Below, piece by piece: positions 1-64,000 of a stretch of DNA of 64,000 bases. The first letter of the stretch is position 1. Each line of letters starts with the position of its first letter. Position numbers and translations under genes: made by a program. The stretch comes from Patescibacteria group bacterium (GTDB taxonomy: Bacteria; Patescibacteriota; Doudnabacteria; UBA920; VMFF01), in contig JBBTQQ010000005.1 of the NCBI GenBank assembly GCA_038065615.1, forward strand, positions 7,984 to 71,983, read 5' to 3'. The notes beneath the pieces were generated by a model that did no database searches, was not told where the DNA came from, and saw nothing but the letters and a program-made list of their open reading frames with translations.

Positions 1-1235
1 TCAGTAGGAATTTCACTAAACCTTTCCCTTAGCTCTGATAAAGGAATCTTAATGCTACCAGAAAATATTTGTTTTTGAACAATTTCTGGAGTGTTACGAA
101 TATCTAAAATTGTGTATGCATTTTGGTTCTGCTTAAAATTTTCTAGATCTAGAAACTTAAAATCGACCGGGCAAAATGAGCCGATGAAAGCCCCTTTTAT
201 CTTAGTTTCATAGCCTATATTAGCAATGCGTTCAATTATTTGTTCAAGCCTCATTTCATTCTCCGCTGTTAAATAGAACTGTTCATTAGGTGAAACAATA
301 CTACCCAGCCATGTTTCAAACCTGCCATCGTCCATTAAATTTATGCTGTTTTTAAAGCGATATTTTTGAAATTGTTGTGACGGGCGCGTGTCGATAATTA
401 ATGTATTTTTATCTAATATGCTTGTATAGTTTTCACAAGTTATTTTTTTCATTCGCGGTACGCCTGAAATATTCTTTGCAAAGATACCCGCCCCTTTCTT
501 ATTCAACTCAACGTTAAATCCAAAATATTTTGGAATAAAAGGTTGATCCGTGAGAAGTTCTTTTAGAAAGCTTTCTTCACTCATTTCCTGAAGACTCCAA
601 TTGTTTAAACTCTCAATACCAATAGTGCTGTTACTAGCGTTACCTAATGACTTTCCACAAAGAGTGCCTGCACCATGCGCGGGGTACACTATAATCTTGT
701 CCTCTAAAACAAGGAGTTTTTTACGGAGGGAATTGTACATTTTTTTCGCCAACTCTTTGCGTTCAGCTTTTTTATTACCGGAATTTTCCCGTAAATCTGG
801 TCTGCCACAATCTCCTACAAATAAAGTGTCACCAGAAAAAATAGCTTTATCTTTTCCATTGCTTTCCAAAATCACAGAGATACTGTCTGGTGAGTGCCCA
901 GGAGTGTTTATAGCTTTTAAGACAACATCTCCAAAAACTATCCTATCTCCTTCGTCAAAATTAACGTGAGGGTATTCAGCACCAACAAATTTACTGACAT
1001 ATATTGCAGCACCGTTATTTTCATGGATTTCTAAATGGCTACTGACAAAATCAGCGTGTGGATGTGTTTCTATAACACCTATTATCTTGGCGTTATGTTT
1101 TTTTGCAAAATCATAATACGGTTGAGGATTACGTTCAGGATCTATTAAAATTATTTGTTTGCCACTTAAAATCGCATAAGCATATTGCGACAACGGTTTG
1201 TACTCAAATTGTTGGATAGTGAACTTGTTATTCAT
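1..1235 (-). CDS. MBL-fold hydrolase fused to rhodanese domain (ETHE1/CstB/Blh-like persulfide dioxygenase-sulfurtransferase), 5' complete, 3' truncated by window edge
   Basis: Manual minus-strand translation starts MNNKFTIQQFEY at 1235; contains THPHADF metallo-beta-lactamase metal motif, GHSPDS and YPAHG motifs, then a rhodanese-like C-terminal half; not in ORF track because it has no stop inside the window. Confidence 0.7.
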   Translation of the reverse strand, partial: MNNKFTIQQFEYKPLSQYAYAILSGKQIILIDPERNPQPYYDFAKKHNAKIIGVIETHPHADFVSSHLEIHENNGAAIYVSKFVGAEYPHVNFDEGDRIVFGDVVLKAINTPGHSPDSISVILESNGKDKAIFSGDTLFVGDCGRPDLRENSGNKKAERKELAKKMYNSLRKKLLVLEDKIIVYPAHGAGTLCGKSLGNASNSTIGIESLNNWSLQEMSEESFLKELLTDQPFIPKYFGFNVELNKKGAGIFAKNISGVPRMKKITCENYTSILDKNTLIIDTRPSQQFQKYRFKNSINLMDDGRFETWLGSIVSPNEQFYLTAENEMRLEQIIERIANIGYETKIKGAFIGSFCPVDFKFLDLENFKQNQNAYTILDIRNTPEIVQKQIFSGSIKIPLSELRERFSEIPT

Positions 1236-1294
1236 ATAGCTTATGGAGGATTTTTTAGCAGTTAATAATTAAAACCTGAATAGTGGTTAACTGT

Positions 1295-1609
1295 TTATTC
1301 TATTGCACCGCCAGCAGCTTGCCAATTACCCAAACCACCGATATTTTCAGCAAGGTAGCCTCTTTTTTTCAACTCATGTGTAGCCATAGCAGAACGTCCA
1401 CCAGAAGCACAATACAAATAAATTTTCCTTGAAACGTCGCTTGTCGGTACCTCTCCATGGGTGATTCTGTCAACCGGAAAATGTATAGCTCCAACGGCGT
1501 GGTTAGAATTCCATTCATCATCTCTACGTACATCAACAAGCATTGCCTTGCCAGTCTTTATTTCTTCCTTTATTTTATGCACGTCAATTTTAGACCCAAA
1601 TATAAACAT
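1295..1609 (-). CDS. single-domain rhodanese sulfurtransferase
   Basis: 104 aa; active-site loop CASGGRS typical of rhodanese. Confidence 0.8.
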   Translation of the reverse strand: MFIFGSKIDVHKIKEEIKTGKAMLVDVRRDDEWNSNHAVGAIHFPVDRITHGEVPTSDVSRKIYLYCASGGRSAMATHELKKRGYLAENIGGLGNWQAAGGAIE

Positions 1610-1641
1610 ATAAAGTTACCATTAATATTAAGATTAGTAAG

Positions 1642-2031
1642 CTATTTAACAATCGTACCGCCAATAGCAACAACACTATCCATACCACCAAGGTCTTCTA
1701 CTCGGTACCCTGCTTTTCTTAAGATAGCGGTAGCTTGTGAAGACCTATTTCCACTTTGGCAGTATATGTACAGGGTTTTGTCTGTGTTTACTTTTGGTAA
1801 AGTGCCGGATTGGATATCTTGTAATGGTAGACTTTGTGCTCCCTGAATATGCCCGGCAGCGTATTCACCTGGGGTGCGAACATCTAACAGGATATCCCCA
1901 TCTATTATACCTTTTTGAATAGTGCTGAATTTATTGATTTCTAAACTTTTGGGCGATTGATCAAATTTTAAAAAAAGTCCTAAGATTGTCAGAAATAATA
2001 TAATAACAATGGTTGTAACAGCGTATTTCAT
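1642..2031 (-). CDS. membrane-anchored rhodanese-domain protein
   Basis: N-terminal hydrophobic anchor then rhodanese fold with CQSGNRS active-site loop. Confidence 0.75.
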   Translation of the reverse strand: MKYAVTTIVIILFLTILGLFLKFDQSPKSLEINKFSTIQKGIIDGDILLDVRTPGEYAAGHIQGAQSLPLQDIQSGTLPKVNTDKTLYIYCQSGNRSSQATAILRKAGYRVEDLGGMDSVVAIGGTIVK

Positions 2032-2297
2032 GATTTTGTGTTCCTTATAAAGTTTAATAATTGCTTACTTAATTTAGCTGCCTGTGGTGAAACCAGGCGG
2101 TAATTTATTTTTTTGCCGCTGTGCTTAGCAGTTACCAATCCCGCTTGTCGCAATTTTTTTAGATGTTGCGAAACAGCAGATTGCGATAGTCCACAATCTT
2201 TAATAAGTTTTGTTACACTCTGCTCTTTACGTGAGAGACAAAGTAAAAGTTTTAAGCGCACCTTGTTTGAAAGTGCTGCAAGGATTATTGATTCCAT
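2028..2297 (-). CDS. ArsR/SmtB-family metalloregulator-type transcriptional repressor
   Basis: 89 aa winged HTH; LSQSAVSQHLKKLRQAGLV recognition helix typical of ArsR family; heads the rhodanese operon. Confidence 0.8.
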   Translation of the reverse strand: MESIILAALSNKVRLKLLLCLSRKEQSVTKLIKDCGLSQSAVSQHLKKLRQAGLVTAKHSGKKINYRLVSPQAAKLSKQLLNFIRNTKS

Positions 2298-2305
2298 GTA
2301 TATAT

Positions 2306-2325
2306 ATATTAGCAGATGCTAATAT
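2306..2325. promoter_or_regulatory. perfect 9-2-9 inverted repeat ATATTAGCA-GA-TGCTAATAT, candidate ArsR-family operator
   Basis: Perfect palindrome immediately upstream (minus strand) of the ArsR start codon; ArsR/SmtB operators are classically 12-2-12 type inverted repeats. Confidence 0.5.
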
Positions 2326-2527
2326 ATAGTCAAGTCTTAGAATCGTATAAAATAGTTATGCGATTCTTTGCGTGTATTTTGGTATTTACAACCCCCACTC
2401 CTTATATATCCATTTCGCCTGTGTTTTATAAATTAGGAGTAACCAAAGTTTTGTGAAATCTATTTTCGTTTGATGCCGCTGGTGAGACGGCAGTCTCACC
2501 ACCAAAATGTAATATCATTTATGACTT

Positions 2528-2554
2528 TTAGCACTTGACATGTTAGACTGCTAA
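2528..2554 (+). promoter_or_regulatory. CIRCE operator (HrcA binding site) overlapping a TTGACA -35 element
   Basis: TTAGCACTT-N9-GACTGCTAA vs consensus TTAGCACTC-N9-GAGTGCTAA; sits upstream of hrcA; TTGACA at 2535-2540; a second half-site GAGTGCTAA overlaps the hrcA RBS at 2587-2595. Confidence 0.7.
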
Positions 2555-2595
2555 ATATTAAAATGTCTTTAGCAAACAGTAGAGGAGAGTGCTAA

Positions 2596-3327
2596 ATGAA
2601 TGAAAAAAAGCCCCAAAACATTACTCCCAGACAAGCTAAGATATTAGCCGCTATTGTCAGAGAGTATTCAAATACACCAGAACCAGTTAGTTCAGAGGAT
2701 ATAAGCGTGAAATATAGGTTAGATATATCCTCAGCAACCATCCGTAATGAAATGATGGCCTTAGAAAGAAACGGATACATCCAACAGCCACATACATCAT
2801 CAGGAAGAGTTCCAACTGATTTTGGATATCGCTACTTTGTTAAAGAGCTGATGAAGCGCTTTGAGCTTTCATTAAAAGAACAACACTCTTTAAGAGAACA
2901 GCTTGGTAGGTTACAACAGCAAACTCATGAAATAGGGAAGAACATCGCAAGATTACTAGCTGAAAAAACAGATCAAGCCGCATTCGCGCTTTTACCAGAA
3001 GAAAATTCAGCTAGTGGCCTTTCAAACATCTTACAGCATCCGAGGTTTGATAAAAGAGACGTTGTAGAAGTAGTTCAGTTCTTTGAGGACATCGATGAAT
3101 ATGCTGATCAGATGTTAAGTGATTTCTTTAAAGAACAACCAGCAGCGTTAATTGGTAAAGAACACCATCTGGCGCCAATAAAGAACTACTCATTAATTGT
3201 TTCTAAAGTTGAACTACCAACAGGAGAGCGTGGATTAATTGGTATAGTCGGACCAAAATCCATGAGGTATGACAAAAATATTAGTTTAGTTGAATATTTT
3301 GCAAAATACTTAAGCACAGGAGAATAA
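2596..3327 (+). CDS. hrcA: heat-inducible transcription repressor HrcA
   Basis: 243 aa; N-terminal wHTH; position upstream of grpE-dnaK and downstream of CIRCE. Confidence 0.85.
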   Translation: MNEKKPQNITPRQAKILAAIVREYSNTPEPVSSEDISVKYRLDISSATIRNEMMALERNGYIQQPHTSSGRVPTDFGYRYFVKELMKRFELSLKEQHSLREQLGRLQQQTHEIGKNIARLLAEKTDQAAFALLPEENSASGLSNILQHPRFDKRDVVEVVQFFEDIDEYADQMLSDFFKEQPAALIGKEHHLAPIKNYSLIVSKVELPTGERGLIGIVGPKSMRYDKNISLVEYFAKYLSTGE

Positions 3328-3329
3328 CT

Positions 3330-3845
3330 ATGGACGAACAACAAATATCAGAAACCAGCAGCGGAGATATAACCATGGAGCATCTGCAAGCAGAGCTTTC
3401 AGAAGCCCTTAACCAAGCAGAAGAAAATCTTTCTGGATGGAAACGAACACAGGCTGATCTAGAAAACTACAGAAAGAAAAAAGAAGCAGAGGGAACAGAG
3501 CTAGTACAGTTCGGAAAACAAGCAGGTTTTGTTCAAATCCTTCCAGTTCTTGATTCCCTAGAAATGGCAATATTACACGCACCAGAGATTGAGGATGAAA
3601 AGTACAAGAACTTCAAAAACGGCTTAGATGGCATAGTTAAACAAATAGACGCGGCTATTCAAGCAATGGGTATATCAAAGATAGAAGCAGTTGGAAAAAA
3701 GTTTGATCCAAACCTGCATGAAGCAATAAAAGAAGTGGTTGGAGAAGAAGATGGTTTAGTGGTAGAACAATATCAAACCGGATACACACTTCAAGGAAAA
3801 CTTTTAAGACCAGCACAAGTATCAATATCAAAAAAGAACATTTAG
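3330..3845 (+). CDS. grpE: nucleotide exchange factor GrpE
   Basis: 171 aa; coiled-coil N-term plus GrpE C-terminal domain; operon context. Confidence 0.9.
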
Positions 3846-3868
3846 TAATAACATTAAGAAAGGAACAT

Positions 3869-5692
3869 ATGGCAAAAATAATCGGAATAGACTTAGGAAC
3901 ATCAAACTCTGCAGCTTCAGTGATGGAAGGCGGAAAGCCTGTAATTATTCCATCAGCAGAAGGAAACAGCATTGCTGGCAAAGCATTCCCTTCTTACGTT
4001 GCGTTTACAAAAGAAGGGCAGCTTTTAGTTGGTGAACCTGCAAGAAGACAAGCAGTTACTAACCCAGAAGGAACTGTTTTTGAAGCAAAAAGAAAAATGG
4101 GTACTAGCTTTAAGTATTCATTAAACGGAAAAGAATACACCCCAGAACAAATTTCCGCGTTCATCTTACAAAAGATTAAAAAGGATGCTGAAAGCTATGC
4201 TGGAGGCGCAATCTCTCAAGCAGTTATTACAGTCCCTGCTTACTTTGACGATGCTCAAAGACAAGCAACAAAAAACGCAGGTGAGATTGCTGGTTTAGAG
4301 GTTGTTAGAATAATCAACGAACCAACGGCAGCAGCTTTAGCTTACGGGTTAGACAAAGTTGGGCAAGAACAAAAGATCTTAGTCTTTGACCTTGGCGGTG
4401 GAACATTAGATGTTACAACAATGGACTTTGGCCAAGGAGTTTTTGAAGTCATCTCAACATCAGGTGATACACAGCTTGGTGGTAAAGACATGGACTCTGC
4501 TGTGATCAACCACATCATAACCACATTCAAACACGAAAGCGGTATTGATGTTTCAGCAGACAAAATGGCTTTAAATAGAGTTAGAGAAGCAGCTGAAAAA
4601 GCAAAGATTGAACTTTCTACAACAATGGAAACAGATCTAAACCTTCCTTTCATTACAGCAGATGCAAATGGTCCAAAACATCTGACTATGAAAATAACCA
4701 GAGCGAAATTAGAAGAGTTGGTTAAACCAATTATTGAGAAATTAAGACATCCAATGGAGCAGGCAATCGCAGATGCAAAATTAACTCCTAACCAGATTGA
4801 TAAAGTTATATTGGTTGGTGGTCCTACTCGTATGCCTATTGTTCAGAAATTCGTTGAAGACTTTGTTGGTAAACAAATAGAACGTGGTATTGATCCAATG
4901 GAAGCAGTTGCAAAAGGAGCTGCAATCCAAGCCGGTGTTTTAGGCGGTGAAGTAAAAGACATTCTTTTACTTGATGTTACTCCTTTAACACTTGGTCTTG
5001 AAACAATGGGTGGTATTAGAACACCATTAATTGATAGAAACACAACAGTTCCAACATCAAAGTCTCAGGTATTTAGCACAGCTGCTGATAATCAGACATC
5101 AGTGGAGATAAACGTGTTGCAAGGGGAGCGTGAGTTTGCTAAAGACAACAAAACTTTAGGTAAGTTCATACTAGACGGAATTCCACCAGCACCACGTGGC
5201 GTGCCACAAGTTGAAGTTGCTTTTGACATAGATGCAAACGGTATCTTAACTGTTAAAGCAAAAGACAAAGCAAGCGGTAAAGAACAACACATCACAATTC
5301 AAGGTTCTTCAAACCTTTCAAAAGATGATATTGAAAGAATGAGAAAAGAAGCAGAAGAGCACGCTTCTGAAGACAAGAAAAGAAGAGAAACAGTTGAAAT
5401 CCGAAACCAAGCAGATACCTTAATTTCTGTTTCTGAAAAAACCTTGAAAGATGCAGGAGACAAAGCTCCTGAAGCAGACAGAAAAGATGCTCAGGAAAAA
5501 CTAGACGCTCTAAAAAACACCAAAGACAAAGATGATGTTGATGCAATCAAAAAAGCCTTAGATGAGCTTTCCATATCAATTCAAAAGATTGGTGCTGCAA
5601 TGTATCAGCAAACACCGCCTGAACAAGCATCCGGAACAGAACCTTCTGGTGAAAACAAAGAAGGACCAGTGGATGCAGAGGTTGTTAAATAA
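3869..5692 (+). CDS. dnaK: molecular chaperone DnaK (Hsp70)
   Basis: [18 protein letters not shown] and other Hsp70 signatures across 607 aa. Confidence 0.97.
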
Positions 5693-5706
5693 TTAAGAGA
5701 AAACAC

Positions 5707-6009
5707 ATGAACAATGAAAATAAGCAGGATCAACAGATCCAGGTAAAGATCACAGACGAGATCTTAAAAGGCGTCTATGCAAACACAATGCAAGTAAGCC
5801 ACACTCCTGATGAATTTGTTCTGGATTTCATGAACATCTTTCCTGCAAGCGGAGTTGGTATAGTTACTTCAAAAGTAATTGTATCTCCAGCACACTACAA
5901 AAGAGTGTTAGCCGCAATGCAACAAAACTTAAAGCTTTTCGAAGATAAATTTGGTACAATAAAGCATGTTGATACGCCAGAGCCAAAGATTGGCTTTAGG
6001 GCAGAATAA
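5707..6009 (+). CDS. small conserved hypothetical protein (DUF3467-like?) inserted between dnaK and dnaJ
   Basis: 100 aa ORF with RBS, tight spacing in the operon; family assignment from memory only. Confidence 0.45.
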   Translation: MNNENKQDQQIQVKITDEILKGVYANTMQVSHTPDEFVLDFMNIFPASGVGIVTSKVIVSPAHYKRVLAAMQQNLKLFEDKFGTIKHVDTPEPKIGFRAE

Positions 6010-6022
6010 CTAAAACAAAAAA

Positions 6023-6907
6023 ATGAAACTAAAAAAACTCTTTCTAAGTTTTGGAGCAGTAATATTCTCAGGTTTGGGTTGGTATCTATTCTCTCAAATC
6101 TTTGATGGAAGTAATATTTTCCAAGGCAACAGCTTGAATTGGTTTGGTTTCGTTTTTAGTATCGCCTTAGCTTATGCTTTCAGCTTCTTAATAGCAGCAA
6201 CCAGAGATCGTTTTGATTTTGAGGTTACTTCATTACTTTCAGTTCTTTGGATCCCTGTATTCTTAGGAACAACAGGAAGAAACATCATAGCAGCAATCGT
6301 GCTTTTTCTTTTCTCCCAAGCACTGTTAGAGTTTGCAAGCGCATTGGAACACTCGATAGACCTAAACTATTTTTCAACAGCATATTCAAAAATAGCTTTA
6401 GTTATAATTGCGCTTCTTGCGATCACTTCAATATATTTTCAGGACAGAGTTGTTGCAAACGTTGGAAATACAGCAGTATCTCAAAAAGCAGTAGGTGCTC
6501 TCTGGCCCTATGTAGGTAAATACTTTAACCAGTACAATACCAATGGAACAGTTAATGAGTTTTTAGCCTCTGAGTTTACACAGCAAGGCGTTCAACAACC
6601 AACACCACAAATGATTGCTACAGCAAGAAATGAACTTTCTAAACAGCTCAACTTAAACTTAAACGGGAAAGAAAGCATGTCTGCTTTGGGTGAAGACTTT
6701 GTTGCAAATCAGTTTAATAGTTTCCTTCAAGAATATCACATTGAAAAATCGGGTATATACGTCATCTTCCTTTCACTTTTTGTTCTTTGGCCGATAGGAA
6801 GACTACTCTTTGCTCTGATTGCGTTATTAATATTTAAGATCTTTGAAAGTTCGGGATTAATTAAAATTAGAGAAACTCAGGTTACAGCAAAAACCCTTCA
6901 GATATAA
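6023..6907 (+). CDS. multi-pass membrane protein, unknown function
   Basis: 294 aa, several hydrophobic helices; sits between dnaK and dnaJ. Confidence 0.5.
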   Translation: MKLKKLFLSFGAVIFSGLGWYLFSQIFDGSNIFQGNSLNWFGFVFSIALAYAFSFLIAATRDRFDFEVTSLLSVLWIPVFLGTTGRNIIAAIVLFLFSQALLEFASALEHSIDLNYFSTAYSKIALVIIALLAITSIYFQDRVVANVGNTAVSQKAVGALWPYVGKYFNQYNTNGTVNEFLASEFTQQGVQQPTPQMIATARNELSKQLNLNLNGKESMSALGEDFVANQFNSFLQEYHIEKSGIYVIFLSLFVLWPIGRLLFALIALLIFKIFESSGLIKIRETQVTAKTLQI

Positions 6908-6912
6908 CAAGT

Positions 6913-7974
6913 ATGGTAAAAAACTACTATGACATTCTAGGCATCAGCAAAACAGCAAGTGCAGATGAAATTAAACGGGCATACAGAAAGTTAGCCTCAG
7001 AACACCATCCTGACATGGGAGGTAGTTCAGATCGCTTCAAAGAATTAAATGATGCATATCAGGTTTTGTCTGATTCAGGAAAACGTTCTCAGTATGACCA
7101 GTATGGTCAAACATTTGATCAAGCCCAAAGACAGGGCGGTTTTTCAGGTAATCCATTTGGTGGCTTTGAAGGAAACTTTAACAATGCTGGTTTTGGTTTT
7201 GAAGATATTCTTTCAAGCATGTTTGGTGGAGAAGACACACAAGCAAGGAATCGCGGTATTGATTTAGAAATGCCCCTAAGAATTTCGTTTAAAGAAGCAG
7301 TCTTTGGTGTTGAAAAAGAAATTGCCATTGAAAAGAAAAACCCTTGTGCTAAATGTAATGGGAGTGGGGCAGAACCTGGAAGCAAGATTAACACATGTCC
7401 AAAATGTCATGGGCAAGGACAGATAAAGACACAGAGAAGAACAATCTTTGGAACAATGGCAACTTCAACAGCCTGTGACCGTTGTGAAGGAACAGGGAAA
7501 GTTCCTGAAAAACCTTGTACTGAATGTAAAGGTATTGGATTAAAGAGGGGAAGAAAAACAATCAAGGTTTCAATTCCAGCAGGAATTGATGATGGACAGA
7601 GAATACGAGTTAGAGGAGAAGGAGAGCAAGGATACCGTGGTTCAGCTGTCGGTGATCTATATATTCAAATAGAGGTTCAGGGAAGCAAAGACTTTGTTAG
7701 AAAAGGTTTTGATCTTTTCAAAGAAGAAACAATTTCATTTCCTCAAGCAGCGCTTGGAATGACTTTAGAAACAGAAACCATTGATGGAAGCGTGAGGATA
7801 AAGATACCAGGAGGAACACAATCAGGAAAGGTTTTCAGAATATCTGATATTGGTGTTCCGCATTTAAACCATTCTGGTAGGGGAGATATGTATGTAACAG
7901 TTAAAGTTCATACTCCTGAAAAATTAAGCAAAAAACAAAAAGACTTACTTAAACAACTAGAAGAGATTGAGTAA
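6913..7974 (+). CDS. dnaJ: co-chaperone DnaJ
   Basis: J domain with HPD motif, G/F region, four CxxCxGxG zinc-finger repeats. Confidence 0.95.
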   Translation: MVKNYYDILGISKTASADEIKRAYRKLASEHHPDMGGSSDRFKELNDAYQVLSDSGKRSQYDQYGQTFDQAQRQGGFSGNPFGGFEGNFNNAGFGFEDILSSMFGGEDTQARNRGIDLEMPLRISFKEAVFGVEKEIAIEKKNPCAKCNGSGAEPGSKINTCPKCHGQGQIKTQRRTIFGTMATSTACDRCEGTGKVPEKPCTECKGIGLKRGRKTIKVSIPAGIDDGQRIRVRGEGEQGYRGSAVGDLYIQIEVQGSKDFVRKGFDLFKEETISFPQAALGMTLETETIDGSVRIKIPGGTQSGKVFRISDIGVPHLNHSGRGDMYVTVKVHTPEKLSKKQKDLLKQLEEIE

Positions 7975-7983
7975 AAAGGGTCT

Positions 7984-8319
7984 ATGAAAACACTCAAGTT
8001 TAAGAACCATTTAGTGAAAGAAATTCTAGAAGGTAGGAAAACCGTTACCTGGAGATTATTTGATGACAAAGATTTGAGAACGGGAGACATGTTGGCGCTA
8101 ATTGATTCGTCAACGGGAGAAAAGTTTGCCGAGGCACAAATTGCAAAGGTTAGGGAAAAGACACTTGGGTATATAGAAGAACCTGATTTCGCAGATCATA
8201 AAAAACACCAAACCCTTGAAGACATGCTTAAACACTTCAAGGGATACTATGGAGACAAAGTCGCAAAGGATACGCTAGTTAAGATTATTGACTTTAGGGT
8301 TACGCGTATCCTGAAATAA
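7984..8319 (+). CDS. ASCH (PUA-like) domain protein
   Basis: 111 aa; EILEGRKTVTWRL motif characteristic of ASCH domains. Confidence 0.55.
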   Translation: MKTLKFKNHLVKEILEGRKTVTWRLFDDKDLRTGDMLALIDSSTGEKFAEAQIAKVREKTLGYIEEPDFADHKKHQTLEDMLKHFKGYYGDKVAKDTLVKIIDFRVTRILK

Positions 8320-8333
8320 GTCTAAAAAAATTT

Positions 8334-8588
8334 ATGCGCATAGAATTTAAGGAACGACCACAAAACGTTTGGATGGCTCGATGGTTTGGTGGAATCGTAT
8401 ACCTGTTGATGAAGCTGTTCGCAAAAAACAGAGACAGATATTTTAAGAGGTTAGGGATAAATAAGGAGCGAGTAATAGCTGGAGGGATTGTTCATGGTTC
8501 GTATGTGGCTGTTGTTGGCGAACAAGAAACCGGGGTTTACTTATTAAATACAGACGCCCTTATTACCAATATCCCAAATATATTTTGA
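8334..8588 (+). CDS. hypothetical protein
   Basis: 84 aa ORF, no recognisable motif. Confidence 0.3.
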   Translation: MRIEFKERPQNVWMARWFGGIVYLLMKLFAKNRDRYFKRLGINKERVIAGGIVHGSYVAVVGEQETGVYLLNTDALITNIPNIF

Positions 8589-8635
8589 GCAAGTATGGTA
8601 TAATTAGAGAAACAAAATAGAGTAGAGAAACAAAA

Positions 8636-9175
8636 ATGCCACAAGATTATAATTCGCTTTTAAACAGTGTTAACTTCCAAAACCCAAGCTGGGATGCTTT
8701 CATCTTCTTTTTTTGGGCCATAGTCGCTGTAATATACAGCTTTTCAGCTGGTAGAGGCAGAATAATTAGCATATTAGTTGCTGTTTACATGTCTGAACTG
8801 TTGGTAATCCAGGCCCCTTTCTTAAGTACAGCAGTAGGGGATCAGTTTGGTTTAGCTTTGTATTTAGGTCGTTTAACCACTTTTCTAGTTTTGTTTGCCT
8901 TTTTCTTCCTTGTTCTTTCAAAGTTTGTTTTTAGGACCTCTGTGGAAAATCGTCGTTGGGGTTCATGGGTATTTTCCCTTATCTTCGCTGTCTTACAGGT
9001 CGGTTTTTTAATCAGTGTTATTCTTTCATTCTTACCCCCTGAAGTTAAAACGACGTTCGCACCACTTGTAAAGTTTGTTTTCATTTCAGAAACAGCAAAT
9101 TTTGTTTGGTTGCTTCTGCCGATCGCTTTCTTAGTGTTCGTGGGTAGGCACATCTCAGACCACAGACTAGAGTAA
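8636..9175 (+). CDS. CvpA-like small membrane protein
   Basis: 179 aa, 4 predicted TM helices, GRGRI after first TM as in CvpA family. Confidence 0.4.
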   Translation: MPQDYNSLLNSVNFQNPSWDAFIFFFWAIVAVIYSFSAGRGRIISILVAVYMSELLVIQAPFLSTAVGDQFGLALYLGRLTTFLVLFAFFFLVLSKFVFRTSVENRRWGSWVFSLIFAVLQVGFLISVILSFLPPEVKTTFAPLVKFVFISETANFVWLLLPIAFLVFVGRHISDHRLE

Positions 9176-9191
9176 AGAAAAAAGCCAAATT

Positions 9192-9217
9192 AAAAATCCC
9201 GGTTTGCGGGATTTTTC
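9192..9217. terminator. bidirectional rho-independent terminator
   Basis: AAAAATCCCGGTTTGCGGGATTTTT hairpin with A- and T-tracts on either side. Confidence 0.6.
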
Positions 9218-9219
9218 TA

Positions 9220-9295
9220 TGGTGGGTCGGGTGGGGATCGAACCCACGACAAACGGCTTAAAAGGCCGCTGCTCTACCAACTGAGCTACCGACCC
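9220..9295 (-). tRNA. tRNA-Lys (anticodon TTT)
   Basis: Reverse complement GGGTCGGTAGCTCAGTTGGTAGAGC..CTTTTAA..GGTTCGATCCCCACCCGACCCACCA folds as canonical cloverleaf with encoded CCA. Confidence 0.85.
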
Positions 9296-9371
9296 GCAAG
9301 CTTTGCGAGTCAAAATTGATTTAACTTCCGTATTTTACAATATATATCAGAAAAATTCAAGGTACTTAAAG

Positions 9372-11174
9372 ATGTTCAAATATATTAAATTCCTATCACA
9401 GTATTTCCAAAAAGAGCGAAAAAACATCGTTTTGATTTTTGTATTAGTGATGCTTTCGCAAACCTTCTCTTTAGCAGAGCCAGTATTCTACACTAGAATT
9501 TTAGATCGATTCTTAAGAGATTCACATAATTTAACAAAGTTTCCAACAGAACACGCTTTCTTCGTAGCTTTAGGCATTACTGTGCTTGCTTGGATAGGTT
9601 CTGCTTTTGCAGCACGAATATTTAAAAATCTGCAACAATATTATGTTAATACTGTAAGTGACAGAATTGGAATAAATGTTTTTAACCACGCGTATGAACA
9701 TGTAATATCACTTCCAATTCAATTCCATGCAAACCAGAAAACAGGAGAGGTCTTTAGAAAAATATCAAAAGCTAGAGAAGACATTACAACACTTTTTAGC
9801 GTTGCTTTTGACAAGATTTTTCAAAACGTGTTTTCAATATCCATTGTCCTCATATATATCTTCATCAGAGAATGGAGAGTCGGTGTAATCGCCGTTATTC
9901 TAGTTCCTGTGTTCATAATAGCAACATCTTTTTTCACAAAAAGAGTTAAAAAAATACAGGAAGAGATAAACAAGAGGAACGAGAAACTTTTTGGAACATC
10001 ATTTGAAGCGTTAAACCACATTGAGGTTGTTAAATCCTTTGCTTCAGAAGAACACGAAATTAATCAGATTAAAGAAGACAACAAAGTAACTCACGACAAT
10101 GTTAAAAAGAAAACCATAGCATACCAGCAGCTTTTCTTTGTTCAGGGAACAATTGTAAACCTTGCAAGAGTTTCCTTAATTTGGTTTGGTTCTGTTCTTG
10201 CATTCAAAGGAGTACTAACCTTTGCAGATGTCATTCTTTTTGGAGTGTATTCATTCGTCATATATCAACCTCTCTATGATCTTGGAGATATTTATGCTAA
10301 ATACCAGGAAGGTGTTAGTGCTGTTGATCGTTTACAAACGTTGCTTTCTGAAAAAGCAACAATTTTTTCAAAGCCAAATGCTTTGAAACCAAAAAAGCTT
10401 CAGGGAAAAGTTGAGTTTAAAAATGTTTCCTTTAACTACAATCAAGAGCGTGAGATATTAAAAGATGTTTCTTTCAAAGTTGAACCAGGAAAGAAGTTAG
10501 CAATCGTTGGATTTTCAGGCAGTGGTAAATCTACAATAGTTAAGTTATTACTTCGTTTCTATGAACCAACAACAGGCGAGATTTTAATTGATGGTAAAAA
10601 CATTGCCGATTACAATCTTCAAGCACTTCACAAAAGAATTGGTTTAGTTTTGCAAGACAATATTCTTTTCAACACCACGCTATCAGAAAATATTCGTTAC
10701 GGAACATTCAAAGCAAGTGATACTGAAGTCGAAGCTTCAGCAAACAGGGCATACCTTTCCCCTTTTCTTAAAAAACTTAGTTCAGGTTTAGAAACTTTAG
10801 TAGGTGAAAGAGGAGTTAAGCTTTCTGGTGGTGAAAGACAACGCGTTGCAATCGCTAGAAGTATTATTAAAAAACCTGACATCTTAATTTTTGATGAAGC
10901 AACGTCTTCCTTAGATTCGCATTCAGAAGAAATGATAAAAGAAGCAATCTCAGATGTTTCTAAAGATGTAACTACAATAACTGTGGCACATCGTTTCTCA
11001 ACAGTTGTTAACGCAGATGAGATTATTCTTCTAGAAGCAGGGGAAATAAAGGAGAGAGGGAATCATAAGGCATTACTTGCAAAACATGGTAAATACTCTA
11101 GTTTGTATCAACTTCAAACACAGCGACAAACTGAGGATTTTTACAGTCCCAGCTCAATTGACAAAATTGCGTAA
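9372..11174 (+). CDS. ABC transporter, fused permease/ATP-binding exporter (MsbA/type I exporter-like)
   Basis: 6-TM N-terminal half, Walker A GFSGSGKST, signature LSGGERQRVAIAR, Walker B ILIFDEATS; start moved to ATG 9372 because the track start 9303 abuts the tRNA. Confidence 0.85.
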   Translation: MFKYIKFLSQYFQKERKNIVLIFVLVMLSQTFSLAEPVFYTRILDRFLRDSHNLTKFPTEHAFFVALGITVLAWIGSAFAARIFKNLQQYYVNTVSDRIGINVFNHAYEHVISLPIQFHANQKTGEVFRKISKAREDITTLFSVAFDKIFQNVFSISIVLIYIFIREWRVGVIAVILVPVFIIATSFFTKRVKKIQEEINKRNEKLFGTSFEALNHIEVVKSFASEEHEINQIKEDNKVTHDNVKKKTIAYQQLFFVQGTIVNLARVSLIWFGSVLAFKGVLTFADVILFGVYSFVIYQPLYDLGDIYAKYQEGVSAVDRLQTLLSEKATIFSKPNALKPKKLQGKVEFKNVSFNYNQEREILKDVSFKVEPGKKLAIVGFSGSGKSTIVKLLLRFYEPTTGEILIDGKNIADYNLQALHKRIGLVLQDNILFNTTLSENIRYGTFKASDTEVEASANRAYLSPFLKKLSSGLETLVGERGVKLSGGERQRVAIARSIIKKPDILIFDEATSSLDSHSEEMIKEAISDVSKDVTTITVAHRFSTVVNADEIILLEAGEIKERGNHKALLAKHGKYSSLYQLQTQRQTEDFYSPSSIDKIA

Positions 11175-11182
11175 GTTGGTTA

Positions 11183-11203
11183 ATATGTTAGGTACTAACA
11201 TAT
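11183..11203. promoter_or_regulatory. inverted repeat ATATGTTAG-gta-CTAACATAT, candidate MarR operator
   Basis: 9-3-9 perfect palindrome ending 10 nt before the MarR gene start. Confidence 0.45.
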
Positions 11204-11212
11204 CTAAAAACA

Positions 11213-11668
11213 TTGAAATATAACAGGGAAGAACAAGTAAAGGTCTTTTTTGAAGAAATGGCCAAGTTACAAAGGCTCATGTTTTCTAAGAAAGATTCTT
11301 TTTTAACAAAGTATAAACTCAGCCGTCCGCAGATGGTTGTTATGTATTTCATTTCAGAAGGTGGATCAAAAACCATCAAAGACATTGCTGAGATAATGAA
11401 CATATCAAGCAGTGCTGCAACGCAGATGATAGAAGGACTAGTTAGAAATGGTTTCCTTGAAAGAGTCGTTCATCCAACAGATAGAAGGTCAGTACAGATT
11501 AGTATGTCTAAAATAGGGAAAAAGACATTTGATCAATTCAAGATTCAACACTTAAGACAAATGCAAAATCTTTTGGTGTCTTTAAGTGATGCAGAAATTG
11601 AACTTCTGTTAAAGATCCCTGCAAAGATTCTAAAACAACTAGAAAATTTAAAAGTAAGAAATAACTAA
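11213..11668 (+). CDS. MarR-family transcriptional regulator
   Basis: 151 aa wHTH; RPQMVVMYFI...DRRSVQISMSKIG pattern typical of MarR. Confidence 0.8.
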   Translation: MKYNREEQVKVFFEEMAKLQRLMFSKKDSFLTKYKLSRPQMVVMYFISEGGSKTIKDIAEIMNISSSAATQMIEGLVRNGFLERVVHPTDRRSVQISMSKIGKKTFDQFKIQHLRQMQNLLVSLSDAEIELLLKIPAKILKQLENLKVRNN

Positions 11669-11677
11669 GAGGAAAAG

Positions 11678-13228
11678 ATGAAAGAATTCATCAAAAGAAG
11701 AAAGTACTGGATTATTGGTGGAGTAATCTTGCTTTCGCTAATCATTTGGCGTGCTAATTCAGGCAATGGTCCTAAATACACCGTAGCTTACACAGTTGCT
11801 AAACAAGACGTTAAACAAACCGTCTTAGCAACCGGAACCATAACTTCTCAATCAAACTTAAACTTGAGTTTTAAAAACGGCGGTATATTAAGTAAGATAA
11901 ACGTTAAAGTTGGAGACAAAGTTAGAAAAGGTCAGGTGCTAGCGATGCTTGATCAGCGTGATGCAAGCGCATCATTAAACCAAGCAAGGGCATCTGTGCT
12001 TTCAGCACAAGCAAACTATCAGAAAGTTAAAAGTGGTGCTTCTCAACCAGAAATTGCAGTTGCGCAAGCTTCTGTTGTTGCTGCTGAAGTAACTTACAAA
12101 AATGCCCAGAATACATACACTGCAACTGAATCTCAACAGAAAAGTCTGGTTGCTTCTGCACAAGGAGCAATGCTTAACTCTGGATTGCAAGCAGTTGTTG
12201 AAAGCGGTTCAACAACAATTACAGGAACAGTTTCAGGAACATACACAGGAACAGAACAAGGTAGATACAGAGTAGTTATGGGTACAAGCGGATCAGGATT
12301 AACATACAATGTTTCGGGAATTGAAGGATATTACGCTGAGTTTCAACGTGGAGTTCCAGCTAAAATAGGGAACAGAGGGTTGTATATAACCATCGGGACA
12401 ACAGGAACTTTAAATGCCGGTGATTCTTGGGTTATCGATGTTCCTAACACTCAATCTTCTACATACATCACAGCATCCAATTCATATCAGAGCGCTTTGC
12501 AAACTCAGAATCAAGCCTTAGTTACTGCTCAAAATGCTGTTGATTCAGCACGCGTAGCCCTAACACAAGCTCAAGCAAATTTAAACCTAAAACAGTCTCT
12601 AGCAAGACCAGAGGATTTGGCTGCTGCTGATGCGCAAGTTAAAACAGCACAAGCACAATTACAAGCAGCCCAGAATCAATATAGTAATAATATAATCACA
12701 TCTCCAATAGATGGAACAGTAACTTCTGTTGATTTAAAGCTAGGAGAAAACGTTGCTCCGCAAAAAGCCGTTATTGTAGTCCTAGACCAGTCTTCTTTGC
12801 ATGTTGAGTCTAATATATCTGAATCTTCAATTGCGCTATTACAATCAGGTCAGAAAATAGACATGACAATGGATGCATTTGGTCCTGACAGACACTTCAC
12901 AGGAGAAGTTCTTTCAATTGATCCTGCATCAACTGTTCTTTCAGGAGTCATAAACTACAGAGTAATTTCATCCATCCCACAAGATATTGATATTAAACCA
13001 GGAATGACAGTTAATCTAGTAATACTAGTTAACGAAAAAACTCAGGTCTTAGCAGTTCCAAACAGATTAGTTAAAAGCAACTCTCATAGATACGTAACAG
13101 TCTTAGAAAATGGAAATGTTAAGGAAATAGAAGTAACAATTGGTTTAAGTGGTGATTCATATACTGAAATTACAAGTGGGTTGTCTGGTGGGGAAGAAAT
13201 AGTTACTACCATAGAACCAAAGAAATAA
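11678..13228 (+). CDS. efflux periplasmic adaptor (HlyD/MacA membrane-fusion protein) with long Thr/Ser/Gly-rich insert
   Basis: N-terminal TM anchor, biotin-lipoyl-like hairpin VKVGDKVRKGQVLAMLD, coiled-coil Q/A-rich segments, C-terminal beta-barrel; 516 aa is longer than typical MacA. Confidence 0.8.
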   Translation: MKEFIKRRKYWIIGGVILLSLIIWRANSGNGPKYTVAYTVAKQDVKQTVLATGTITSQSNLNLSFKNGGILSKINVKVGDKVRKGQVLAMLDQRDASASLNQARASVLSAQANYQKVKSGASQPEIAVAQASVVAAEVTYKNAQNTYTATESQQKSLVASAQGAMLNSGLQAVVESGSTTITGTVSGTYTGTEQGRYRVVMGTSGSGLTYNVSGIEGYYAEFQRGVPAKIGNRGLYITIGTTGTLNAGDSWVIDVPNTQSSTYITASNSYQSALQTQNQALVTAQNAVDSARVALTQAQANLNLKQSLARPEDLAAADAQVKTAQAQLQAAQNQYSNNIITSPIDGTVTSVDLKLGENVAPQKAVIVVLDQSSLHVESNISESSIALLQSGQKIDMTMDAFGPDRHFTGEVLSIDPASTVLSGVINYRVISSIPQDIDIKPGMTVNLVILVNEKTQVLAVPNRLVKSNSHRYVTVLENGNVKEIEVTIGLSGDSYTEITSGLSGGEEIVTTIEPKK

Positions 13229-13237
13229 CAGAAGAAT

Positions 13238-13936
13238 ATGCATTTAATACGAATGGAGAAGATCAAAAAGATCTACAACAACGGAGAGGATAACCAAGTT
13301 GTTGCTTTAAAAGATATTGATCTTGGAATAGAGCAAGGTGATTTCGTTGCCATCATGGGTCCTTCAGGATCAGGCAAATCAACACTAATGCATGTCATTG
13401 GTTTTTTAGACAAAGCAGATTCTGGAAACTATTTCTTTGAAGACAAAAACGTTGTTACCTTAACAGATGATGAATTAGCAGAGATACGAAACAAAAGGGT
13501 TGGGTTTGTTTTTCAAGCCTTCAATCTTTTACCAAGAACATCAGCGCTTGATAACGTGGCGTTGCCAATGTTGTATGCAGCGAATTCAGACAAATCCAGC
13601 GCAGAACAACGTGCTTTAGAAATGCTTAAACAAGTTGATTTAGAAAGCAGAAAAGACCATCATCCATCAGAGCTTTCTGGAGGACAACAACAACGCGTTG
13701 CCATAGCAAGAGCTTTAGTTAATGATCCCGCGGTTATCTTTGCTGATGAACCAACGGGAAACCTAGACACCAAATCATCCGAAGAAGTGATGCGTATATT
13801 TAAGCGTTTAAATGATTCCGGAAGAACCTTAATCTTCGTAACACATGAAGAAGACGTTGCCGCATACGCAAAAAGAATCATCCGATTAAAAGACGGAGTC
13901 ATCATTTCAGACGAACTTAACAGGAACAGAATATAA
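13238..13936 (+). CDS. ABC transporter ATP-binding protein (MacB/LolD family)
   Basis: Walker A GPSGSGKST, Q-loop, LSGGQQQRVAIARAL, Walker B IFADEPTGNLD. Confidence 0.9.
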   Translation: MHLIRMEKIKKIYNNGEDNQVVALKDIDLGIEQGDFVAIMGPSGSGKSTLMHVIGFLDKADSGNYFFEDKNVVTLTDDELAEIRNKRVGFVFQAFNLLPRTSALDNVALPMLYAANSDKSSAEQRALEMLKQVDLESRKDHHPSELSGGQQQRVAIARALVNDPAVIFADEPTGNLDTKSSEEVMRIFKRLNDSGRTLIFVTHEEDVAAYAKRIIRLKDGVIISDELNRNRI

Positions 13937-13937
13937 T

Positions 13938-15170
13938 ATGTTTTTCCAATCCATAAAAATAGCGGCAAGAGCATTGCTTCTTAACAAAACAAGATCATTC
14001 CTTACAATGTTAGGGATTATCATTGGTATTACCGCGGTTATTGTCCTAATCTCAGCAGGACAAGGTGCTCAAGAGCTCATTGTTAATCAGGTTAAAGGAA
14101 TAGGGTCAAACCTTCTTTTCGTAATTCCAGGTGGTAGCGGTAAGTCACAGTTTTCAGCACCAGCATCAGCTCAAGGAATAATCATCACGTCTTTAGTTGA
14201 TTCAGATATTAAATCATTAAGAAACAAATTACTTGCTCCTGACATTGAGTATGTAAGTCCAGAAGTTAGAGGACAATATACAGTTTCATACAATAACGTT
14301 GACCAGATTGCTCCTGTAGTCGGCGAAGATGAAAACTTTGGTGTTGTTAGAAACATTAATTTAACAGCAGGAAACTGGTTTACTAAATCAGATGTAGATG
14401 GTTTAACTCAAGTAGCGATTTTAGGTTCAACAATAAAAGAGGATCTTTTTGGAGAACAAGATCCAATCGGTCAGTTGGTTAAGATAAAGCAGGTGAGCTT
14501 TAGAGTTGTTGGTGTTTCTGAACCAAAAGGAGTTGGTGCTTTTGGTGTTGATCAAGATACCCAGATCATTGTTCCTGTAAGCACAGCTCAAAAACTTCTT
14601 TTAGGGATTAACCATTACAACTTAATTTCAATTCAGGTTAAAGACGCAGACTCAATTCCACTTGCCAAAGAAGAAGTTGAACGAATTTTAAGATACAATC
14701 ATAAAATATCAGATCCACAGAAAGATGATTTTACCGTTCGTAATCCTCAAGATGCTTTAAGCCTGCTTTCAAACATCACTTCAGTACTAACAATATTCCT
14801 AGGAGCAATTGCAGGAATATCTTTGTTAGTAGGTGGTATTGGTATTATGAACATCATGCTTGTTTCAGTTACAGAAAGAACAAGAGAGATCGGTTTAAGA
14901 AAAGCAATCGGAGCTAAGAGAAAAGACATCCTCTTACAGTTCCTCATAGAAGCGGTATTCTTAACAGTTTTAGGCGGAGTCATTGGAATATTCTTAGGAT
15001 ACTTGGGATCTGTTGGTATAGCGTTAATAGGGAAATGGACTCCGGTTGTTTCCATAGGTTCAATACTCCTTGCTTTTGGGGTTTGTACGCTATTTGGCTT
15101 AATATTTGGTATATACCCTGCAAACAAAGCATCTAAACTTAGTCCAATCGAAGCGTTAAGATACGAATAA
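13938..15170 (+). CDS. ABC transporter permease, FtsX/MacB-like
   Basis: 410 aa; N-terminal TM, large periplasmic domain, C-terminal 3-TM FtsX domain; follows the ATPase with 1-nt gap. Confidence 0.85.
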   Translation: MFFQSIKIAARALLLNKTRSFLTMLGIIIGITAVIVLISAGQGAQELIVNQVKGIGSNLLFVIPGGSGKSQFSAPASAQGIIITSLVDSDIKSLRNKLLAPDIEYVSPEVRGQYTVSYNNVDQIAPVVGEDENFGVVRNINLTAGNWFTKSDVDGLTQVAILGSTIKEDLFGEQDPIGQLVKIKQVSFRVVGVSEPKGVGAFGVDQDTQIIVPVSTAQKLLLGINHYNLISIQVKDADSIPLAKEEVERILRYNHKISDPQKDDFTVRNPQDALSLLSNITSVLTIFLGAIAGISLLVGGIGIMNIMLVSVTERTREIGLRKAIGAKRKDILLQFLIEAVFLTVLGGVIGIFLGYLGSVGIALIGKWTPVVSIGSILLAFGVCTLFGLIFGIYPANKASKLSPIEALRYE

Positions 15171-15268
15171 CTAAGAAGCCCAGGTAACTCCTGGGTTTTT
15201 CTTTCCAAGTGTGTGAACAAGAATTAACTTAATGCTATAATAGGCTTAAGATATTAACTTTTACTTAA

Positions 15269-16828
15269 ATGTCAGAAAATCTAGAGTTAGATCAAGCACA
15301 ACAAGCAGCGGCACAAGCCAATGCTGCTGAAGACCCGCTTGAAGCTAGGAAGAGAATGATTTTTGAAGCTAAAGCTAGGCAGGATGCTGAAGCTACTAGG
15401 GTGGCTGAAGAAGAGTCTCCTTCGGTTCAAGACTCAGAAGCAATGACAACTAAAGCAGACACAGAAGCTGCTTTGGATGCCAGAGAAAAAGCTATTTTAG
15501 AAGCTAAGGAGAAGTCTACTGAAGTTACCGAAACAAAATCTCAAGCAGAAATACTAAAACAACAGGCAATTGAGGCTGCAAAAAAAGTTGAACAACAAAA
15601 GGCAAAGGTTCAAAGGAAAACCGCTGAACTTGAAGAGTATAATTCTACTCTAGAAGATGCTCGTGCTTTGGGTATACCTGATGACCAAGTGTTTTTGCAA
15701 AGAAAAACCGAAGCCGAGACTGATTTAACCAGTTATCAGACTGAACTAAATCAAGCTGAGCAACAAAAGCAAGAAGTGGAGCAGCGGCTTGCTCAAGCTG
15801 AACAGGGTTTTGCTGAAGCAGAAGCAACAATAGAACGCATTGTCCCTAGTAAAATGGCAGAGACCAACACTTCCGAGCAGATCACTACTAGAGCAGCTTT
15901 AGAAGAACAAGCTTATAGTATGGCTTCGGCAGAGGGTTTAAAGATAAATCGTGATGAAAAAGAAATAGAAACAATTACTGAACCTCAAGTTGAATCAAAA
16001 GTGGATACAGCCGAACACACAGAAGCTGTGATTGAAGATCAACACAGGACAATTATAAAAGAAGCGGAGCAGCAGTATTTAGAAGAAACGAAGCATATCA
16101 AGGAAACTGAGGGAAAAGTCGATTTGCCCGAGGTTGGTTTAGTTTCAATAGAAGATTTAGACAAACCAGAAAATTCCGCTTTGAGAGATAAGGTTAAGAC
16201 TCTAAATTTTGCTAAATCTAAATCAGCCAGAAGAGCTATGCCAGCACTCCTTAAAAAAGGTTTGATTTCATCTGAAGAAGTTCAAAAAGCGTTCTCTGAT
16301 TTGCAACCCGAAACTCTTGCAGATGGAATCGCGGACTTACCTAATGAAACCCAAACTGTTTTAGCTCAAAATCCCAATTTGGCAAGAAATTTTGAGGACG
16401 CTACCAAGAAATTAAACGAACAAGCAGAACAGTCCGGAGTTATAGAAGAGCGTTTTGTCAGTTATGTTAAGTTGATGAAAATCCCTGTGGCTTTTGACAA
16501 GAAACAAGCTCTTGGCTTAAGGTTAGAGTCTTTGGTCCAAGCTCGTGATGGAATGGCAAAAACATTGAATGACGAAAAAGGCTACCCGGGTCATTTGATG
16601 AGCTTGGTAGATAATAATTCTAACGATTTGGAAACCATGATTAATAGGGGCATGTTTAGCAAAGAGCAAGTTGTCGGTTGGATGGGGAAAGCTTTGAAAG
16701 AAACAAGAAGAATTGGTAGGGTAGATGGCGAGCAGCGAATAATGCGTAAATGTATGCAACTTAGGGATGAAGGACTTTTGACTCCAGAAGAAACAAAAAA
16801 TGTCTTGAATTCCGCACTTGAAAAATAA
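15269..16828 (+). CDS. hypothetical protein, E/A/K/Q-rich coiled-coil N-half plus globular C-terminal domain
   Basis: 519 aa long ORF, strongly charged low-complexity coiled-coil; no catalytic motif recognised. Confidence 0.45.
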   Translation: MSENLELDQAQQAAAQANAAEDPLEARKRMIFEAKARQDAEATRVAEEESPSVQDSEAMTTKADTEAALDAREKAILEAKEKSTEVTETKSQAEILKQQAIEAAKKVEQQKAKVQRKTAELEEYNSTLEDARALGIPDDQVFLQRKTEAETDLTSYQTELNQAEQQKQEVEQRLAQAEQGFAEAEATIERIVPSKMAETNTSEQITTRAALEEQAYSMASAEGLKINRDEKEIETITEPQVESKVDTAEHTEAVIEDQHRTIIKEAEQQYLEETKHIKETEGKVDLPEVGLVSIEDLDKPENSALRDKVKTLNFAKSKSARRAMPALLKKGLISSEEVQKAFSDLQPETLADGIADLPNETQTVLAQNPNLARNFEDATKKLNEQAEQSGVIEERFVSYVKLMKIPVAFDKKQALGLRLESLVQARDGMAKTLNDEKGYPGHLMSLVDNNSNDLETMINRGMFSKEQVVGWMGKALKETRRIGRVDGEQRIMRKCMQLRDEGLLTPEETKNVLNSALEK

Positions 16829-16842
16829 TTATATTACGAGAA

Positions 16843-16866
16843 AAACACCGCAAGTGCGGTGTTTTA
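16843..16866 (+). terminator. rho-independent terminator
   Basis: AAAACACCGCAAGTGCGGTGTTTT. Confidence 0.6.
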
Positions 16867-16909
16867 ATATCCGGATAACTTCTTGGGTTTTTTGTGCTAA
16901 AATACAAAC

Positions 16910-18154
16910 ATGCAACCAAAACAAAAAACCATAGCTATTGTTGGCGGAGGCTTCGGCGGTTTAAACGCCGCCATTCTATTACGCAAATACCTTCGTCAGG
17001 AAAAAGCACACGTTTTGTTAATAAACAAAAGTTCGTATCATCTTTACTATCCAAACCTTTATGAAATCGCTTCTTCAGAAGAAGAGTTTGTTAGTATAAA
17101 GGCTTTAAAGAAAAGCATTGCCCTTCCTTTTACTGATGTGCTTTCAAGACACAACATTCAGTTCATTGAAGCAGAAGTAACCAAAATACATCAAAAAGAA
17201 AACTACGTTGTTTTTAGAGAAGAAAAAGTTGACTATGATTACCTTGTTTTAGCAACCGGCGCGATTCCAGATTTCTTCAACATCCCTGGAGCAGAACAAA
17301 ACGCTCTAACCTTTAAATCAGTAAACGATGCTTTAAGAGTTAGATCAAACCTTGAAGCACTAGTTCAACAAGCAGCAACAACCACAGCAAAGAGACCTGT
17401 TAGGATAATAATTGCAGGTGGAGGTTTTACAGGCGTTGAGCTAGCAGGAGAACTTACAAACCTTAAAAAGATTGTTGCTTGGAAATATTCTTTCCCAGAG
17501 GAAAAAATAGAGATTGAGATAATAGAAGGGGCTAATCAGTTAATGCCAGGAATGGGAAAAGAAGTGTACTTACCAATCGCAGAAAGATTAAAAGAGATTG
17601 GAGTTCGTATTAGTTTCAATTCAATGATCACAGAAGTTTCAGAAAAAAGCATTACTTTAAAAAATGGAGAGGTCCAAAATTTTGATATGATCATTTGGGC
17701 AGCTGGTATAAAAGGGGCGGATATTCCTTTTGATGCAAAAACTGAAACAGATCACAAAAATCGTTGCATGACTAGCACTGATTTAACCCTTAAAGATTTT
17801 TCTAATGTGTATTTAATAGGGGACAATGCTTGTGTGCTAGACTCAAACAAAATGCCAATGCCGCAAACAGCAACACAGGCAATTGATCAGGCAGAGTTTG
17901 TAGCCCATAACATTGCTGCTTCAGTAAACGGATATCCAACATTTGAATATGTAACTAAACCATCACCATACATCATCCCTGTAAAAGGGAAGTGGGCATT
18001 ATTACACCTTGCAAATGGTGTGAACATCAAAGGATTCTTTGCTTGGTTTGTAAAGCAATTCGCAAACTTAAGATATTTTATGCGTTTACTACCCCCTTGG
18101 AAAGCAATCTGGCTTGCTTGGTTTGATGTTGAAATATATACCAGGAATGATTAA
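16910..18154 (+). CDS. FAD-dependent pyridine nucleotide-disulfide oxidoreductase, NDH-2 (type II NADH dehydrogenase)-like
   Basis: N-terminal GGGFGG dinucleotide fold, second Rossmann motif IIAGGGFTGVE, 414 aa. Confidence 0.7.
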   Translation: MQPKQKTIAIVGGGFGGLNAAILLRKYLRQEKAHVLLINKSSYHLYYPNLYEIASSEEEFVSIKALKKSIALPFTDVLSRHNIQFIEAEVTKIHQKENYVVFREEKVDYDYLVLATGAIPDFFNIPGAEQNALTFKSVNDALRVRSNLEALVQQAATTTAKRPVRIIIAGGGFTGVELAGELTNLKKIVAWKYSFPEEKIEIEIIEGANQLMPGMGKEVYLPIAERLKEIGVRISFNSMITEVSEKSITLKNGEVQNFDMIIWAAGIKGADIPFDAKTETDHKNRCMTSTDLTLKDFSNVYLIGDNACVLDSNKMPMPQTATQAIDQAEFVAHNIAASVNGYPTFEYVTKPSPYIIPVKGKWALLHLANGVNIKGFFAWFVKQFANLRYFMRLLPPWKAIWLAWFDVEIYTRND

Positions 18155-18155
18155 A

Positions 18156-18183
18156 AAAACCGCAGAGCTTTCTGCGGTTTTTA
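18156..18183. terminator. bidirectional terminator shared by the NDH-2-like gene and topA
   Basis: AAAAACCGCAGAGCTTTCTGCGGTTTTT. Confidence 0.6.
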
Positions 18184-18184
18184 A

Positions 18185-20413
18185 CTATTCCTTTTTCTTT
18201 TTGTAAAATCTTTTCTTTCCTGTTTTCTTAGGTTTTGCTTTTTGTTCTTCCCAAAGCGTTTTAAGCTCTTCTTCAGTTTGCGGTTTCTTGTTTATGATGA
18301 AATCACAATCAGGATATCTAGAGCAGGAATAGAAAGGCTGACCACGTCCACGAGCTTTCTTTTCAACAACCTCTCCAATACCACAGCTCGGGCATTTAAA
18401 ACCAATCTTAGTTAAAATCTTTTTAATTCCTTTGCACTCTGGATATTTAGCACAACCTAAGAAGAAACCAAATCTTCCGCGTTGTATTTTCATAGGTCCG
18501 CTACAGATAGGGCAGAGCTCTCCTTTTGTTTTCTCTTCCAGCTCTTTGATCTTTGCTTCTTCTTCAGGCATTGGTTTTGTAATCTTTTCACCCTCAGGAC
18601 ATGCCAAGAATTTTCCAAACCTCCCGTATTTTATGATCATTGGTTTACCACAATGAGGGCAAGGAGTGTCAGAAACAGTAACCTGTTTTTCAACCTCTTC
18701 GTTTTTTACATCCAAATGTTTTTTAAAGGGTTCGTAAAACTCTTTAATAACAGGTTGCCATTCAATCTTTCCCTCAGCGATTTCATCAAGCTCATCTTCC
18801 ATCTTTGCGGTAAAACCAATGTCTATGACTTCAGGGAAGTGTTCAACCAAAAGATCATTAACCAAAAACCCTATTTCAGTCGGATTATACTTTTTATCAA
18901 TCTTTTCAACATATTCACGATCTTGAATTGTAGAAAGAGTAGGCGCATATGTTGAAGGTCTGCCAATACCGTGTCCTTCCAAGGCTTTAATCAAAGTAGC
19001 ATCAGAATATCTTGGAGGTGGTTCTGTAAAATGTTGATTAGGAACAAGCTCTGAAAGCTCCAAAGACTCGCCGTTAGAAAGTTCAGGTAACTGTCCTTCT
19101 ACCTCTGATTCTTCATCATCTCGTCCCTCAGTGTATGCTTTAATGAAACCTTCAAACTTAACAACCTGTCCATTTGCTCTAAAACCATATTTCTTAGAAG
19201 ATTTACCATTGCTTTCAATGTCTACGGCAGTTGCATCAAAAACAGCTTGTGCCATTTGGCTTGCAACAGTTCTTTTCCAAATTAAATCATAGATTTTTTG
19301 CTGTCCACGATCCAAGAAAGAACGAACCACATCAGGATGACGCATTAAATCAGTTGGCCGGATTGCTTCGTGTGCTTCCTGTGCATTTTTTGATTTGTTG
19401 CTATATCTCCTTGCTTGACCATGGTAATATGTTTTTCCAAAACGGGATTCAATGACCTCTACTGCTTGTTTTAAAGCAAACTCAGAAAGATTAACAGAGT
19501 CAGTACGCATGTAAGTGATTAAACCAGTTGAACCTTCTTCTCCAATATCAATACCTTCATAGAGCTGTTGAGCTATGACCATTGTTTGTTTTGCAGACAT
19601 ACCAAACTTTCGAGCTGCTTCTTGTTGCAAAGTTGATGTTGTAAAAGGCGCTGCTGGATTTCTGTTGACTTCTTTCTTTTCTATTTCAGTGACTGTATAC
19701 TTTGCACCATCTAAATCTGAAATTACTTTGTTTGCAGAAACATCTTTTACAATATCAAACTTTTCAACAGTCTTTTCATCAATTCGGTTTAGCTTTGCCG
19801 GAAAAGAAGCCTTGTCCTTAGAAAACAAAGCATCAATACTCCAATATTCTTCTTTAACAAACTTTTCAATTTCTCTTTCTCGTTCAACAATTAAACGTAA
19901 AGCAACAGACTGAACCCTTCCAGCTGACAAACCATAACGGACTTTTTTCCAGATGAAAGGGGAGAGTCCATAACCAACCAAGCGATCTAAGATTCTACGC
20001 GCTTGCTGGGCATCAACTAAATGCATGTCTAAATTACGGGGATGTGCTAGAGCTTCATCAATCGCGCTTTTAGTAATTTCATGAAATACAATTCTTTTTG
20101 GTTCTTTGTCTTTAAGTTTTAAGGCAGAAACTAGGTGCCAAGAGATTGCTTCTCCTTCGCGGTCTTCATCAGTTGCCAGAATAACTTCAGTTGCTTTATC
20201 TGCTTTAGCTTTTAATTCACTGATTATTTTTTTCGCTTTGACAGGAACAATATATGTAGGTTCAAAGTTATTTTCAATATCAATACCCATCTTGCTTTTA
20301 GGAAGATCTCTAACATGTCCGAAAGATGCTTGAACGTCAAAATCCTTTCCCAAGAAACGGGAAATTGTTTTTGCTTTAGTCGGGGACTCAACAATTACTA
20401 ATGTTTTTTTCAT
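18185..20413 (-). CDS. topA: DNA topoisomerase I
   Basis: 742 aa; TOPRIM N-terminus, catalytic Tyr region, C-terminal C4 zinc ribbons, lysine-rich tail. Confidence 0.95.
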   Translation of the reverse strand: MKKTLVIVESPTKAKTISRFLGKDFDVQASFGHVRDLPKSKMGIDIENNFEPTYIVPVKAKKIISELKAKADKATEVILATDEDREGEAISWHLVSALKLKDKEPKRIVFHEITKSAIDEALAHPRNLDMHLVDAQQARRILDRLVGYGLSPFIWKKVRYGLSAGRVQSVALRLIVEREREIEKFVKEEYWSIDALFSKDKASFPAKLNRIDEKTVEKFDIVKDVSANKVISDLDGAKYTVTEIEKKEVNRNPAAPFTTSTLQQEAARKFGMSAKQTMVIAQQLYEGIDIGEEGSTGLITYMRTDSVNLSEFALKQAVEVIESRFGKTYYHGQARRYSNKSKNAQEAHEAIRPTDLMRHPDVVRSFLDRGQQKIYDLIWKRTVASQMAQAVFDATAVDIESNGKSSKKYGFRANGQVVKFEGFIKAYTEGRDDEESEVEGQLPELSNGESLELSELVPNQHFTEPPPRYSDATLIKALEGHGIGRPSTYAPTLSTIQDREYVEKIDKKYNPTEIGFLVNDLLVEHFPEVIDIGFTAKMEDELDEIAEGKIEWQPVIKEFYEPFKKHLDVKNEEVEKQVTVSDTPCPHCGKPMIIKYGRFGKFLACPEGEKITKPMPEEEAKIKELEEKTKGELCPICSGPMKIQRGRFGFFLGCAKYPECKGIKKILTKIGFKCPSCGIGEVVEKKARGRGQPFYSCSRYPDCDFIINKKPQTEEELKTLWEEQKAKPKKTGKKRFYKKKKE

Positions 20414-20891
20414 CCACTCTATATATTAGTTGCAGAAACGGCGCTAATTACTTTAAGAGTTTAACTATATGTTTCAAAGGTTGTCAAATATACCTCAAAA
20501 AAACAACCCATAACTATAATCCCTAATATCTGGGTGTGATATACTACTAAATGCGAAGAAAAGGCAATAAACAAAGGGGGTTTAGTACCGTTGACAAAGT
20601 AAGGGTACTGTGTTAAATTACAGTGTTAGTTGGTCCTTTATATATATTTCATCCAGCCCCCTATTTGCGAGTAGCGAAAATAGATATGAATCCCTCCTAC
20701 TATTTGTAAGTAGCTATCAAGTAAAGGTTGGCAGCGTTTGTTGTCTTCCTTTCACTCGTAAATAGGGTATTGTATGAAATATTAAAGCGCTTTTGCGCTT
20801 TTTTGTTTTTATGGTATATTAAGTTGCTCACTCACACACGAGAGAGAGGCGCCGTGGCCAGACACACGGTAAAACTCGCAGGAGGTTTGCG

Positions 20892-21821
20892 ATGTCGGTA
20901 TCAGACGTTGCGGGCCGGGACAATGTCCCGTCGAGTGCAACCCCGAACATCCGTCACGATGACGGACAGGGCTTGGAATTTCACGACGCGTTGGTTCGTG
21001 CTGGCTTGACCAGGCATGACCGACAGCATGTGATCAGTTCCAAGGGGAACCTTGTTGCCCAGTCTATCGTCATGGGCATCAGGGTTGTCGCCCAGCAGGA
21101 ACGCGATCTGAAGTGGCGGGACCCGAGGGCCTGGTCTGTATCCTCGGATTGTGGATATCCGGAGAGCTTGTCTTTCCGGAGCCACGAGACCCAGGTTCGG
21201 GTTTACAAGCAGCTGTTCGGAAATCTCGATGGTTCGCACGTCGACCAGATCATTCGGAATACAGCGTTCCCAGAAGAAGCAGATCTCTGGGCTGTGATTC
21301 CCAAGCCTTGGGTCATTGCTGAGGATGTTTTCTCGGCAATGCGCCTGATGGTCGAGAAGCTCTCCGAGCTCGGGATCGTGGTTGAGAACAAGGCTGCGTA
21401 CGAGATGGACGAGGCGCACATGCACCTCATCACCAAGATGCAGATGTTCTACGCCAAGCAACACAACCACCCCGGCGACTTCATCGTACTTCCTGTCCAG
21501 TTCGGCAAGAACTGGGCCGGGCACTCGCTGGTTTCGTCCAAGGCGCAGCACAGCATCGAGGAGTTCTCGTTGGATCCGTATGCCATCTTGGCGTTGCTCT
21601 ACACGCATCCAGAACGACTGCGGGGCGAACATCAGGAACTCGGCATCCGCTGTGGCGGGGTCCTGCTGGATCGACACCACGATGACCACGACGAAGTGAC
21701 CGGTGATCACCATCTCTGCTTCCGCTGGTTCCGCGATGGGTTGCTGATCTCAGCAGACCACGGCATGTGGGACCGCGAAGCGGCCTTGGGCATCCCGACT
21801 GGCTTCGACATCGACATCTAA
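20892..21821 (+). CDS. hypothetical His-rich protein encoded in a high-GC island
   Basis: 309 aa ORF with AGGAGG RBS 8 nt upstream of the ATG; GC markedly higher than flanks; long antisense ORF 20901-21713 considered an artefact of GC richness. Confidence 0.55.
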   Translation: MSVSDVAGRDNVPSSATPNIRHDDGQGLEFHDALVRAGLTRHDRQHVISSKGNLVAQSIVMGIRVVAQQERDLKWRDPRAWSVSSDCGYPESLSFRSHETQVRVYKQLFGNLDGSHVDQIIRNTAFPEEADLWAVIPKPWVIAEDVFSAMRLMVEKLSELGIVVENKAAYEMDEAHMHLITKMQMFYAKQHNHPGDFIVLPVQFGKNWAGHSLVSSKAQHSIEEFSLDPYAILALLYTHPERLRGEHQELGIRCGGVLLDRHHDDHDEVTGDHHLCFRWFRDGLLISADHGMWDREAALGIPTGFDIDI

Positions 21822-21825
21822 CACG

Positions 21826-21888
21826 ACGCAAAAGGCGCGGGTTCTGCAAGACTAACTATCTTGTAGAATCCGCGCCGCTTCGTTTTTT
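21826..21888 (+). terminator. terminator of the high-GC island gene
   Basis: GGCGCGG...CCGCGCC stem followed by T-run. Confidence 0.45.
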
Positions 21889-21899
21889 ATATATCTTCT

Positions 21900-22430
21900 T
21901 TAAACCTTTTCTTTTAACTCCAGAAGAACTCTTGCTTTAATACTTTCAAAAGGAATTTGTTCTAACTCTTCATCTGAAAAATCTTGCAAGACAAAAGCAT
22001 CTGTCGGCATATGTTCCTTGTTCTCTCTGCTTTCAACACCAATTCGTATTCTTCGAAACTCCTTAGTACCAAGATAGTCGATTAATGAGGTAACTCCGTT
22101 GTGTCCTGCTGATCCTGAGTTGTCTGTAAACTTAATTGTCCCTAAAGGTAAATCTACATCGTCATGCAAAACCACAATATCCTTTGGTGTTAGCTTGTAG
22201 AAATCAAGAACCTGTTTTACAGCTTTTCCAGAGTCATTCATAAAGGTCTGAGGGAAAATGAAAAAAGTTTTTCCCGGCATATGTATTTCACAAATCTTTG
22301 AGTCAAAACTTGAATTACAAGAGATTGTTTGTAGTTCTTTCAAGATATGATCCAAAGCCAAGAACCCGACATTGTGTCGGTTGTTTTTGTATTTCTCACC
22401 AGGATTTCCAAGCCCAATGATTACCTGCAT
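21900..22430 (-). CDS. pth: peptidyl-tRNA hydrolase
   Basis: MQVIIGLGNPG...NRHNVGF signature. Confidence 0.9.
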   Translation of the reverse strand: MQVIIGLGNPGEKYKNNRHNVGFLALDHILKELQTISCNSSFDSKICEIHMPGKTFFIFPQTFMNDSGKAVKQVLDFYKLTPKDIVVLHDDVDLPLGTIKFTDNSGSAGHNGVTSLIDYLGTKEFRRIRIGVESRENKEHMPTDAFVLQDFSDEELEQIPFESIKARVLLELKEKV

Positions 22431-22433
22431 ATA

Positions 22434-23798
22434 TTAGTAGTTTACCATTTTTTCATTAAATTTTGGATTACCACGTTTTGCTTGTAGCTTTAAGATGATT
22501 GGAGTGCCCCAAAAGCCAAGCTCTTTCATAATAGAGTTTTGAATGAATTTTCTAAACTGCATTGAGATTGCAGAAGGTTCATTAACCATCATTAAGAAAA
22601 CCGGGGGATTAGTGCTTGTTTGTTGTAGGGAATATACTTTTGGAACTCTCTCATCTCTAAGTCTTTGTGGCTGTCTAATCTTTTGTTTAGCGTAGAAAAA
22701 GTCTTTTAAGGTTTGACTATCAATTTCTTTTTTTCGGTTTACTTCAATAGTTAGAATATAGTCCAAGACTTCTTTGACACCCTCTCCGTCTTTTGCTGAG
22801 ATTGGAACAGCAGGAGCCCACCAAAGGAAAGGGAAGTAATCAGGAAGTTGTGAAAAGAGCTTTTCTTTTTTCTTTGGAGCAAGTAAATCAATCTTGTTTG
22901 CAACCAAAACAAATCCTTTAGATGCTTCAACTATTTCTCCTGCAATTCTTTGATCTTGCTGGGAGATACTTTCTGAAGCATCAATCATAAACAAACAAAC
23001 ATCAGCTTTACGCATTGCACGTATTGTTTGAAGAGCCGCATATATATCAGGTAGCGGTTGATTCTTGTCTTTTCGTTTTAATCCAGCAGTGTCTAAGAAC
23101 TTAATCTTGTGTCCTTTGTAAGTTATATCAGTATCAACAACATTTCTTGTTGTTCCTGGAACACTTGAAACAACAACTCTTTCTTCACCAATGATTTTGT
23201 TAAACAAAGAAGATTTACCAACATTTGGTTTACCAAGAATTGCAACGGATATAGTGGAGGGGTCTTTTTCAATTTGTCCAAAGCCTTGTTTTTTCAAAGA
23301 ATCGGTAATGCCATCAAGCAAATCTCCAGTACCCATTCCTGAAACTGCAGAGATTGGAAAAATATTTTTAAATCCAGTAAAAGAATATTCAGAAACCATC
23401 TCAACAAACTTTTTAGGAGAGTCAATCTTGTTAATAACCAGGAGAACATCTTTCTTTTGTTTCCTTAGTTTTAACATAATGTTTCTGTTGATTGAGTCAG
23501 CAGGTTTTTTACCATCCAAAACATAAAGGATTAAATCAGCTTCACTGATTGCAATCTCAACTTGCTTTTGAATATTTTTCTCTAGCTCATCGCGTTGTTC
23601 CAGGATTATTCCAGCAGTATCAATCAAAGAGAAATCAACTGCATTCCAAGTAGCAGGAGCATAAAAACGATCACGGGTTGTTCCAGCAACTGAAGATGTT
23701 AAAGCAATTCTTGCTTCAACAAGTTTGTTCATTAATGTTGATTTTCCTACATTTGGTTCTCCGATAATTGCAACCAATGCTTCTCTTTCGTTAGACAT
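22434..23798 (-). CDS. der: ribosome-associated GTPase Der (EngA)
   Basis: Two tandem G domains (GEPNVGKS and GKPNVGKS P-loops) plus KH-like C-terminus. Confidence 0.9.
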   Translation of the reverse strand: MSNEREALVAIIGEPNVGKSTLMNKLVEARIALTSSVAGTTRDRFYAPATWNAVDFSLIDTAGIILEQRDELEKNIQKQVEIAISEADLILYVLDGKKPADSINRNIMLKLRKQKKDVLLVINKIDSPKKFVEMVSEYSFTGFKNIFPISAVSGMGTGDLLDGITDSLKKQGFGQIEKDPSTISVAILGKPNVGKSSLFNKIIGEERVVVSSVPGTTRNVVDTDITYKGHKIKFLDTAGLKRKDKNQPLPDIYAALQTIRAMRKADVCLFMIDASESISQQDQRIAGEIVEASKGFVLVANKIDLLAPKKKEKLFSQLPDYFPFLWWAPAVPISAKDGEGVKEVLDYILTIEVNRKKEIDSQTLKDFFYAKQKIRQPQRLRDERVPKVYSLQQTSTNPPVFLMMVNEPSAISMQFRKFIQNSIMKELGFWGTPIILKLQAKRGNPKFNEKMVNY

Positions 23799-23800
23799 AG

Positions 23801-25186
23801 CTATTTACCTCCTGCGACAAAAAGCACCAGGTCGACTCTTGCAGTCATACTTTCTGGCTTTGGCAAAGCTTTTGTGCTTACTAATTGTTGAATATATGTA
23901 ATAGTGGCGGGTTTGTCTTCATTAACCTTGTAAAAAGCACTGTTGCTTAGCGGTAACCCTCGGTATGGTACTTCATAAACAACAACACCTGCGTTAACTA
24001 ATTGTTTTTTGATTAAGTTGTAATACTCAGGATCTCTCCCCGCGTTTTCTAAGATTAAAGAAGCAGACTCTGTTTTAACAGCTGTGTTACTGAAACTGTT
24101 TTTAAAGTATGTTTGCACTTGATTAGTTGTCACTCCTTCACATGGGAAGATTACATAACCAACTTCTTCTTTCACTCCATCACAAAACATTCCTGCTTCT
24201 AAGTCAATGCTCTCTGAAGTAATTTTAACTTCAGGAGATTTTAATATCTCAGCAAGATGTAGTAATTCGCTTGGTTCGACATTTGTGTGAGCACGATCTG
24301 CAAGAATATCTAAGAGATCATTGATTGTTCCTGAGCTTGAAAGAATACCTAAGTCTTGAACCTTGGTTTTAAAAGCGTCTAAAACTTTTGCTTGACGTAT
24401 GCTTCTAGCAATATCTGAGTCTTCTAAATTCGTGCCGTGTCTTGAACGAACAAATTGCAAAGCTCTTGTACCACTCATTTTTTCAAGACCTTTGTTAAAA
24501 ACCAAGGTTGGTAAGTATCCAAACGTATCATTTGGATATTGGCTGTCTGTAAAACTGGTATCAATCTGAACATCAATACCACCTAAGCGATCAACTGCTT
24601 TTTCAAAACCTTTAAAATCAATACTAGCAAAATATGGAATGGTTAGCCCTGTAATTTTGTCAGCAGCTTTTAAAGCTTTTTCTCCTGCTTCATTAAAATC
24701 ATGGCGTGGTTGATATCCAGCAGCAAAAGCAAAATTAATCTTTTGTTTTCCGTCTTCCCAGTAGTAATCGCGGGGGAGAGAGGTCAGAGCAACCTGTTTA
24801 GTTTCAGGATTAATGCTTGCAAGAATAATAGTGTCAGTTAAAAACGGACCATCGTGTCCTTCACCACCATACCCAAGAAGTAAAATATTAATCCTTCCTT
24901 CTGATTCTCCTTTGAGAGACGACGTGCTTCCTGAAAACACCAAAGTAGTTACCTTTTTAAAGAAAGAAGATTTATGTACAAAAACTTTGCTTCCAAAAGA
25001 ATATGCTTTAGAAAAAAGAACTCCTAAGATGATGCATAGGATAATCAGGGCTGGCCAGAATATTCTTGGGAACCAGCGCCTTTTTGTTTGTGGTTGTATA
25101 TCTTGAAATTGTTGCATAGTAGCTTGGTTAGTATATCTGAAAATGAGCCTTTTGCGAAGCAAAAGAACCCTCTTAAACGCTTGCAA
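23801..25186 (-). CDS. LCP family protein (LytR-CpsA-Psr), cell-envelope glycopolymer transferase
   Basis: TM anchor, LCP core (LLLGYGG..TDTIILASINP..LPRDYY), C-terminal LytR_C-like domain; start codon choice uncertain. Confidence 0.8.
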   Translation of the reverse strand: MQAFKRVLLLRKRLIFRYTNQATMQQFQDIQPQTKRRWFPRIFWPALIILCIILGVLFSKAYSFGSKVFVHKSSFFKKVTTLVFSGSTSSLKGESEGRINILLLGYGGEGHDGPFLTDTIILASINPETKQVALTSLPRDYYWEDGKQKINFAFAAGYQPRHDFNEAGEKALKAADKITGLTIPYFASIDFKGFEKAVDRLGGIDVQIDTSFTDSQYPNDTFGYLPTLVFNKGLEKMSGTRALQFVRSRHGTNLEDSDIARSIRQAKVLDAFKTKVQDLGILSSSGTINDLLDILADRAHTNVEPSELLHLAEILKSPEVKITSESIDLEAGMFCDGVKEEVGYVIFPCEGVTTNQVQTYFKNSFSNTAVKTESASLILENAGRDPEYYNLIKKQLVNAGVVVYEVPYRGLPLSNSAFYKVNEDKPATITYIQQLVSTKALPKPESMTARVDLVLFVAGGK

Positions 25187-25254
25187 TACTTAAAAAGAAC
25201 AGGTATATTGAATTAGTTAAGTTCTACTTTTTAGCTCTAGGTGGCGACTGTTTT

Positions 25255-25331
25255 GGACGATTAGCTCAGCTGGTTAGAGCGCACCGTTCACATCGGTGAG
25301 GTCAAAGGTTCGAGTCCTTTATCGTCCACCA
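25255..25331 (+). tRNA. tRNA-Val (anticodon CAC)
   Basis: GGACGATTAGCTCAGCTGGTTAGAGC..anticodon loop TTCACAT..GGTTCGAGTCC..ATCGTCCACCA. Confidence 0.85.
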
Positions 25332-25349
25332 AAGTTTCAAACAAAAAAC

Positions 25350-25967
25350 ATGCAAACAGATCCAGAACAACAGAATACAGAAAACCAGGAAACTGAAAGC
25401 GGTTTTAAAGAACTCGGACTTTTTGTTTGGGATTTGGTTAAGGTTTTAATAATCGCGATGGCGATAATCCTACCGATTAGATATGCTGTAGCTCAACCTT
25501 TCATTGTTTCCGGTTCTTCCATGGAACCAACTTTCTATTCTGGTGAATACTTAATCATCAATGAATGGACATATCATTTCGACAATCCACAAAGAGGCGA
25601 TGTAGTAGTTTTTAAATATCCTAAAGACACAAGTCAATATTTCATAAAAAGAATAATTGCATTACCTGGTGAAAGAGTTAAGATAGAGGAAGATAACGTC
25701 ATTATTTACAACAAAGAACATCCAAACGGATGGGTGTTAGATGAATCATACATTCCTTCGTCAGACACAACTCTTCCAGTAGGTGATGGTATGACAACAT
25801 TGGGAAGCAATGAGTACTATGTTTTGGGAGACAATCGACTAGCATCATCTGATTCTCGTTTCTGGGGGCCAGTCCCTAAAAATGACATCATCGGAAAAGT
25901 TTTTGTCAGAGCTTTTCCTTTCAGTGACTTAAAGAAATTTGAAACAATTGAATACGGGGTTAAATAA
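25350..25967 (+). CDS. lepB: signal peptidase I
   Basis: SGSSMEPT Ser box and GDNRLASSDSRFWG box; start set at ATG 25350 because the track start lies inside the tRNA. Confidence 0.85.
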   Translation: MQTDPEQQNTENQETESGFKELGLFVWDLVKVLIIAMAIILPIRYAVAQPFIVSGSSMEPTFYSGEYLIINEWTYHFDNPQRGDVVVFKYPKDTSQYFIKRIIALPGERVKIEEDNVIIYNKEHPNGWVLDESYIPSSDTTLPVGDGMTTLGSNEYYVLGDNRLASSDSRFWGPVPKNDIIGKVFVRAFPFSDLKKFETIEYGVK

Positions 25968-25968
25968 T

Positions 25969-27273
25969 ATGAATATAAAGAAAAAAACAACAGTTTCTCA
26001 ATCAAGCAAACCACAATCACTTCCTGGCTTAGCCGATATTATTCCAGGACAGGATAATTACTGGGATTTTGTAAGCTCTCATCTTCAAAGAATTGCTCGT
26101 GGTTATGGTTTCAACAGAATTGAAATGCCACTCCTTGAAAATATTAGTTTGTACGCTCAAACAGAATTCGCAGAAAACAATGAAGCGGTTGATTTTGTAG
26201 ACAACAGCGCAACCAAAATTGCTGTTAGAGCAGCAAGCATGCCATCTCTGATGCGTGCTTTTCATGAATACAAAATTCCGGAAGGACACAAGGTTTCAAA
26301 ATGGTACTACCTGTCTCCGGTTTTAAGCTATGACCAGAAACAAAAGCAATACATTTCTTCTTGGCAATATGGTTTTGAAATGTTTGGCGAGTTTTCTCCT
26401 TTAAACGAGGTTCAGATGATTAGCTTGCTTTGGAAGTTCTTCAAAGCAATAGGTTTACAAAATGTTTCTTTGGAGATAGACAGCTTGGGTGACGAAGCTT
26501 GCAAAGGACAATACGAGGAAGCATTAACCGGATACTTACAAAGCAAGAAATATGAACTCTGCAATGATTGTGTGGCTGCAATTGAAGAGTTCCCAATGCA
26601 GGTTTTCAGATGCAACAACCTAGAGTGCAAAACCGTTGCAACAGACGCTCCACAATCAGTGGATTTCTTAGACACTGCTTGCCACAAACATCTTACAAAT
26701 GTTTTAGAAGGATTAGATGAGTTGGGAATAATGTACGCGTTAAATCCAATGCTTGCTGGAAAAAAAGGAACATCTAAAACAACCTTTGCTTTCAAACACA
26801 CAGAAACAACTCCAACAGGAACAGTAGACAGATTTCTAGGAGAGGGAGCATACCATGATCAGATATATAAAGAACTGACCGGCAAAAATGTTGTTTGTTT
26901 TGGTTTTCATTCAAACATTGAAAGTTTACAAAAAGCAGTTAAAGAACAAAAACAAGAACAGATCGAAACATTAGCTGTAGCAAAAGCAGAGGTTTTCTTA
27001 GCACCACTTGGTGATCTTGCTTCTAAGAAAGCCATAAAGCTATTCTCAGAACTTTGGGATGCACAGGTTTCAGTTCATGATCATTTCGGAGGAGAGGGTG
27101 TCAAAAATCAACTTAAACTAGCAGAGGGATCAAAAGCCATGATTGCTTTAATCATTGGACAAAAAGAAGCTATGGATGACATGGTTATTCTAAGAGATGT
27201 TAAATCAGGAATGCAGGAAGTTTTTAGATATGACCAAATAATTGAAGAGGTTAAAAAAAGATTGGGGAAATAG
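25969..27273 (+). CDS. histidyl-tRNA synthetase-like paralog with degenerate catalytic motifs (HisZ-like/pseudo-HisRS) retaining an anticodon-binding domain
   Basis: Class II aaRS core aligns to HisRS (GFNRIEMPLLE, motif-2 region reads WYYLSPVLSYDQKQKQYISSW instead of FRYERPQKGRYREF); C-terminal anticodon-binding-like domain present. Confidence 0.55.
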   Translation: MNIKKKTTVSQSSKPQSLPGLADIIPGQDNYWDFVSSHLQRIARGYGFNRIEMPLLENISLYAQTEFAENNEAVDFVDNSATKIAVRAASMPSLMRAFHEYKIPEGHKVSKWYYLSPVLSYDQKQKQYISSWQYGFEMFGEFSPLNEVQMISLLWKFFKAIGLQNVSLEIDSLGDEACKGQYEEALTGYLQSKKYELCNDCVAAIEEFPMQVFRCNNLECKTVATDAPQSVDFLDTACHKHLTNVLEGLDELGIMYALNPMLAGKKGTSKTTFAFKHTETTPTGTVDRFLGEGAYHDQIYKELTGKNVVCFGFHSNIESLQKAVKEQKQEQIETLAVAKAEVFLAPLGDLASKKAIKLFSELWDAQVSVHDHFGGEGVKNQLKLAEGSKAMIALIIGQKEAMDDMVILRDVKSGMQEVFRYDQIIEEVKKRLGK

Positions 27274-27274
27274 C

Positions 27275-27607
27275 ATGGAAGAATGTGTATTTTGTAAAAT
27301 CGTAAACAAAGAAGAACCAACTGAACGAATCATATTTGAAGATCAGGATTTTTTGGTTTTTCCCTCAAAGTTTCCATCAGCAGAAACACATCTTTTGTTA
27401 ATCCCTAAAAAACATATTCTTTCAATGGCACATGTTTCCCAAGAAGATGCTGATACTTTAGGACGTTTACTTGTTCTTTCAAGGGAAATTGCTGAGCTAG
27501 AAAGCATAAAAGATTACAAATTGGTTTTTAACATTGGGAAATACCTGCACGTGTCACACTTGCATCTACATCTTGTAGCAGGGAATCTAGAGAACGACCG
27601 AGTTTAG
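27275..27607 (+). CDS. HIT family (histidine triad) protein
   Basis: HVSHLHLHLV histidine triad motif. Confidence 0.8.
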   Translation: MEECVFCKIVNKEEPTERIIFEDQDFLVFPSKFPSAETHLLLIPKKHILSMAHVSQEDADTLGRLLVLSREIAELESIKDYKLVFNIGKYLHVSHLHLHLVAGNLENDRV

Positions 27608-27618
27608 CAAAGAAGAAA

Positions 27619-27650
27619 TAATGTCGCCATAATAGGGCGGCATTTTTGTT
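27619..27650 (+). terminator. rho-independent terminator
   Basis: ATGTCGCCataataGGGCGGCATTTTTGTTTT. Confidence 0.55.
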
Positions 27651-27745
27651 TTAAAGAGAATCGCTCATTTGACCAAAGCCCATATTTGGGGTATATTCAT
27701 ATCAGTTTTAATCAGTTTTTACATCCTTAGAAGGGGGTGACAGTA

Positions 27746-27982
27746 GTGGTAGAAGTTAAAAAGAAAGAAGGCGAGTCATTCGAAAGTTTACTCAGAAGAT
27801 TTAACCGCAAAATACAACAAAGCGGTGTTTTAGTGCGTGCTAGAAAAACAAGATTTTTCGAGCCAGTAAAAAGCAAGCGATTTGTCAGAGAAGACGCTCG
27901 TAGACGCGCTGATTTAAAAGAGAAAAGAGAAGAGTTAAAAAAATCAGGTAAATTACCTATTAAAAAGTACGGTAGATATTAA
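27746..27982 (+). CDS. rpsU: 30S ribosomal protein S21
   Basis: ESFESLLRRFNRKIQQSGVL..ARKTRFFEP matches bS21; GTG start with AAGGGGG RBS; TTGACC/TATATT promoter near 27669-27697. Confidence 0.85.
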   Translation: MVEVKKKEGESFESLLRRFNRKIQQSGVLVRARKTRFFEPVKSKRFVREDARRRADLKEKREELKKSGKLPIKKYGRY

Positions 27983-27988
27983 ACCCTC

Positions 27989-28426
27989 ATGTTAAAAGAA
28001 CAAATTGACGCAGACTTAAAAGCAGCAATGATCGCAAAAGACCAGACAACACTGGATACTTTAAGAATGCTTAGAGCACGCATCAAAAACGAAGAAATAG
28101 CTAAGGGAAAAGATTCCACAGACGAAGATATTATCTCAGTCCTCGGTTCTGAAGTTAAAAAAAGAAAAGACTCAGTGACCGCGTACACACAAGGGAACAG
28201 ACCAGAGCTAGCAGAAAAAGAACAAAGCGAAATCACAGTTCTACAAAAATATTTACCAGCTCAGCTTTCAGAACAAGAAGTAACACAGATCATAACAGAA
28301 GCATTAGCAGGGCAAACATTCCAAGCTTCTGAGTTTGGTAAGGCCATGGCTTTAGTAATGCCTAAGTTAAAAGGTAAAGCCGACGGTTCTTTAATTTCAA
28401 AAATCTTGAAAGAAAAGCTTAGTTAA
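27989..28426 (+). CDS. GatB/YqeY domain protein
   Basis: 145 aa, LKEQIDADLKAAM...typical YqeY; classic neighbour of rpsU. Confidence 0.8.
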   Translation: MLKEQIDADLKAAMIAKDQTTLDTLRMLRARIKNEEIAKGKDSTDEDIISVLGSEVKKRKDSVTAYTQGNRPELAEKEQSEITVLQKYLPAQLSEQEVTQIITEALAGQTFQASEFGKAMALVMPKLKGKADGSLISKILKEKLS

Positions 28427-28435
28427 AAAAAACAA

Positions 28436-29680
28436 ATGCCACAACAACAATATCTTGTAGGTTTGGATATAGGGTCATCATACGTTAGAGTAGTTGTCGG
28501 AAAGATTGATGAAGAATCCAAAGTTCCAAGCATCATCGGAGTAAGCGAAACACCATCTTCTGGAATCAGAAAGGGAGTTATCATTGACATTGATGAAGCT
28601 GTTTCAACAATTTCTCAAGCACTTGAAAAAGTTGAACGCATGACAGGTATTGCTGTTACCGAGGCAACAGTAGCAATTGGTGGAGCACATATCTCATCAG
28701 TTGAATCACATGGAGTCATTGCAGTTTCCAGAGCTGATGGTGAGATCATGGAAAATGACATCATAAGAGTGATAGACGCTTCACAAGCGATTTCAATTCC
28801 AGCGAACAGGGAAATAATACACGTCATACCTAAAAATTTTGTTGTTGACGGACAAACAGGAATAAAAGATCCGCTCGGTATGACAGGTATTCGTTTAGAA
28901 GTTGATACAGTCATAGTTCAGGCAGCAGCACCATTCATAAAAAACTTAACTAAAGCAATACAGCAAGCTGGTATAAAGATAAACGACATGGTTTTAGCAC
29001 CTCTTGCCGCAGCTCAAGCAGTACTAACAAAGCGCCAAAAAGAACTTGGCGTTGCTTTAGTAGATTTGGGCGGTGGCACGACAGGTTTAGTTGTTTTTGA
29101 AGAAGGACAACTCTTGCACACATCAGTTGTTCCTGTTGGTTCAGCACATATTACAAACGACATTGCGATTGGCCTCAGAACTTCAATCGAAACAGCAGAG
29201 AAAGTTAAACAAAGATATGCTCATGCAATACCAAGAGAAGTAAACAGAAGCGAAGAAATAGATCTTTCTGAGATTGATTCATCTGAAGAAGAGCGTGTTT
29301 CAAGACACCATGTTGCTGAAATATCAGAAGCTCGCCTTGAAGAAATCTTTGATCTAGTAAACAAAGAATTAAAGACCATAAATAGAGACGGACAACTGCC
29401 GGCCGGGGTTGTTTTCACAGGGGCTGGCGCAAATCTTCCGGGCATACTAGAATTAGCTAAAAAGCAGCTTCGATTACCAGTACAACTTGGAGTTCCCGCA
29501 AACGTAAATACAATCATTGACCGGGTGGAGGACCCTGCATACGCAACAGCAGTGGGTCTAGTTCTTTGGGCTTTTGAATACCATCATGGTAGTGCTAAAG
29601 CACCAAAGTTTGGATTTGATATATTACAGAATGCAAAATTGGATCCTCTAAAAAAGCTGTTTAAGAAGTTTTTGCCATAA
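28436..29680 (+). CDS. ftsA: cell division protein FtsA
   Basis: Actin-fold motifs VGLDIGSS and DLGGGTT; upstream of ftsZ. Confidence 0.9.
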
Positions 29681-30957
29681 TGAAAAAGAATTTAAACAAG
29701 AAAAAGATGCAAGTTAAACCTAAAATTGAGACCTACGCCAGAATCAAAGTGTTAGGTGTTGGTGGTTCAGGCACAAATGCAATTCACCGAATGATGGAAC
29801 TTGGTATTAATGGTGTTGAGTTCATTGCTATAAACACAGACGCGCAGGCATTACACAATTCCAAAGCTGATAAAAAAGTTCACATCGGAAGAACAATCAC
29901 AAGAGGTCTTGGTGCTGGAATGAATCCAGACCAAGGAAGACAAGCAGCGGAAGAATCACACGATGATATATTTGAAGCTATTGAAAATGCTGACATGGTT
30001 TTCATTACTTGTGGTTTAGGTGGAGGAACAGGAACAGGTGCAGCACCAATCATTGCAGAGCTAGCCAAAGAACACGGCGTCTTAACAGTTGCTGTTGTTA
30101 CAAAACCTTTTGCATTTGAAGGAACAAAAAGAAGAGACGTTGCAGAAGAAGGCTACTCAAATCTAAAAGACAAAGTTGACGCAATAATCTCAATTTCAAA
30201 CGATCGAATCTTACAGATCATCGACAAAAAAACATCCTTAATAGATGCTTTCAAAACAGTTGATGATGTACTAAGACAAGGTATACAAGGAATCTCCGAT
30301 TTAATTACAACACACGGTATTGTTAACGCTGACTTTGCGGATGTTAGAACAATAATGCAAGATGCTGGTACTGCTTTAATGGGTATTGGCAGAGCATCTG
30401 GTGAAGGCAGAGCAATCGAAGCCGCAAGAAACGCAATTAATTCGCCATTATTAGAATTAGCAATCGATGGTGCTAAAGGAGTCTTGTTTAATATCACAGG
30501 TGGAACCAACCTTGGAATGTTTGAAATTGATGAAGCAGCTAAGATCATTACAAAGAGCGTTGATCCTGAAGCAAAAATCAAATTCGGCGCAGTTATTAAC
30601 GAAGACATGACTGATGAAGTTCAGATTACAGTCATTGCAACAGGTTTTGATGAGATGCAAAGAAAACCAAGCACAATTCGTTTGTCAGAAATTGATGAAC
30701 AGCTCGGTGGTGGTATGAGAGAATTTAGAAAAATGGATGATATTAAAAGAGAAGACATCTTTAAAAAAGTAGAAAAGCACGAAGAACCAAAAATTGAACC
30801 AAAAAAAGTAGAAGAACCAAGAGTGGTTCAAGAAAAACAAGTTCTTCCAGAAGCGAGAGAAGTTAGGAAACCATTTTTTTCAGGAACAGCGCCAGTCGTT
30901 GATGAAGAAACAGATGAGTTAGACATTCCTGCGTTCATCAGAAAAAAAATGAAGTAA
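29680..30957 (+). CDS. ftsZ: cell division GTPase FtsZ
   Basis: GVGGSGTNA tubulin signature, T7 loop, disordered C-terminal tail with conserved DIPAFIRKK peptide. Confidence 0.95.
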
Positions 30958-31008
30958 AAACTCTAGACAAGAACGAAATTTTGTGATATAATAGATATGT
31001 AAAGTTAG

Positions 31009-31036
31009 AAACTCTAAGAAAACCTTAGAGTTTTTG
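31009..31036 (+). terminator. rho-independent terminator after ftsZ
   Basis: AAACTCTAAGaaaaCCTTAGAGTTTTT. Confidence 0.55.
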
Positions 31037-31086
31037 ATTGGTCGATTACCGATCCTTTGTTCCCAAAGATCTAGTGAATAAAGGGT

Positions 31087-31503
31087 ATGAAACAAAAACA
31101 AAAAAGAAAAATGAAAACAAAGACTAAAGTCTATCAATCAGACGCGCACATTATTATGCCGTTGTTAGTTGTTGCTTTAGCAGCAAACCTTTTCTTGTTT
31201 GCTGTATCATATAGCAACGCATCTTTTTACGGCGAGGAGCGCGCATTCCCTGACTTCTTTGGTCCTGCTCAAATTTCACAGAATTTAGACCAGGTCATAA
31301 ACAAAGTGGTTTTTAATGTTCAAGATTCCTTAAACTTTGTTGCTACCGAAATAAAGCCAGCGGTAGTTGCATTTATGGGACTTGATGGATATCACTATGG
31401 TTCATCAAGACAAACTGCTTTAGCACCACAAGTGCAGAGTTACACTCAAGGAGCAGTACTTGGTGCCGTATATTACAACCCAGCATATTTTGTTGGACAA
31501 TAG
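31087..31503 (+). CDS. hypothetical membrane-anchored protein
   Basis: 138 aa, basic N-term then one TM helix. Confidence 0.4.
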   Translation: MKQKQKRKMKTKTKVYQSDAHIIMPLLVVALAANLFLFAVSYSNASFYGEERAFPDFFGPAQISQNLDQVINKVVFNVQDSLNFVATEIKPAVVAFMGLDGYHYGSSRQTALAPQVQSYTQGAVLGAVYYNPAYFVGQ

Positions 31504-31728
31504 AGAGTAGATGATCTGCGCGATGGGAGCTCGGATCGAATCTAGACGGAGGGTGCAGGGATAATTTTAAGCAACAATTCAAAACAAAGAACGCAACGGA
31601 CTTCTACGCAAACCGAGGCGTTTTTTGTTTGTCCAAAGGATTTGGCAAAACCCGTACCTTATGTTAATTTTATATGTCGCGGTACATGCCGTGATACAAG
31701 TAGGTTCACAGTCTGACACGGAGGACTC

Positions 31729-32445
31729 TTGGACAAACTGATGTTGCTTAACCGTATGGTGTTGGCTCTTGACGATATGGAACCGGATCAGATCGGTGAG
31801 CTGATCGCTGCACTTGCTCACAATGATCTTCTTCCATGGTCGTTCAAGGTCAACGATCGTTGGGTCGAGAGTGGAAAGCAGACGGTACCGATGTTGCGTC
31901 TTGCGGCCGGCGGTGCTCACGTCAGGGTGCTCGCAGACCTGAAGCTCAGCGACACCCCCAAGACCATGAGCGCAAGCGCGAGGCGGGTGCGCGAGGCGGG
32001 TGCAGTTGCACTCACAATCCATGCCAGCTGCGGCCTTGATTCCATCAAGGCTGCGCTTGAGCACGGTCCAGCGGAGATCATTGCTGTGACCTTGCTCACC
32101 TCGATCAATCGGATGAACTGCCTGGCGCTCTACGGGCGTGAGCCGATTGAGCAGGTCAAGATCTTTGCCAAATACGCGCTCGAGAGCGGGGTTGGCAATC
32201 TGGTCTGCTCCGGGGAAGAAGTCGCGACGCTTCACGAGATGTACCCTGGCATCGGTCTGCTGGTTCCCGGTGTTCGTATGCCGGGTAGCGACCTTCGGGG
32301 TCAGAAGCGCATCACTACGCCATGGGATGCTTTCAACAACGGTGCAACGCGCATCGTTGTCGGAAGCGAAGTCACGATGGCGAAGGACCCAGTGGCTACG
32401 TTCGAGAATCTGCTCGCGGAAACTGAGAAGCACGTGGAGTTCTGA
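31729..32445 (+). CDS. pyrF: orotidine 5'-phosphate decarboxylase (type 1), high-GC
   Basis: VLALDD N-terminal motif, catalytic DLKLSDTPKT (DxKxxD) and C-terminal RIVVGSEVTMAKDP phosphate-binding motif. Confidence 0.75.
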   Translation: MDKLMLLNRMVLALDDMEPDQIGELIAALAHNDLLPWSFKVNDRWVESGKQTVPMLRLAAGGAHVRVLADLKLSDTPKTMSASARRVREAGAVALTIHASCGLDSIKAALEHGPAEIIAVTLLTSINRMNCLALYGREPIEQVKIFAKYALESGVGNLVCSGEEVATLHEMYPGIGLLVPGVRMPGSDLRGQKRITTPWDAFNNGATRIVVGSEVTMAKDPVATFENLLAETEKHVEF

Positions 32446-32465
32446 CACCAACCGGAGGAGGAAGG

Positions 32466-33161
32466 ATGATAGTAACTGGGGGAAGGTGGCAGAACGAAGC
32501 TGTGACAAGCTTCCTAGACTCCCTCTGGGCCTTTGGCGCCATCATGGGCGTCGACAAGTCGCCAGAGGGCAAGGGGTTTCGGCTTGCGCTTCACGAGCGT
32601 AACCCAGATGCCCCACTCTCGCCGTTCTACTTCAACCTGCGGCGGGTCCAGTCGCACCCGGCGACCCTGTACATGGCAGCACAGATGATGAGGGAGAAGA
32701 TCATCGAGGATATTGATGGTGGTGCTTTCCAACTCATCGCCGGCATTCCAACTGCCGGTACACCGTTTTCGACAGCCTTGTCCCTGCTGATGCATCGCGG
32801 ACAGGTGTCGCCGCGGATGCAGGCGAAGGGGCACGGGGTTGGTGATCTCGTGGATGGTGACTTCCATGACGGGCAGACCGTTCTGTTGGTCGACGATCTG
32901 ATCACCGAGGCTGATTCCAAGCTTCGTGCGATCGACATCCTGCAGCGCGCCGGTCTCATCGTTCAGAATATCGCCGTCCTGATCGACCGGGAACAGGGCG
33001 GCAGACAGCGGCTTGAGGCTGCTGGGTACAAGGTTCACCCCGTCTTCACGGTCACTGAAGTCTTCTCCTACTACCTGGCTGCTGGTGAATCCACCCAGTC
33101 CGCCTACGACCAGATCGTGGAGTACCTCGACCGCGAAGCCGAGAAGCACGCGAACCAGTAA
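32466..33161 (+). CDS. pyrE: orotate phosphoribosyltransferase, high-GC
   Basis: SPFYFN and VLLVDDLITEADSKLRAIDILQRAGLIVQNIAVLIDREQGG align closely with E. coli PyrE PRPP-binding region; GGAGGAGG RBS. Confidence 0.8.
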   Translation: MIVTGGRWQNEAVTSFLDSLWAFGAIMGVDKSPEGKGFRLALHERNPDAPLSPFYFNLRRVQSHPATLYMAAQMMREKIIEDIDGGAFQLIAGIPTAGTPFSTALSLLMHRGQVSPRMQAKGHGVGDLVDGDFHDGQTVLLVDDLITEADSKLRAIDILQRAGLIVQNIAVLIDREQGGRQRLEAAGYKVHPVFTVTEVFSYYLAAGESTQSAYDQIVEYLDREAEKHANQ

Positions 33162-33220
33162 CAAACAATCGACAAGAGGAAAAACCGTCCCTGGAGGAGG
33201 ACGGATGAAAGAAACAGGCT

Positions 33221-33262
33221 ATGGCTCTGGTGCAGATTTTGTACCAGAGCCTGCTGTTTTTT
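33221..33262 (+). terminator. terminator closing the pyrFE island
   Basis: GGCTCTGGT...ACCAGAGCC stem then TGCTGTTTTTT. Confidence 0.55.
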
Positions 33263-33325
33263 AGTGATTGTGGATAAACTTGATTTAGTTGTTTAAAAAG
33301 GTTGAAATTATTGGATTTTTGATAT

Positions 33326-33382
33326 ATTTGCCTACCACAACATATGGTGCTAAGATGTTTTTAGGAACACAAGATATAGTGT
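33326..33382 (+). promoter_or_regulatory. pair of NrdR boxes
   Basis: CACAACATATGGTG (33326-33339) and ACACAAGATATAGTGT (33367-33382) match the NrdR box consensus acaCwAtATaTwGtgt; centres about 42 bp apart; upstream of nrdR-nrdJ. Confidence 0.55.
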
Positions 33383-33501
33383 CCTGAAACAAAGACAAAA
33401 GCACATTCTTAATGTTCCCCGGTTTGTTTTTAACCTTATTTGGAGCTAAGGGCTAGTTATCATCGGCTCAAAAAAGGAAATATTACCTAAATTTTAAGAC
33501 C

Positions 33502-33945
33502 ATGCGCTGCCTAAACTGCAATCACGAAGACACAAAAGTTATTGACTCCCGCGTTGCTGGAGATGGTGTTGCAATTCGCCGCAGAAGAGAATGTAATTCC
33601 TGTGGTTTTCGTTTTTCTACATACGAAGAAGTTGAAATTTTAGATCTAACAGTTGTAAAAAGAGATGGAGTTAAAGAACTCTACTCTAGAGACAAACTAG
33701 AGCGGGGAATTAGGAGGGCATTTGAAAAAAGACCAGTCTCAGAAGAAAACTTCAAGAAACTAATATCACAGATTGAGCAGGAGATACAAAAAGTTGCAGA
33801 TCCGGAAATAACGACAGAGCAAATTGGAGACATAGTCATGAAAAAGATTAAAAAGGTCGACAAGGTTGCTTACGTAAGATTCGCATCAGTATACAAACAG
33901 TTTGAAGACATTGAAGAATTCAAAGCAGAACTGCAAAAACTTTAA
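33502..33945 (+). CDS. nrdR: transcriptional repressor NrdR
   Basis: N-terminal CxxC...CxxC zinc ribbon (MRCLNCNH...CNSCGFRF) plus ATP-cone. Confidence 0.9.
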   Translation: MRCLNCNHEDTKVIDSRVAGDGVAIRRRRECNSCGFRFSTYEEVEILDLTVVKRDGVKELYSRDKLERGIRRAFEKRPVSEENFKKLISQIEQEIQKVADPEITTEQIGDIVMKKIKKVDKVAYVRFASVYKQFEDIEEFKAELQKL

Positions 33946-33974
33946 TAACCAATAACAGAAAACAATTAAAAACC

Positions 33975-36900
33975 ATGAGTGAAAACTTACAAATCAGAAC
34001 CAAGAACGCACTATCCGAACTCGGAGAAAAAATCTTTCTAGATCGTTATGCAGTTAAAGATGCTAAAAAAGAAACATTGGCAGTAGGAGATACTGTTGTC
34101 ATCAATGTTAATTTAAAAACAGGACAGAGAGAAATTGGAACAGTTAAGGAAGTTGATAGGTTTAGCAAACAAGTAGAAGTAACCTTGCGCGATGGCACAG
34201 TAGAGAAACGCGCAATAGAGCATGTAGACAAACCTTTGGAAACAGTTCCTGAACAAATGTTTGAGCGCATAGCTCGTCATATTGCAAGCGTTGAGAAAAC
34301 TCCAGAAAAACAAAATGAATGGCAGGGGAAATTTAGAGAACTAATGGATGACTGGAAATATGTTCCAGCAGGAAGAATCTTTACTGGTGCAGGAACCGGT
34401 CAAAACCTAACTTTTTACAACTGCTATGTCATACCATGTCCTCAGGATTCTCGTGGTGGTATTTTTGACACACTCAGACAAATGGCAGAAATCATGTCCC
34501 GAGGGGGCGGTGTTGGTATAAACGTATCTACGTTGAGACCAAGATACGCATATGTTAAAGGTGTTAATGGAAGATCTTCTGGTTCTGTTTCTTGGGCTTC
34601 TTTGTATAGCTTTGTTACGGGTTTAATTGAACAGGGTGGTTGTTTTGGACCGAATGAAAGAATTGCAACCAATGTTGGTTTGGTTCCTGCAAAAGAATTG
34701 GCTGACCGTATTGAAGCAGGAGAAGCAATATACGCCCAAACCCATAAAGGTATGCGTCGAATAACAGCTAAATTCAGAAATGGCGTGAAAGAACTTTATG
34801 AAGTAACAACTGAGCGTGGATTTAGCACCGAGATAACAGCAGATCATAAGGTCGCAGTACTATTAAACGGCCGAGTTGAAACAACTGCTTTAAAAAATTT
34901 GAAGCAAGGAGACGACATCTTGTTGTTGCTTGGCAATGCTACTGGTCAAAATTATGTGTCGCTTAAGAAAAGTGATTACAAGCGTTCTGTAATGAGTACG
35001 ACCTTAAATACTGATGTTCGTCTTCCTGAAATGCTCAATGAAGATTTGGCATACCTTGTTGGATATATGTTGGGTGATGGATATGTGAGTTGGGGTAAAA
35101 AAGTAAATTGGTCTGCTCCTAAAGCTGTTAAAATGGCAACCGCCGATACATACCCTGAAATTCGTCAGAGAATTGTTGATGCGATCCAAAATCTTTTTGG
35201 TGTTGATGCAGTAATTGAAAAAGGCGACGGTGCTTGCCAAAACGTTTCTTTGTATTCTCGCATTGTAATTGAGTGGCTCTTAGAAAATGGTTTACTCAAA
35301 TCTAAAGCAAAAGATATTCGTGTGCCAGAAAGCATTTTTCGCTCACCGACCAGCGTGACTGGGTCATTCATAGCCGGGTATTTTGACGCTGACGGTTGCA
35401 ACCGTGGAGCAAAGGGTGGTTATGGTATTGACAGCATAAGTCGTGAAATGCTCACAGACGTGCAACAGCTTTTAGCTGCAAACGGTGTCTTGTCTGCTAT
35501 TCGTGCAACTGATCGAACAGAACAAGGTTGGCAAACAATCTATCGTTTAAGTGTTGCTGGAAATCAATTTAAAGAGCGTTTTGCAGATTTGGTTTCTACT
35601 GCCAAGCGTTCTGACTTCAATGGCAAGCGCGATATGTTTAATACTTACCCGTCAGAAATTTTAGCTGCTGTCGGTGTGCGTAGCAAGGACCGTCAGGGAA
35701 TCTATGATGGCACATCTCCGCAGGTTTCTTTTAATCAACTTGTACACATCCAAAAACGTTTGAATACTGTCGAACAATATTCTGCCGCCCAATATCTTGA
35801 TGACATCATGCACACCATTCCTGACACGATTACCGCAATCAAATCGGTTGGTAAAAGCGATGTTTATGACTTTGAGGTTGAAGATGTCCATTTGCTCAGT
35901 GGTGGTGGTGTTTACACTTCAAACAGCAGAAGAGGCGCTTTAATGCTCATTCTAAACGTTTGGCATCCTGATATTGTTGATTTCATCAATGCGAAGAGAG
36001 AAGCTGGAAAAATAACTAACGCGAATATTTCTGTTGGTATTACTGATGATTTCATGGAAGCTGTTAAAAATGATGCTGATTGGGATTTAGTTTTCCCAGA
36101 CACATCAGATCCTTTGTACCAAGCAGAGTGGGCTAATACACAAGGTGATATTAAAGCATGGCAAAAACTTGGTGGTAAAGTCGTTGTTCATAAAACAATG
36201 AAAGCAAAAGAAATCTGGGATCAAATCATTTCCTCAGCATGGTCTTCAGCAGAACCTGGTGTTTACTTCATTGATCGCGCAAACTATCTTTCAAATTCTT
36301 ACTACTACGCAGCATTGCCTTGTACCAATCCTTGTGGTGAACAACCACTTCCTGCTTGGGGTGTTTGTAACCTAGGACATGTTAATCTTGCAAAACATCT
36401 TTCAAACAATGAAGTTGATTGGCAGAAATTAAAAGAAACAGTAAAGTATGCAGTTCGTTTCCAGGACAATGTCATAGATGCAACACCATACTTTTTTGAT
36501 GAGAACTTCAAACAACAAATGTCTGAAAGAAGAGTTGGCATGGGAACAATCGGACTCGCAGAGATGTTAATTAAATTAAGAATTAGATATGGAAGTGATG
36601 AAGCAATTCAATTCATCGACAAGCTCTATCAATTCATTGCAGTTACATCTTACGAAACATCAGTAGAAATCGCTCGTGAAAAAGGATCTTTCCCTCAATT
36701 TGATGCTGAAAAATTCTTAGAAAGCGGATACATGAAAGCAATGCCTGAATATATTCGTTCATTAGTCAGACAGTATGGTGTCAGAAACGTAACAATAATG
36801 ACTCAGGCACCAACTGGAACAATCGGAACAATGGTTGGAACATCAACAGGAATTGAACCATTCTTCTCATGGACATACTTTAGAAAGAGCAGACTTGGTG

Positions 36901-37931
36901 TTCATGAAGAAAAGATTAAACTAGCTCAAGACTGGTTGGATCAAAATCCAGGACAAGAACTTCCAGAATACTTTGTTACTGCAATGAGCCTTGCTCCTGA
37001 AGACCACGTTAGAGTTCAGGCAGCAGTTCAACGTTGGACAGACTCAGCAATTTCAAAGACCTGTAATGCCCCTTCAAACTACACTGTAGAAGACACTAAA
37101 AAGCTATACCAGATGATGTATGACCTTGGTTGCAAAGGTGGAACCATTTACCGTGATGGTTCAAGAGATGAACAAATCTTAGCAACAGATGCAAAGAACC
37201 TTGGTAAAGATGTTCAGGAACAACTAGAGGCAAAAGCAAAGATTGAAACACAAGTAACTCAAATTGTTCAAGAAGGACAAGATCTCTTACAAATTGGTGA
37301 CCACAAGTTCTTGGTTAAAAAACTCATTCAAAACGGAACTAAATTTGAAGTTGTACCAAGGGAACGTCCAATTGAGATGCAAGGAACAACATACAAATTA
37401 AATACGCCGTATGGTTCGCTCTTTGTAACCATAAACGAAGATGAGCATGGACCATTTGAAGTCTTTGCACAGCTTGGTAAAGCTGGTGGTTTTTTCGCAG
37501 CTCAATCAGAAGCTCTATGCAGAATGATTTCCTTAAGTTTAAGATCAGGCGTTGCTGTAGAGGAAATAATCAAACAGTTGAAGGGAATTAGAAGTACTGA
37601 GGTTGCATTTAACCAAGGCGAGATAATTTATTCATTGCCTGATGGTATTGCAAAGACCATGGAAAAGCACATCAATCGCAAACAGCAAAGCTTACAACTC
37701 CAATTCAAACAAGCAGAACCAGCAAAACTCGATTTAAAAGAAGAAGTCAAAATGACAGTTTCAGAAGGACCGGTAGAAGTAAGTTCTGTTGCGGAGTTTC
37801 AGCCTAAACAACAAAAGGTTTCAATGGCAGACTATGGTCATGCGCCGGTTTGTCCAGATTGTTCTTCAATGCTTGTTATGGCAGAGGGATGTATGAAATG
37901 TGATGTCTGCGGATATTCTAAGTGCGGTTAA
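33975..37931 (+). CDS. nrdJ: class II (adenosylcobalamin-dependent) ribonucleotide reductase NrdJ, interrupted by an in-frame intein
   Basis: NPCGEQPLPAWGVCNLGHVNL active-site region, SRRGALM motif, C-terminal Cys-rich zinc ribbon; 1318 aa vs about 700-900 expected, difference explained by the intein. Confidence 0.9.
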   Translation: MSENLQIRTKNALSELGEKIFLDRYAVKDAKKETLAVGDTVVINVNLKTGQREIGTVKEVDRFSKQVEVTLRDGTVEKRAIEHVDKPLETVPEQMFERIARHIASVEKTPEKQNEWQGKFRELMDDWKYVPAGRIFTGAGTGQNLTFYNCYVIPCPQDSRGGIFDTLRQMAEIMSRGGGVGINVSTLRPRYAYVKGVNGRSSGSVSWASLYSFVTGLIEQGGCFGPNERIATNVGLVPAKELADRIEAGEAIYAQTHKGMRRITAKFRNGVKELYEVTTERGFSTEITADHKVAVLLNGRVETTALKNLKQGDDILLLLGNATGQNYVSLKKSDYKRSVMSTTLNTDVRLPEMLNEDLAYLVGYMLGDGYVSWGKKVNWSAPKAVKMATADTYPEIRQRIVDAIQNLFGVDAVIEKGDGACQNVSLYSRIVIEWLLENGLLKSKAKDIRVPESIFRSPTSVTGSFIAGYFDADGCNRGAKGGYGIDSISREMLTDVQQLLAANGVLSAIRATDRTEQGWQTIYRLSVAGNQFKERFADLVSTAKRSDFNGKRDMFNTYPSEILAAVGVRSKDRQGIYDGTSPQVSFNQLVHIQKRLNTVEQYSAAQYLDDIMHTIPDTITAIKSVGKSDVYDFEVEDVHLLSGGGVYTSNSRRGALMLILNVWHPDIVDFINAKREAGKITNANISVGITDDFMEAVKNDADWDLVFPDTSDPLYQAEWANTQGDIKAWQKLGGKVVVHKTMKAKEIWDQIISSAWSSAEPGVYFIDRANYLSNSYYYAALPCTNPCGEQPLPAWGVCNLGHVNLAKHLSNNEVDWQKLKETVKYAVRFQDNVIDATPYFFDENFKQQMSERRVGMGTIGLAEMLIKLRIRYGSDEAIQFIDKLYQFIAVTSYETSVEIAREKGSFPQFDAEKFLESGYMKAMPEYIRSLVRQYGVRNVTIMTQAPTGTIGTMVGTSTGIEPFFSWTYFRKSRLGVHEEKIKLAQDWLDQNPGQELPEYFVTAMSLAPEDHVRVQAAVQRWTDSAISKTCNAPSNYTVEDTKKLYQMMYDLGCKGGTIYRDGSRDEQILATDAKNLGKDVQEQLEAKAKIETQVTQIVQEGQDLLQIGDHKFLVKKLIQNGTKFEVVPRERPIEMQGTTYKLNTPYGSLFVTINEDEHGPFEVFAQLGKAGGFFAAQSEALCRMISLSLRSGVAVEEIIKQLKGIRSTEVAFNQGEIIYSLPDGIAKTMEKHINRKQQSLQLQFKQAEPAKLDLKEEVKMTVSEGPVEVSSVAEFQPKQQKVSMADYGHAPVCPDCSSMLVMAEGCMKCDVCGYSKCG
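34641..35924 (+). mobile_element. intein with LAGLIDADG homing-endonuclease domain inside nrdJ
   Basis: Starts with Cys (CFGPNERIATNVGLV), two LAGLIDADG motifs (LAYLVGYMLGDGYV, FIAGYFDADGC), ends ...VYTSN followed by Ser; spliced junction would read LIEQGG-SRRGALM. Confidence 0.75.
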
Positions 37932-37980
37932 TTAAAGAACTTAAAGAAATCGCCTTAGAGGCGATTTTCTTTTTACTAAA

Positions 37981-38232
37981 ATGATCCTAAAAGTAAAAGC
38001 TCATCCTAAATCTAAAAAAAGAATGCTCAAGAAAATTTCCAATACTGAAGTCGAAGTTTGGATTCATGAAGAACCAATAGAAGGGAAGGCTAACAAAGCA
38101 ATCATAGAGCTTTTGTCTGAAGAACTAGAAATCCCTAAGAGTTTGATTAGTATAAAGTCGGGGAGCGCTTCTAAACAAAAAAGCTTTGAGATACAAGGCA
38201 AGCCCAAAATGCCAAGAGACTTGTTTGGGTAA
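37981..38232 (+). CDS. DUF167/YggU-family protein
   Basis: 83 aa; EGKANKAIIELLSEEL pattern of UPF0235. Confidence 0.6.
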   Translation: MILKVKAHPKSKKRMLKKISNTEVEVWIHEEPIEGKANKAIIELLSEELEIPKSLISIKSGSASKQKSFEIQGKPKMPRDLFG

Positions 38233-38340
38233 TCAAAAGCCCCGATTGCTCGGGGCTAGAGAATTTACACGAGTTCTTAGGGAACGTAGACCTAACAAAG
38301 ACAATGTAGCAAAACAATTGTAGAACGTCAATATTTTGGT

Positions 38341-38410
38341 GGACCCCAGGGGAATCGAACCCCGCGTGTAAAATGTTAGGTCTACACTGTTCACCTGAAG
38401 CTTTTAGGCC
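38341..38410 (-). other. tRNA-like element (T-arm GGTTCGATTCC plus acceptor 3' strand and CCA) lacking a foldable 5' half; followed on the minus strand by its own terminator at 38226-38250
   Basis: Reverse complement ends ...ACACGCGGGGTTCGATTCCCCTGGGGTCCACCA; no complementary 5' acceptor strand or 7-nt anticodon loop could be found. Confidence 0.3.
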
Positions 38411-38476
38411 CAGGAACAAATCATAACAAACTCAAATTAAATAAAGATTAAACATAGATAATTATTCAAATCCATT

Positions 38477-39058
38477 ATGTCCAAAGGCCTAAACATTTAT
38501 TACTACGGAAAAGGAAAAGGAAAAACCACAGCAGTTATGGGTCTTGCTGTTCGTGCTGCTGGTGCTTTAATGAATGTTTCAATCTTGCAGTTTGTTAAAG
38601 CAAAACAACCAAAAAAAGGAAACCGTTTACAAAGCGGGGAATGGCCTGTCTCAAATGAGTTCTTGTATTTCAACGCAACAAAAACAAAAAAGGTAGGTAA
38701 AATTGAAAGCAAACAAGTTGGAGCTGGATTTGTTGGAATATTAGGCGACAAAAAACAAAGAGAGATTCATATTAAAGCCGCAAAGCAAGGATTAAAAGAA
38801 GCAGAGAAAATATTCAAGTCTAAAAAATATCAGCTCGTAATTCTAGATGAACTAATTTCTGCGCTTGAACTTAAACTAATAACTGAAAAAGAAGTCCTCA
38901 ACCTCATTTCTAAAAAACCTAAAGAATTACACCTTGCATACACTGGACACGAGGCTTTCAAAAAGATAATAGAGGTTTCAGATTTGGTTTCCGAAGTAAA
39001 AATGATTAAGCATCCATATTACAAGGGAATCATGGCAATTAGGGGCATAGATTTTTAA
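38477..39058 (+). CDS. cobA: cob(I)yrinic acid a,c-diamide / corrinoid adenosyltransferase (CobA/CobO/BtuR family)
   Basis: P-loop YGKGKGKTTA, VSILQFVK, LVILDELISALE, HLAYTGHEA motifs of PF02572-type ATP:cob(I)alamin adenosyltransferase. Confidence 0.75.
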   Translation: MSKGLNIYYYGKGKGKTTAVMGLAVRAAGALMNVSILQFVKAKQPKKGNRLQSGEWPVSNEFLYFNATKTKKVGKIESKQVGAGFVGILGDKKQREIHIKAAKQGLKEAEKIFKSKKYQLVILDELISALELKLITEKEVLNLISKKPKELHLAYTGHEAFKKIIEVSDLVSEVKMIKHPYYKGIMAIRGIDF

Positions 39059-39106
39059 TTGTGATATACTAACATCACTAGAAAACATTAGAGGAGAAAC
39101 AAAAAA

Positions 39107-39565
39107 ATGATGGAAAACAAACAAAAAATATTAGTTGGTTTAGTGGTTCTTTTAGCAATCGCTTTAATATCAATGCTTTTGTTAAAGAATTATGCTAAAC
39201 AAAACAAGCAAGCAGAACAGCCAAGCATAAACAGGACTGATGCGCCTAAGGGCAAAATCGTTTCTGGTTTCCCACAAGCATTAATAGTTGATAGCTCGGT
39301 AGAGACCCAATCCAGCTACACCATAAAGTACGAGACAGAGAATCAATACACAGCAAGCTTTAAGACAGACAAGAGCGTTAAAGATGAATACAGCGCATAC
39401 ATATCTTTCTTTGAAAAGAATAAGTATGAGGTTGTAAACAAGTCAGAAGGACCGGTTGTTTCATCAATCTATGCGAAAGATGCCTCCGGAGAAGTTAACG
39501 TAGTCATAAGCAGGCTTGAAAAAGACACCCAAACCTCAGTTGTTGTTTCTTACTTGAAGAAATAA
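39107..39565 (+). CDS. hypothetical exported/membrane-anchored protein
   Basis: 152 aa; N-terminal TM/signal anchor. Confidence 0.4.
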   Translation: MMENKQKILVGLVVLLAIALISMLLLKNYAKQNKQAEQPSINRTDAPKGKIVSGFPQALIVDSSVETQSSYTIKYETENQYTASFKTDKSVKDEYSAYISFFEKNKYEVVNKSEGPVVSSIYAKDASGEVNVVISRLEKDTQTSVVVSYLKK

Positions 39566-39580
39566 CTTAAAGAGAATACA

Positions 39581-39612
39581 AAGACCGGCTGTTTCAAAGC
39601 CGGTTTTTTTCT
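39581..39612 (+). terminator. rho-independent terminator
   Basis: GACCGGCTgtttcaAAGCCGGTTTTTTTT. Confidence 0.6.
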
Positions 39613-39626
39613 GTTAAAATACAGAT

Positions 39627-40952
39627 ATGAAATTAATAGAACCACGAAATCTAAAGGGCTTCAGAGACTATCTGCCAACAGATCAGATTCCAAGAAGCAT
39701 CATGTTTTCAAAAATCAAAGCAGTCTTTGAGCGTTTTGGATTTGAGCCATTAGAAACGCCTGTTTTAGAGTATGAAGACATTCTAGCTGGTAAATACGGA
39801 GCAGAGGGCGAGAAATTAATGTATCGCTTCAAAGACAATGGCGAAAGAGATGTTGCTATGCGATATGACCTAACGGTTCCTCTTGCCAGAGTTTCAGCAC
39901 AATACCAAAATGATCTGCCAAAGCCTTTCAAGAGATATCAGATTGCTCCAGTGTGGAGAGCAGAGAATACACAAAAAGGAAGATATCGCGAGTTCTATCA
40001 ATGTGATGTTGATGTTGTTGGAGCACCTGCTGGTGTTGCAGATGCTGAATGTATTGCTATGGTAGAACAGATTTTCTTAGAGCTGGGTATAAAGAAATTT
40101 GTTGTTAAAGTAAACAACAGAAAAATATTGAATGCGATAATGCTGACAGCAGGGGTTTCAGAAGACAAGATACTAGATGCGATAAGAGCCATAGACAAGT
40201 TGGATAAGGTGGGGGCTAAAGCAGTTGTTTTAGAATTAAAAGAAAAAGTCGGTTTAAGCTTAAACGAAGCTGAAGGCTTAATTACCCTTGCCTCAACAAA
40301 AGTTCCTGATATAGGTGCCCTAAAAGCATTCATAAACAAATACATCCTTAAACAACCTCAAGGACAAGAAGGCTTTGATGAATTAAACAGTGTTTTCACA
40401 GCCTTAAAAGTTTTTGGAATAAGAAACGTTGAGATTGATCTTTCTTTAGCTCGTGGTCTTGATTACTATACTTCAACAATCTTTGAAACAATCATTACTG
40501 AAACAATAGACTCAAGAAAATATGGTTCAGTTGCTGGGGGAGGTAGATACGACAAATTAATCAAACTTTTCACGGGAAAAGATGTTCCTGCTGTTGGTAT
40601 TTCAATTGGTATTGATCGTTTGTTTGCAGCAATGGAAGACCTTGGTTTAGTTAAAAAACAAGGCATTGTTTCAGTATTGGTCTTAAACATGGAAGAATCT
40701 CTTCAAAAAGAATACTTAAAGATTGTTTCAGACTTGAGAAAAGCTGGTATTAATTCAGAGTTTTACTATGTTCCTTCAGAAATGAAAAAGCAGTTTGCTT
40801 TTGCAGAAGCAAAAAACATCCCATATGGAATACTTTTTGGTTTAGAAGAAGCAAAAAAAGGAACAGTTACCTTAAGAGACTTAAAAACAAGAAAACAAAA
40901 GACCGTTAAACAAAAAGACCTTCCAAAGGAATTAAAAAAACTTTTAAAATAG
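39627..40952 (+). CDS. hisS: histidyl-tRNA synthetase
   Basis: Motif 1/2 intact (QIAPVWRAENTQKGRYREFYQCDVD), class II anticodon-binding domain. Confidence 0.95.
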   Translation: MKLIEPRNLKGFRDYLPTDQIPRSIMFSKIKAVFERFGFEPLETPVLEYEDILAGKYGAEGEKLMYRFKDNGERDVAMRYDLTVPLARVSAQYQNDLPKPFKRYQIAPVWRAENTQKGRYREFYQCDVDVVGAPAGVADAECIAMVEQIFLELGIKKFVVKVNNRKILNAIMLTAGVSEDKILDAIRAIDKLDKVGAKAVVLELKEKVGLSLNEAEGLITLASTKVPDIGALKAFINKYILKQPQGQEGFDELNSVFTALKVFGIRNVEIDLSLARGLDYYTSTIFETIITETIDSRKYGSVAGGGRYDKLIKLFTGKDVPAVGISIGIDRLFAAMEDLGLVKKQGIVSVLVLNMEESLQKEYLKIVSDLRKAGINSEFYYVPSEMKKQFAFAEAKNIPYGILFGLEEAKKGTVTLRDLKTRKQKTVKQKDLPKELKKLLK

Positions 40953-40990
40953 TTAAGAAATATTTAATCTCAAGATGCTAGACTTGCAAA

Positions 40991-42430
40991 ATGAACAAGT
41001 CTAGCATCTTTGTTTGGGGAAGTAGTTTTTTCCTTCTAGGTTCTTTCCTGGGAGTTAGCAAACAGACGGGGATAATACTTCCGTTGATTCTTTTTGTGTT
41101 TGGGTTGTTTTGTTCTTTTAAGATTAAAGAGAGGAGATTAAAAATATTTGCAATATTTCTTGTTTTCTTCTTGCTTGGTTTTTTGAAAGCTGAGGTTTCT
41201 TCTTGGGAAACTAGTACATATTCTAAATACTATGGCCAAAAAGCTTTCTTCAAAGCAACAATTACAAAAGACCCTGAAATATACAAACAAAGGTTTAAAA
41301 GAATAACCCTAAAGCCTGAGGGGTTTGATCAGATGCTTTTAACAACGTTTTTTTCAAGAGACCAGTATTTCTACGGAGATCATGTTTTTGTAAGTGGAAA
41401 GATAAAAGAACCAAGAAGCGATGATGATTTCAACTACAAAAGATATCTTCAATCAAAAAATATCTATGCTCAGATTTCATCTCCAGAAATCTTTGTCCTA
41501 ACAAAAGCAAATGGTTTTACTTTAAACTCTAATCCAGCAATATTCTGGAGTTTAAAATTTAAACACTGGGTCTACAAACAATTTCAACAAAAGCTTCCTA
41601 AAGAACAAGCGGGTCTTTTAGTTTCCTTGCTAGTGGGACAAAAAGAGTTGCTTTCAGAACAAACAATTACAGAGTTTACCAAAGCAGGTTTGGCGCATAT
41701 AATCGCGGTGTCGGGATTTACACTCACTTTAATCCTTCTTTTCTGCAACAAACTAGGTGCATACATTGGTAAAAAGAAGGCTTGGATCATTTGTTTAGCG
41801 GTAGCTTTCCTTTATATTGTAATGGCTGATTTTGCCGCTGGGGTTATACGAGCAGCTTTAATGTCAGGAATCTTTGTTTTTGGAAAAAGTCTTGGAAGAC
41901 AATATGCACTCCTGCCAGCATTAGCCTTTACAGCGGGAGCTTTGGTTTTTCTTAATCCTTTAATCATAAAGTATGACATTGGGTTTATGCTTTCTTTTCT
42001 TTCAATCCTTGGAATATTGTTTTTTGTTCCACCACTTGAAATCCTTCTTGAAAAAATACATATTCCAAAAAGATTTGAGATCAGGAGCATTATTGCAACA
42101 ACCCTGGCTGCTGAAATTGTTACAGTCCCATTAACCCTTTACTATTTTCAACAGTTTTCAGTTGTTGCTCCACTTTCTAATTTGTTAATTCTTCCAATTC
42201 TTCCGATCTGTCTTGCTTTAGGGTACTTGGTTTGTTTTCCTTTGATAGGTTTTTTGATTGCAAAAATTCTTTTGATCCCTTTAAACTATTGCTTGTTTGT
42301 TGTTTCAACACTCTCTTCATTCAAATATTCAACCTTAAATTTTAAGATTCAAGCAAGCGTTTTAATCCTGGCATACATAGGTATTTTTCTCTTCTACAGA
42401 GCTTTAATGCGAAAGTTGAAAGATGTTTAA
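40991..42430 (+). CDS. ComEC/Rec2-family DNA internalisation channel (no beta-lactamase domain)
   Basis: DUF4131-like N-term with OB region, competence domain with AGLAHIIAVSGFTLT, about 10 TM helices. Confidence 0.7.
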   Translation: MNKSSIFVWGSSFFLLGSFLGVSKQTGIILPLILFVFGLFCSFKIKERRLKIFAIFLVFFLLGFLKAEVSSWETSTYSKYYGQKAFFKATITKDPEIYKQRFKRITLKPEGFDQMLLTTFFSRDQYFYGDHVFVSGKIKEPRSDDDFNYKRYLQSKNIYAQISSPEIFVLTKANGFTLNSNPAIFWSLKFKHWVYKQFQQKLPKEQAGLLVSLLVGQKELLSEQTITEFTKAGLAHIIAVSGFTLTLILLFCNKLGAYIGKKKAWIICLAVAFLYIVMADFAAGVIRAALMSGIFVFGKSLGRQYALLPALAFTAGALVFLNPLIIKYDIGFMLSFLSILGILFFVPPLEILLEKIHIPKRFEIRSIIATTLAAEIVTVPLTLYYFQQFSVVAPLSNLLILPILPICLALGYLVCFPLIGFLIAKILLIPLNYCLFVVSTLSSFKYSTLNFKIQASVLILAYIGIFLFYRALMRKLKDV

Positions 42431-42470
42431 TAGTTTGTTAAAATACCCAAGTAATTAAGCAAAATACAAG

Positions 42471-43187
42471 ATGACAAGAGCAGTTAAAATTTCAAGTGTA
42501 ATTGCGGCAATAATCGTCATTGCTGCTGTAGTAATAATCGTTAAGAATAATAAAGGGGGAAGCAGAGAGGAAGTAAAAGATATGGCTAGTCAGACAGAAA
42601 ACAAGCAAGCTGAGAATCAGAGCAATCCATGTGCTGATGCATCACAAAAAGACAGCAACGGTAAGTTTAAACCAGCTGTAGACATTGCAAACAAAACAGC
42701 AGTTTTACAAACCAGCATGGGTGTAATCTCAATCAAGCTGTATGATCAAGATGTTCCAAAGACAGTTCAGAACTTTGTCTGTTTAATCCAAAAAGGGTAC
42801 TATGATGGTATTAAATTTCATAGAGTCTCGCATGGATTTGTAATTCAAGCAGGGGATCCGACTGGAACAGGTGCTGGTGGTGAAAGTATCTTTGGCGGAA
42901 AATTTGAAGATGAACTAAATCAAGACACAGCTTCATATAAAGAAGGGTATGTTGAAGGAGTAGTAGCAATGGCAAATTCAGGACCAAACACAAATGGATC
43001 GCAGTTCTTCATAATGACAGATACACGAAAAGATCTTCCAAATGCGTACACAATCTTTGGTAAAGTAACCATAGGTCTCGATGTTGTTAAGAAGATTGGC
43101 GCTGTTCCCGTAGAACCAGGTCCTTTTGGAACAGAAGATGGTGCTCCTAAGACCCCTGTTTTAATAAACAAAGCAATAATTAAATAA
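42471..43187 (+). CDS. cyclophilin-type peptidyl-prolyl cis-trans isomerase, membrane-anchored
   Basis: FHRVSHGFVIQAGDPTGTGAGGESIFG cyclophilin signature after TM anchor and low-complexity linker. Confidence 0.9.
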   Translation: MTRAVKISSVIAAIIVIAAVVIIVKNNKGGSREEVKDMASQTENKQAENQSNPCADASQKDSNGKFKPAVDIANKTAVLQTSMGVISIKLYDQDVPKTVQNFVCLIQKGYYDGIKFHRVSHGFVIQAGDPTGTGAGGESIFGGKFEDELNQDTASYKEGYVEGVVAMANSGPNTNGSQFFIMTDTRKDLPNAYTIFGKVTIGLDVVKKIGAVPVEPGPFGTEDGAPKTPVLINKAIIK

Positions 43188-43196
43188 TAGAAAAAT

Positions 43197-43688
43197 ATGG
43201 AAAGAACATTAGTTTTACTAAAACCAGACGCAGTTAGCAGAGGATTGGTGGGAGAAATAACTCAGCGTTTTGAGAGGGTTGGATTAAAAATTGCTGGTAT
43301 GAAAATGGTTCAACCAGACGAGGATATTGCGACAAAACAGTACCACGACCTTGGTGAAAGAAAAGGCGCTGATGTTTTGAGAGTAACAGTTGAAATGTTA
43401 GTATCAGGTCCTGTTGTTGCAATTGTTTTTGAGGGAATAGAAGCAGTTGAATTGGTTAGAAAAATGGCTGGATCAACAGAACCAAAAGCAGCAGCTCCAG
43501 GAACAATACGAGGAGACTACTCACACATTTCTTTCAAGCATGCTGATGTAAAGAAAATTGGTGTTAAGAATTTAATCCATGCATCAGGATCAGTAGAGGA
43601 TGCGGAAAAAGAGATTCCTATTTGGTTTGAAGAAGAAGAGTTAATTCAACACACTCCGTCATACGCAAAACACACATTAGGTGAATAA
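43197..43688 (+). CDS. ndk: nucleoside diphosphate kinase
   Basis: ERTLVLLKPDAV, catalytic NLIHASGS region. Confidence 0.9.
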   Translation: MERTLVLLKPDAVSRGLVGEITQRFERVGLKIAGMKMVQPDEDIATKQYHDLGERKGADVLRVTVEMLVSGPVVAIVFEGIEAVELVRKMAGSTEPKAAAPGTIRGDYSHISFKHADVKKIGVKNLIHASGSVEDAEKEIPIWFEEEELIQHTPSYAKHTLGE

Positions 43689-43690
43689 CT

Positions 43691-43718
43691 AAAAAAGAAC
43701 CTCATCTGAGGTTCTTTT
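43691..43718. terminator. bidirectional terminator between ndk and the RelA/SpoT gene
   Basis: AAAAAAGAACCTCATCTGAGGTTCTTTT. Confidence 0.6.
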
Positions 43719-45198
43719 ACTTTCTCTTAATCAAGTTTTTTAAAGTGTTAAATATCCCACTTTGGTTTTCATTCAAGTAGTGCCGTATTTTATGCTTTGC
43801 ATTAGATGTTTTAACCTGTTTTAACCAATCCTGTGAAATCTTTACAGGTTTTTTTGTTTTAATAATCTCAACAACATCACCGCTGTGAAGCGCGTGATCA
43901 ATCTTTACCATCTTGCCATTAACTTTAGCGCCCATCATAAAGAAACCAAGATCAGAGTGGACTGAAAAAGCAAAATCAATTGGGGTTGCTCCCTCAGGAA
44001 GATCTTTAACGTCTCCTTTTGGTGTTAAGACGAAAATACGGTCTTGGAAAAAATCAATCTTTAAAGCTTGCAAGAAATCCTCCGCATTCTTAACCTCATC
44101 CTGCATACTTTGTAAGTCTTCAACCCACTGAACCTTAAAGCTGTTAATATCATCACTTTTGCCTTCTTCCTCATACACCCAGTGAGCAGCAATACCACGC
44201 TCAGCTTCATCATGCATTTGTTCAGTTCTAATTTGTATTTCAAAAACATTCTTTTCAGAGTCAAAAACAGTGGTGTGAATAGAGCGATAGCCATTTGGTT
44301 TAGGTAGTGCGATGAAGTCTTTAACACGGCCAGGAAGAGGCTGTAAGTGCTTATGAATAGCTCCAAGAGCTGCATAACAGTCTGCAGTTGATTGTGTAAT
44401 GACTCTTAAAGCAATCAAATCATAAATCTTGTTAACATCCCCGTCATAACGAGGGAGTTTCTTGTACAGTGAGTAAACACGCTTGACCCTACCTTTTAAA
44501 TCTTCAAACTTAACTCCTTCGGTTTTAAGGATAGTTGAAACATCTCTTTGTAGTTTCTTCAAAGCAGATTGTCTTCCAGAAAGAGCAGCTTCCAAAACTT
44601 CCTTTGTTTTCTTAAATGCTTCTGGGTTTGCAATCTCAAAAGCCGTATCTTCTAACTCGTCCTTCCATTCTCCAATACCCAAACGGTTTGCAATAGGGGC
44701 AAAAATTTCAAGAGTCTCTTCCGCAATTCTTTTTTGTTTTTCTTTTTTAACATATTGAATTGTGCGCATATTATGAATTCGATCAGCAAGCTTAATCAAA
44801 ATTACACGAATATCTTTAGACGTTGCCACAAACATCTTGCGCAGATTTTCAACATAATACTTGTCTTTGCTGTTTCTTAAACGCACTTTTCCAAGTTTAG
44901 TTACTCCATCAACTAAAGATGCAACCTCTTTTCCAAATTCTTTTTCAATTTCTAAAAGACCAACCTTAGTGTCTTCAGGAACATCGTGCAAAAGTGTTGC
45001 AGCTATAGTCGTTGCATTTGGAAAAATCCTTCCGAGAATCAAAGCAGCTTCTTGAGGATGTATGACATACTCTTCTCCGGAAAATCGTTTCTGCCCTTTA
45101 TGTGCCAATTCCCCAAACTTAAAAGCACGCTCTAAAAGCTCTTTGTTCTTGTCTTTAAACTTAAATTGAATCTTACTTAGAAATCCGTTAAAATCCAT
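43717..45198 (-). CDS. bifunctional (p)ppGpp synthetase/hydrolase, RelA/SpoT family (short form)
   Basis: HD hydrolase motif (HPQEAA...LLHDVPED), synthetase domain, TGS domain; 493 aa lacks ACT domain. Confidence 0.85.
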   Translation of the reverse strand: MDFNGFLSKIQFKFKDKNKELLERAFKFGELAHKGQKRFSGEEYVIHPQEAALILGRIFPNATTIAATLLHDVPEDTKVGLLEIEKEFGKEVASLVDGVTKLGKVRLRNSKDKYYVENLRKMFVATSKDIRVILIKLADRIHNMRTIQYVKKEKQKRIAEETLEIFAPIANRLGIGEWKDELEDTAFEIANPEAFKKTKEVLEAALSGRQSALKKLQRDVSTILKTEGVKFEDLKGRVKRVYSLYKKLPRYDGDVNKIYDLIALRVITQSTADCYAALGAIHKHLQPLPGRVKDFIALPKPNGYRSIHTTVFDSEKNVFEIQIRTEQMHDEAERGIAAHWVYEEEGKSDDINSFKVQWVEDLQSMQDEVKNAEDFLQALKIDFFQDRIFVLTPKGDVKDLPEGATPIDFAFSVHSDLGFFMMGAKVNGKMVKIDHALHSGDVVEIIKTKKPVKISQDWLKQVKTSNAKHKIRHYLNENQSGIFNTLKNLIKRK

Positions 45199-45335
45199 AT
45201 ATTTCCATCCCCCCTAATTATATGCCACAACTACCATAACCAGAAACAAGTTGTCAAAGGTAAAAAATTTAAGTCCCAAGACTTAATCCATTAATTTGAT
45301 ATACTGCTTAAAGAAGCCTTAAACAAGGAGCATCT

Positions 45336-45686
45336 ATGCAAGATGATAAATGGAACATGTTAATAGAACATGCAAAAAAGTCCTTTAGAGATGTTGATTT
45401 AAGGACAGAGGATTTAACCGCAGAAACAGCTGACGGTCTAGTAAAACAGGGGACCCAGGAGATTCTAGAGTTTACAAACGATAAAGGAAGATTCAGGTTA
45501 ATACGAGAAACAAAGCCTGTGGTCCTAGAAAAAAAGATGCACTATTCCCACAGACAAGGGGACAGCGCTAGAACAGAATATGTTTTTTCAGATACAGAAA
45601 AAACACACAGAATGCGCTTCTTCAAAGAAGACGGTTTTGATGAATGGAGAGAGTTAGAAGCAGACAACATTACAGATATATTTTAA
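45336..45686 (+). CDS. hypothetical protein
   Basis: 116 aa ORF. Confidence 0.35.
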   Translation: MQDDKWNMLIEHAKKSFRDVDLRTEDLTAETADGLVKQGTQEILEFTNDKGRFRLIRETKPVVLEKKMHYSHRQGDSARTEYVFSDTEKTHRMRFFKEDGFDEWRELEADNITDIF

Positions 45687-45688
45687 AG

Positions 45689-46540
45689 ATGCTAGCTGAA
45701 CAAATATTAAAAACCATAAAATACTTTGATGTTCAAAATCACCCTTTGACGCTTTTAGAGATACATAAATATTTGCTTGCAGACAAAGGTATTAAAGCAA
45801 CAGTTTCAGAAATACTAACAATCCTAGAAACAGACTTAAAAGACAAAGTTCAAACAACAAACGGTTTCTACTACTTGAATGGTAGAAGTGAAATTTCAGA
45901 ACAAAGATTAAAAAACAACATCTTTGCAACCAAACGATTAAAAAGAACAAAAAAATATCTTTCAAAAATTAAATACATACCTTTCATAAAAGGTCTTGCT
46001 GTTGGTGGTTCTGAAGCAATCACCAATTCCAGAGAGGGAAGTGATATTGATTTATTTGTTTTAACCAAACCCAACAGAATTTGGCTAGCAAGACTTTTCC
46101 TAAGTGCATACTTTCAAATTTTTGGGGTTAGAAGACATGGCAAAAAAACAGCAAATCGTTTTTGTTTAAACCACTACATAGAACAAGGTAAACTTTTAAA
46201 AAGGGAACAGCATATATATTCAGCAGTAGAATATATTTCTTTAATCCCATACTTTGGAGGAGAAGAAATTTATGAATTTCAAAAAACAAACATTTCTTGG
46301 ATTAAAGAATACTTAGCTCAACCACAGATTGTTAAATACACAACTCCAAAAGCAGCGAAGGTAACAGAGATATTTGAAAAGATGCTACAGAATAGACTCG
46401 GAGACTTCTTAGAAAAAATATCAGGTAAATTTCAGACAAAAAAAATACACCTTCAGGATAGCATAGTGTTAGAGAAAGACGAGCTTGCTTTCCACCCAGG
46501 AAACAAAGGTAGACAAGTAATGAGTAAATTTAACCTTTAA
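45689..46540 (+). CDS. putative minimal nucleotidyltransferase (Pol-beta superfamily)
   Basis: GGSEAITNSREGSDIDLFVL matches hG[GS]x9-13DxD NTase signature; start placed at ATG after the upstream stop. Confidence 0.5.
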   Translation: MLAEQILKTIKYFDVQNHPLTLLEIHKYLLADKGIKATVSEILTILETDLKDKVQTTNGFYYLNGRSEISEQRLKNNIFATKRLKRTKKYLSKIKYIPFIKGLAVGGSEAITNSREGSDIDLFVLTKPNRIWLARLFLSAYFQIFGVRRHGKKTANRFCLNHYIEQGKLLKREQHIYSAVEYISLIPYFGGEEIYEFQKTNISWIKEYLAQPQIVKYTTPKAAKVTEIFEKMLQNRLGDFLEKISGKFQTKKIHLQDSIVLEKDELAFHPGNKGRQVMSKFNL

Positions 46541-46590
46541 AAACGACGAGGCCCCGCAGACAAAAGCAGTCTGGGGGCCTCACGGGGGTT

Positions 46591-46761
46591 TCACGGCTTC
46601 GTCGTGTCGATGACAGCCGCGGGCGGCGTCTGGGCGGCCGCTCTCGGCTTCGGGGTCTGGTTGACGAAGAAGTAGCCGGCTACAAGCGCGCAGACGATGA
46701 TGACGAACGCGATCGTCCATGTGCTTGGTCCGGTGTCCACCGTGGCACGCTTGCCGAACAT
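46591..46761 (-). CDS. small high-GC single-TM protein (56 aa)
   Basis: AGGAGGG RBS 5 nt upstream of ATG on the minus strand; MFGKRATVDTGPSTWTIAFVIIVCALVAGYFFV; high GC unlike neighbours. Confidence 0.4.
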   Translation of the reverse strand: MFGKRATVDTGPSTWTIAFVIIVCALVAGYFFVNQTPKPRAAAQTPPAAVIDTTKP

Positions 46762-46908
46762 AGTCCCTCCTGCGATCCCTCGCATGTTGAAGTGGTGCTG
46801 CGTGATACTGCGTGGGGTTTCATTGCATATTGCCACATCTGTTTTAAAAAATCAAGCGCAACAAAACACCCTAAAGAATGCTCTTTAGGGTGTTTAAATT
46901 AGATGTAT

Positions 46909-47562
46909 TTAAACTTTCTTTATGACCTCTGCGATATATCCTGGTTCTGTAATGGAATGCGTATAGCTATTCAGTATTAAACTTACTAATTCATCCTTAT
47001 GTACAAAAGAAACATCATCAGAAACATGATTAACACCACCATCGCGCATATTCGGCATAACAAGGATCGCATTAACCCAAATTTTTTTTCTGCAGTACGC
47101 ATCAATGAAATGCTTTAACTTCATTGCACCACGATGTGATTGATTTAAAAAAGCATGCATTTGTCCCTGGTTTGGGTGATAGTGGCTTTTGACTTCAATC
47201 GCAAAAATTCCAGTTGGACCAATAACAGCAAAATCAATATCACCGCCGTGTCTTAAAGAGAGGTCTTGGAAAACATAAAAGTCATGTGGTAGGCGAAGAA
47301 GTTCTTTTTTGATGCTTTCTTCACCCCAGATTCCTCTTGAAAATCTATGAGATCTTTTTTCAAAAAGTTTAGCCAAGCTGTAACCGAGAGGGATTAATAG
47401 AACAATCAAAAGCATCCAATCAGAAAGAGAAGAGTAGGTATCAACATCACGCTGGGTTAAATAACTCAAAAACAAGAACAGTCCTAAGGTTATGACAAAC
47501 AGAAGAATAAAAAGAGACTCTTTTCTTTGCAGGAAACTGCTTTTTTTAATGTATATAGCCAT
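46909..47562 (-). CDS. NERD (nuclease-related domain) protein, membrane-anchored
   Basis: GDIDFAVIGPTGIFAIEVKSH motif characteristic of NERD; N-terminal TM helices; low GC. Confidence 0.7.
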   Translation of the reverse strand: MAIYIKKSSFLQRKESLFILLFVITLGLFLFLSYLTQRDVDTYSSLSDWMLLIVLLIPLGYSLAKLFEKRSHRFSRGIWGEESIKKELLRLPHDFYVFQDLSLRHGGDIDFAVIGPTGIFAIEVKSHYHPNQGQMHAFLNQSHRGAMKLKHFIDAYCRKKIWVNAILVMPNMRDGGVNHVSDDVSFVHKDELVSLILNSYTHSITEPGYIAEVIKKV

Positions 47563-47602
47563 TACTGTTTTATTCTAGCACTTTTGGATCCTCTGTGGAG
47601 GG

Positions 47603-47631
47603 TTGACATGGTAAGTCCTTGGTGTTAATAT
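47603..47631 (+). promoter_or_regulatory. consensus-like sigma70 promoter (TTGACA-17-TAATAT)
   Basis: TTGACA at 47603-47608, 17-nt spacer, TAATAT at 47626-47631; drives the high-GC small ORF. Confidence 0.5.
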
Positions 47632-47776
47632 GCTTTTTCTACAGTATTCTCCTGCAGCCGCTCGCGTGAGCGAAGCGGAAGCAACACAAGCCCAGAGGGC
47701 GAGTGGCTGTAGGAAACCCTTTCGTTCTGGCACAAGGGTCCAGATACGAAGGACAACTCGTTCGGAGGAACCATCT

Positions 47777-47945
47777 GATGACCACCACGAGCACCGGCCG
47801 ACTGCGGACCCGCAAGCCCCAGGCGAGCATTTTTCCCACCATCATGGACATCCTGGACGCGGTGAAGCACGACGACGGCAGCGGGCAGCAGGGCATCGAC
47901 AAGGCGCCGGCCACGCAGTCCGACGGCAGCGGCACCGCGCAGTAG
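47777..47945 (+). CDS. small high-GC hypothetical protein (56 aa)
   Basis: GGAGGA RBS 9 nt upstream of the ATG; MTTTSTGRLRTRKPQASIFPTIMDILDAVKHDDG; followed by several GC-rich hairpins to about 48095. Confidence 0.35.
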
Positions 47946-48339
47946 CAAGGCGGCGCCGGGTCACCAGGGAAGCTCGCCCCGAGGCGCTCGGGGCGGGCAA
48001 CCCCAGGTTTTCCTGGGGAGCAAGCGAAGAAGCAGCAACCGCATTGGTTGACTGCTTTTTTCGTCCCTTTCTTAGGTCCTTGACAAACTAGCAATATTTA
48101 GTTAATATTCCCAGTTAAAACAAAATATTAGTTATGGCTCCTGATTTCGTGCATACGGATTGGGGGCAACCCAAAAGGCTTGTGTAAGAGCATTTATTTA
48201 TGAGGCTCTATGGCACGAGTCTTTTTGTTTTGTATATTTAATACTTTGTTAATGAATTTTTAATGTTTTTTGCGTATTAATAGTAGGAAGGTTAAAAAGG
48301 AATATTAGTTTAGATCTAGTCTGTGTTTTCAGGAGCGCG

Positions 48340-48368
48340 TTGACATATGGGGTCTTTTGTTTTAAAAT
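48340..48368 (+). promoter_or_regulatory. sigma70 promoter for rpmF (TTGACA-17-TAAAAT)
   Basis: TTGACA 48340-48345, TAAAAT 48363-48368, about 40 nt upstream of rpmF. Confidence 0.45.
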
Positions 48369-48408
48369 GAAACCTGTATATTAACTTGATAATCATAAAA
48401 CTATGGGT

Positions 48409-48579
48409 GTTCCAAAAAAGCACAAGACCAGATCAGGAAGAGACCAAAGAAGATCTCACCACGCTTTAAAAGCAAAGGTATACGTAGCTTGCAAAAACTG
48501 TGGCGCTCCAATAAGAACGCACGAGATTTGTCAGAGCTGTGGTTTTTACAAGGGACGTCAGGTCCGTAAAGTTAAATAA
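48409..48579 (+). CDS. rpmF: 50S ribosomal protein L32
   Basis: MGVPKKHKTRSGRDQRRSHHALK...CKNCG..CQSCG zinc ribbon; 56 aa so absent from the ORF track. Confidence 0.85.
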   Translation, partial: VPKKHKTRSGRDQRRSHHALKAKVYVACKNCGAPIRTHEICQSCGFYKGRQVRKVK

Positions 48580-48588
48580 CCGAGAAAC

Positions 48589-49020
48589 ATGGCAAACCGA
48601 CATCTCTCACGAACAGTAGCAATGCAAACCCTGTATGAGTGGGATTTTAACGGTAGAAAAGAACAGCTTAAAGATCTAGCAAAGCACAACATTGAACAGC
48701 TAGCTCCAGGAATGGAAGATACTGCGTTCATCTATGATTTGCTAGTCGGGGTTGAATCTAATCTTGAAGATATAGATAAAACGATTATTGAGACTGCTCC
48801 AGAATGGCCATTGGATCAAATCACAGTCGTTGATAGAAATATCTTACGCATCGGAATATTTGAACTTATCTTTGAAAAACAAGTGCCTCCTAAAGTCGCT
48901 ATAAACGAAGCGGTTGAATTGGGAAAGACATTTGGTGGAGAATCATCTGGTAAGTTCGTAAACGGTGTGTTGGGAACTCTTTACAAAAAACTATTTCCTG
49001 AAGAGACTTTGAAGGTATAA
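48589..49020 (+). CDS. nusB: transcription antitermination factor NusB
   Basis: [18 protein letters not shown]-terminus and overall NusB helical pattern. Confidence 0.85.
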
Positions 49021-49094
49021 TAAAGTCGACTTCTAACAAAAAGACCTTCCAAAAGAAGGTCTTTTTGTTTTGTCATTAAAAGAGGGGAGTAAAC

Positions 49095-49658
49095 ATGAAA
49101 TATATTGCGATTGCCTTTATGGCAATAACAGTGTTGTTAACAGGGAGCATTGCTTTAGCGAAAGAAACTCCAATGCATGCTCAAGCTCAGTCTGTTGAGA
49201 GTGCTGAATTAACAACACAGGTTCAGTCTCAGAGTAGTACGAGTACAACAAAGCCAAAGCAAACAACCAAGAAGAAAAAGGCTAAGAAAAAAGCAACTAA
49301 GAAACAGACTAAGGCAAAGAACACTGATGCAAAGAAACAGACCAAAGAAAAAAAGAGTGCTAAAAAGACAACAAAGAAAACTAGCGCAAAGAAACCGAAG
49401 ACAAGCAAGAGCGTTTCAACAAACACAACAACAGATGTTGAAAGAGCTAACCTTGGAACAACCAAAGATTCTTTAAAGGTTGAGCAACCTGATGCTTTGG
49501 GGCAGTTAATAAATAGCGGGGTGGTTGATTTACAAGCACAGTCTACAGAAGAGTTAGTTCGTCCTAACGGAGCTCGTAAAGGATTGGCTATTGCGGGCGC
49601 TTCGGGATTTGGGGGCTTAGGATTAATGCTTTTGTTAAAGAAGTTCTTGCTTCATTAA
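49095..49658 (+). CDS. secreted lysine-rich low-complexity protein with C-terminal hydrophobic anchor
   Basis: Signal peptide, KKKAKKKATKK tract, C-terminal GLAIAGASGFGGLGLMLLLKKFLLH segment (sorting-signal-like). Confidence 0.5.
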   Translation: MKYIAIAFMAITVLLTGSIALAKETPMHAQAQSVESAELTTQVQSQSSTSTTKPKQTTKKKKAKKKATKKQTKAKNTDAKKQTKEKKSAKKTTKKTSAKKPKTSKSVSTNTTTDVERANLGTTKDSLKVEQPDALGQLINSGVVDLQAQSTEELVRPNGARKGLAIAGASGFGGLGLMLLLKKFLLH

Positions 49659-49740
49659 CTAAGCATTAGGTGGTTGCCAAAAGGCCTCTGCTTGAGGTAT
49701 ACTAGTGGGGAATTATTTTAAGAAAAACAGTACAAAAGAA

Positions 49741-50022
49741 ATGAACAAAAACGAACTAATAGAAAACCTTGCAGGTAAGCTTGCTCTGCCAAGATCAGAA
49801 GCAGAGAGAATGTTGAATACTTTAGTTGATGTGATTTCTGAAACTCTGAAAAAGGGAGATGAGGTAAATATTACTGGGTTTGGTCAGTTCTCAGTAAGTA
49901 ACAGAGCAGCAAGAGCAGGAGTAAATCCTCAGAATCCAACAGAGAGAATACAGATTGCTGCAACAAAAGTCCCAAAGTTTAGAGCAGGCAAGAGTTTGAA
50001 AGAAGCGGTAAAAAGCGAATAA
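49741..50022 (+). CDS. hup: DNA-binding protein HU
   Basis: MNKNELIENLA...GFGQFSVSNRAARAGVNPQ HU/IHF signature; TATACT -10 at 49698-49703. Confidence 0.9.
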   Translation: MNKNELIENLAGKLALPRSEAERMLNTLVDVISETLKKGDEVNITGFGQFSVSNRAARAGVNPQNPTERIQIAATKVPKFRAGKSLKEAVKSE

Positions 50023-50062
50023 CTAGAAAATGTTTGGCCAGAAACTTCTGGCCAAACTTTAA

Positions 50063-50139
50063 CGGGAACTGGCTCAATTGGCTAGAGCGCTCGCTTTGGG
50101 AGCGAGAGGTTCCGGGTTCGAGTCCCGGGTTCCCGACCA
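50063..50139 (+). tRNA. tRNA-Pro (anticodon TGG)
   Basis: CGGGAAC acceptor pairs with GTTCCCG; anticodon loop TTTGGGA; GGTTCGAGTCC T-loop; CCA encoded. Confidence 0.85.
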
Positions 50140-50190
50140 AAATAATTCCGGTTCCCCCGGTTTTTATTTAAGTTGAAATTAGGAGGATGC

Positions 50191-50865
50191 GTGAAATCAT
50201 ATTTAAAACAAAAGGCAATACAACTGCGCAAAGAAGGTTGGTCATACAGCGTTATCCAAAAAAGAACAGGGATATCTAAGAGCACCCTTAGTAATTGGCT
50301 TGGTAATTTACCGTACAGACCAAACTTAGAAGTTAGAAAGAGCATAAAAGAAGGACCGTTGCGTTCTGCTATTATGCGCAGAAAAGCTAAGATCAGGAGT
50401 ATAAGAGAGATTAAAATAGCTGCAGCAAAAGAATTAGGTAAGCTTTCCAAAAGAGATAAGTGGATGTTAGGTTTGGCTATTTATATGGGTGAAGGTTCAA
50501 AGACTCATGATAATATTAGGGTTGTAAACTCAAACCCAGAAATAATTAAAAGTGCTGTTAAATGGTTTAGTAATAATTGTGATGTGCCATTAGCTAATCT
50601 CGCTATTAGGGTCCATTCATATCCTGATATAGACCAAGACAAGACTAAAGTATATTGGTCAGGAGTTACTGGTATACCCTTAAGCCAGTTTTTTAAAAAT
50701 CATATAGATACCAGGACAAACAAATCAGTTTTGAAAAAACGTAAATTGCAATATGGGACTGCCCATTTAATAATCAAGAGTTGTGGAAAAATAAAATTTG
50801 GGGTAATCTTACATAGAAGAATTATGGGCTGGATACAAGAAGCCTATAAACAAATGCGGGTATAG
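50191..50865 (+). CDS. HTH plus LAGLIDADG-like (single-motif) putative homing endonuclease, between two tRNA genes
   Basis: AGGAGG RBS 4 nt before GTG; N-terminal HTH (SVIQKRTGISKSTLSNWL), WMLGLAIYMGEGSK resembles a LAGLIDADG motif; 3' end overlaps tRNA-Gly by 10 nt. Confidence 0.4.
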   Translation: MKSYLKQKAIQLRKEGWSYSVIQKRTGISKSTLSNWLGNLPYRPNLEVRKSIKEGPLRSAIMRRKAKIRSIREIKIAAAKELGKLSKRDKWMLGLAIYMGEGSKTHDNIRVVNSNPEIIKSAVKWFSNNCDVPLANLAIRVHSYPDIDQDKTKVYWSGVTGIPLSQFFKNHIDTRTNKSVLKKRKLQYGTAHLIIKSCGKIKFGVILHRRIMGWIQEAYKQMRV

Positions 50866-50929
50866 TTTAGTGGTCAAACGCCTCCCTTCCAAGGAGAAGT
50901 CGCGGGTTCGATTCCCACTACCCGCTCCA
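50856..50929 (+). tRNA. tRNA-Gly (anticodon TCC)
   Basis: GCGGGTA/TACCCGC acceptor, anticodon loop CTTCCAA, GGTTCGATTCC T-loop, CCA; one mismatch each in anticodon and T stems. Confidence 0.7.
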
Positions 50930-51047
50930 AATATCGGTTAATTTAGATTGCGGAAGATCTGCATTTTTTATCCACAAGAATTTTTGGTTATCCTCATTGA
51001 CCACACAAAAATATTTTTGTTAAACTCCTCATACGGGAGGAAATATT

Positions 51048-51464
51048 ATGCCAGAAGTAACAGAGAAAATAAGGACAATATTTAGAGAAGAAGGCGTTCG
51101 TTTAATTGAGCCTTTAAGTAAGGCTATTCAAAGAACGCAGGACGATATCTTGTATATCAAAAATGACGTCTCAGGTTTGAAGGGTGACGTCTCAAGTCTT
51201 AAGAGTGATGTTTCGGGTCTCAAGAGTGATATGTCAGGTGTTAAGGTAGATATTTCGTATCTAAAAAGTGACATGTCGGATGTCAAAGATGATGTTACTG
51301 GGATTCGAGAAGTTGTTGATAGTCACACGGTTACACTTGATGGAATGGCTGGTTCTTTGGAAATCATGAGAACAGAGTTATCGGTAAGCAAATATAGACT
51401 GGATCGCCATGAGGGATGGATTAGTAAACTAGCTGAAAAGACCAAGCTCAAGCTTAGTCATTAA
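51048..51464 (+). CDS. small coiled-coil protein with seven tandem heptad repeats (DVSGLKG-type)
   Basis: Seven 21-bp DNA repeats at 51165-51311 encode DVSGLKG/DVSSLKS/...; paralog of the 59437 and 59938 genes. Confidence 0.5.
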   Translation: MPEVTEKIRTIFREEGVRLIEPLSKAIQRTQDDILYIKNDVSGLKGDVSSLKSDVSGLKSDMSGVKVDISYLKSDMSDVKDDVTGIREVVDSHTVTLDGMAGSLEIMRTELSVSKYRLDRHEGWISKLAEKTKLKLSH

Positions 51465-51509
51465 CATGGGGTAGTGTTATCAGAGCGTTGCCAGAGTTTT
51501 TTAGGAAGT

Positions 51510-51565
51510 GTAATATTTATTTACAAACGCCACACCCAGCCCGCAAGGGTCCGGTGTGGTTTTTG
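51510..51565 (+). repeat. 55-bp conserved terminator element, copy 1
   Basis: GTAATATTTATTTACAAACGCCACACCCAGCCCGCAAGGGTCCGGTGTGGTTTTT; 7-bp stem, GCAA tetraloop hairpin, T-run; near-identical to 60358-60413. Confidence 0.7.
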
Positions 51566-51806
51566 ATTCAGTTGGGTAGCTATGTATTTCAGATCAGAAT
51601 TTATTCCTACAATCTCAGTTGGAGTTTATTAGCCACGGCAAGAGCAAATCAATATGGGCTGGTACCTGAATAATTCGAAATTTAAAGTGAATTTTATTAA
51701 CAAATATCCTATTTATGGGACAAGTGGATATGTAGGCTTGTAATATTTAGGATTATATGTTAATATGTTTCTAAAGAGTGTTATTAATAGCCTTTTTTAG
51801 AAACGT

Positions 51807-52427
51807 ATGCAATATAATGAATTTAAGGAACAATTAAAAGACTTTATTGTTTTTTCGATAACGGATATCCGCAAGATAGAACCGAAGTTTTACCGCCGTC
51901 GTTTAAATGAGTGGCAAGACAAGGGTTACATCAAGAAGATACGCCGTGGTTACTATATGTTTGCAGACACGCAGTTGAGTGAGGAAAAGCTTTTTTTGAT
52001 TGCTAATAAAATTTATTCTCCATCTTATGTTTCTTTTGAAATGGCTTTGTCTTATTATGGTCTGATCCCCGAAGGTGTTTATTCGATTACTTCTGCTTCC
52101 AGCAAGAAGACAGAAAAGTTTAAGACAACTGTTGGTGAATTTACTTATCGAAGTCTTAAGCCACAACTGCTGTTTGGTTTTAGCTTACTAACGCAAGGAA
52201 AACAGACATACAAGTTAGCGGAGATGGAAAAGGCAGTCTTAGATTATTTATACATCAATTCCAAGAGCACGAGAAAGGAAGATTTGCAGGAGTGGCGATT
52301 TGAGGGGCGAGAATTTCTGGCAAAGGCTGACTTAAATAAGTTTAATAGATATGTTAAAGCTTTTAATAGTCCCAGTCTGGAAAAGCGAGTCAAGCAGTTT
52401 ATAAATTTTATTAAGCAACAACAATAA
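51807..52427 (+). CDS. AbiEi-family antitoxin/transcriptional regulator (type IV TA)
   Basis: 206 aa; N-terminal wHTH plus C-terminal AbiEi_4-like region (SYVSFEMALSYYGLIPEGVYSITSA); overlaps the next gene by ATGA. Confidence 0.65.
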   Translation: MQYNEFKEQLKDFIVFSITDIRKIEPKFYRRRLNEWQDKGYIKKIRRGYYMFADTQLSEEKLFLIANKIYSPSYVSFEMALSYYGLIPEGVYSITSASSKKTEKFKTTVGEFTYRSLKPQLLFGFSLLTQGKQTYKLAEMEKAVLDYLYINSKSTRKEDLQEWRFEGREFLAKADLNKFNRYVKAFNSPSLEKRVKQFINFIKQQQ

Positions 52428-53203
52428 TGTTAACCTTAGAACAAATTGAACAGCAATATCCTGAAAACTTGCGAGCTTTTAAACGTTCACTGCTTCGGGA
52501 GTATTTGCAGTATAAGATTTTAGAAATTATTTTTGCTTCTGAGTATGCCATTAAGCTGTCGTTTTTAGGTGGCACGGCTTTAAGAATTCTTTATAATAAT
52601 AATCGTTTTTCTGAAGATATTGATTTTGACAATTTTGGTTTAGAAGAGAGCGAGTTTAATGCCTTAGCAGAAAAGGTAAAATCTGGTTTAGAAGCTGAGG
52701 GACTGAAAGTAGAAATTGATATTGTTGGTAAAGAGGCTTATCGTTGCAATGTTCGTTTTCCAGATATTCTTTTTGGCAGCGAGCTGTCTCAACATCAAAG
52801 CGAAAAAATTCTTATTCAAATTGACAGTCTAGCGCACGGTTTTTCTTACCAACCCGAACGCAAGATTTTGAACAAGTTTGATGTTTTTACCGAAATTTTT
52901 GTTGCCACTTCTGATTTGTTACTGTCGCAAAAAATAAATGCTGCTGTAAACCGCAAACGGGCCAAAGGTAGGGATTTTTATGATATTGTATTTTTGCTAT
53001 CTTTTACCAAGCCCAACTATCAATACCTACACCAAAAAATGAACATTAGGGAACCAGAAGAGTTAAGAGCAAAGCTACTTAAACTGTCTGAGGAACTTGA
53101 TTTTACAGAGTTAGCACGAGATGTAGAGCCTTTTCTTTTTAATCCTAGTGATAGTAAAAAGGTAGAGTTATTCCGAGATTTTATTCAGCAAGCAAAATTA
53201 TAG
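52427..53203 (+). CDS. AbiEii/AbiGii-family nucleotidyltransferase toxin (DUF1814)
   Basis: FLGGTALRILYNNNRFSEDIDFD nucleotidyltransferase motif typical of AbiEii. Confidence 0.75.
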   Translation: MLTLEQIEQQYPENLRAFKRSLLREYLQYKILEIIFASEYAIKLSFLGGTALRILYNNNRFSEDIDFDNFGLEESEFNALAEKVKSGLEAEGLKVEIDIVGKEAYRCNVRFPDILFGSELSQHQSEKILIQIDSLAHGFSYQPERKILNKFDVFTEIFVATSDLLLSQKINAAVNRKRAKGRDFYDIVFLLSFTKPNYQYLHQKMNIREPEELRAKLLKLSEELDFTELARDVEPFLFNPSDSKKVELFRDFIQQAKL

Positions 53204-53270
53204 GGAGTAAGCTTTAAATTAACAAAGTTTTTGTTGCACTTCAGATTAGAATTTATGTAGTGGTCGCGTG

Positions 53271-53300
53271 TTGACCTAGTCTGTATAAGTAGGGTATAAT
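53271..53300 (+). promoter_or_regulatory. promoter TTGACC-17-TATAAT containing the conserved CTAGTCTGTATAAG box, copy 1
   Basis: TTGACCTAGTCTGTATAAGTAGGGTATAAT; 27/30 identical to the copy at 53945-53974. Confidence 0.6.
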
Positions 53301-53322
53301 ACGAACAACTAAAAAAGTATAT

Positions 53323-53640
53323 ATGACAAAATTACATAAAATTTTTAGAGTTATATATCCCGCTAAACACCCAGAGGAACTTATTAAAGAATATAATATT
53401 CCTCGTACTTTGCATTTACAAATACGTCTTACTAAAGACGGCTGGTTTGTTGCGTCTGTTCCAGAACTTCCAGGTTTAATTACTCAAGCACAAACTCAAC
53501 ATGAATTACTAGATATGGTTAATGACGCGGTTTTAACTTATTTTGATGTACCAAAAAGACAAGCTGATATAATTTACGATCAATTGAATATTCAAGGAGT
53601 CCCAGCAGTCCAATATGAGGCTCAATTACGAACTACTTAA
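53323..53640 (+). CDS. HicB-like antitoxin (UPF0150 fold)
   Basis: DGWFVASVPELPGLITQAQTQHELLDMVNDAVLTYF matches HicB/UPF0150 pattern. Confidence 0.6.
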   Translation: MTKLHKIFRVIYPAKHPEELIKEYNIPRTLHLQIRLTKDGWFVASVPELPGLITQAQTQHELLDMVNDAVLTYFDVPKRQADIIYDQLNIQGVPAVQYEAQLRTT

Positions 53641-53646
53641 ATTTCA

Positions 53647-53904
53647 ATGGGAGAGTATAATTTCAATAAAAGACAATGCTTACAAGCATTAAAAAAATTA
53701 GGTTTTTTTGAGGGAAGCAAGCGCAGAGGTATTCATGATAAATATTATCCTCCCAAAAGAATAGCCGAAAATCTGACTTCTGAGAAAGCCCCTTTTATAA
53801 TGATACCTAGGCATAACGAGTTGCATATCCAAACGGAAATTATCAAAGAGATTAAGGCTATGGGTGGTGATGATTTGGTAGAACAATTTAAAAAATATTT
53901 ATAA
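53647..53904 (+). CDS. HicA-like mRNA interferase toxin
   Basis: 85 aa; LKKLGFFEGSKRRGIHDKYY and FIMIPRHNELHIQTEIIKEIKAMG resemble HicA (YcfA) motifs. Confidence 0.5.
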   Translation: MGEYNFNKRQCLQALKKLGFFEGSKRRGIHDKYYPPKRIAENLTSEKAPFIMIPRHNELHIQTEIIKEIKAMGGDDLVEQFKKYL

Positions 53905-53944
53905 TAGAACCGCTATAAATCAAATAAGCGGTTTTATAGTTTTG

Positions 53945-53974
53945 TTGATCTAGTCTGTATAAGCAGGGTATAAT
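53945..53974 (+). promoter_or_regulatory. promoter TTGATC-17-TATAAT with conserved CTAGTCTGTATAAG box, copy 2
   Basis: TTGATCTAGTCTGTATAAGCAGGGTATAAT. Confidence 0.6.
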
Positions 53975-54002
53975 TTAAACAAGTATTAAGCTAATTTTAG
54001 CT

Positions 54003-54350
54003 ATGTCCAGATTTATTCAAAGAATACAATCTTATTTGGCTACTCCGGCACAAGCCCAAGAAAAGATCACTCATTTATTGATTGAGCTTCGTCATCGTGG
54101 GTTGACTTTTGATATTAGCTTAGAAAATGAAGATGGACAAAAATTCTTTTATGCAAAATCCATAGATTATCCAAAGGGTTATATTTCTGCTACTGGTCAA
54201 ACTACGGAAGAATTAGAAAGTGAATTAAAGGACGCGATTTTTACAGCCTTTGAAGTTCCAGCAAGATTTTGCATTTCTGAACTAATTGTTTTCAATCCTC
54301 CTGTCTCACAGGTAGCTACTGCAAACCAGAAAGTATATGCTACCATCTAG
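54003..54350 (+). CDS. second HicB-like antitoxin
   Basis: FYAKSIDYPKGYISATGQTTEELESELKDAIFTAFEV fits the UPF0150/HicB pattern. Confidence 0.5.
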   Translation: MSRFIQRIQSYLATPAQAQEKITHLLIELRHRGLTFDISLENEDGQKFFYAKSIDYPKGYISATGQTTEELESELKDAIFTAFEVPARFCISELIVFNPPVSQVATANQKVYATI

Positions 54351-54563
54351 TTTCCCGTCTGATATATCGCAAAAGAGACTAGCAAAAGCATTTCAAAAAG
54401 GGTTTACGCTGGTGGCAAAGGCGGTCATTATAAACTTGATGATCCTAAAAGCAAGAAGTTTATAACTCTACAATCTAAACTCTGGAAAGCTGTACTTAAA
54501 GATAAATTGAAGCAAGCGGAAGAACTCGGTTATGACGCAACAGAGATAATGAATAATTATTAA
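54337..54563 (+). pseudogene. HicA-like toxin gene disrupted by a frameshift
   Basis: Frame from ATG 54337 reads MLPSSFPSDISQKRLAKAFQKGFTLVAKA then hits a stop; the adjacent frame continues GGKGGHYKLDDPKSKKFITLQSKLWKAVLKDKLKQAEELGYDATEIMNNY to TAA 54561-54563; shift lies near 54410-54425. Confidence 0.4.
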
Positions 54564-54694
54564 ATTCTCCGGCTTCTAAAATAAGAAGCAGGAGCTTTTT
54601 AATAGAAAAGGACTACATTCAACATTCTAGTGCAACACCTCATTAGTCTACCTTACGGTGTTGCGCTTACTTGTTGAACTTACTGTACGGTTGG

Positions 54695-54723
54695 TTGACA
54701 AGAACCTATAAAGATTATATAAT
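54695..54723 (+). promoter_or_regulatory. perfect consensus sigma70 promoter TTGACA-17-TATAAT
   Basis: TTGACA 54695-54700, 17-nt spacer, TATAAT 54718-54723; about 470 nt upstream of the giant surface-protein gene. Confidence 0.55.
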
Positions 54724-55194
54724 GCTTGTATCTTAAACCTTTGTACCAGGTTTATCCACATTATGATTTGTACCATCATAAGCAGTTCCAAAGGAATTCT
54801 GCTGAATACCTTAGGAGCCAAAGAAATCAGGAAAGTAGAACCAACCACGCTTAAATAGGGGATTTTAAGCGACTTTGTTATACTTTCCTGGTTTTTTTAT
54901 GCAGATTGTGTTTGCACGCACATGTACGTATAAAAATAACCGGGCGGTTATTTGAAGACATATATAGAGGTGTAACAACGCTCTATTATAGGCGTCAAAT
55001 AATACGCAACTAGCACTGGAGTGTTTAGTGTTCTTTATTAATAAAGATTGGTCGATCTCTAGGCGAAAGGCCTTGTAATAGGCTTTGTCAGAAGCTAGTT
55101 GAAACAGAAAATATATTAATAACACTTTTTTTAGATCAAGATTGATTGTCGCATATGAACAATTAATCCCTCGTCTAAAAAAACGGAGTAAAAC

Positions 55195-58100
55195 ATGCAA
55201 ACCTCTTTAGCAAAGAAAATCTTTGCAATAGGTTCAACTTCAGCCATGTTGTTAGCTGCTGTCCCTTTTGTGGCTTCAGCTGCAGTTCACTCTGCCGGAA
55301 CAAACGTCGTTTCTAACGGAACCGTTTATTTCGTCAACAGCAATGGTCAGAAACAACCTTACACTTCAGCTGGTGCATTTTTGTCCTATGGTTTTAACAC
55401 CTGGGCAGATGTAGTAGCAGCTTCCGCTGAGGATATGGCTTTGCCTACTGGCTCATTCGTTCCTCCATCAGATGGTTCCCTTATCAATGATAAAGGCACT
55501 GTATATTTGATGGTTAACGGAATGCCATCAGGCTTTACTACAGAACCAAACTTCTTAGGCTCAGGCTATTCTTACAAGAATGTCTTGGCTGGTGATGTTT
55601 CCTTCTTAGCAAAAGGCTCAAATATCAGCACAACAGCAATGTCCCACCCAGTTGGTACATTAGTAAACGACAAAGGTACTGTTTACTTAATGACAGCATC
55701 TGGAAAAATGGGCATTCCTTCTCTTTCAACATTTAATTCTTGGGGCTATAGCTTCGCAAAAGTCGTTCCTGCAAACAGCTACGACTCAGCAGTTTCTATG
55801 AGCTCTGGAATTATGAATGCAAGAGTTGTCGGACAATTGAACCCAACAGGTTCAACAGTCAACATTCCTCCAGTATCTGGAACTCTATCTGTAAGCGCAG
55901 CTTCAGATATGCCAGTTACTAGAGCAGTGGTCTCTACTGAAGGCGTAGCAGACTTAGCACACTTTACCTTCTATGGTACAGGTGCAGTTACAAGCCTTTC
56001 CTTAAAGAGATTCGGCGTTTCAGCTGATACCTCTTTGAATAACGTTTACCTCTTTGATTCAAATGGAACAAGACTTACAGATGGAGCATCAGTTTCATCT
56101 GGAAGCATTGTTAACTTTAACAATCCAAATGGATTGTTTACTGTCAGTGGTTCAAAGACCATTTATGTAAAAGCTGATATGAATGGTACAGCAGGTGAAA
56201 CAATTGGTGTTCAACTTACTTCTGCTATGAGCGGCTCAGTCGCAGTTAGCGGCGGAACAGTTTCCAGCAATTTGTTCACAGTAGCTACAGCTACATTAGC
56301 TGGCGTAGCCCTTTCATCAGCAACTGGTTCAGGCAACACTGATCCAGGCGTAGCAATCAGCGTCTGGCAAGGTACAGCAACTGTATCAACCAGAGACGTA
56401 TTGATGACCCGCTTGGCATTGCGCCAACTTGGTTCTATTGTTTCAACTGACATTAAGAACTTCACCCTTTATGTAGACGGTGTTCAGGTTGCTACAACAG
56501 CAGCTTTGGATTCCAATGGCTATGTGACTTTCACAATGAGCCAGGCATTAAAGTCAGGTGCAAGAGTTTTGAAGGTAACTGCTGATGTAATTGGCGGTTC
56601 CGGCAGAACAGTTCAAATGTCTTTCCGTGGTGCTTATGACCTTTCAGTGACTGATACTCAGTACAATGCAGGTGTCGTAGCAACCGGTACTTTCCCATTT
56701 GGTCCATCAGCATTCACAGTTAACAATGGTTCAATGACAGTTGTTAAAACAACTGACTCACAGGCTACTAACGTAACTGTCGGTGCTTCAGATCAAGCAT
56801 TGGCTAAGTACACCTTTACCGCTTATGGTGAAGCAATCAAAGTTAGCACCTTGAACGTTGGTATGATTACCAACGGTACTCCTGCTAACGTCACTATCCG
56901 TAATACCCGCCTGTTGTTAACCAACAGTGGCACAACCGGACAGGTTGGTAGCACCTTAAGCGTTCCTGCGGCAGCTTCTTTTGCTGCAGCTGCAGGTACT
57001 GCATTCACCACAAACTTCACTGTTAATCCTGGTGCTCCCGCAACTGTTGAAATCCGCGGCGACATCTATGACAATGAAGGCGCAGATGATATCGCAGCAT
57101 TAACGGTTACTACAATACAGGGATTGTTGGTCGGCGGTACAGCTACCAGCAACGCTACCCCACAAGTTTCTCTAGGAACCCTTAATGTTCCATCCCAGAC
57201 CAATGTTTTGGGTAACAACCTAACCATTGCTTCTGGTTCATTGAGCATTGCTAAAACATCAACATATGCAAACCAGACTGTTGTTGTTCCAGCAACCACA
57301 TACAAGATCGGTTCATTTGTCTTAACAGGCAATGCAACCGAAGCAGTTAACTTAAACACCCTTTATGTTGGTTTTGCTGATACTACATTAGATGCAGCTC
57401 CTGCAACTGATTTGACAGACCTTTACGTCAAATACGGTAGCAACCAAACAACTGTTAAAGGGACTGTGACTTGTACTTACAGCGCTGGTTGTAGCAACGC
57501 AAACTCTTGGTCAATTAACACCACATTGGCTGTTAACCAGACCATGCAATTTGATGTCTACGCAACCATTGCTTCATCTCTAAGCACTAACCAGTTAATC
57601 CCTACATTGGCTGTAGCAGGTACAACCGCTCAGTCAGGTATTGCTGTCTACGCTGACGGCACATCTAACACTTCGTTGGATGCAGGATTCTCAGGTCAGC
57701 AAATTACAGGTGGCACAGGTACAATTACAGCATCTCTTGATGCAAGTACTCCAAATTCAACGATTGTTGATGATTCTGGTACAATCACATCTGCCGTTTA
57801 CAAATTCCAATCTGCAAACGACAGCTACACAATCACTGACTTAACTGTCACCTTAGGCGATGCTTCTGCTGTTTCAACAGTAACATTGCTTGATGGTAAT
57901 GGTTCACCGATTACCGGTGGTTCCTTGCCAGGCGCAACAACCGTTGCTTTCCATGGCTTGAACATCGCAGTCGCAGCAAATGCAACTGTTCTTGTCCAAG
58001 TACAATTGACAATGGGTGCAGTTGGCTTTGGCGCAGGTACTTCTAATGCTTCTTTGTTGACCACAATGACTGTGGCAACAGCTAGAAACTCAGCAGGTAC

Positions 58101-59241
58101 TTCAGCAGGCGCAACAGGTGTTGGTTCTGGTATTGCAGGAAACGTCATGTACGTTTACCATGCAATTCCTACTATCACTAACGTTGCTTTGCCATCAACA
58201 GTGCTAACAGCTGGTGGCAGTACTCAAACCTTGTCGAAATTCACTATTTCTTCAGGTGGTACTGGCGCAATCGGTTGGCAAAAGTTAGTCTTTACCGTTG
58301 CAAAGAATGTCAGCGGCGTAGACACTTTGGCCACCCCAACTTTGTGGAATACTGATTCCAATACTCAAATTACTGGAACAGCAGTATTCACAGGCGCTGT
58401 TAACGTTAACGATGACACTGCTGGTGGAATTGTCTTCGTAGCAAACAGCGAGCAAGCAGTCAGCGGCTCAAAGACCTATGAGTTGAGAGCTACTGTTGGC
58501 GGTGCTCCTGTAGCAGGCGATAGCTTGACAGTTAACATTGCACAGCCTTCAACTTACTCAATAAACAAAACAGCATTCGCATATAACGCTGGCACAGGTG
58601 CCAACCTATATGTTGCTGATGTTGATGCTGATGCAACTATAAGTGCAAATGATATTCGTGAATCAGTACAATCAAGCTACACAGCAGCTGATGTAACATT
58701 AGGTGTAACAACCACTGGTGGTACATTTAGTCAAAAACTTCAACAGTCATATGCAGTGACTGGTACTGTTACTCTAACCATGGTTGAAGGTGCAACAGAT
58801 AACACTGTTGGCGCAGCTACATTTACTGTAGGTGGCGCAGGTGCTTCTGACTTAGTCTGTACCCCATACACAGGCGTAAGCGGTACTGGCGCAGTAGTAG
58901 TTGGTACAACCTTGTTCTCTGCTGTCCAGTCCATTGTTTGTACTGGAACAAACAAGCAGTTGAAATTGTTTAGCATTGTTGTCACAGTTGACAGTGATGT
59001 TGCAGCTGGTGGTACATTTGGCTTAGTTACAATTAGCAAAGGTACTGACTATGCTGTCGGTTCTACTGTTGCTGCAACTGATTCTGACTTTGGCTTAGCT
59101 TTGACTGCCGGCGTTGTCGGCTCTGCAAGCTTTGTCTGGTCAGACCAGTCTGCACAGTCTCATGCTTCAACAACAGCTGACTGGGCTAACGACTACTTGG
59201 TAAAGACTTTACCAACAGTCACGCAATCTCTCGTAAGATAA
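55195..59241 (+). CDS. giant secreted surface protein (S-layer/adhesin-like), Thr/Ser/Gly/Ala/Val-rich with three N-terminal ~45-aa repeats
   Basis: Signal peptide, repeats of GTVYxxxNGxxxxxTSxxxFxSxGYSF, then about 1100 aa of beta-rich low-complexity sequence; GGAG RBS. Confidence 0.7.
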   Translation: MQTSLAKKIFAIGSTSAMLLAAVPFVASAAVHSAGTNVVSNGTVYFVNSNGQKQPYTSAGAFLSYGFNTWADVVAASAEDMALPTGSFVPPSDGSLINDKGTVYLMVNGMPSGFTTEPNFLGSGYSYKNVLAGDVSFLAKGSNISTTAMSHPVGTLVNDKGTVYLMTASGKMGIPSLSTFNSWGYSFAKVVPANSYDSAVSMSSGIMNARVVGQLNPTGSTVNIPPVSGTLSVSAASDMPVTRAVVSTEGVADLAHFTFYGTGAVTSLSLKRFGVSADTSLNNVYLFDSNGTRLTDGASVSSGSIVNFNNPNGLFTVSGSKTIYVKADMNGTAGETIGVQLTSAMSGSVAVSGGTVSSNLFTVATATLAGVALSSATGSGNTDPGVAISVWQGTATVSTRDVLMTRLALRQLGSIVSTDIKNFTLYVDGVQVATTAALDSNGYVTFTMSQALKSGARVLKVTADVIGGSGRTVQMSFRGAYDLSVTDTQYNAGVVATGTFPFGPSAFTVNNGSMTVVKTTDSQATNVTVGASDQALAKYTFTAYGEAIKVSTLNVGMITNGTPANVTIRNTRLLLTNSGTTGQVGSTLSVPAAASFAAAAGTAFTTNFTVNPGAPATVEIRGDIYDNEGADDIAALTVTTIQGLLVGGTATSNATPQVSLGTLNVPSQTNVLGNNLTIASGSLSIAKTSTYANQTVVVPATTYKIGSFVLTGNATEAVNLNTLYVGFADTTLDAAPATDLTDLYVKYGSNQTTVKGTVTCTYSAGCSNANSWSINTTLAVNQTMQFDVYATIASSLSTNQLIPTLAVAGTTAQSGIAVYADGTSNTSLDAGFSGQQITGGTGTITASLDASTPNSTIVDDSGTITSAVYKFQSANDSYTITDLTVTLGDASAVSTVTLLDGNGSPITGGSLPGATTVAFHGLNIAVAANATVLVQVQLTMGAVGFGAGTSNASLLTTMTVATARNSAGTSAGATGVGSGIAGNVMYVYHAIPTITNVALPSTVLTAGGSTQTLSKFTISSGGTGAIGWQKLVFTVAKNVSGVDTLATPTLWNTDSNTQITGTAVFTGAVNVNDDTAGGIVFVANSEQAVSGSKTYELRATVGGAPVAGDSLTVNIAQPSTYSINKTAFAYNAGTGANLYVADVDADATISANDIRESVQSSYTAADVTLGVTTTGGTFSQKLQQSYAVTGTVTLTMVEGATDNTVGAATFTVGGAGASDLVCTPYTGVSGTGAVVVGTTLFSAVQSIVCTGTNKQLKLFSIVVTVDSDVAAGGTFGLVTISKGTDYAVGSTVAATDSDFGLALTAGVVGSASFVWSDQSAQSHASTTADWANDYLVKTLPTVTQSLVR

Positions 59242-59436
59242 TTGCGTTAGTCTAGAAGCTTTGTTAAAGCTGAACTTTTCTAGAAGTCTAAACTAGATCA
59301 AAAGACCGCCCAACCAGGGCGGTCTTTTGTATTGTGTATAAGTTAAAACAAGAGAGTAGATTAACCAGCTATTAAACTTTTTGACCTCCCTTTCATATCT
59401 GCGCTACAATAACCCTCCAACAATATTAATTGAAGT

Positions 59437-59721
59437 TTGTTTATGGATACAGAAACAAAAAAGGAGTTTGAGAAGATAAGCTCAGAGTTTAAGACAATGA
59501 ATCTTGAATTCAGGAAAATAGATCAAAGATTTGATCAGGTTGATAATGATATATCCCTAGTATTAATGACTGTGAGTAAAACATATGAAGAACTGGAAAT
59601 AGAGGTTAAATCAATCAATGCTCATATGGTAACCAAAGACTATCTTGATCGCCGTTTAGAGAGATTTGTTAGTACAAACAAGCTTTTGTTAAGAGAAGAA
59701 GGACCTGATTACAAGGTTTAA
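59437..59721 (+). CDS. small coiled-coil protein, heptad-repeat family paralog (short repeat tract)
   Basis: Shares 5' UTR CCAACAATATTAATTG and C-terminal MVTKDYLDRRLERF..LLLREEGPDYKV with 59938 gene. Confidence 0.5.
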   Translation: MFMDTETKKEFEKISSEFKTMNLEFRKIDQRFDQVDNDISLVLMTVSKTYEELEIEVKSINAHMVTKDYLDRRLERFVSTNKLLLREEGPDYKV

Positions 59722-59937
59722 TTTGGTGCGCTTAAAAGCGCTGATGCAAAGTGGACTACTTTAGAACGAGTTTTTAAAAAAGCTGTGCTTGTCGAAAAAC
59801 AAGAACCAGGAGCTGAAACAAAAAAACCAAGAAAGAACTAAAACAAGCGAATAGATTAACTATATATTAAATATTTTGACTTTAGTTTTAGATCTAGGAT
59901 ACAATAACTTTCCAACAATATTAATTGGAGTTCGTTT

Positions 59938-60324
59938 ATGGATATTGAGACCAAAAGAGAGTTTGAAAAGATAGGTCTTCAATTAGACCAAAAGTTTAAA
60001 GACGTGGATAAACGGTTCGAGAAGGTAGACAAGAGGTTTGAGCAAATAGACAAGAGATTCGAGAAGGTAGACAAGAGGTTTGAAAAAGTTGATCAGAGGT
60101 TTGAGAATTTGGAAAACATCATGATCAAAGGGTTTAACAGGGTGGACGAAGAAATTGCTTTAGTTTTAAGAACAATGAATGCATTTTCAACAGCCATGGA
60201 AACAGAAATCAAAGCAATGAACAGCCGGATGGTAACCAAAGACTATCTTGATCGTCGTTTAGAAAGATTTGCCAGTGCAAACCATCTTTTGTTGAGAGAT
60301 GAAGGACCTGATTACAAGGTTTGA
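59938..60324 (+). CDS. small coiled-coil protein, heptad-repeat family paralog with five VDKRFEK repeats
   Basis: Five tandem 21-bp repeats at 60004-60108; conserved C-terminus with the 59437 gene. Confidence 0.5.
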   Translation: MDIETKREFEKIGLQLDQKFKDVDKRFEKVDKRFEQIDKRFEKVDKRFEKVDQRFENLENIMIKGFNRVDEEIALVLRTMNAFSTAMETEIKAMNSRMVTKDYLDRRLERFASANHLLLRDEGPDYKV

Positions 60325-60357
60325 TTTGCCATGTGTTGACAGGGCTATTTGGACGTG

Positions 60358-60413
60358 GTAATATTTAATTACAAACGCCACACCCAGCCCGCAAGGGTCC
60401 GGTGTGGTTTTTT
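60358..60413 (+). repeat. 55-bp conserved terminator element, copy 2 (embedded in a TTGACA-17-TAATAT promoter-like context)
   Basis: One mismatch vs copy 1; TTGACA at 60335-60340 and TAATAT at 60358-60363. Confidence 0.7.
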
Positions 60414-60427
60414 TAGAAAGAAATAAA

Positions 60428-61003
60428 ATGAAAACAATATTGTATGTAGACGGAAGAAATTTCTTGGGCAAATTGGAAGAAGTCTTTAAGACAGAAAAAA
60501 AGCTAAGACCTGAATGGCATAAGTACAATTTCAAAAGTCTTTTAGACCAAGTATTAAAAGGGTTAAATGTTGATAGTAAAATCTTTTACTTTGCAAAGAT
60601 AAAAGAACATCCTGATACTAAAGAAAAATCCCAAGAATTAATTAAGGCTAGAAGATTACTGAAAACACATTTAGAGCAGCAAGGTTTCCAAGTTATTCTG
60701 ACTGGTGTCGTAAGGGGTAATTATAATCAAGATGGGGTTCTGGTTTTCAAAGAAAAAGGTGTAGATATTAGTATTGCAGTAGACATGGTCAGTGCCGCTT
60801 GTGCTAAATCAATGGCAATAGCCATACTCGCAAGTTCTGATTCTGACTTACAGCCAGCAATTCGTGAGATCACAAAGAGAGGTATTGAGTGTATTTATTT
60901 AGGGTTCGAGCTAATGCCCAACAAAGGACTGGCTTCTACCACGAAACGTACAATACTAATCAGAAACTCCGAAGTTCTACAATTTAATTCCGCATTGATC
61001 TAA
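60428..61003 (+). CDS. NYN-domain (LabA-like) putative ribonuclease
   Basis: MKTILYVDGRNF start, KGVDISIAVDM and ILASSDSDLQP motifs of PF01936. Confidence 0.7.
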   Translation: MKTILYVDGRNFLGKLEEVFKTEKKLRPEWHKYNFKSLLDQVLKGLNVDSKIFYFAKIKEHPDTKEKSQELIKARRLLKTHLEQQGFQVILTGVVRGNYNQDGVLVFKEKGVDISIAVDMVSAACAKSMAIAILASSDSDLQPAIREITKRGIECIYLGFELMPNKGLASTTKRTILIRNSEVLQFNSALI

Positions 61004-61006
61004 TAA

Positions 61007-61035
61007 TAAGACCGCCTAAACTGGCGGTTTTATTA
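61007..61035. terminator. rho-independent terminator
   Basis: AAGACCGCCTAAACTGGCGGTTTTATT. Confidence 0.55.
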
Positions 61036-61116
61036 TAAAATAAAGATTTGCCATGCCATTGAAAAAAACAGTAATCTTTGGTAATATTACATTTGTACTT
61101 TGTGTTTTAAACACAT

Positions 61117-61193
61117 GCGCCCGTAGCTCAACTGGATAGAGCGTGTGGCTTCGGACCACAAGGCTGTAGGTTCGACTCCTACCGGGCGCACCA
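61117..61193 (+). tRNA. tRNA-Arg (anticodon TCG)
   Basis: GCGCCCG/CGGGCGC acceptor, anticodon stem TGTGG/CCACA with loop CTTCGGA, GGTTCGACTCC T-loop, CCA. Confidence 0.85.
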
Positions 61194-61420
61194 TAGTAGA
61201 TACAGAAGAAGAAATAGAATTGATATAATGGACTGCCACAAGGGCAGTCCATTAATTTACCCATACATTACTTATCCTGCTTGTAACACAGTCCCGACCC
61301 ATTTAGTAAATACTCTAAAAAGCCTTTATTATCCGTAATAAACAGGTGTTTGACTTCTCTATATCATTAGAGTAGTATAGTAAATGATATTACTATATCA
61401 CCCCAAAAGGATACAAAAAT

Positions 61421-62854
61421 ATGGACGAGATTCTTAAATACGTACAAAACCAGCTAGTACAAGCCCCTTTCCGGCTCAAGTCCTATGTCCAGGACGAGCA
61501 GGGTAGGAAATATCCGCAAAGAAATATCTACGTCAAAGTTGATAAATACTTCCGGGATTTTTTGCATAACTCAAAAGCTCAGGATCGCTGGATCATAATC
61601 CCGGGTCTTCGTGGCGTCGGTAAAACCACCATCCTTGCACAGCTTTTCTTAAATCATTACCAAGAAGTCAGCGACCGTAGAATACTCTATGTTTCGTTGG
61701 ATGAAGTAGTGGATGTTCTCGGATCGTCATTGAAAGATGTTTTGACTGCATACGAAAAGATAATCGGTGAAAGTTTTGAAAAACTCACTAAACCAGTCTT
61801 TATATTTATTGACGAAGCACAATACGATCCCAAGTGGGCATCAGTATTAAAGTCTGTGTACGATCGGTCAAACAAAGTTTTTGTTGCATGCAGTGGCTCA
61901 TCAGCTGTTTCCTTGCAGACCAATCCGGATGTCATTCGCCGTTCTATTTTTCTGAAACTCTTTCCAACGAGCTTCACTGAATTCTTAATGATTCGTGATG
62001 GCAAACTACCAACTAAGGGTTTGAAACAAAATATAAAAGACGCGTTGTTTAATGCTGACTCTGCTAAAGATGCTTACGAAAAGCTAAAAAAATATGAGCA
62101 AAGCATAGTGAGTGCTTGGTCATCCATTGACCGTCACTATGTTGATGAATATTTGAAAATCGGTACTTTACCATTTGCTATCCGAATGAAAGATGAAGTG
62201 CGTGTGTATCAAACAATTAATTTGCTTTTAGACAAAGTGATTAATCAGGACGTTCAAAGTCTCGGTCGTTTTGATACCAAGACCCTTATCTACATCAAGA
62301 GGGTGCTATTTCTGCTTGCCGAGTCTGATGTAGTGAGTATTCAGAAACTTGCCACAATGCTTGAGGCTAGCATCAACACCGTTTCAAATATACTTGAGGT
62401 TTTGGAGCAAGCCGAGCTGCTCATTCGTGTTATGCCCTATGGTTCAAATTCCAAAAAAGTCAGAAAGCCTTCACGTTACCAGTTTATGTCTAGTGCAATG
62501 CGGTCGGCATTTCTCTCGGTTGCTGGTAATGAGCAGATTTTTGCTGACCAGAAGGGCAGACTCATGGAGGATATTGTTGCAATGACATTGTATCGGGAGT
62601 TCGTGGTCAATAGTCGAGGTGCTTTAAATTATGACAGCGCAAAGGCTGGCTCAGATTTCATTCTAACGATTGCCGGTAAGAACATTATTCCGATTGAAGT
62701 TGGGATGGGTGAGAACCTTGGCACACAAGTCCGAAACACCATGAAAAAGGTTGGATCAGCCAAGTACGGCGTGGTGATCTGCAAAAACTCGCTTGCATTA
62801 CTGGAGGATGCCAATGTAGTTAAAGTCCCGTTAGATTACTTTTTGTTAATGTAA
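61421..62854 (+). CDS. AAA+ ATPase of the COG1373/DUF4143 type
   Basis: P-loop IIPGLRGVGKTT, Walker B IFIDEAQY, C-terminal DUF4143-like region; commonly found in mobile/defence islands. Confidence 0.7.
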   Translation: MDEILKYVQNQLVQAPFRLKSYVQDEQGRKYPQRNIYVKVDKYFRDFLHNSKAQDRWIIIPGLRGVGKTTILAQLFLNHYQEVSDRRILYVSLDEVVDVLGSSLKDVLTAYEKIIGESFEKLTKPVFIFIDEAQYDPKWASVLKSVYDRSNKVFVACSGSSAVSLQTNPDVIRRSIFLKLFPTSFTEFLMIRDGKLPTKGLKQNIKDALFNADSAKDAYEKLKKYEQSIVSAWSSIDRHYVDEYLKIGTLPFAIRMKDEVRVYQTINLLLDKVINQDVQSLGRFDTKTLIYIKRVLFLLAESDVVSIQKLATMLEASINTVSNILEVLEQAELLIRVMPYGSNSKKVRKPSRYQFMSSAMRSAFLSVAGNEQIFADQKGRLMEDIVAMTLYREFVVNSRGALNYDSAKAGSDFILTIAGKNIIPIEVGMGENLGTQVRNTMKKVGSAKYGVVICKNSLALLEDANVVKVPLDYFLLM

Positions 62855-62859
62855 CATTT

Positions 62860-63051
62860 ATGTCAACGAAAATCGTCGCCAAAACTAAAAAAGATACCTA
62901 CTACAAATGTACTCATTGTGGAGATGAGATTTTTTGGAATACCCATAAAAAATTCACCTACTGCAAGTGCAAGAAAATTTGGATTGATGGTTGCGAGGAT
63001 TACGTCCGAGTTGGTGGTAATAAAGAAGATTATGTAGTGATTCACAAATAA
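62860..63051 (+). CDS. small Cys-rich (zinc-ribbon-like) protein
   Basis: 63 aa; CTHCGDE...YCKCKK...DGCED. Confidence 0.4.
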   Translation: MSTKIVAKTKKDTYYKCTHCGDEIFWNTHKKFTYCKCKKIWIDGCEDYVRVGGNKEDYVVIHK

Positions 63052-63053
63052 CT

Positions 63054-63452
63054 ATGCGCAAAAAAGCTAAAACCAGAATTAAAATCAATAATCCACTCCA
63101 AGCATCCGGACGCAGGCTTTTTGACGATGAAAAGGGCGCTGCAAGTATTGTTTTTGAAATAGAGTCAAAACAGCAAATCCTTAAACAGCGGAAAGAGATT
63201 GAGCAGGAGCTCGTGGATATGCTCAAAGAAACAGAGAGCGATTTTTCACTGCAGGATGTGCAGGATGTCATTTTTCACGAAGAAGACAACGACGACATGA
63301 TGAAGATCATAGCCATGTTTGACCATGTCAGAGACGCTTCGGAATTAAACAATGTTCTTGAACTTGTTACGGACGCTTGGAATTACTTTCCGCATAAGGT
63401 TCTTGGTGGCATTTCTCCAGCCGAGAAACTATTAGAGTATAAAAGCACATAA
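63054..63452 (+). CDS. hypothetical acidic protein
   Basis: 132 aa ORF immediately after the zinc-ribbon ORF. Confidence 0.35.
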   Translation: MRKKAKTRIKINNPLQASGRRLFDDEKGAASIVFEIESKQQILKQRKEIEQELVDMLKETESDFSLQDVQDVIFHEEDNDDMMKIIAMFDHVRDASELNNVLELVTDAWNYFPHKVLGGISPAEKLLEYKST

Positions 63453-63733
63453 GGTATTTGCTTAACATTGTTGAAGTCAAGCAAACCGTCCGATGTTCTC
63501 AAATTTAGTTTTACAGCCCGGTCAGTATTGCAATGGGTACAAAGTTCGCTACAAGGTCAAACACACGGCAACAATCGAGGCGTTTGATTGGGAGTCAATA
63601 TGCTCTGGAACAAGGTCAGATTTTCTGCTAAAATTACTGTTGTAAAAGGTCTTTAATCTCTCGGATATTTCGGAGAATTAAGTTCCAATTCAATACTTTA
63701 ATCGGTACTGTTAAGGTTTACAAATGAATATGC

Positions 63734-63809
63734 GGGTTGGTAGCTCAGTTGGTAGAGCAGTTGCCTCTTAAGCAATTGGTCGTGGGTTCGAATCCCACCC
63801 AACCCACCA
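63734..63809 (+). tRNA. tRNA-Lys (anticodon CTT)
   Basis: GGGTTGG/CCAACCC acceptor, anticodon loop CTCTTAA, GGTTCGAATCC T-loop, CCA; terminator hairpin at 63823-63845. Confidence 0.85.
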
Positions 63810-63862
63810 GAGATCAATATATACGCCCAAAAGGCGTTTTTTTGATATACTGAACATATATG

Positions 63863-64000
63863 CAGGATCATATCCTTACAGTCCCTGAAATATCCAAGTT
63901 TTTCGGGGTTAGCAAGAAAACAGTCTATGAATGGTGTCGTTTTGGACACTTGCCGGCCTTTAAGATTGGACAAGAATGGATGCTTAGACAAAGCGATTTA
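63863..64000 (+). CDS. excisionase/MerR-type HTH DNA-binding protein (partial, continues past window)
   Basis: MQDHILTVPEISKFFGVSKKTVYEWCRFGHLPAFKIGQEWMLRQSDL resembles the Xis-type helix-turn-helix family; position just 3' of a tRNA gene. Confidence 0.5.

Follow-up and report, generated by a model that had tools for sequence, protein, structure and literature searches.

Type III toxin-antitoxin loci (ToxIN, CptIN and AbiQ/antiQ) share an order in which a promoter is followed by a short structured RNA, a terminator and the gene for a nuclease. Hairpins in the 5′ leaders of bacterial ribonuclease genes can also be autoregulatory, examples being the leaders of rne and rnc in E. coli. Among eukaryotes, the NYN/PIN-like RNase Regnase-1 (MCPIP1) has its own mRNA among its targets. 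MCPIP1 is described as degrading mRNAs that contain stem-loops (PMC4958271). In the window analyzed here (a 64,000-nucleotide stretch of DNA from a Patescibacteria group bacterium), a gene encoding a NYN-domain protein is preceded by what looks like the same succession of promoter, structured RNA and terminator as in the type III loci. However, NYN proteins are broadly conserved, unlike the sporadic type III toxins, and the NYN fold is not that of ToxN or AbiQ. Assignment to type III was rejected, as the site contains a single hairpin without a tandem repeat and the downstream protein belongs to the NYN family (PF01936) rather than to the ToxN/AbiQ type. As in the rne and rnc leaders and in Regnase-1, the mRNA of the predicted nuclease would itself carry a conserved stem-loop beside the coding sequence; unlike in those systems, the hairpin is very short (~32 nt), sits at the extreme 5′ end of the predicted transcript, is followed by a U-run, occurs in CPR bacteria and has no match in Rfam.

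The window also encodes three small heptad-repeat proteins, which we call g1, g2 and g3. Like Lpp, the P22 tail needle gp26 class, the DUF16 proteins of Mycoplasma, XhlA and SlaB of Sulfolobus, these proteins have canonical heptads, and their weak similarity to those families is confined to the repeats. In contrast to those rod families, g1, g2 and g3 lack a lipobox, a signal peptide and a membrane helix, and their conserved terminal parts are unique to small clades. The position of g1 and g3 beside a surface-layer-like gene recalls the SlaA/SlaB pair. We consider it likely that the features of the window are jointly explained by two unrelated coiled-coil families around a surface-protein gene together with an element that is the promoter and leader hairpin of the NYN gene.

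Results

Two apparently unrelated coiled-coil families

A sequence-only reading of the window had described three paralogous coiled-coil genes, each followed by the same 55-bp terminator. Small heptad-repeat open reading frames are indeed present at all three places (Table 1), and the proposed repeat numbers of seven for g1 and about one for g2 stood, whereas g3 contains six in-frame heptads and not five. Comparison with homologues favors the ATG at 59443 over the TTG at 59437 as the start of g2, and the g2 orthologue P0014 (92 aa) begins at the same methionine. Tandem Repeats Finder placed arrays of period 21 at 51157-51277 and 60014-60107 (75-82% matches). The units of g1 read, in order, KNDVSGL, KGDVSSL, KSDVSGL, KSDMSGV, KVDISYL, KSDMSDV and KDDVTGI (type KxDVSGL), and those of g3 read DQKFKDV, DKRFEKV, DKRFEQI, DKRFEKV, DKRFEKV and DQRFENL (type DKRFEKV). 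Around its array, g1 has conserved ends, with the N-terminus MPEVTEKIR... and the C-terminus ...YRLDRHEGWISKLAEKTKLKLSH; the corresponding ends of g3 are MDxETKxEFEKI and MVTKDYLDRRLERF...EGPDYKV. (Note that the g1 leader could be folded into a hairpin that hides the Shine-Dalgarno sequence; as the 5′ arm of this hairpin runs into the predicted -10 hexamer, the idea was discarded.)

Table 1 Features of the window, with the evidence for each
Feature	Coordinates	Strand	Basis
g1 candidate promoter, TTGACC-N18-TAAACT	50997..51026	+	Consensus scan alone, 9/12 positions, weak
g1, 138 aa, all-helical coiled-coil protein, family A	51048..51464	+	ORF
g1 heptad array, 7 x 21 bp	51159..51305	+	TRF period 21, in-frame units
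Copy A of the element (orphan): -35 51488-51493 TTGCCA, -10 51511-51516 TAATAT, hairpin 51529-51560	51487..51564	+	Covariance model (CM), 82.8 bits
Surface-gene promoter, TTGACA-N17-TATAAT	54695..54723	+	12/12 consensus positions
Secreted surface protein, 1348 aa, N-terminal signal-like segment	55195..59241	+	ORF
g2 promoter, TTGACC-N18-TACAAT	59381..59410	+	Consensus scan; copied along with the gene
g2, 92 aa, family B coiled-coil, ~1 heptad	59443..59721	+	ORF; BLASTP to g3
g3 promoter, TTGACT-N18-TACAAT	59876..59905	+	Consensus scan; shared repeat with g2
g3, 128 aa, family B coiled-coil	59938..60324	+	ORF, BLASTP, homologues
g3 heptad array, 6 x 21 bp	59986..60111	+	TRF, in-frame units
11-bp direct repeat, left copy, GATTTGCCATG	60323..60333	+	Two copies in window
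Copy B of the element (NYN promoter and leader): -35 60336-60341 TTGACA, -10 60359-60364 TAATAT, hairpin 60377-60408	60335..60412	+	CM, 78.2 bits
NYN-domain (PF01936) protein, 191 aa	60428..61003	+	Pfam, 52.3 bits vs cut-off 24.2, residues 3-171
NYN-unit terminator hairpin, ACCGCC...GGCGGT	61011..61028	.	Conserved in L015, where unit homology ends
11-bp direct repeat, right copy	61045..61055	+	Two copies in window

The products of g2 and g3 align by BLASTP with an E-value of 8e-32, and the two genes are tandem paralogues. The 5′ leader that they had been said to share is part of a stretch of 80% identity (59344-59478 versus 59839-59973) that covers the promoter, the leader and the N-terminus, and their C-termini are 83% alike. 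The proposed kinship of all three genes, however, did not hold: g1 and g3 gave no BLASTP alignment at E <= 100, and hhalign assigned a probability of 0.3% to the pairing of the g1 family (family A) with the g2/g3 family (family B). On these comparisons, families A and B appear to be two unrelated coiled-coil families.

The earlier statement that the proteins belong to no recognized family was borne out. Searches of Pfam, PHROGs and NCBIfam with g1, g2 and g3 gave nothing above the curated cut-offs and, below them, nothing but coiled-coil noise; sequence and profile searches of the PDB with the coiled-coil proteins returned generic coiled coils only; and a Foldseek search of the PDB with the g1 model, which is uninformative for a lone helix, found no matches. 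Among 1.8 billion representative proteins, the C-terminal 70 aa of g3 have only 10 relatives at E < 1e-3. Homology to phage XhlA, which had been named as a possible explanation of the repeats, did not account for them: PF10779 was absent from the Pfam matches of all three proteins even at E <= 10, and the sole trace of XhlA was a match to phrog_937 (hemolysin; E 6e-4) over the heptads. Three further candidates were rejected, namely the LPP leucine zipper (PF04728) for g1 (23.5 bits against a cut-off of 29.1, with an N-terminus, MPEVTEKIRTIF..., that has neither a signal peptide nor a Cys), DUF16 (PF01519) for g3 (21.1 bits against 40) and the SlaB stalk model NF040788 (27 bits against 700, with only the coiled-coil part of the model covered). 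The similarity to SlaB had an E-value of 1.8e-6 and that to a tail needle of the gp26 class (4lin) one of 0.0037, all scores being below the curated cut-offs.

AlphaFold2 (AF2) modeled g1 as one helix spanning residues 2-137 (pLDDT 91.7) and g3 with a helix spanning residues 3-114 (pLDDT 84), and no hydrophobic segment is visible in any of the three sequences. Because each protein is predicted to form one long α-helix with canonical a/d heptads, members of both families would most likely be homo-oligomeric coiled-coil rods.

Heptad number changes between strains

The repeat-number variation anticipated from the arrays was confirmed between strains. Relative to its counterpart in a sister strain (~88% nucleotide identity), g1 encodes 138 rather than 152 aa and g3 128 rather than 107 aa, the sister array having two more units in g1 and, in the sister strains, three fewer in g3. 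Among the homologues, a length difference of exactly one heptad separates P0003 from P0004, and g1 orthologues are 152, 159, 152 and ~181 aa long. In the same comparison with the sister strain, g1 shows 15 synonymous and 12 non-synonymous codon differences as well as 14 gapped codons; g3 appears to be under purifying selection, because its codon differences comprise 16 synonymous but just 4 non-synonymous ones. The central arrays would thus gain and lose whole 21-bp units in frame, with different heptad types expanded in different lineages, while the short N- and C-terminal parts would stay conserved. Since whole in-frame heptads are gained and lost, rod length is, as judged from these sequences, evolutionarily plastic, at ~1 nm per heptad.

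The coiled-coil genes flank a giant surface-protein gene

The sequence-only reading had placed the coiled-coil genes beside both the giant surface-protein gene and a defence island. The first association extends to eight related Saccharibacteria contigs, in which g1 and a g3-type gene flank a gene for a secreted protein of ~1,330 aa (synteny seen in L001, L004, L006/7, L009-11, L012, L016 and L017), whereas the second is strain-specific and not a property of either family. There are two exceptions: in L016 no g3-type gene follows the surface gene, and L012 lacks g1. In related contigs, the orthologous surface protein encoded between g1 and a g3-type gene is 1313-1339 aa long, and a 5′ leader of ~470 nt after the surface-gene promoter is conserved in L004, L006, L009, L012 and L017. 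The 1348-aa protein of the window has no match in Pfam and no sequence match in the PDB; it looks like an S-layer protein. We saw no operon link between the coiled-coil genes and the surface gene, and g1 and g2/g3 would form separate transcription units on either side of what may be a highly expressed, fast-evolving giant surface protein. The conserved gene order suggests that the role of the coiled-coil proteins is tied to the surface protein or the envelope. A literature search on Saccharibacteria S-layers with coiled coils returned nothing relevant. Separately, pairs of small open reading frames at 53323-54350 resemble HicB/HicA by eye and have no family match.

The repeated element accompanies a NYN-domain gene

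The 55-bp element that had been noted downstream of g1 and g3 is real but longer: a 78-nt sequence occurs twice, at 51487-51564 (copy A) and 60335-60412 (copy B), with 86% identity. The last 42 nt of the copies are identical (0/100 shuffles yielded any match), and this perfect identity begins at the predicted transcription start, which lies near 51523 in copy A and near 60371 in copy B. Upstream of it, a consensus-based prediction identified a promoter of the σ70 type (TTGACA-N17-TAATAT; 10/12 positions, with a TG before the -10 hexamer in copy B). Downstream are a hairpin with a GCAA loop, as expected from the GNRA tetraloop described earlier, and a U-run (at 51560-51564 in copy A); the predicted folding energy of the hairpin is -24.4 kcal/mol (z = -5.5). 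The window copies have the GC-rich hairpin followed by 5-7 U of an intrinsic terminator, and copy A probably also acts as the terminator of g1.

Several observations indicate that the element is not dedicated to coiled-coil genes. The gene g2 has no copy of it; none follows the g3 orthologues of three sister contigs; in L006/L007 and L009-L011, a different, plain terminator closes the g1 orthologue; and L012 contains the element with neither g1 nor NYN. Instead, the element travels with the NYN gene. In L004, L016 and L017 the position of copy A is occupied by the element followed directly by NYN, and in these three loci and L015 the element is directly upstream of NYN; the motif also precedes the distant NYN genes of L019-L022. 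Altogether it was found upstream of NYN in 8 distinct loci, one of them held out. (An apparent AbiE gene after NYN in L017 was discarded, the open reading frame being, according to BLAST, the start of the surface-protein gene.)

The NYN gene downstream of g3 lies on an insertion of 722 bp (60334-61055) that is missing from the sister strains, in which g3 is joined directly to tRNA-Arg. An 11-bp sequence is present twice in the window (Table 1), which none of 100 shuffles reproduced, and the sister strain has a single copy, GATTTGGCAT, at the empty site. Homology between copy B and L015 begins precisely with the -35 hexamer and ends at the NYN terminator; a gene for a tyrosine recombinase lies upstream in L015. 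With respect to integron attC sites, the unit that moved has the element at its 5′ and not its 3′ end, no cassette array was seen, and an 11-bp direct repeat marks the junctions. The ancestral order was probably g1, element, NYN and surface gene, with the element left as an orphan after g1, where an AbiEi/AbiEii island now follows; the complete NYN unit (promoter, hairpin, coding sequence and terminator) would have come to lie after g3 as the insertion. When genome contigs were scanned for the hairpin, matches came from the sister strain and a single related MAG alone, which argues against a high-copy REP or MITE-like repeat; viral contigs yielded 0 matches to either the hairpin or NYN relatives, giving no indication of an origin in phages. 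JGI metagenomes, scanned twice with exact patterns of the Saccharibacteria type, also gave 0 matches.

The hairpin upstream of NYN genes is a conserved RNA motif

NYN has 1741 homologues at E < 1e-10 and is 60-70% identical across CPR lineages, those so labeled being Doudnabacteria, Wolfebacteria, Zambryskibacteria and Paceibacterota. The copies of the motif number 11 and represent ~7 independent lineages (the Saccharibacteria copies are closely related). Double changes occur in 6 of the 16 base pairs, with 95.9% of cells paired; 0/500 shuffles were as good, and slid control alignments were 32-54% paired. While the stem covaries, two G-U pairs, a YA/CC internal loop, the GNRA loop and a 5′ AAACGC are kept, and the opposite strand would have A-C mismatches in place of the invariant G-U pairs. 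The covariance model matched the held-out Paceibacterota locus L023 (E 2.4e-11), in which the upstream gene has a terminator of its own, followed by the promoter and then the motif. In 195 kb scanned with the model, only copies of the motif scored at least 47 bits, and the next best score was 16 bits.

Promoter hexamers and their spacing are kept, with unrelated spacers, in eight close copies and in L019, L022 and L023, whereas the -35 hexamer of L021 is weak. The U-run is interrupted in L021 (UUUCGCGUUU) and L023 (UUUUCGUUAU), and attenuation by termination may therefore not be the conserved function. No part of the window reached a gathering score in Rfam 15, and a permissive search gave at best a weak match on the opposite strand (E 0.28) and nothing on the motif in five other loci. 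These comparative data argue that the element hairpin is a conserved structured RNA, absent from Rfam 15, that lies upstream of NYN in every CPR locus examined.

Discussion

NYN is PIN-like and a predicted RNase, and the element would be its promoter and 5′-terminal leader hairpin. Beginning a few nucleotides from the predicted 5′ end of the transcript and followed by a U-run, the hairpin may limit or tune NYN expression. It may be recognized by a protein, most plausibly NYN itself in feedback; we propose specific recognition because the stem covaries across phylum-level distances, whereas neither the two G-U pairs nor the internal loop (YA/CC) nor the GNRA loop changes. We infer these functions of the hairpin, like that of the coiled-coil proteins. 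A literature search on NYN in CPR found nothing relevant.

An alternative is that the element is a stand-alone RNA gene of ~42 nt, laid out as in type III toxin-antitoxin loci, whose product would act in trans as a partner, decoy or inhibitor of the NYN nuclease. In most copies the promoter is 6-8 nt ahead of the hairpin and the U-run is right behind it, and the perfect identity of the window copies starts where transcription is predicted to start. A trans-acting RNA would also explain why orphan copies persist: those in the window, L001 and L012 retain both hexamers and the structure, the last with two compensatory pairs, and copy A differs from the sister strain at 2 of 78 nt (97% conserved, against ~88% genome-wide), which a NYN leader acting only in cis does not predict. 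The orphan copy is explicable as the g1 terminator, however, a use that could account for conservation of its hairpin part. Moreover, the tandem RNA repeats of ToxI-type antitoxins are missing, NYN is not a sporadic toxin but a CPR protein that is highly conserved and apparently single-copy, and the poor U-runs of L021 and L023 would be expected to let transcription read through into NYN. We thus regard a separate RNA gene as unlikely. Similarly doubtful is the wider proposal that the promoter, hairpin and U-run constitute a CPR-wide RNA gene of ~40 nt whose product forms a specific complex with NYN as an inhibitor, guide or substrate mimic. If it were true, orphans such as 51487-51564 would be kept for the trans-acting RNA, and RNA and protein would together form a two-part module of CPR RNA metabolism that has not been described before.

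For the coiled-coil genes, the arrays could be contingency loci, in which slipped-strand mispairing would often alter protein length among the cells of one population, as happens in phase and antigenic variation. Close strains do differ in unit number, and by whole units only, and g3 contains an exact internal repeat of 26 nt. Against this, the units are just 75-82% identical at the DNA level, the longest exact repeat within the g1 array is 10 nt, the proteins lack an export signal, and three independent contigs from one aquifer well (L001-L003) all code for the 107-aa form of g3; contingency variation is accordingly quite improbable.

Returning to the element as a recognized NYN leader, a simpler view of the hairpin would be that it is an ordinary intrinsic terminator or 5′ stabilizer, free of specific recognition and conserved by descent. 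It does combine a GC-rich stem with a U-run, lies at a gene boundary and is the first strong hairpin behind g1. What makes this view very unlikely is that the loop, the internal loop, the two G-U pairs and the 5′ AAACGC are kept, with a covarying stem, across lineages whose NYN proteins are 60-70% identical, and that in L023 the upstream gene already has its own terminator, with a promoter between that and the motif. Finally, although all three coiled-coil genes share a short N-terminus, heptads and a helical C-terminus and two of the three precede the element, a single paralogous family with a dedicated terminator and linkage to defence or surface loci is extremely improbable given that g1 has no detectable homology to g3, g2 and the g3 orthologues of three contigs lack the element, the g1 orthologues of five contigs use another terminator, and L012, L015 and L019-L023 carry the element without any coiled-coil gene.

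A repeated intergenic element beside similar-looking genes is thus read here as the relic of a third gene's movement, which calls for caution when such elements are interpreted from the nucleotides of one genome. The order of rod protein, giant fast-evolving surface protein and rod protein, together with the changing heptad numbers, would make the coiled-coil proteins candidate envelope-associated components in Saccharibacteria. Gene regulation in CPR bacteria, which are mostly uncultured, is almost unknown, and the motif is short, supported by covariation and linked to a protein that is among the better conserved ones of CPR bacteria. It may therefore offer a concrete way to test what the NYN nuclease does, and could extend RNA family databases and annotation.

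Heptad-repeat ORFs of two unrelated families

Three small ORFs of the window, g1, g2 and g3, each with its own promoter-like site, had been read from the sequence as paralogues built from 21-bp tandem repeats. Tandem Repeats Finder recovered period-21 arrays with 75–82% matches in g1 and g3, and in-frame reading gave the seven heptads claimed for g1 (KxDVSGL type) but six, rather than five, for g3 (DKRFEKV type). The shared 5′ region of g2 and g3 was also borne out: the duplication that placed the two genes in tandem also covers promoter and leader (135 nt at 80%, 132 nt at 83%), and their proteins align by BLASTP at 8e-32 with a gap exactly over the heptads. The TTG at 59437 proposed as the g2 start gave way to an ATG, where homologues start. 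In the shared leader (window 59906–59940; 10470–10497 in the sister-strain contig L001) an inverted repeat, CTCCAA...TTGGAG in L001, overlaps the likely ribosome-binding site and might modulate translation.

The kinship of g1 with g2 and g3, however, did not hold. BLASTP of g1 against g3 gave no alignment even at E = 100, and a profile–profile comparison of alignments A2 and A3, assembled from database relatives of g1 and of g2/g3 respectively, returned a probability of 0.3%, that is, no relationship. Family A (g1 type) and family B (g2/g3 type) have only their architecture in common. AlphaFold2 modeled one continuous helix for both g1 (residues 2–137, pLDDT 91.7) and g3 (residues 3–114, pLDDT 84). 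Pfam and NCBIfam scans of g1–g3 matched no curated model at cut-off (LPP, DUF16 and SlaB were coiled-coil noise), matches in PHROGs, which lacks curated cut-offs, were restricted to the heptads (for example phrog_937), and PDB searches returned generic coiled coils only. A search of 1.8 billion representative proteins with the C-terminal 70 residues of g3 recovered only 10 relatives at E < 1e-3, short proteins that share the start MDxExKxEFEK and the end MVTKDYLDxKLxxFAxxNxLxxREEGPxY. The two families are clade-restricted and mutually unrelated.

Features of the window
Feature	Position	Strand	Remark
HTH_23 ORF	50173–50865		230 aa
g1	51048–51464	+	138 aa
Period-21 array, g1	51157–51277
Heptads, g1	51159–51305
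Element copy A	51487–51564
Promoter block, first copy	53269–53311		43 nt
Promoter block, second copy	53943–53985		43 nt
Surface-gene promoter	54695–54723		TTGACA-N17-TATAAT, perfect consensus
Bidirectional terminator	59299–59329		strong; separates surface gene from g2
g2	start 59443	+	92 aa
g3	59938–60324	+	128 aa
Heptads, g3	59986–60111
Period-21 array, g3	60014–60107
Extra segment	60334–61055		722 bp
Element copy B	60335–60412
NYN-domain gene	60428–61003		Pfam, 52.3 bits
ATPase insertion	61194–63714		about 2.5 kb

Heptad number differs between strains

Variation in repeat number, as had been predicted, was evident in L001, which is syntenic with the window at about 88% nucleotide identity and is also deposited within an uncultured Candidatus Saccharibacteria genome assembly (L005). 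Its g1 orthologue has two heptads more (152 aa) and its g3 orthologue three fewer (107 aa), and the flanking protein parts are conserved. Likewise, the database relatives P0003 (127 aa) and P0004 (134 aa) lie exactly one heptad, QRFDGID, apart, and within family A other heptad types are expanded in P0122 and in L004 (HTxILDx, DLSGVHS/DISGIHE). Codon differences from L001 (16 synonymous and 4 non-synonymous in g3, 15 and 12 in g1) are indicative of purifying selection outside the indels. Because the DNA sequences of the units have drifted apart (no exact internal repeat exceeds 10 nt in g1 or 26 nt in g3) and g3 length is identical in three contigs of one site, we read the change in heptad number as probable evolutionary plasticity rather than rapid phase variation. 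The g1 homologue of L004 (6993–7493, − strand) carries TGA, 15 codons before the normal stop, in place of a Trp codon (TGG) conserved in every other family A member; this could be a truncation, a sequencing error or read-through.

The conserved neighbor is a surface-protein gene

In L001, L004, L006/7 and L009–11 the gene order is nusB, a Lys-rich 180-aa protein, HU, tRNAs, g1, a 1313–1339-aa secreted protein, a g3-type gene, tRNAs, an HTH_17 gene and holA; it is partial in L012, L016 and L017. The coiled-coil genes had been said to flank both the giant surface-protein gene and a defense island. The first association stands; only in the window and its sister strain is the stretch from g1 to the surface gene occupied by the AbiEi/AbiEii module (AbiEii at 72.6 bits in Pfam, AbiEi weak) and other small ORFs, and therefore the conserved neighbor is the surface protein, not the defense island. 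The surface gene (54695–59241, promoter included) has a promoter that fits the consensus perfectly, its 5′ leader of about 470 nt is shared by five related contigs, and about 30% of its residues differ from those of the sister strain (codon differences: 401 non-synonymous, 323 synonymous), whereas its neighbors are far more similar; these properties suggest an abundant, diversifying surface-layer protein. Gene order points to a possible role for the coiled-coil rods in envelope or surface-protein biology. Neither protein type has a signal peptide or hydrophobic segment, as judged by direct reading, and the missing export signals argue against a direct stalk role of the SlaB or Lpp kind.

Several other features lie nearby. 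An AAA_14/DUF4143 ATPase gene with two small ORFs is inserted between tRNA-Arg and tRNA-Lys, which are adjacent, with no such insertion, in three sister-strain contigs. Between tRNA-Pro and tRNA-Gly, the HTH_23 ORF (present in L001, L006 and L012, absent in L009 and L017) shows by eye a LAGLIDADG-like stretch, GLAIYMGEGSK, and may be a free-standing homing-endonuclease-like gene. A duplicated promoter block (TTGAyC-N18-TATAAT) precedes two small ORF modules (53323–53904 and 54003–54350+) that look like toxin–antitoxin pairs and match no Pfam or NCBIfam model.

The repeated element belongs to the NYN gene

A 55-bp element following g1 and g3 had been taken for their terminator. The element is real but spans 78 nt (86% between copies A and B), with the last 42 nt identical and no match in any shuffle. 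It forms a hairpin (GCAA loop, −24.4 kcal/mol, z = −5.5), and four comparisons tie the element not to the coiled-coil genes but to the NYN-domain gene. First, three sister-strain contigs run straight from the g3 stop codon into the tRNA-Arg promoter region, and the extra segment of the window, flanked by an 11-bp direct repeat (GATTTGCCATG), holds the element, the NYN gene and its terminator. Second, L004, L016 and L017/18 have the order g1, element, NYN, surface gene, with the NYN start about 20 nt past the U-run. Third, in L006/7 and L009–11, with no NYN gene at the site, g1 ends in a different, ordinary terminator, and L012 (5060–5330), where g1 is gone (the loss extends from the −35 region of g1 to that of the element) and a remnant of the ribosome-binding site is all that is left of NYN, still has an intact element, in which two base pairs show compensatory changes. 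Fourth, L015 (889–1965) has, immediately after a tyrosine-recombinase (Phage_integrase-family) gene, a complete unit of promoter, hairpin and gene, a third genomic context; its homology to the window unit begins precisely at the −35 hexamer and stops at the NYN terminator. From these comparisons we infer that copy B is the working 5′ region of NYN, and that copy A is an orphan remaining at a former NYN site, now the first strong hairpin after g1. The original finding was real as sequence and mis-assembled as biology.

All close copies comprise TTGNCN, a freely drifted 17-nt spacer and TA(A/G)(T/C)AT, then 6–8 nt, (A/T)(C/T)AAACGC and the hairpin. Predicted transcript starts (about 51523 and 60371) coincide with the onset of perfect identity between the window copies. 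The hairpin consists of an 8-bp outer stem, a 2×2 internal loop (YA/CC) and a 3–4-bp inner stem with a GNRA loop; a U-run follows directly, with which the 5′ AAA can pair in the predicted fold. In none of five folds was the start codon or ribosome-binding region sequestered.

The motif recurs in distant CPR lineages

The NYN protein is unusually conserved, with 1741 homologues at E < 1e-10 and 60–70% identity in lineages labeled Doudnabacteria, Wolfebacteria, Zambryskibacteria and Paceibacterota. We examined the regions upstream of four distant NYN genes. The same motif lies behind a promoter-like site in L019/20, L021 and L022, and a covariance model built from eight copies matched L023–25 (Paceibacterota), a locus not among its sources, at E = 2.4e-11; there the gene upstream ends in a terminator of its own, which a TTGACA-N16-TATACT promoter separates from the motif. 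Across 195 kb, only NYN-linked or orphan copies scored at least 47 bits (next best, 16 bits), and the scan found no motif at a further, distinct NYN paralogue in L019. Over the 11 copies, 95.9% of cells are paired, with changes on both sides in six of the pairs; 0 of 500 shuffles reach the observed values, and slid controls are 32–54% paired. Two G-U pairs, the CC side of the internal loop, the GNRA loop and the 5′ ACGC are invariant, and AAACGC is present at the 5′ side of all copies except L023. Because G-U pairs make the structure strand-specific, the motif is expected to act as RNA, not DNA. The motif matches no family in Rfam 15, and the pattern argues for an undescribed conserved leader RNA belonging to the NYN gene.

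Discussion

Given a hairpin so near the 5′ end and invariant unpaired and wobble positions, the motif would most simply be a protein-recognition element controlling NYN mRNA, whether through feedback by NYN itself or through an effect on stability or termination. Other ribonucleases are known to target stem-loops in their own mRNA, as with the leaders of E. coli rne and rnc. MCPIP1/Regnase-1, NYN/PIN-like as is the window protein, is described as degrading stem-loop mRNAs (PMC4958271). The chief alternative is a free-standing tiny RNA with action in trans; it would account for orphan copies that retain their promoter hexamers and show 97% conservation, compared with about 88% in the background. 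The RNA motif is the more useful result, and the coiled-coil part is modestly interesting.
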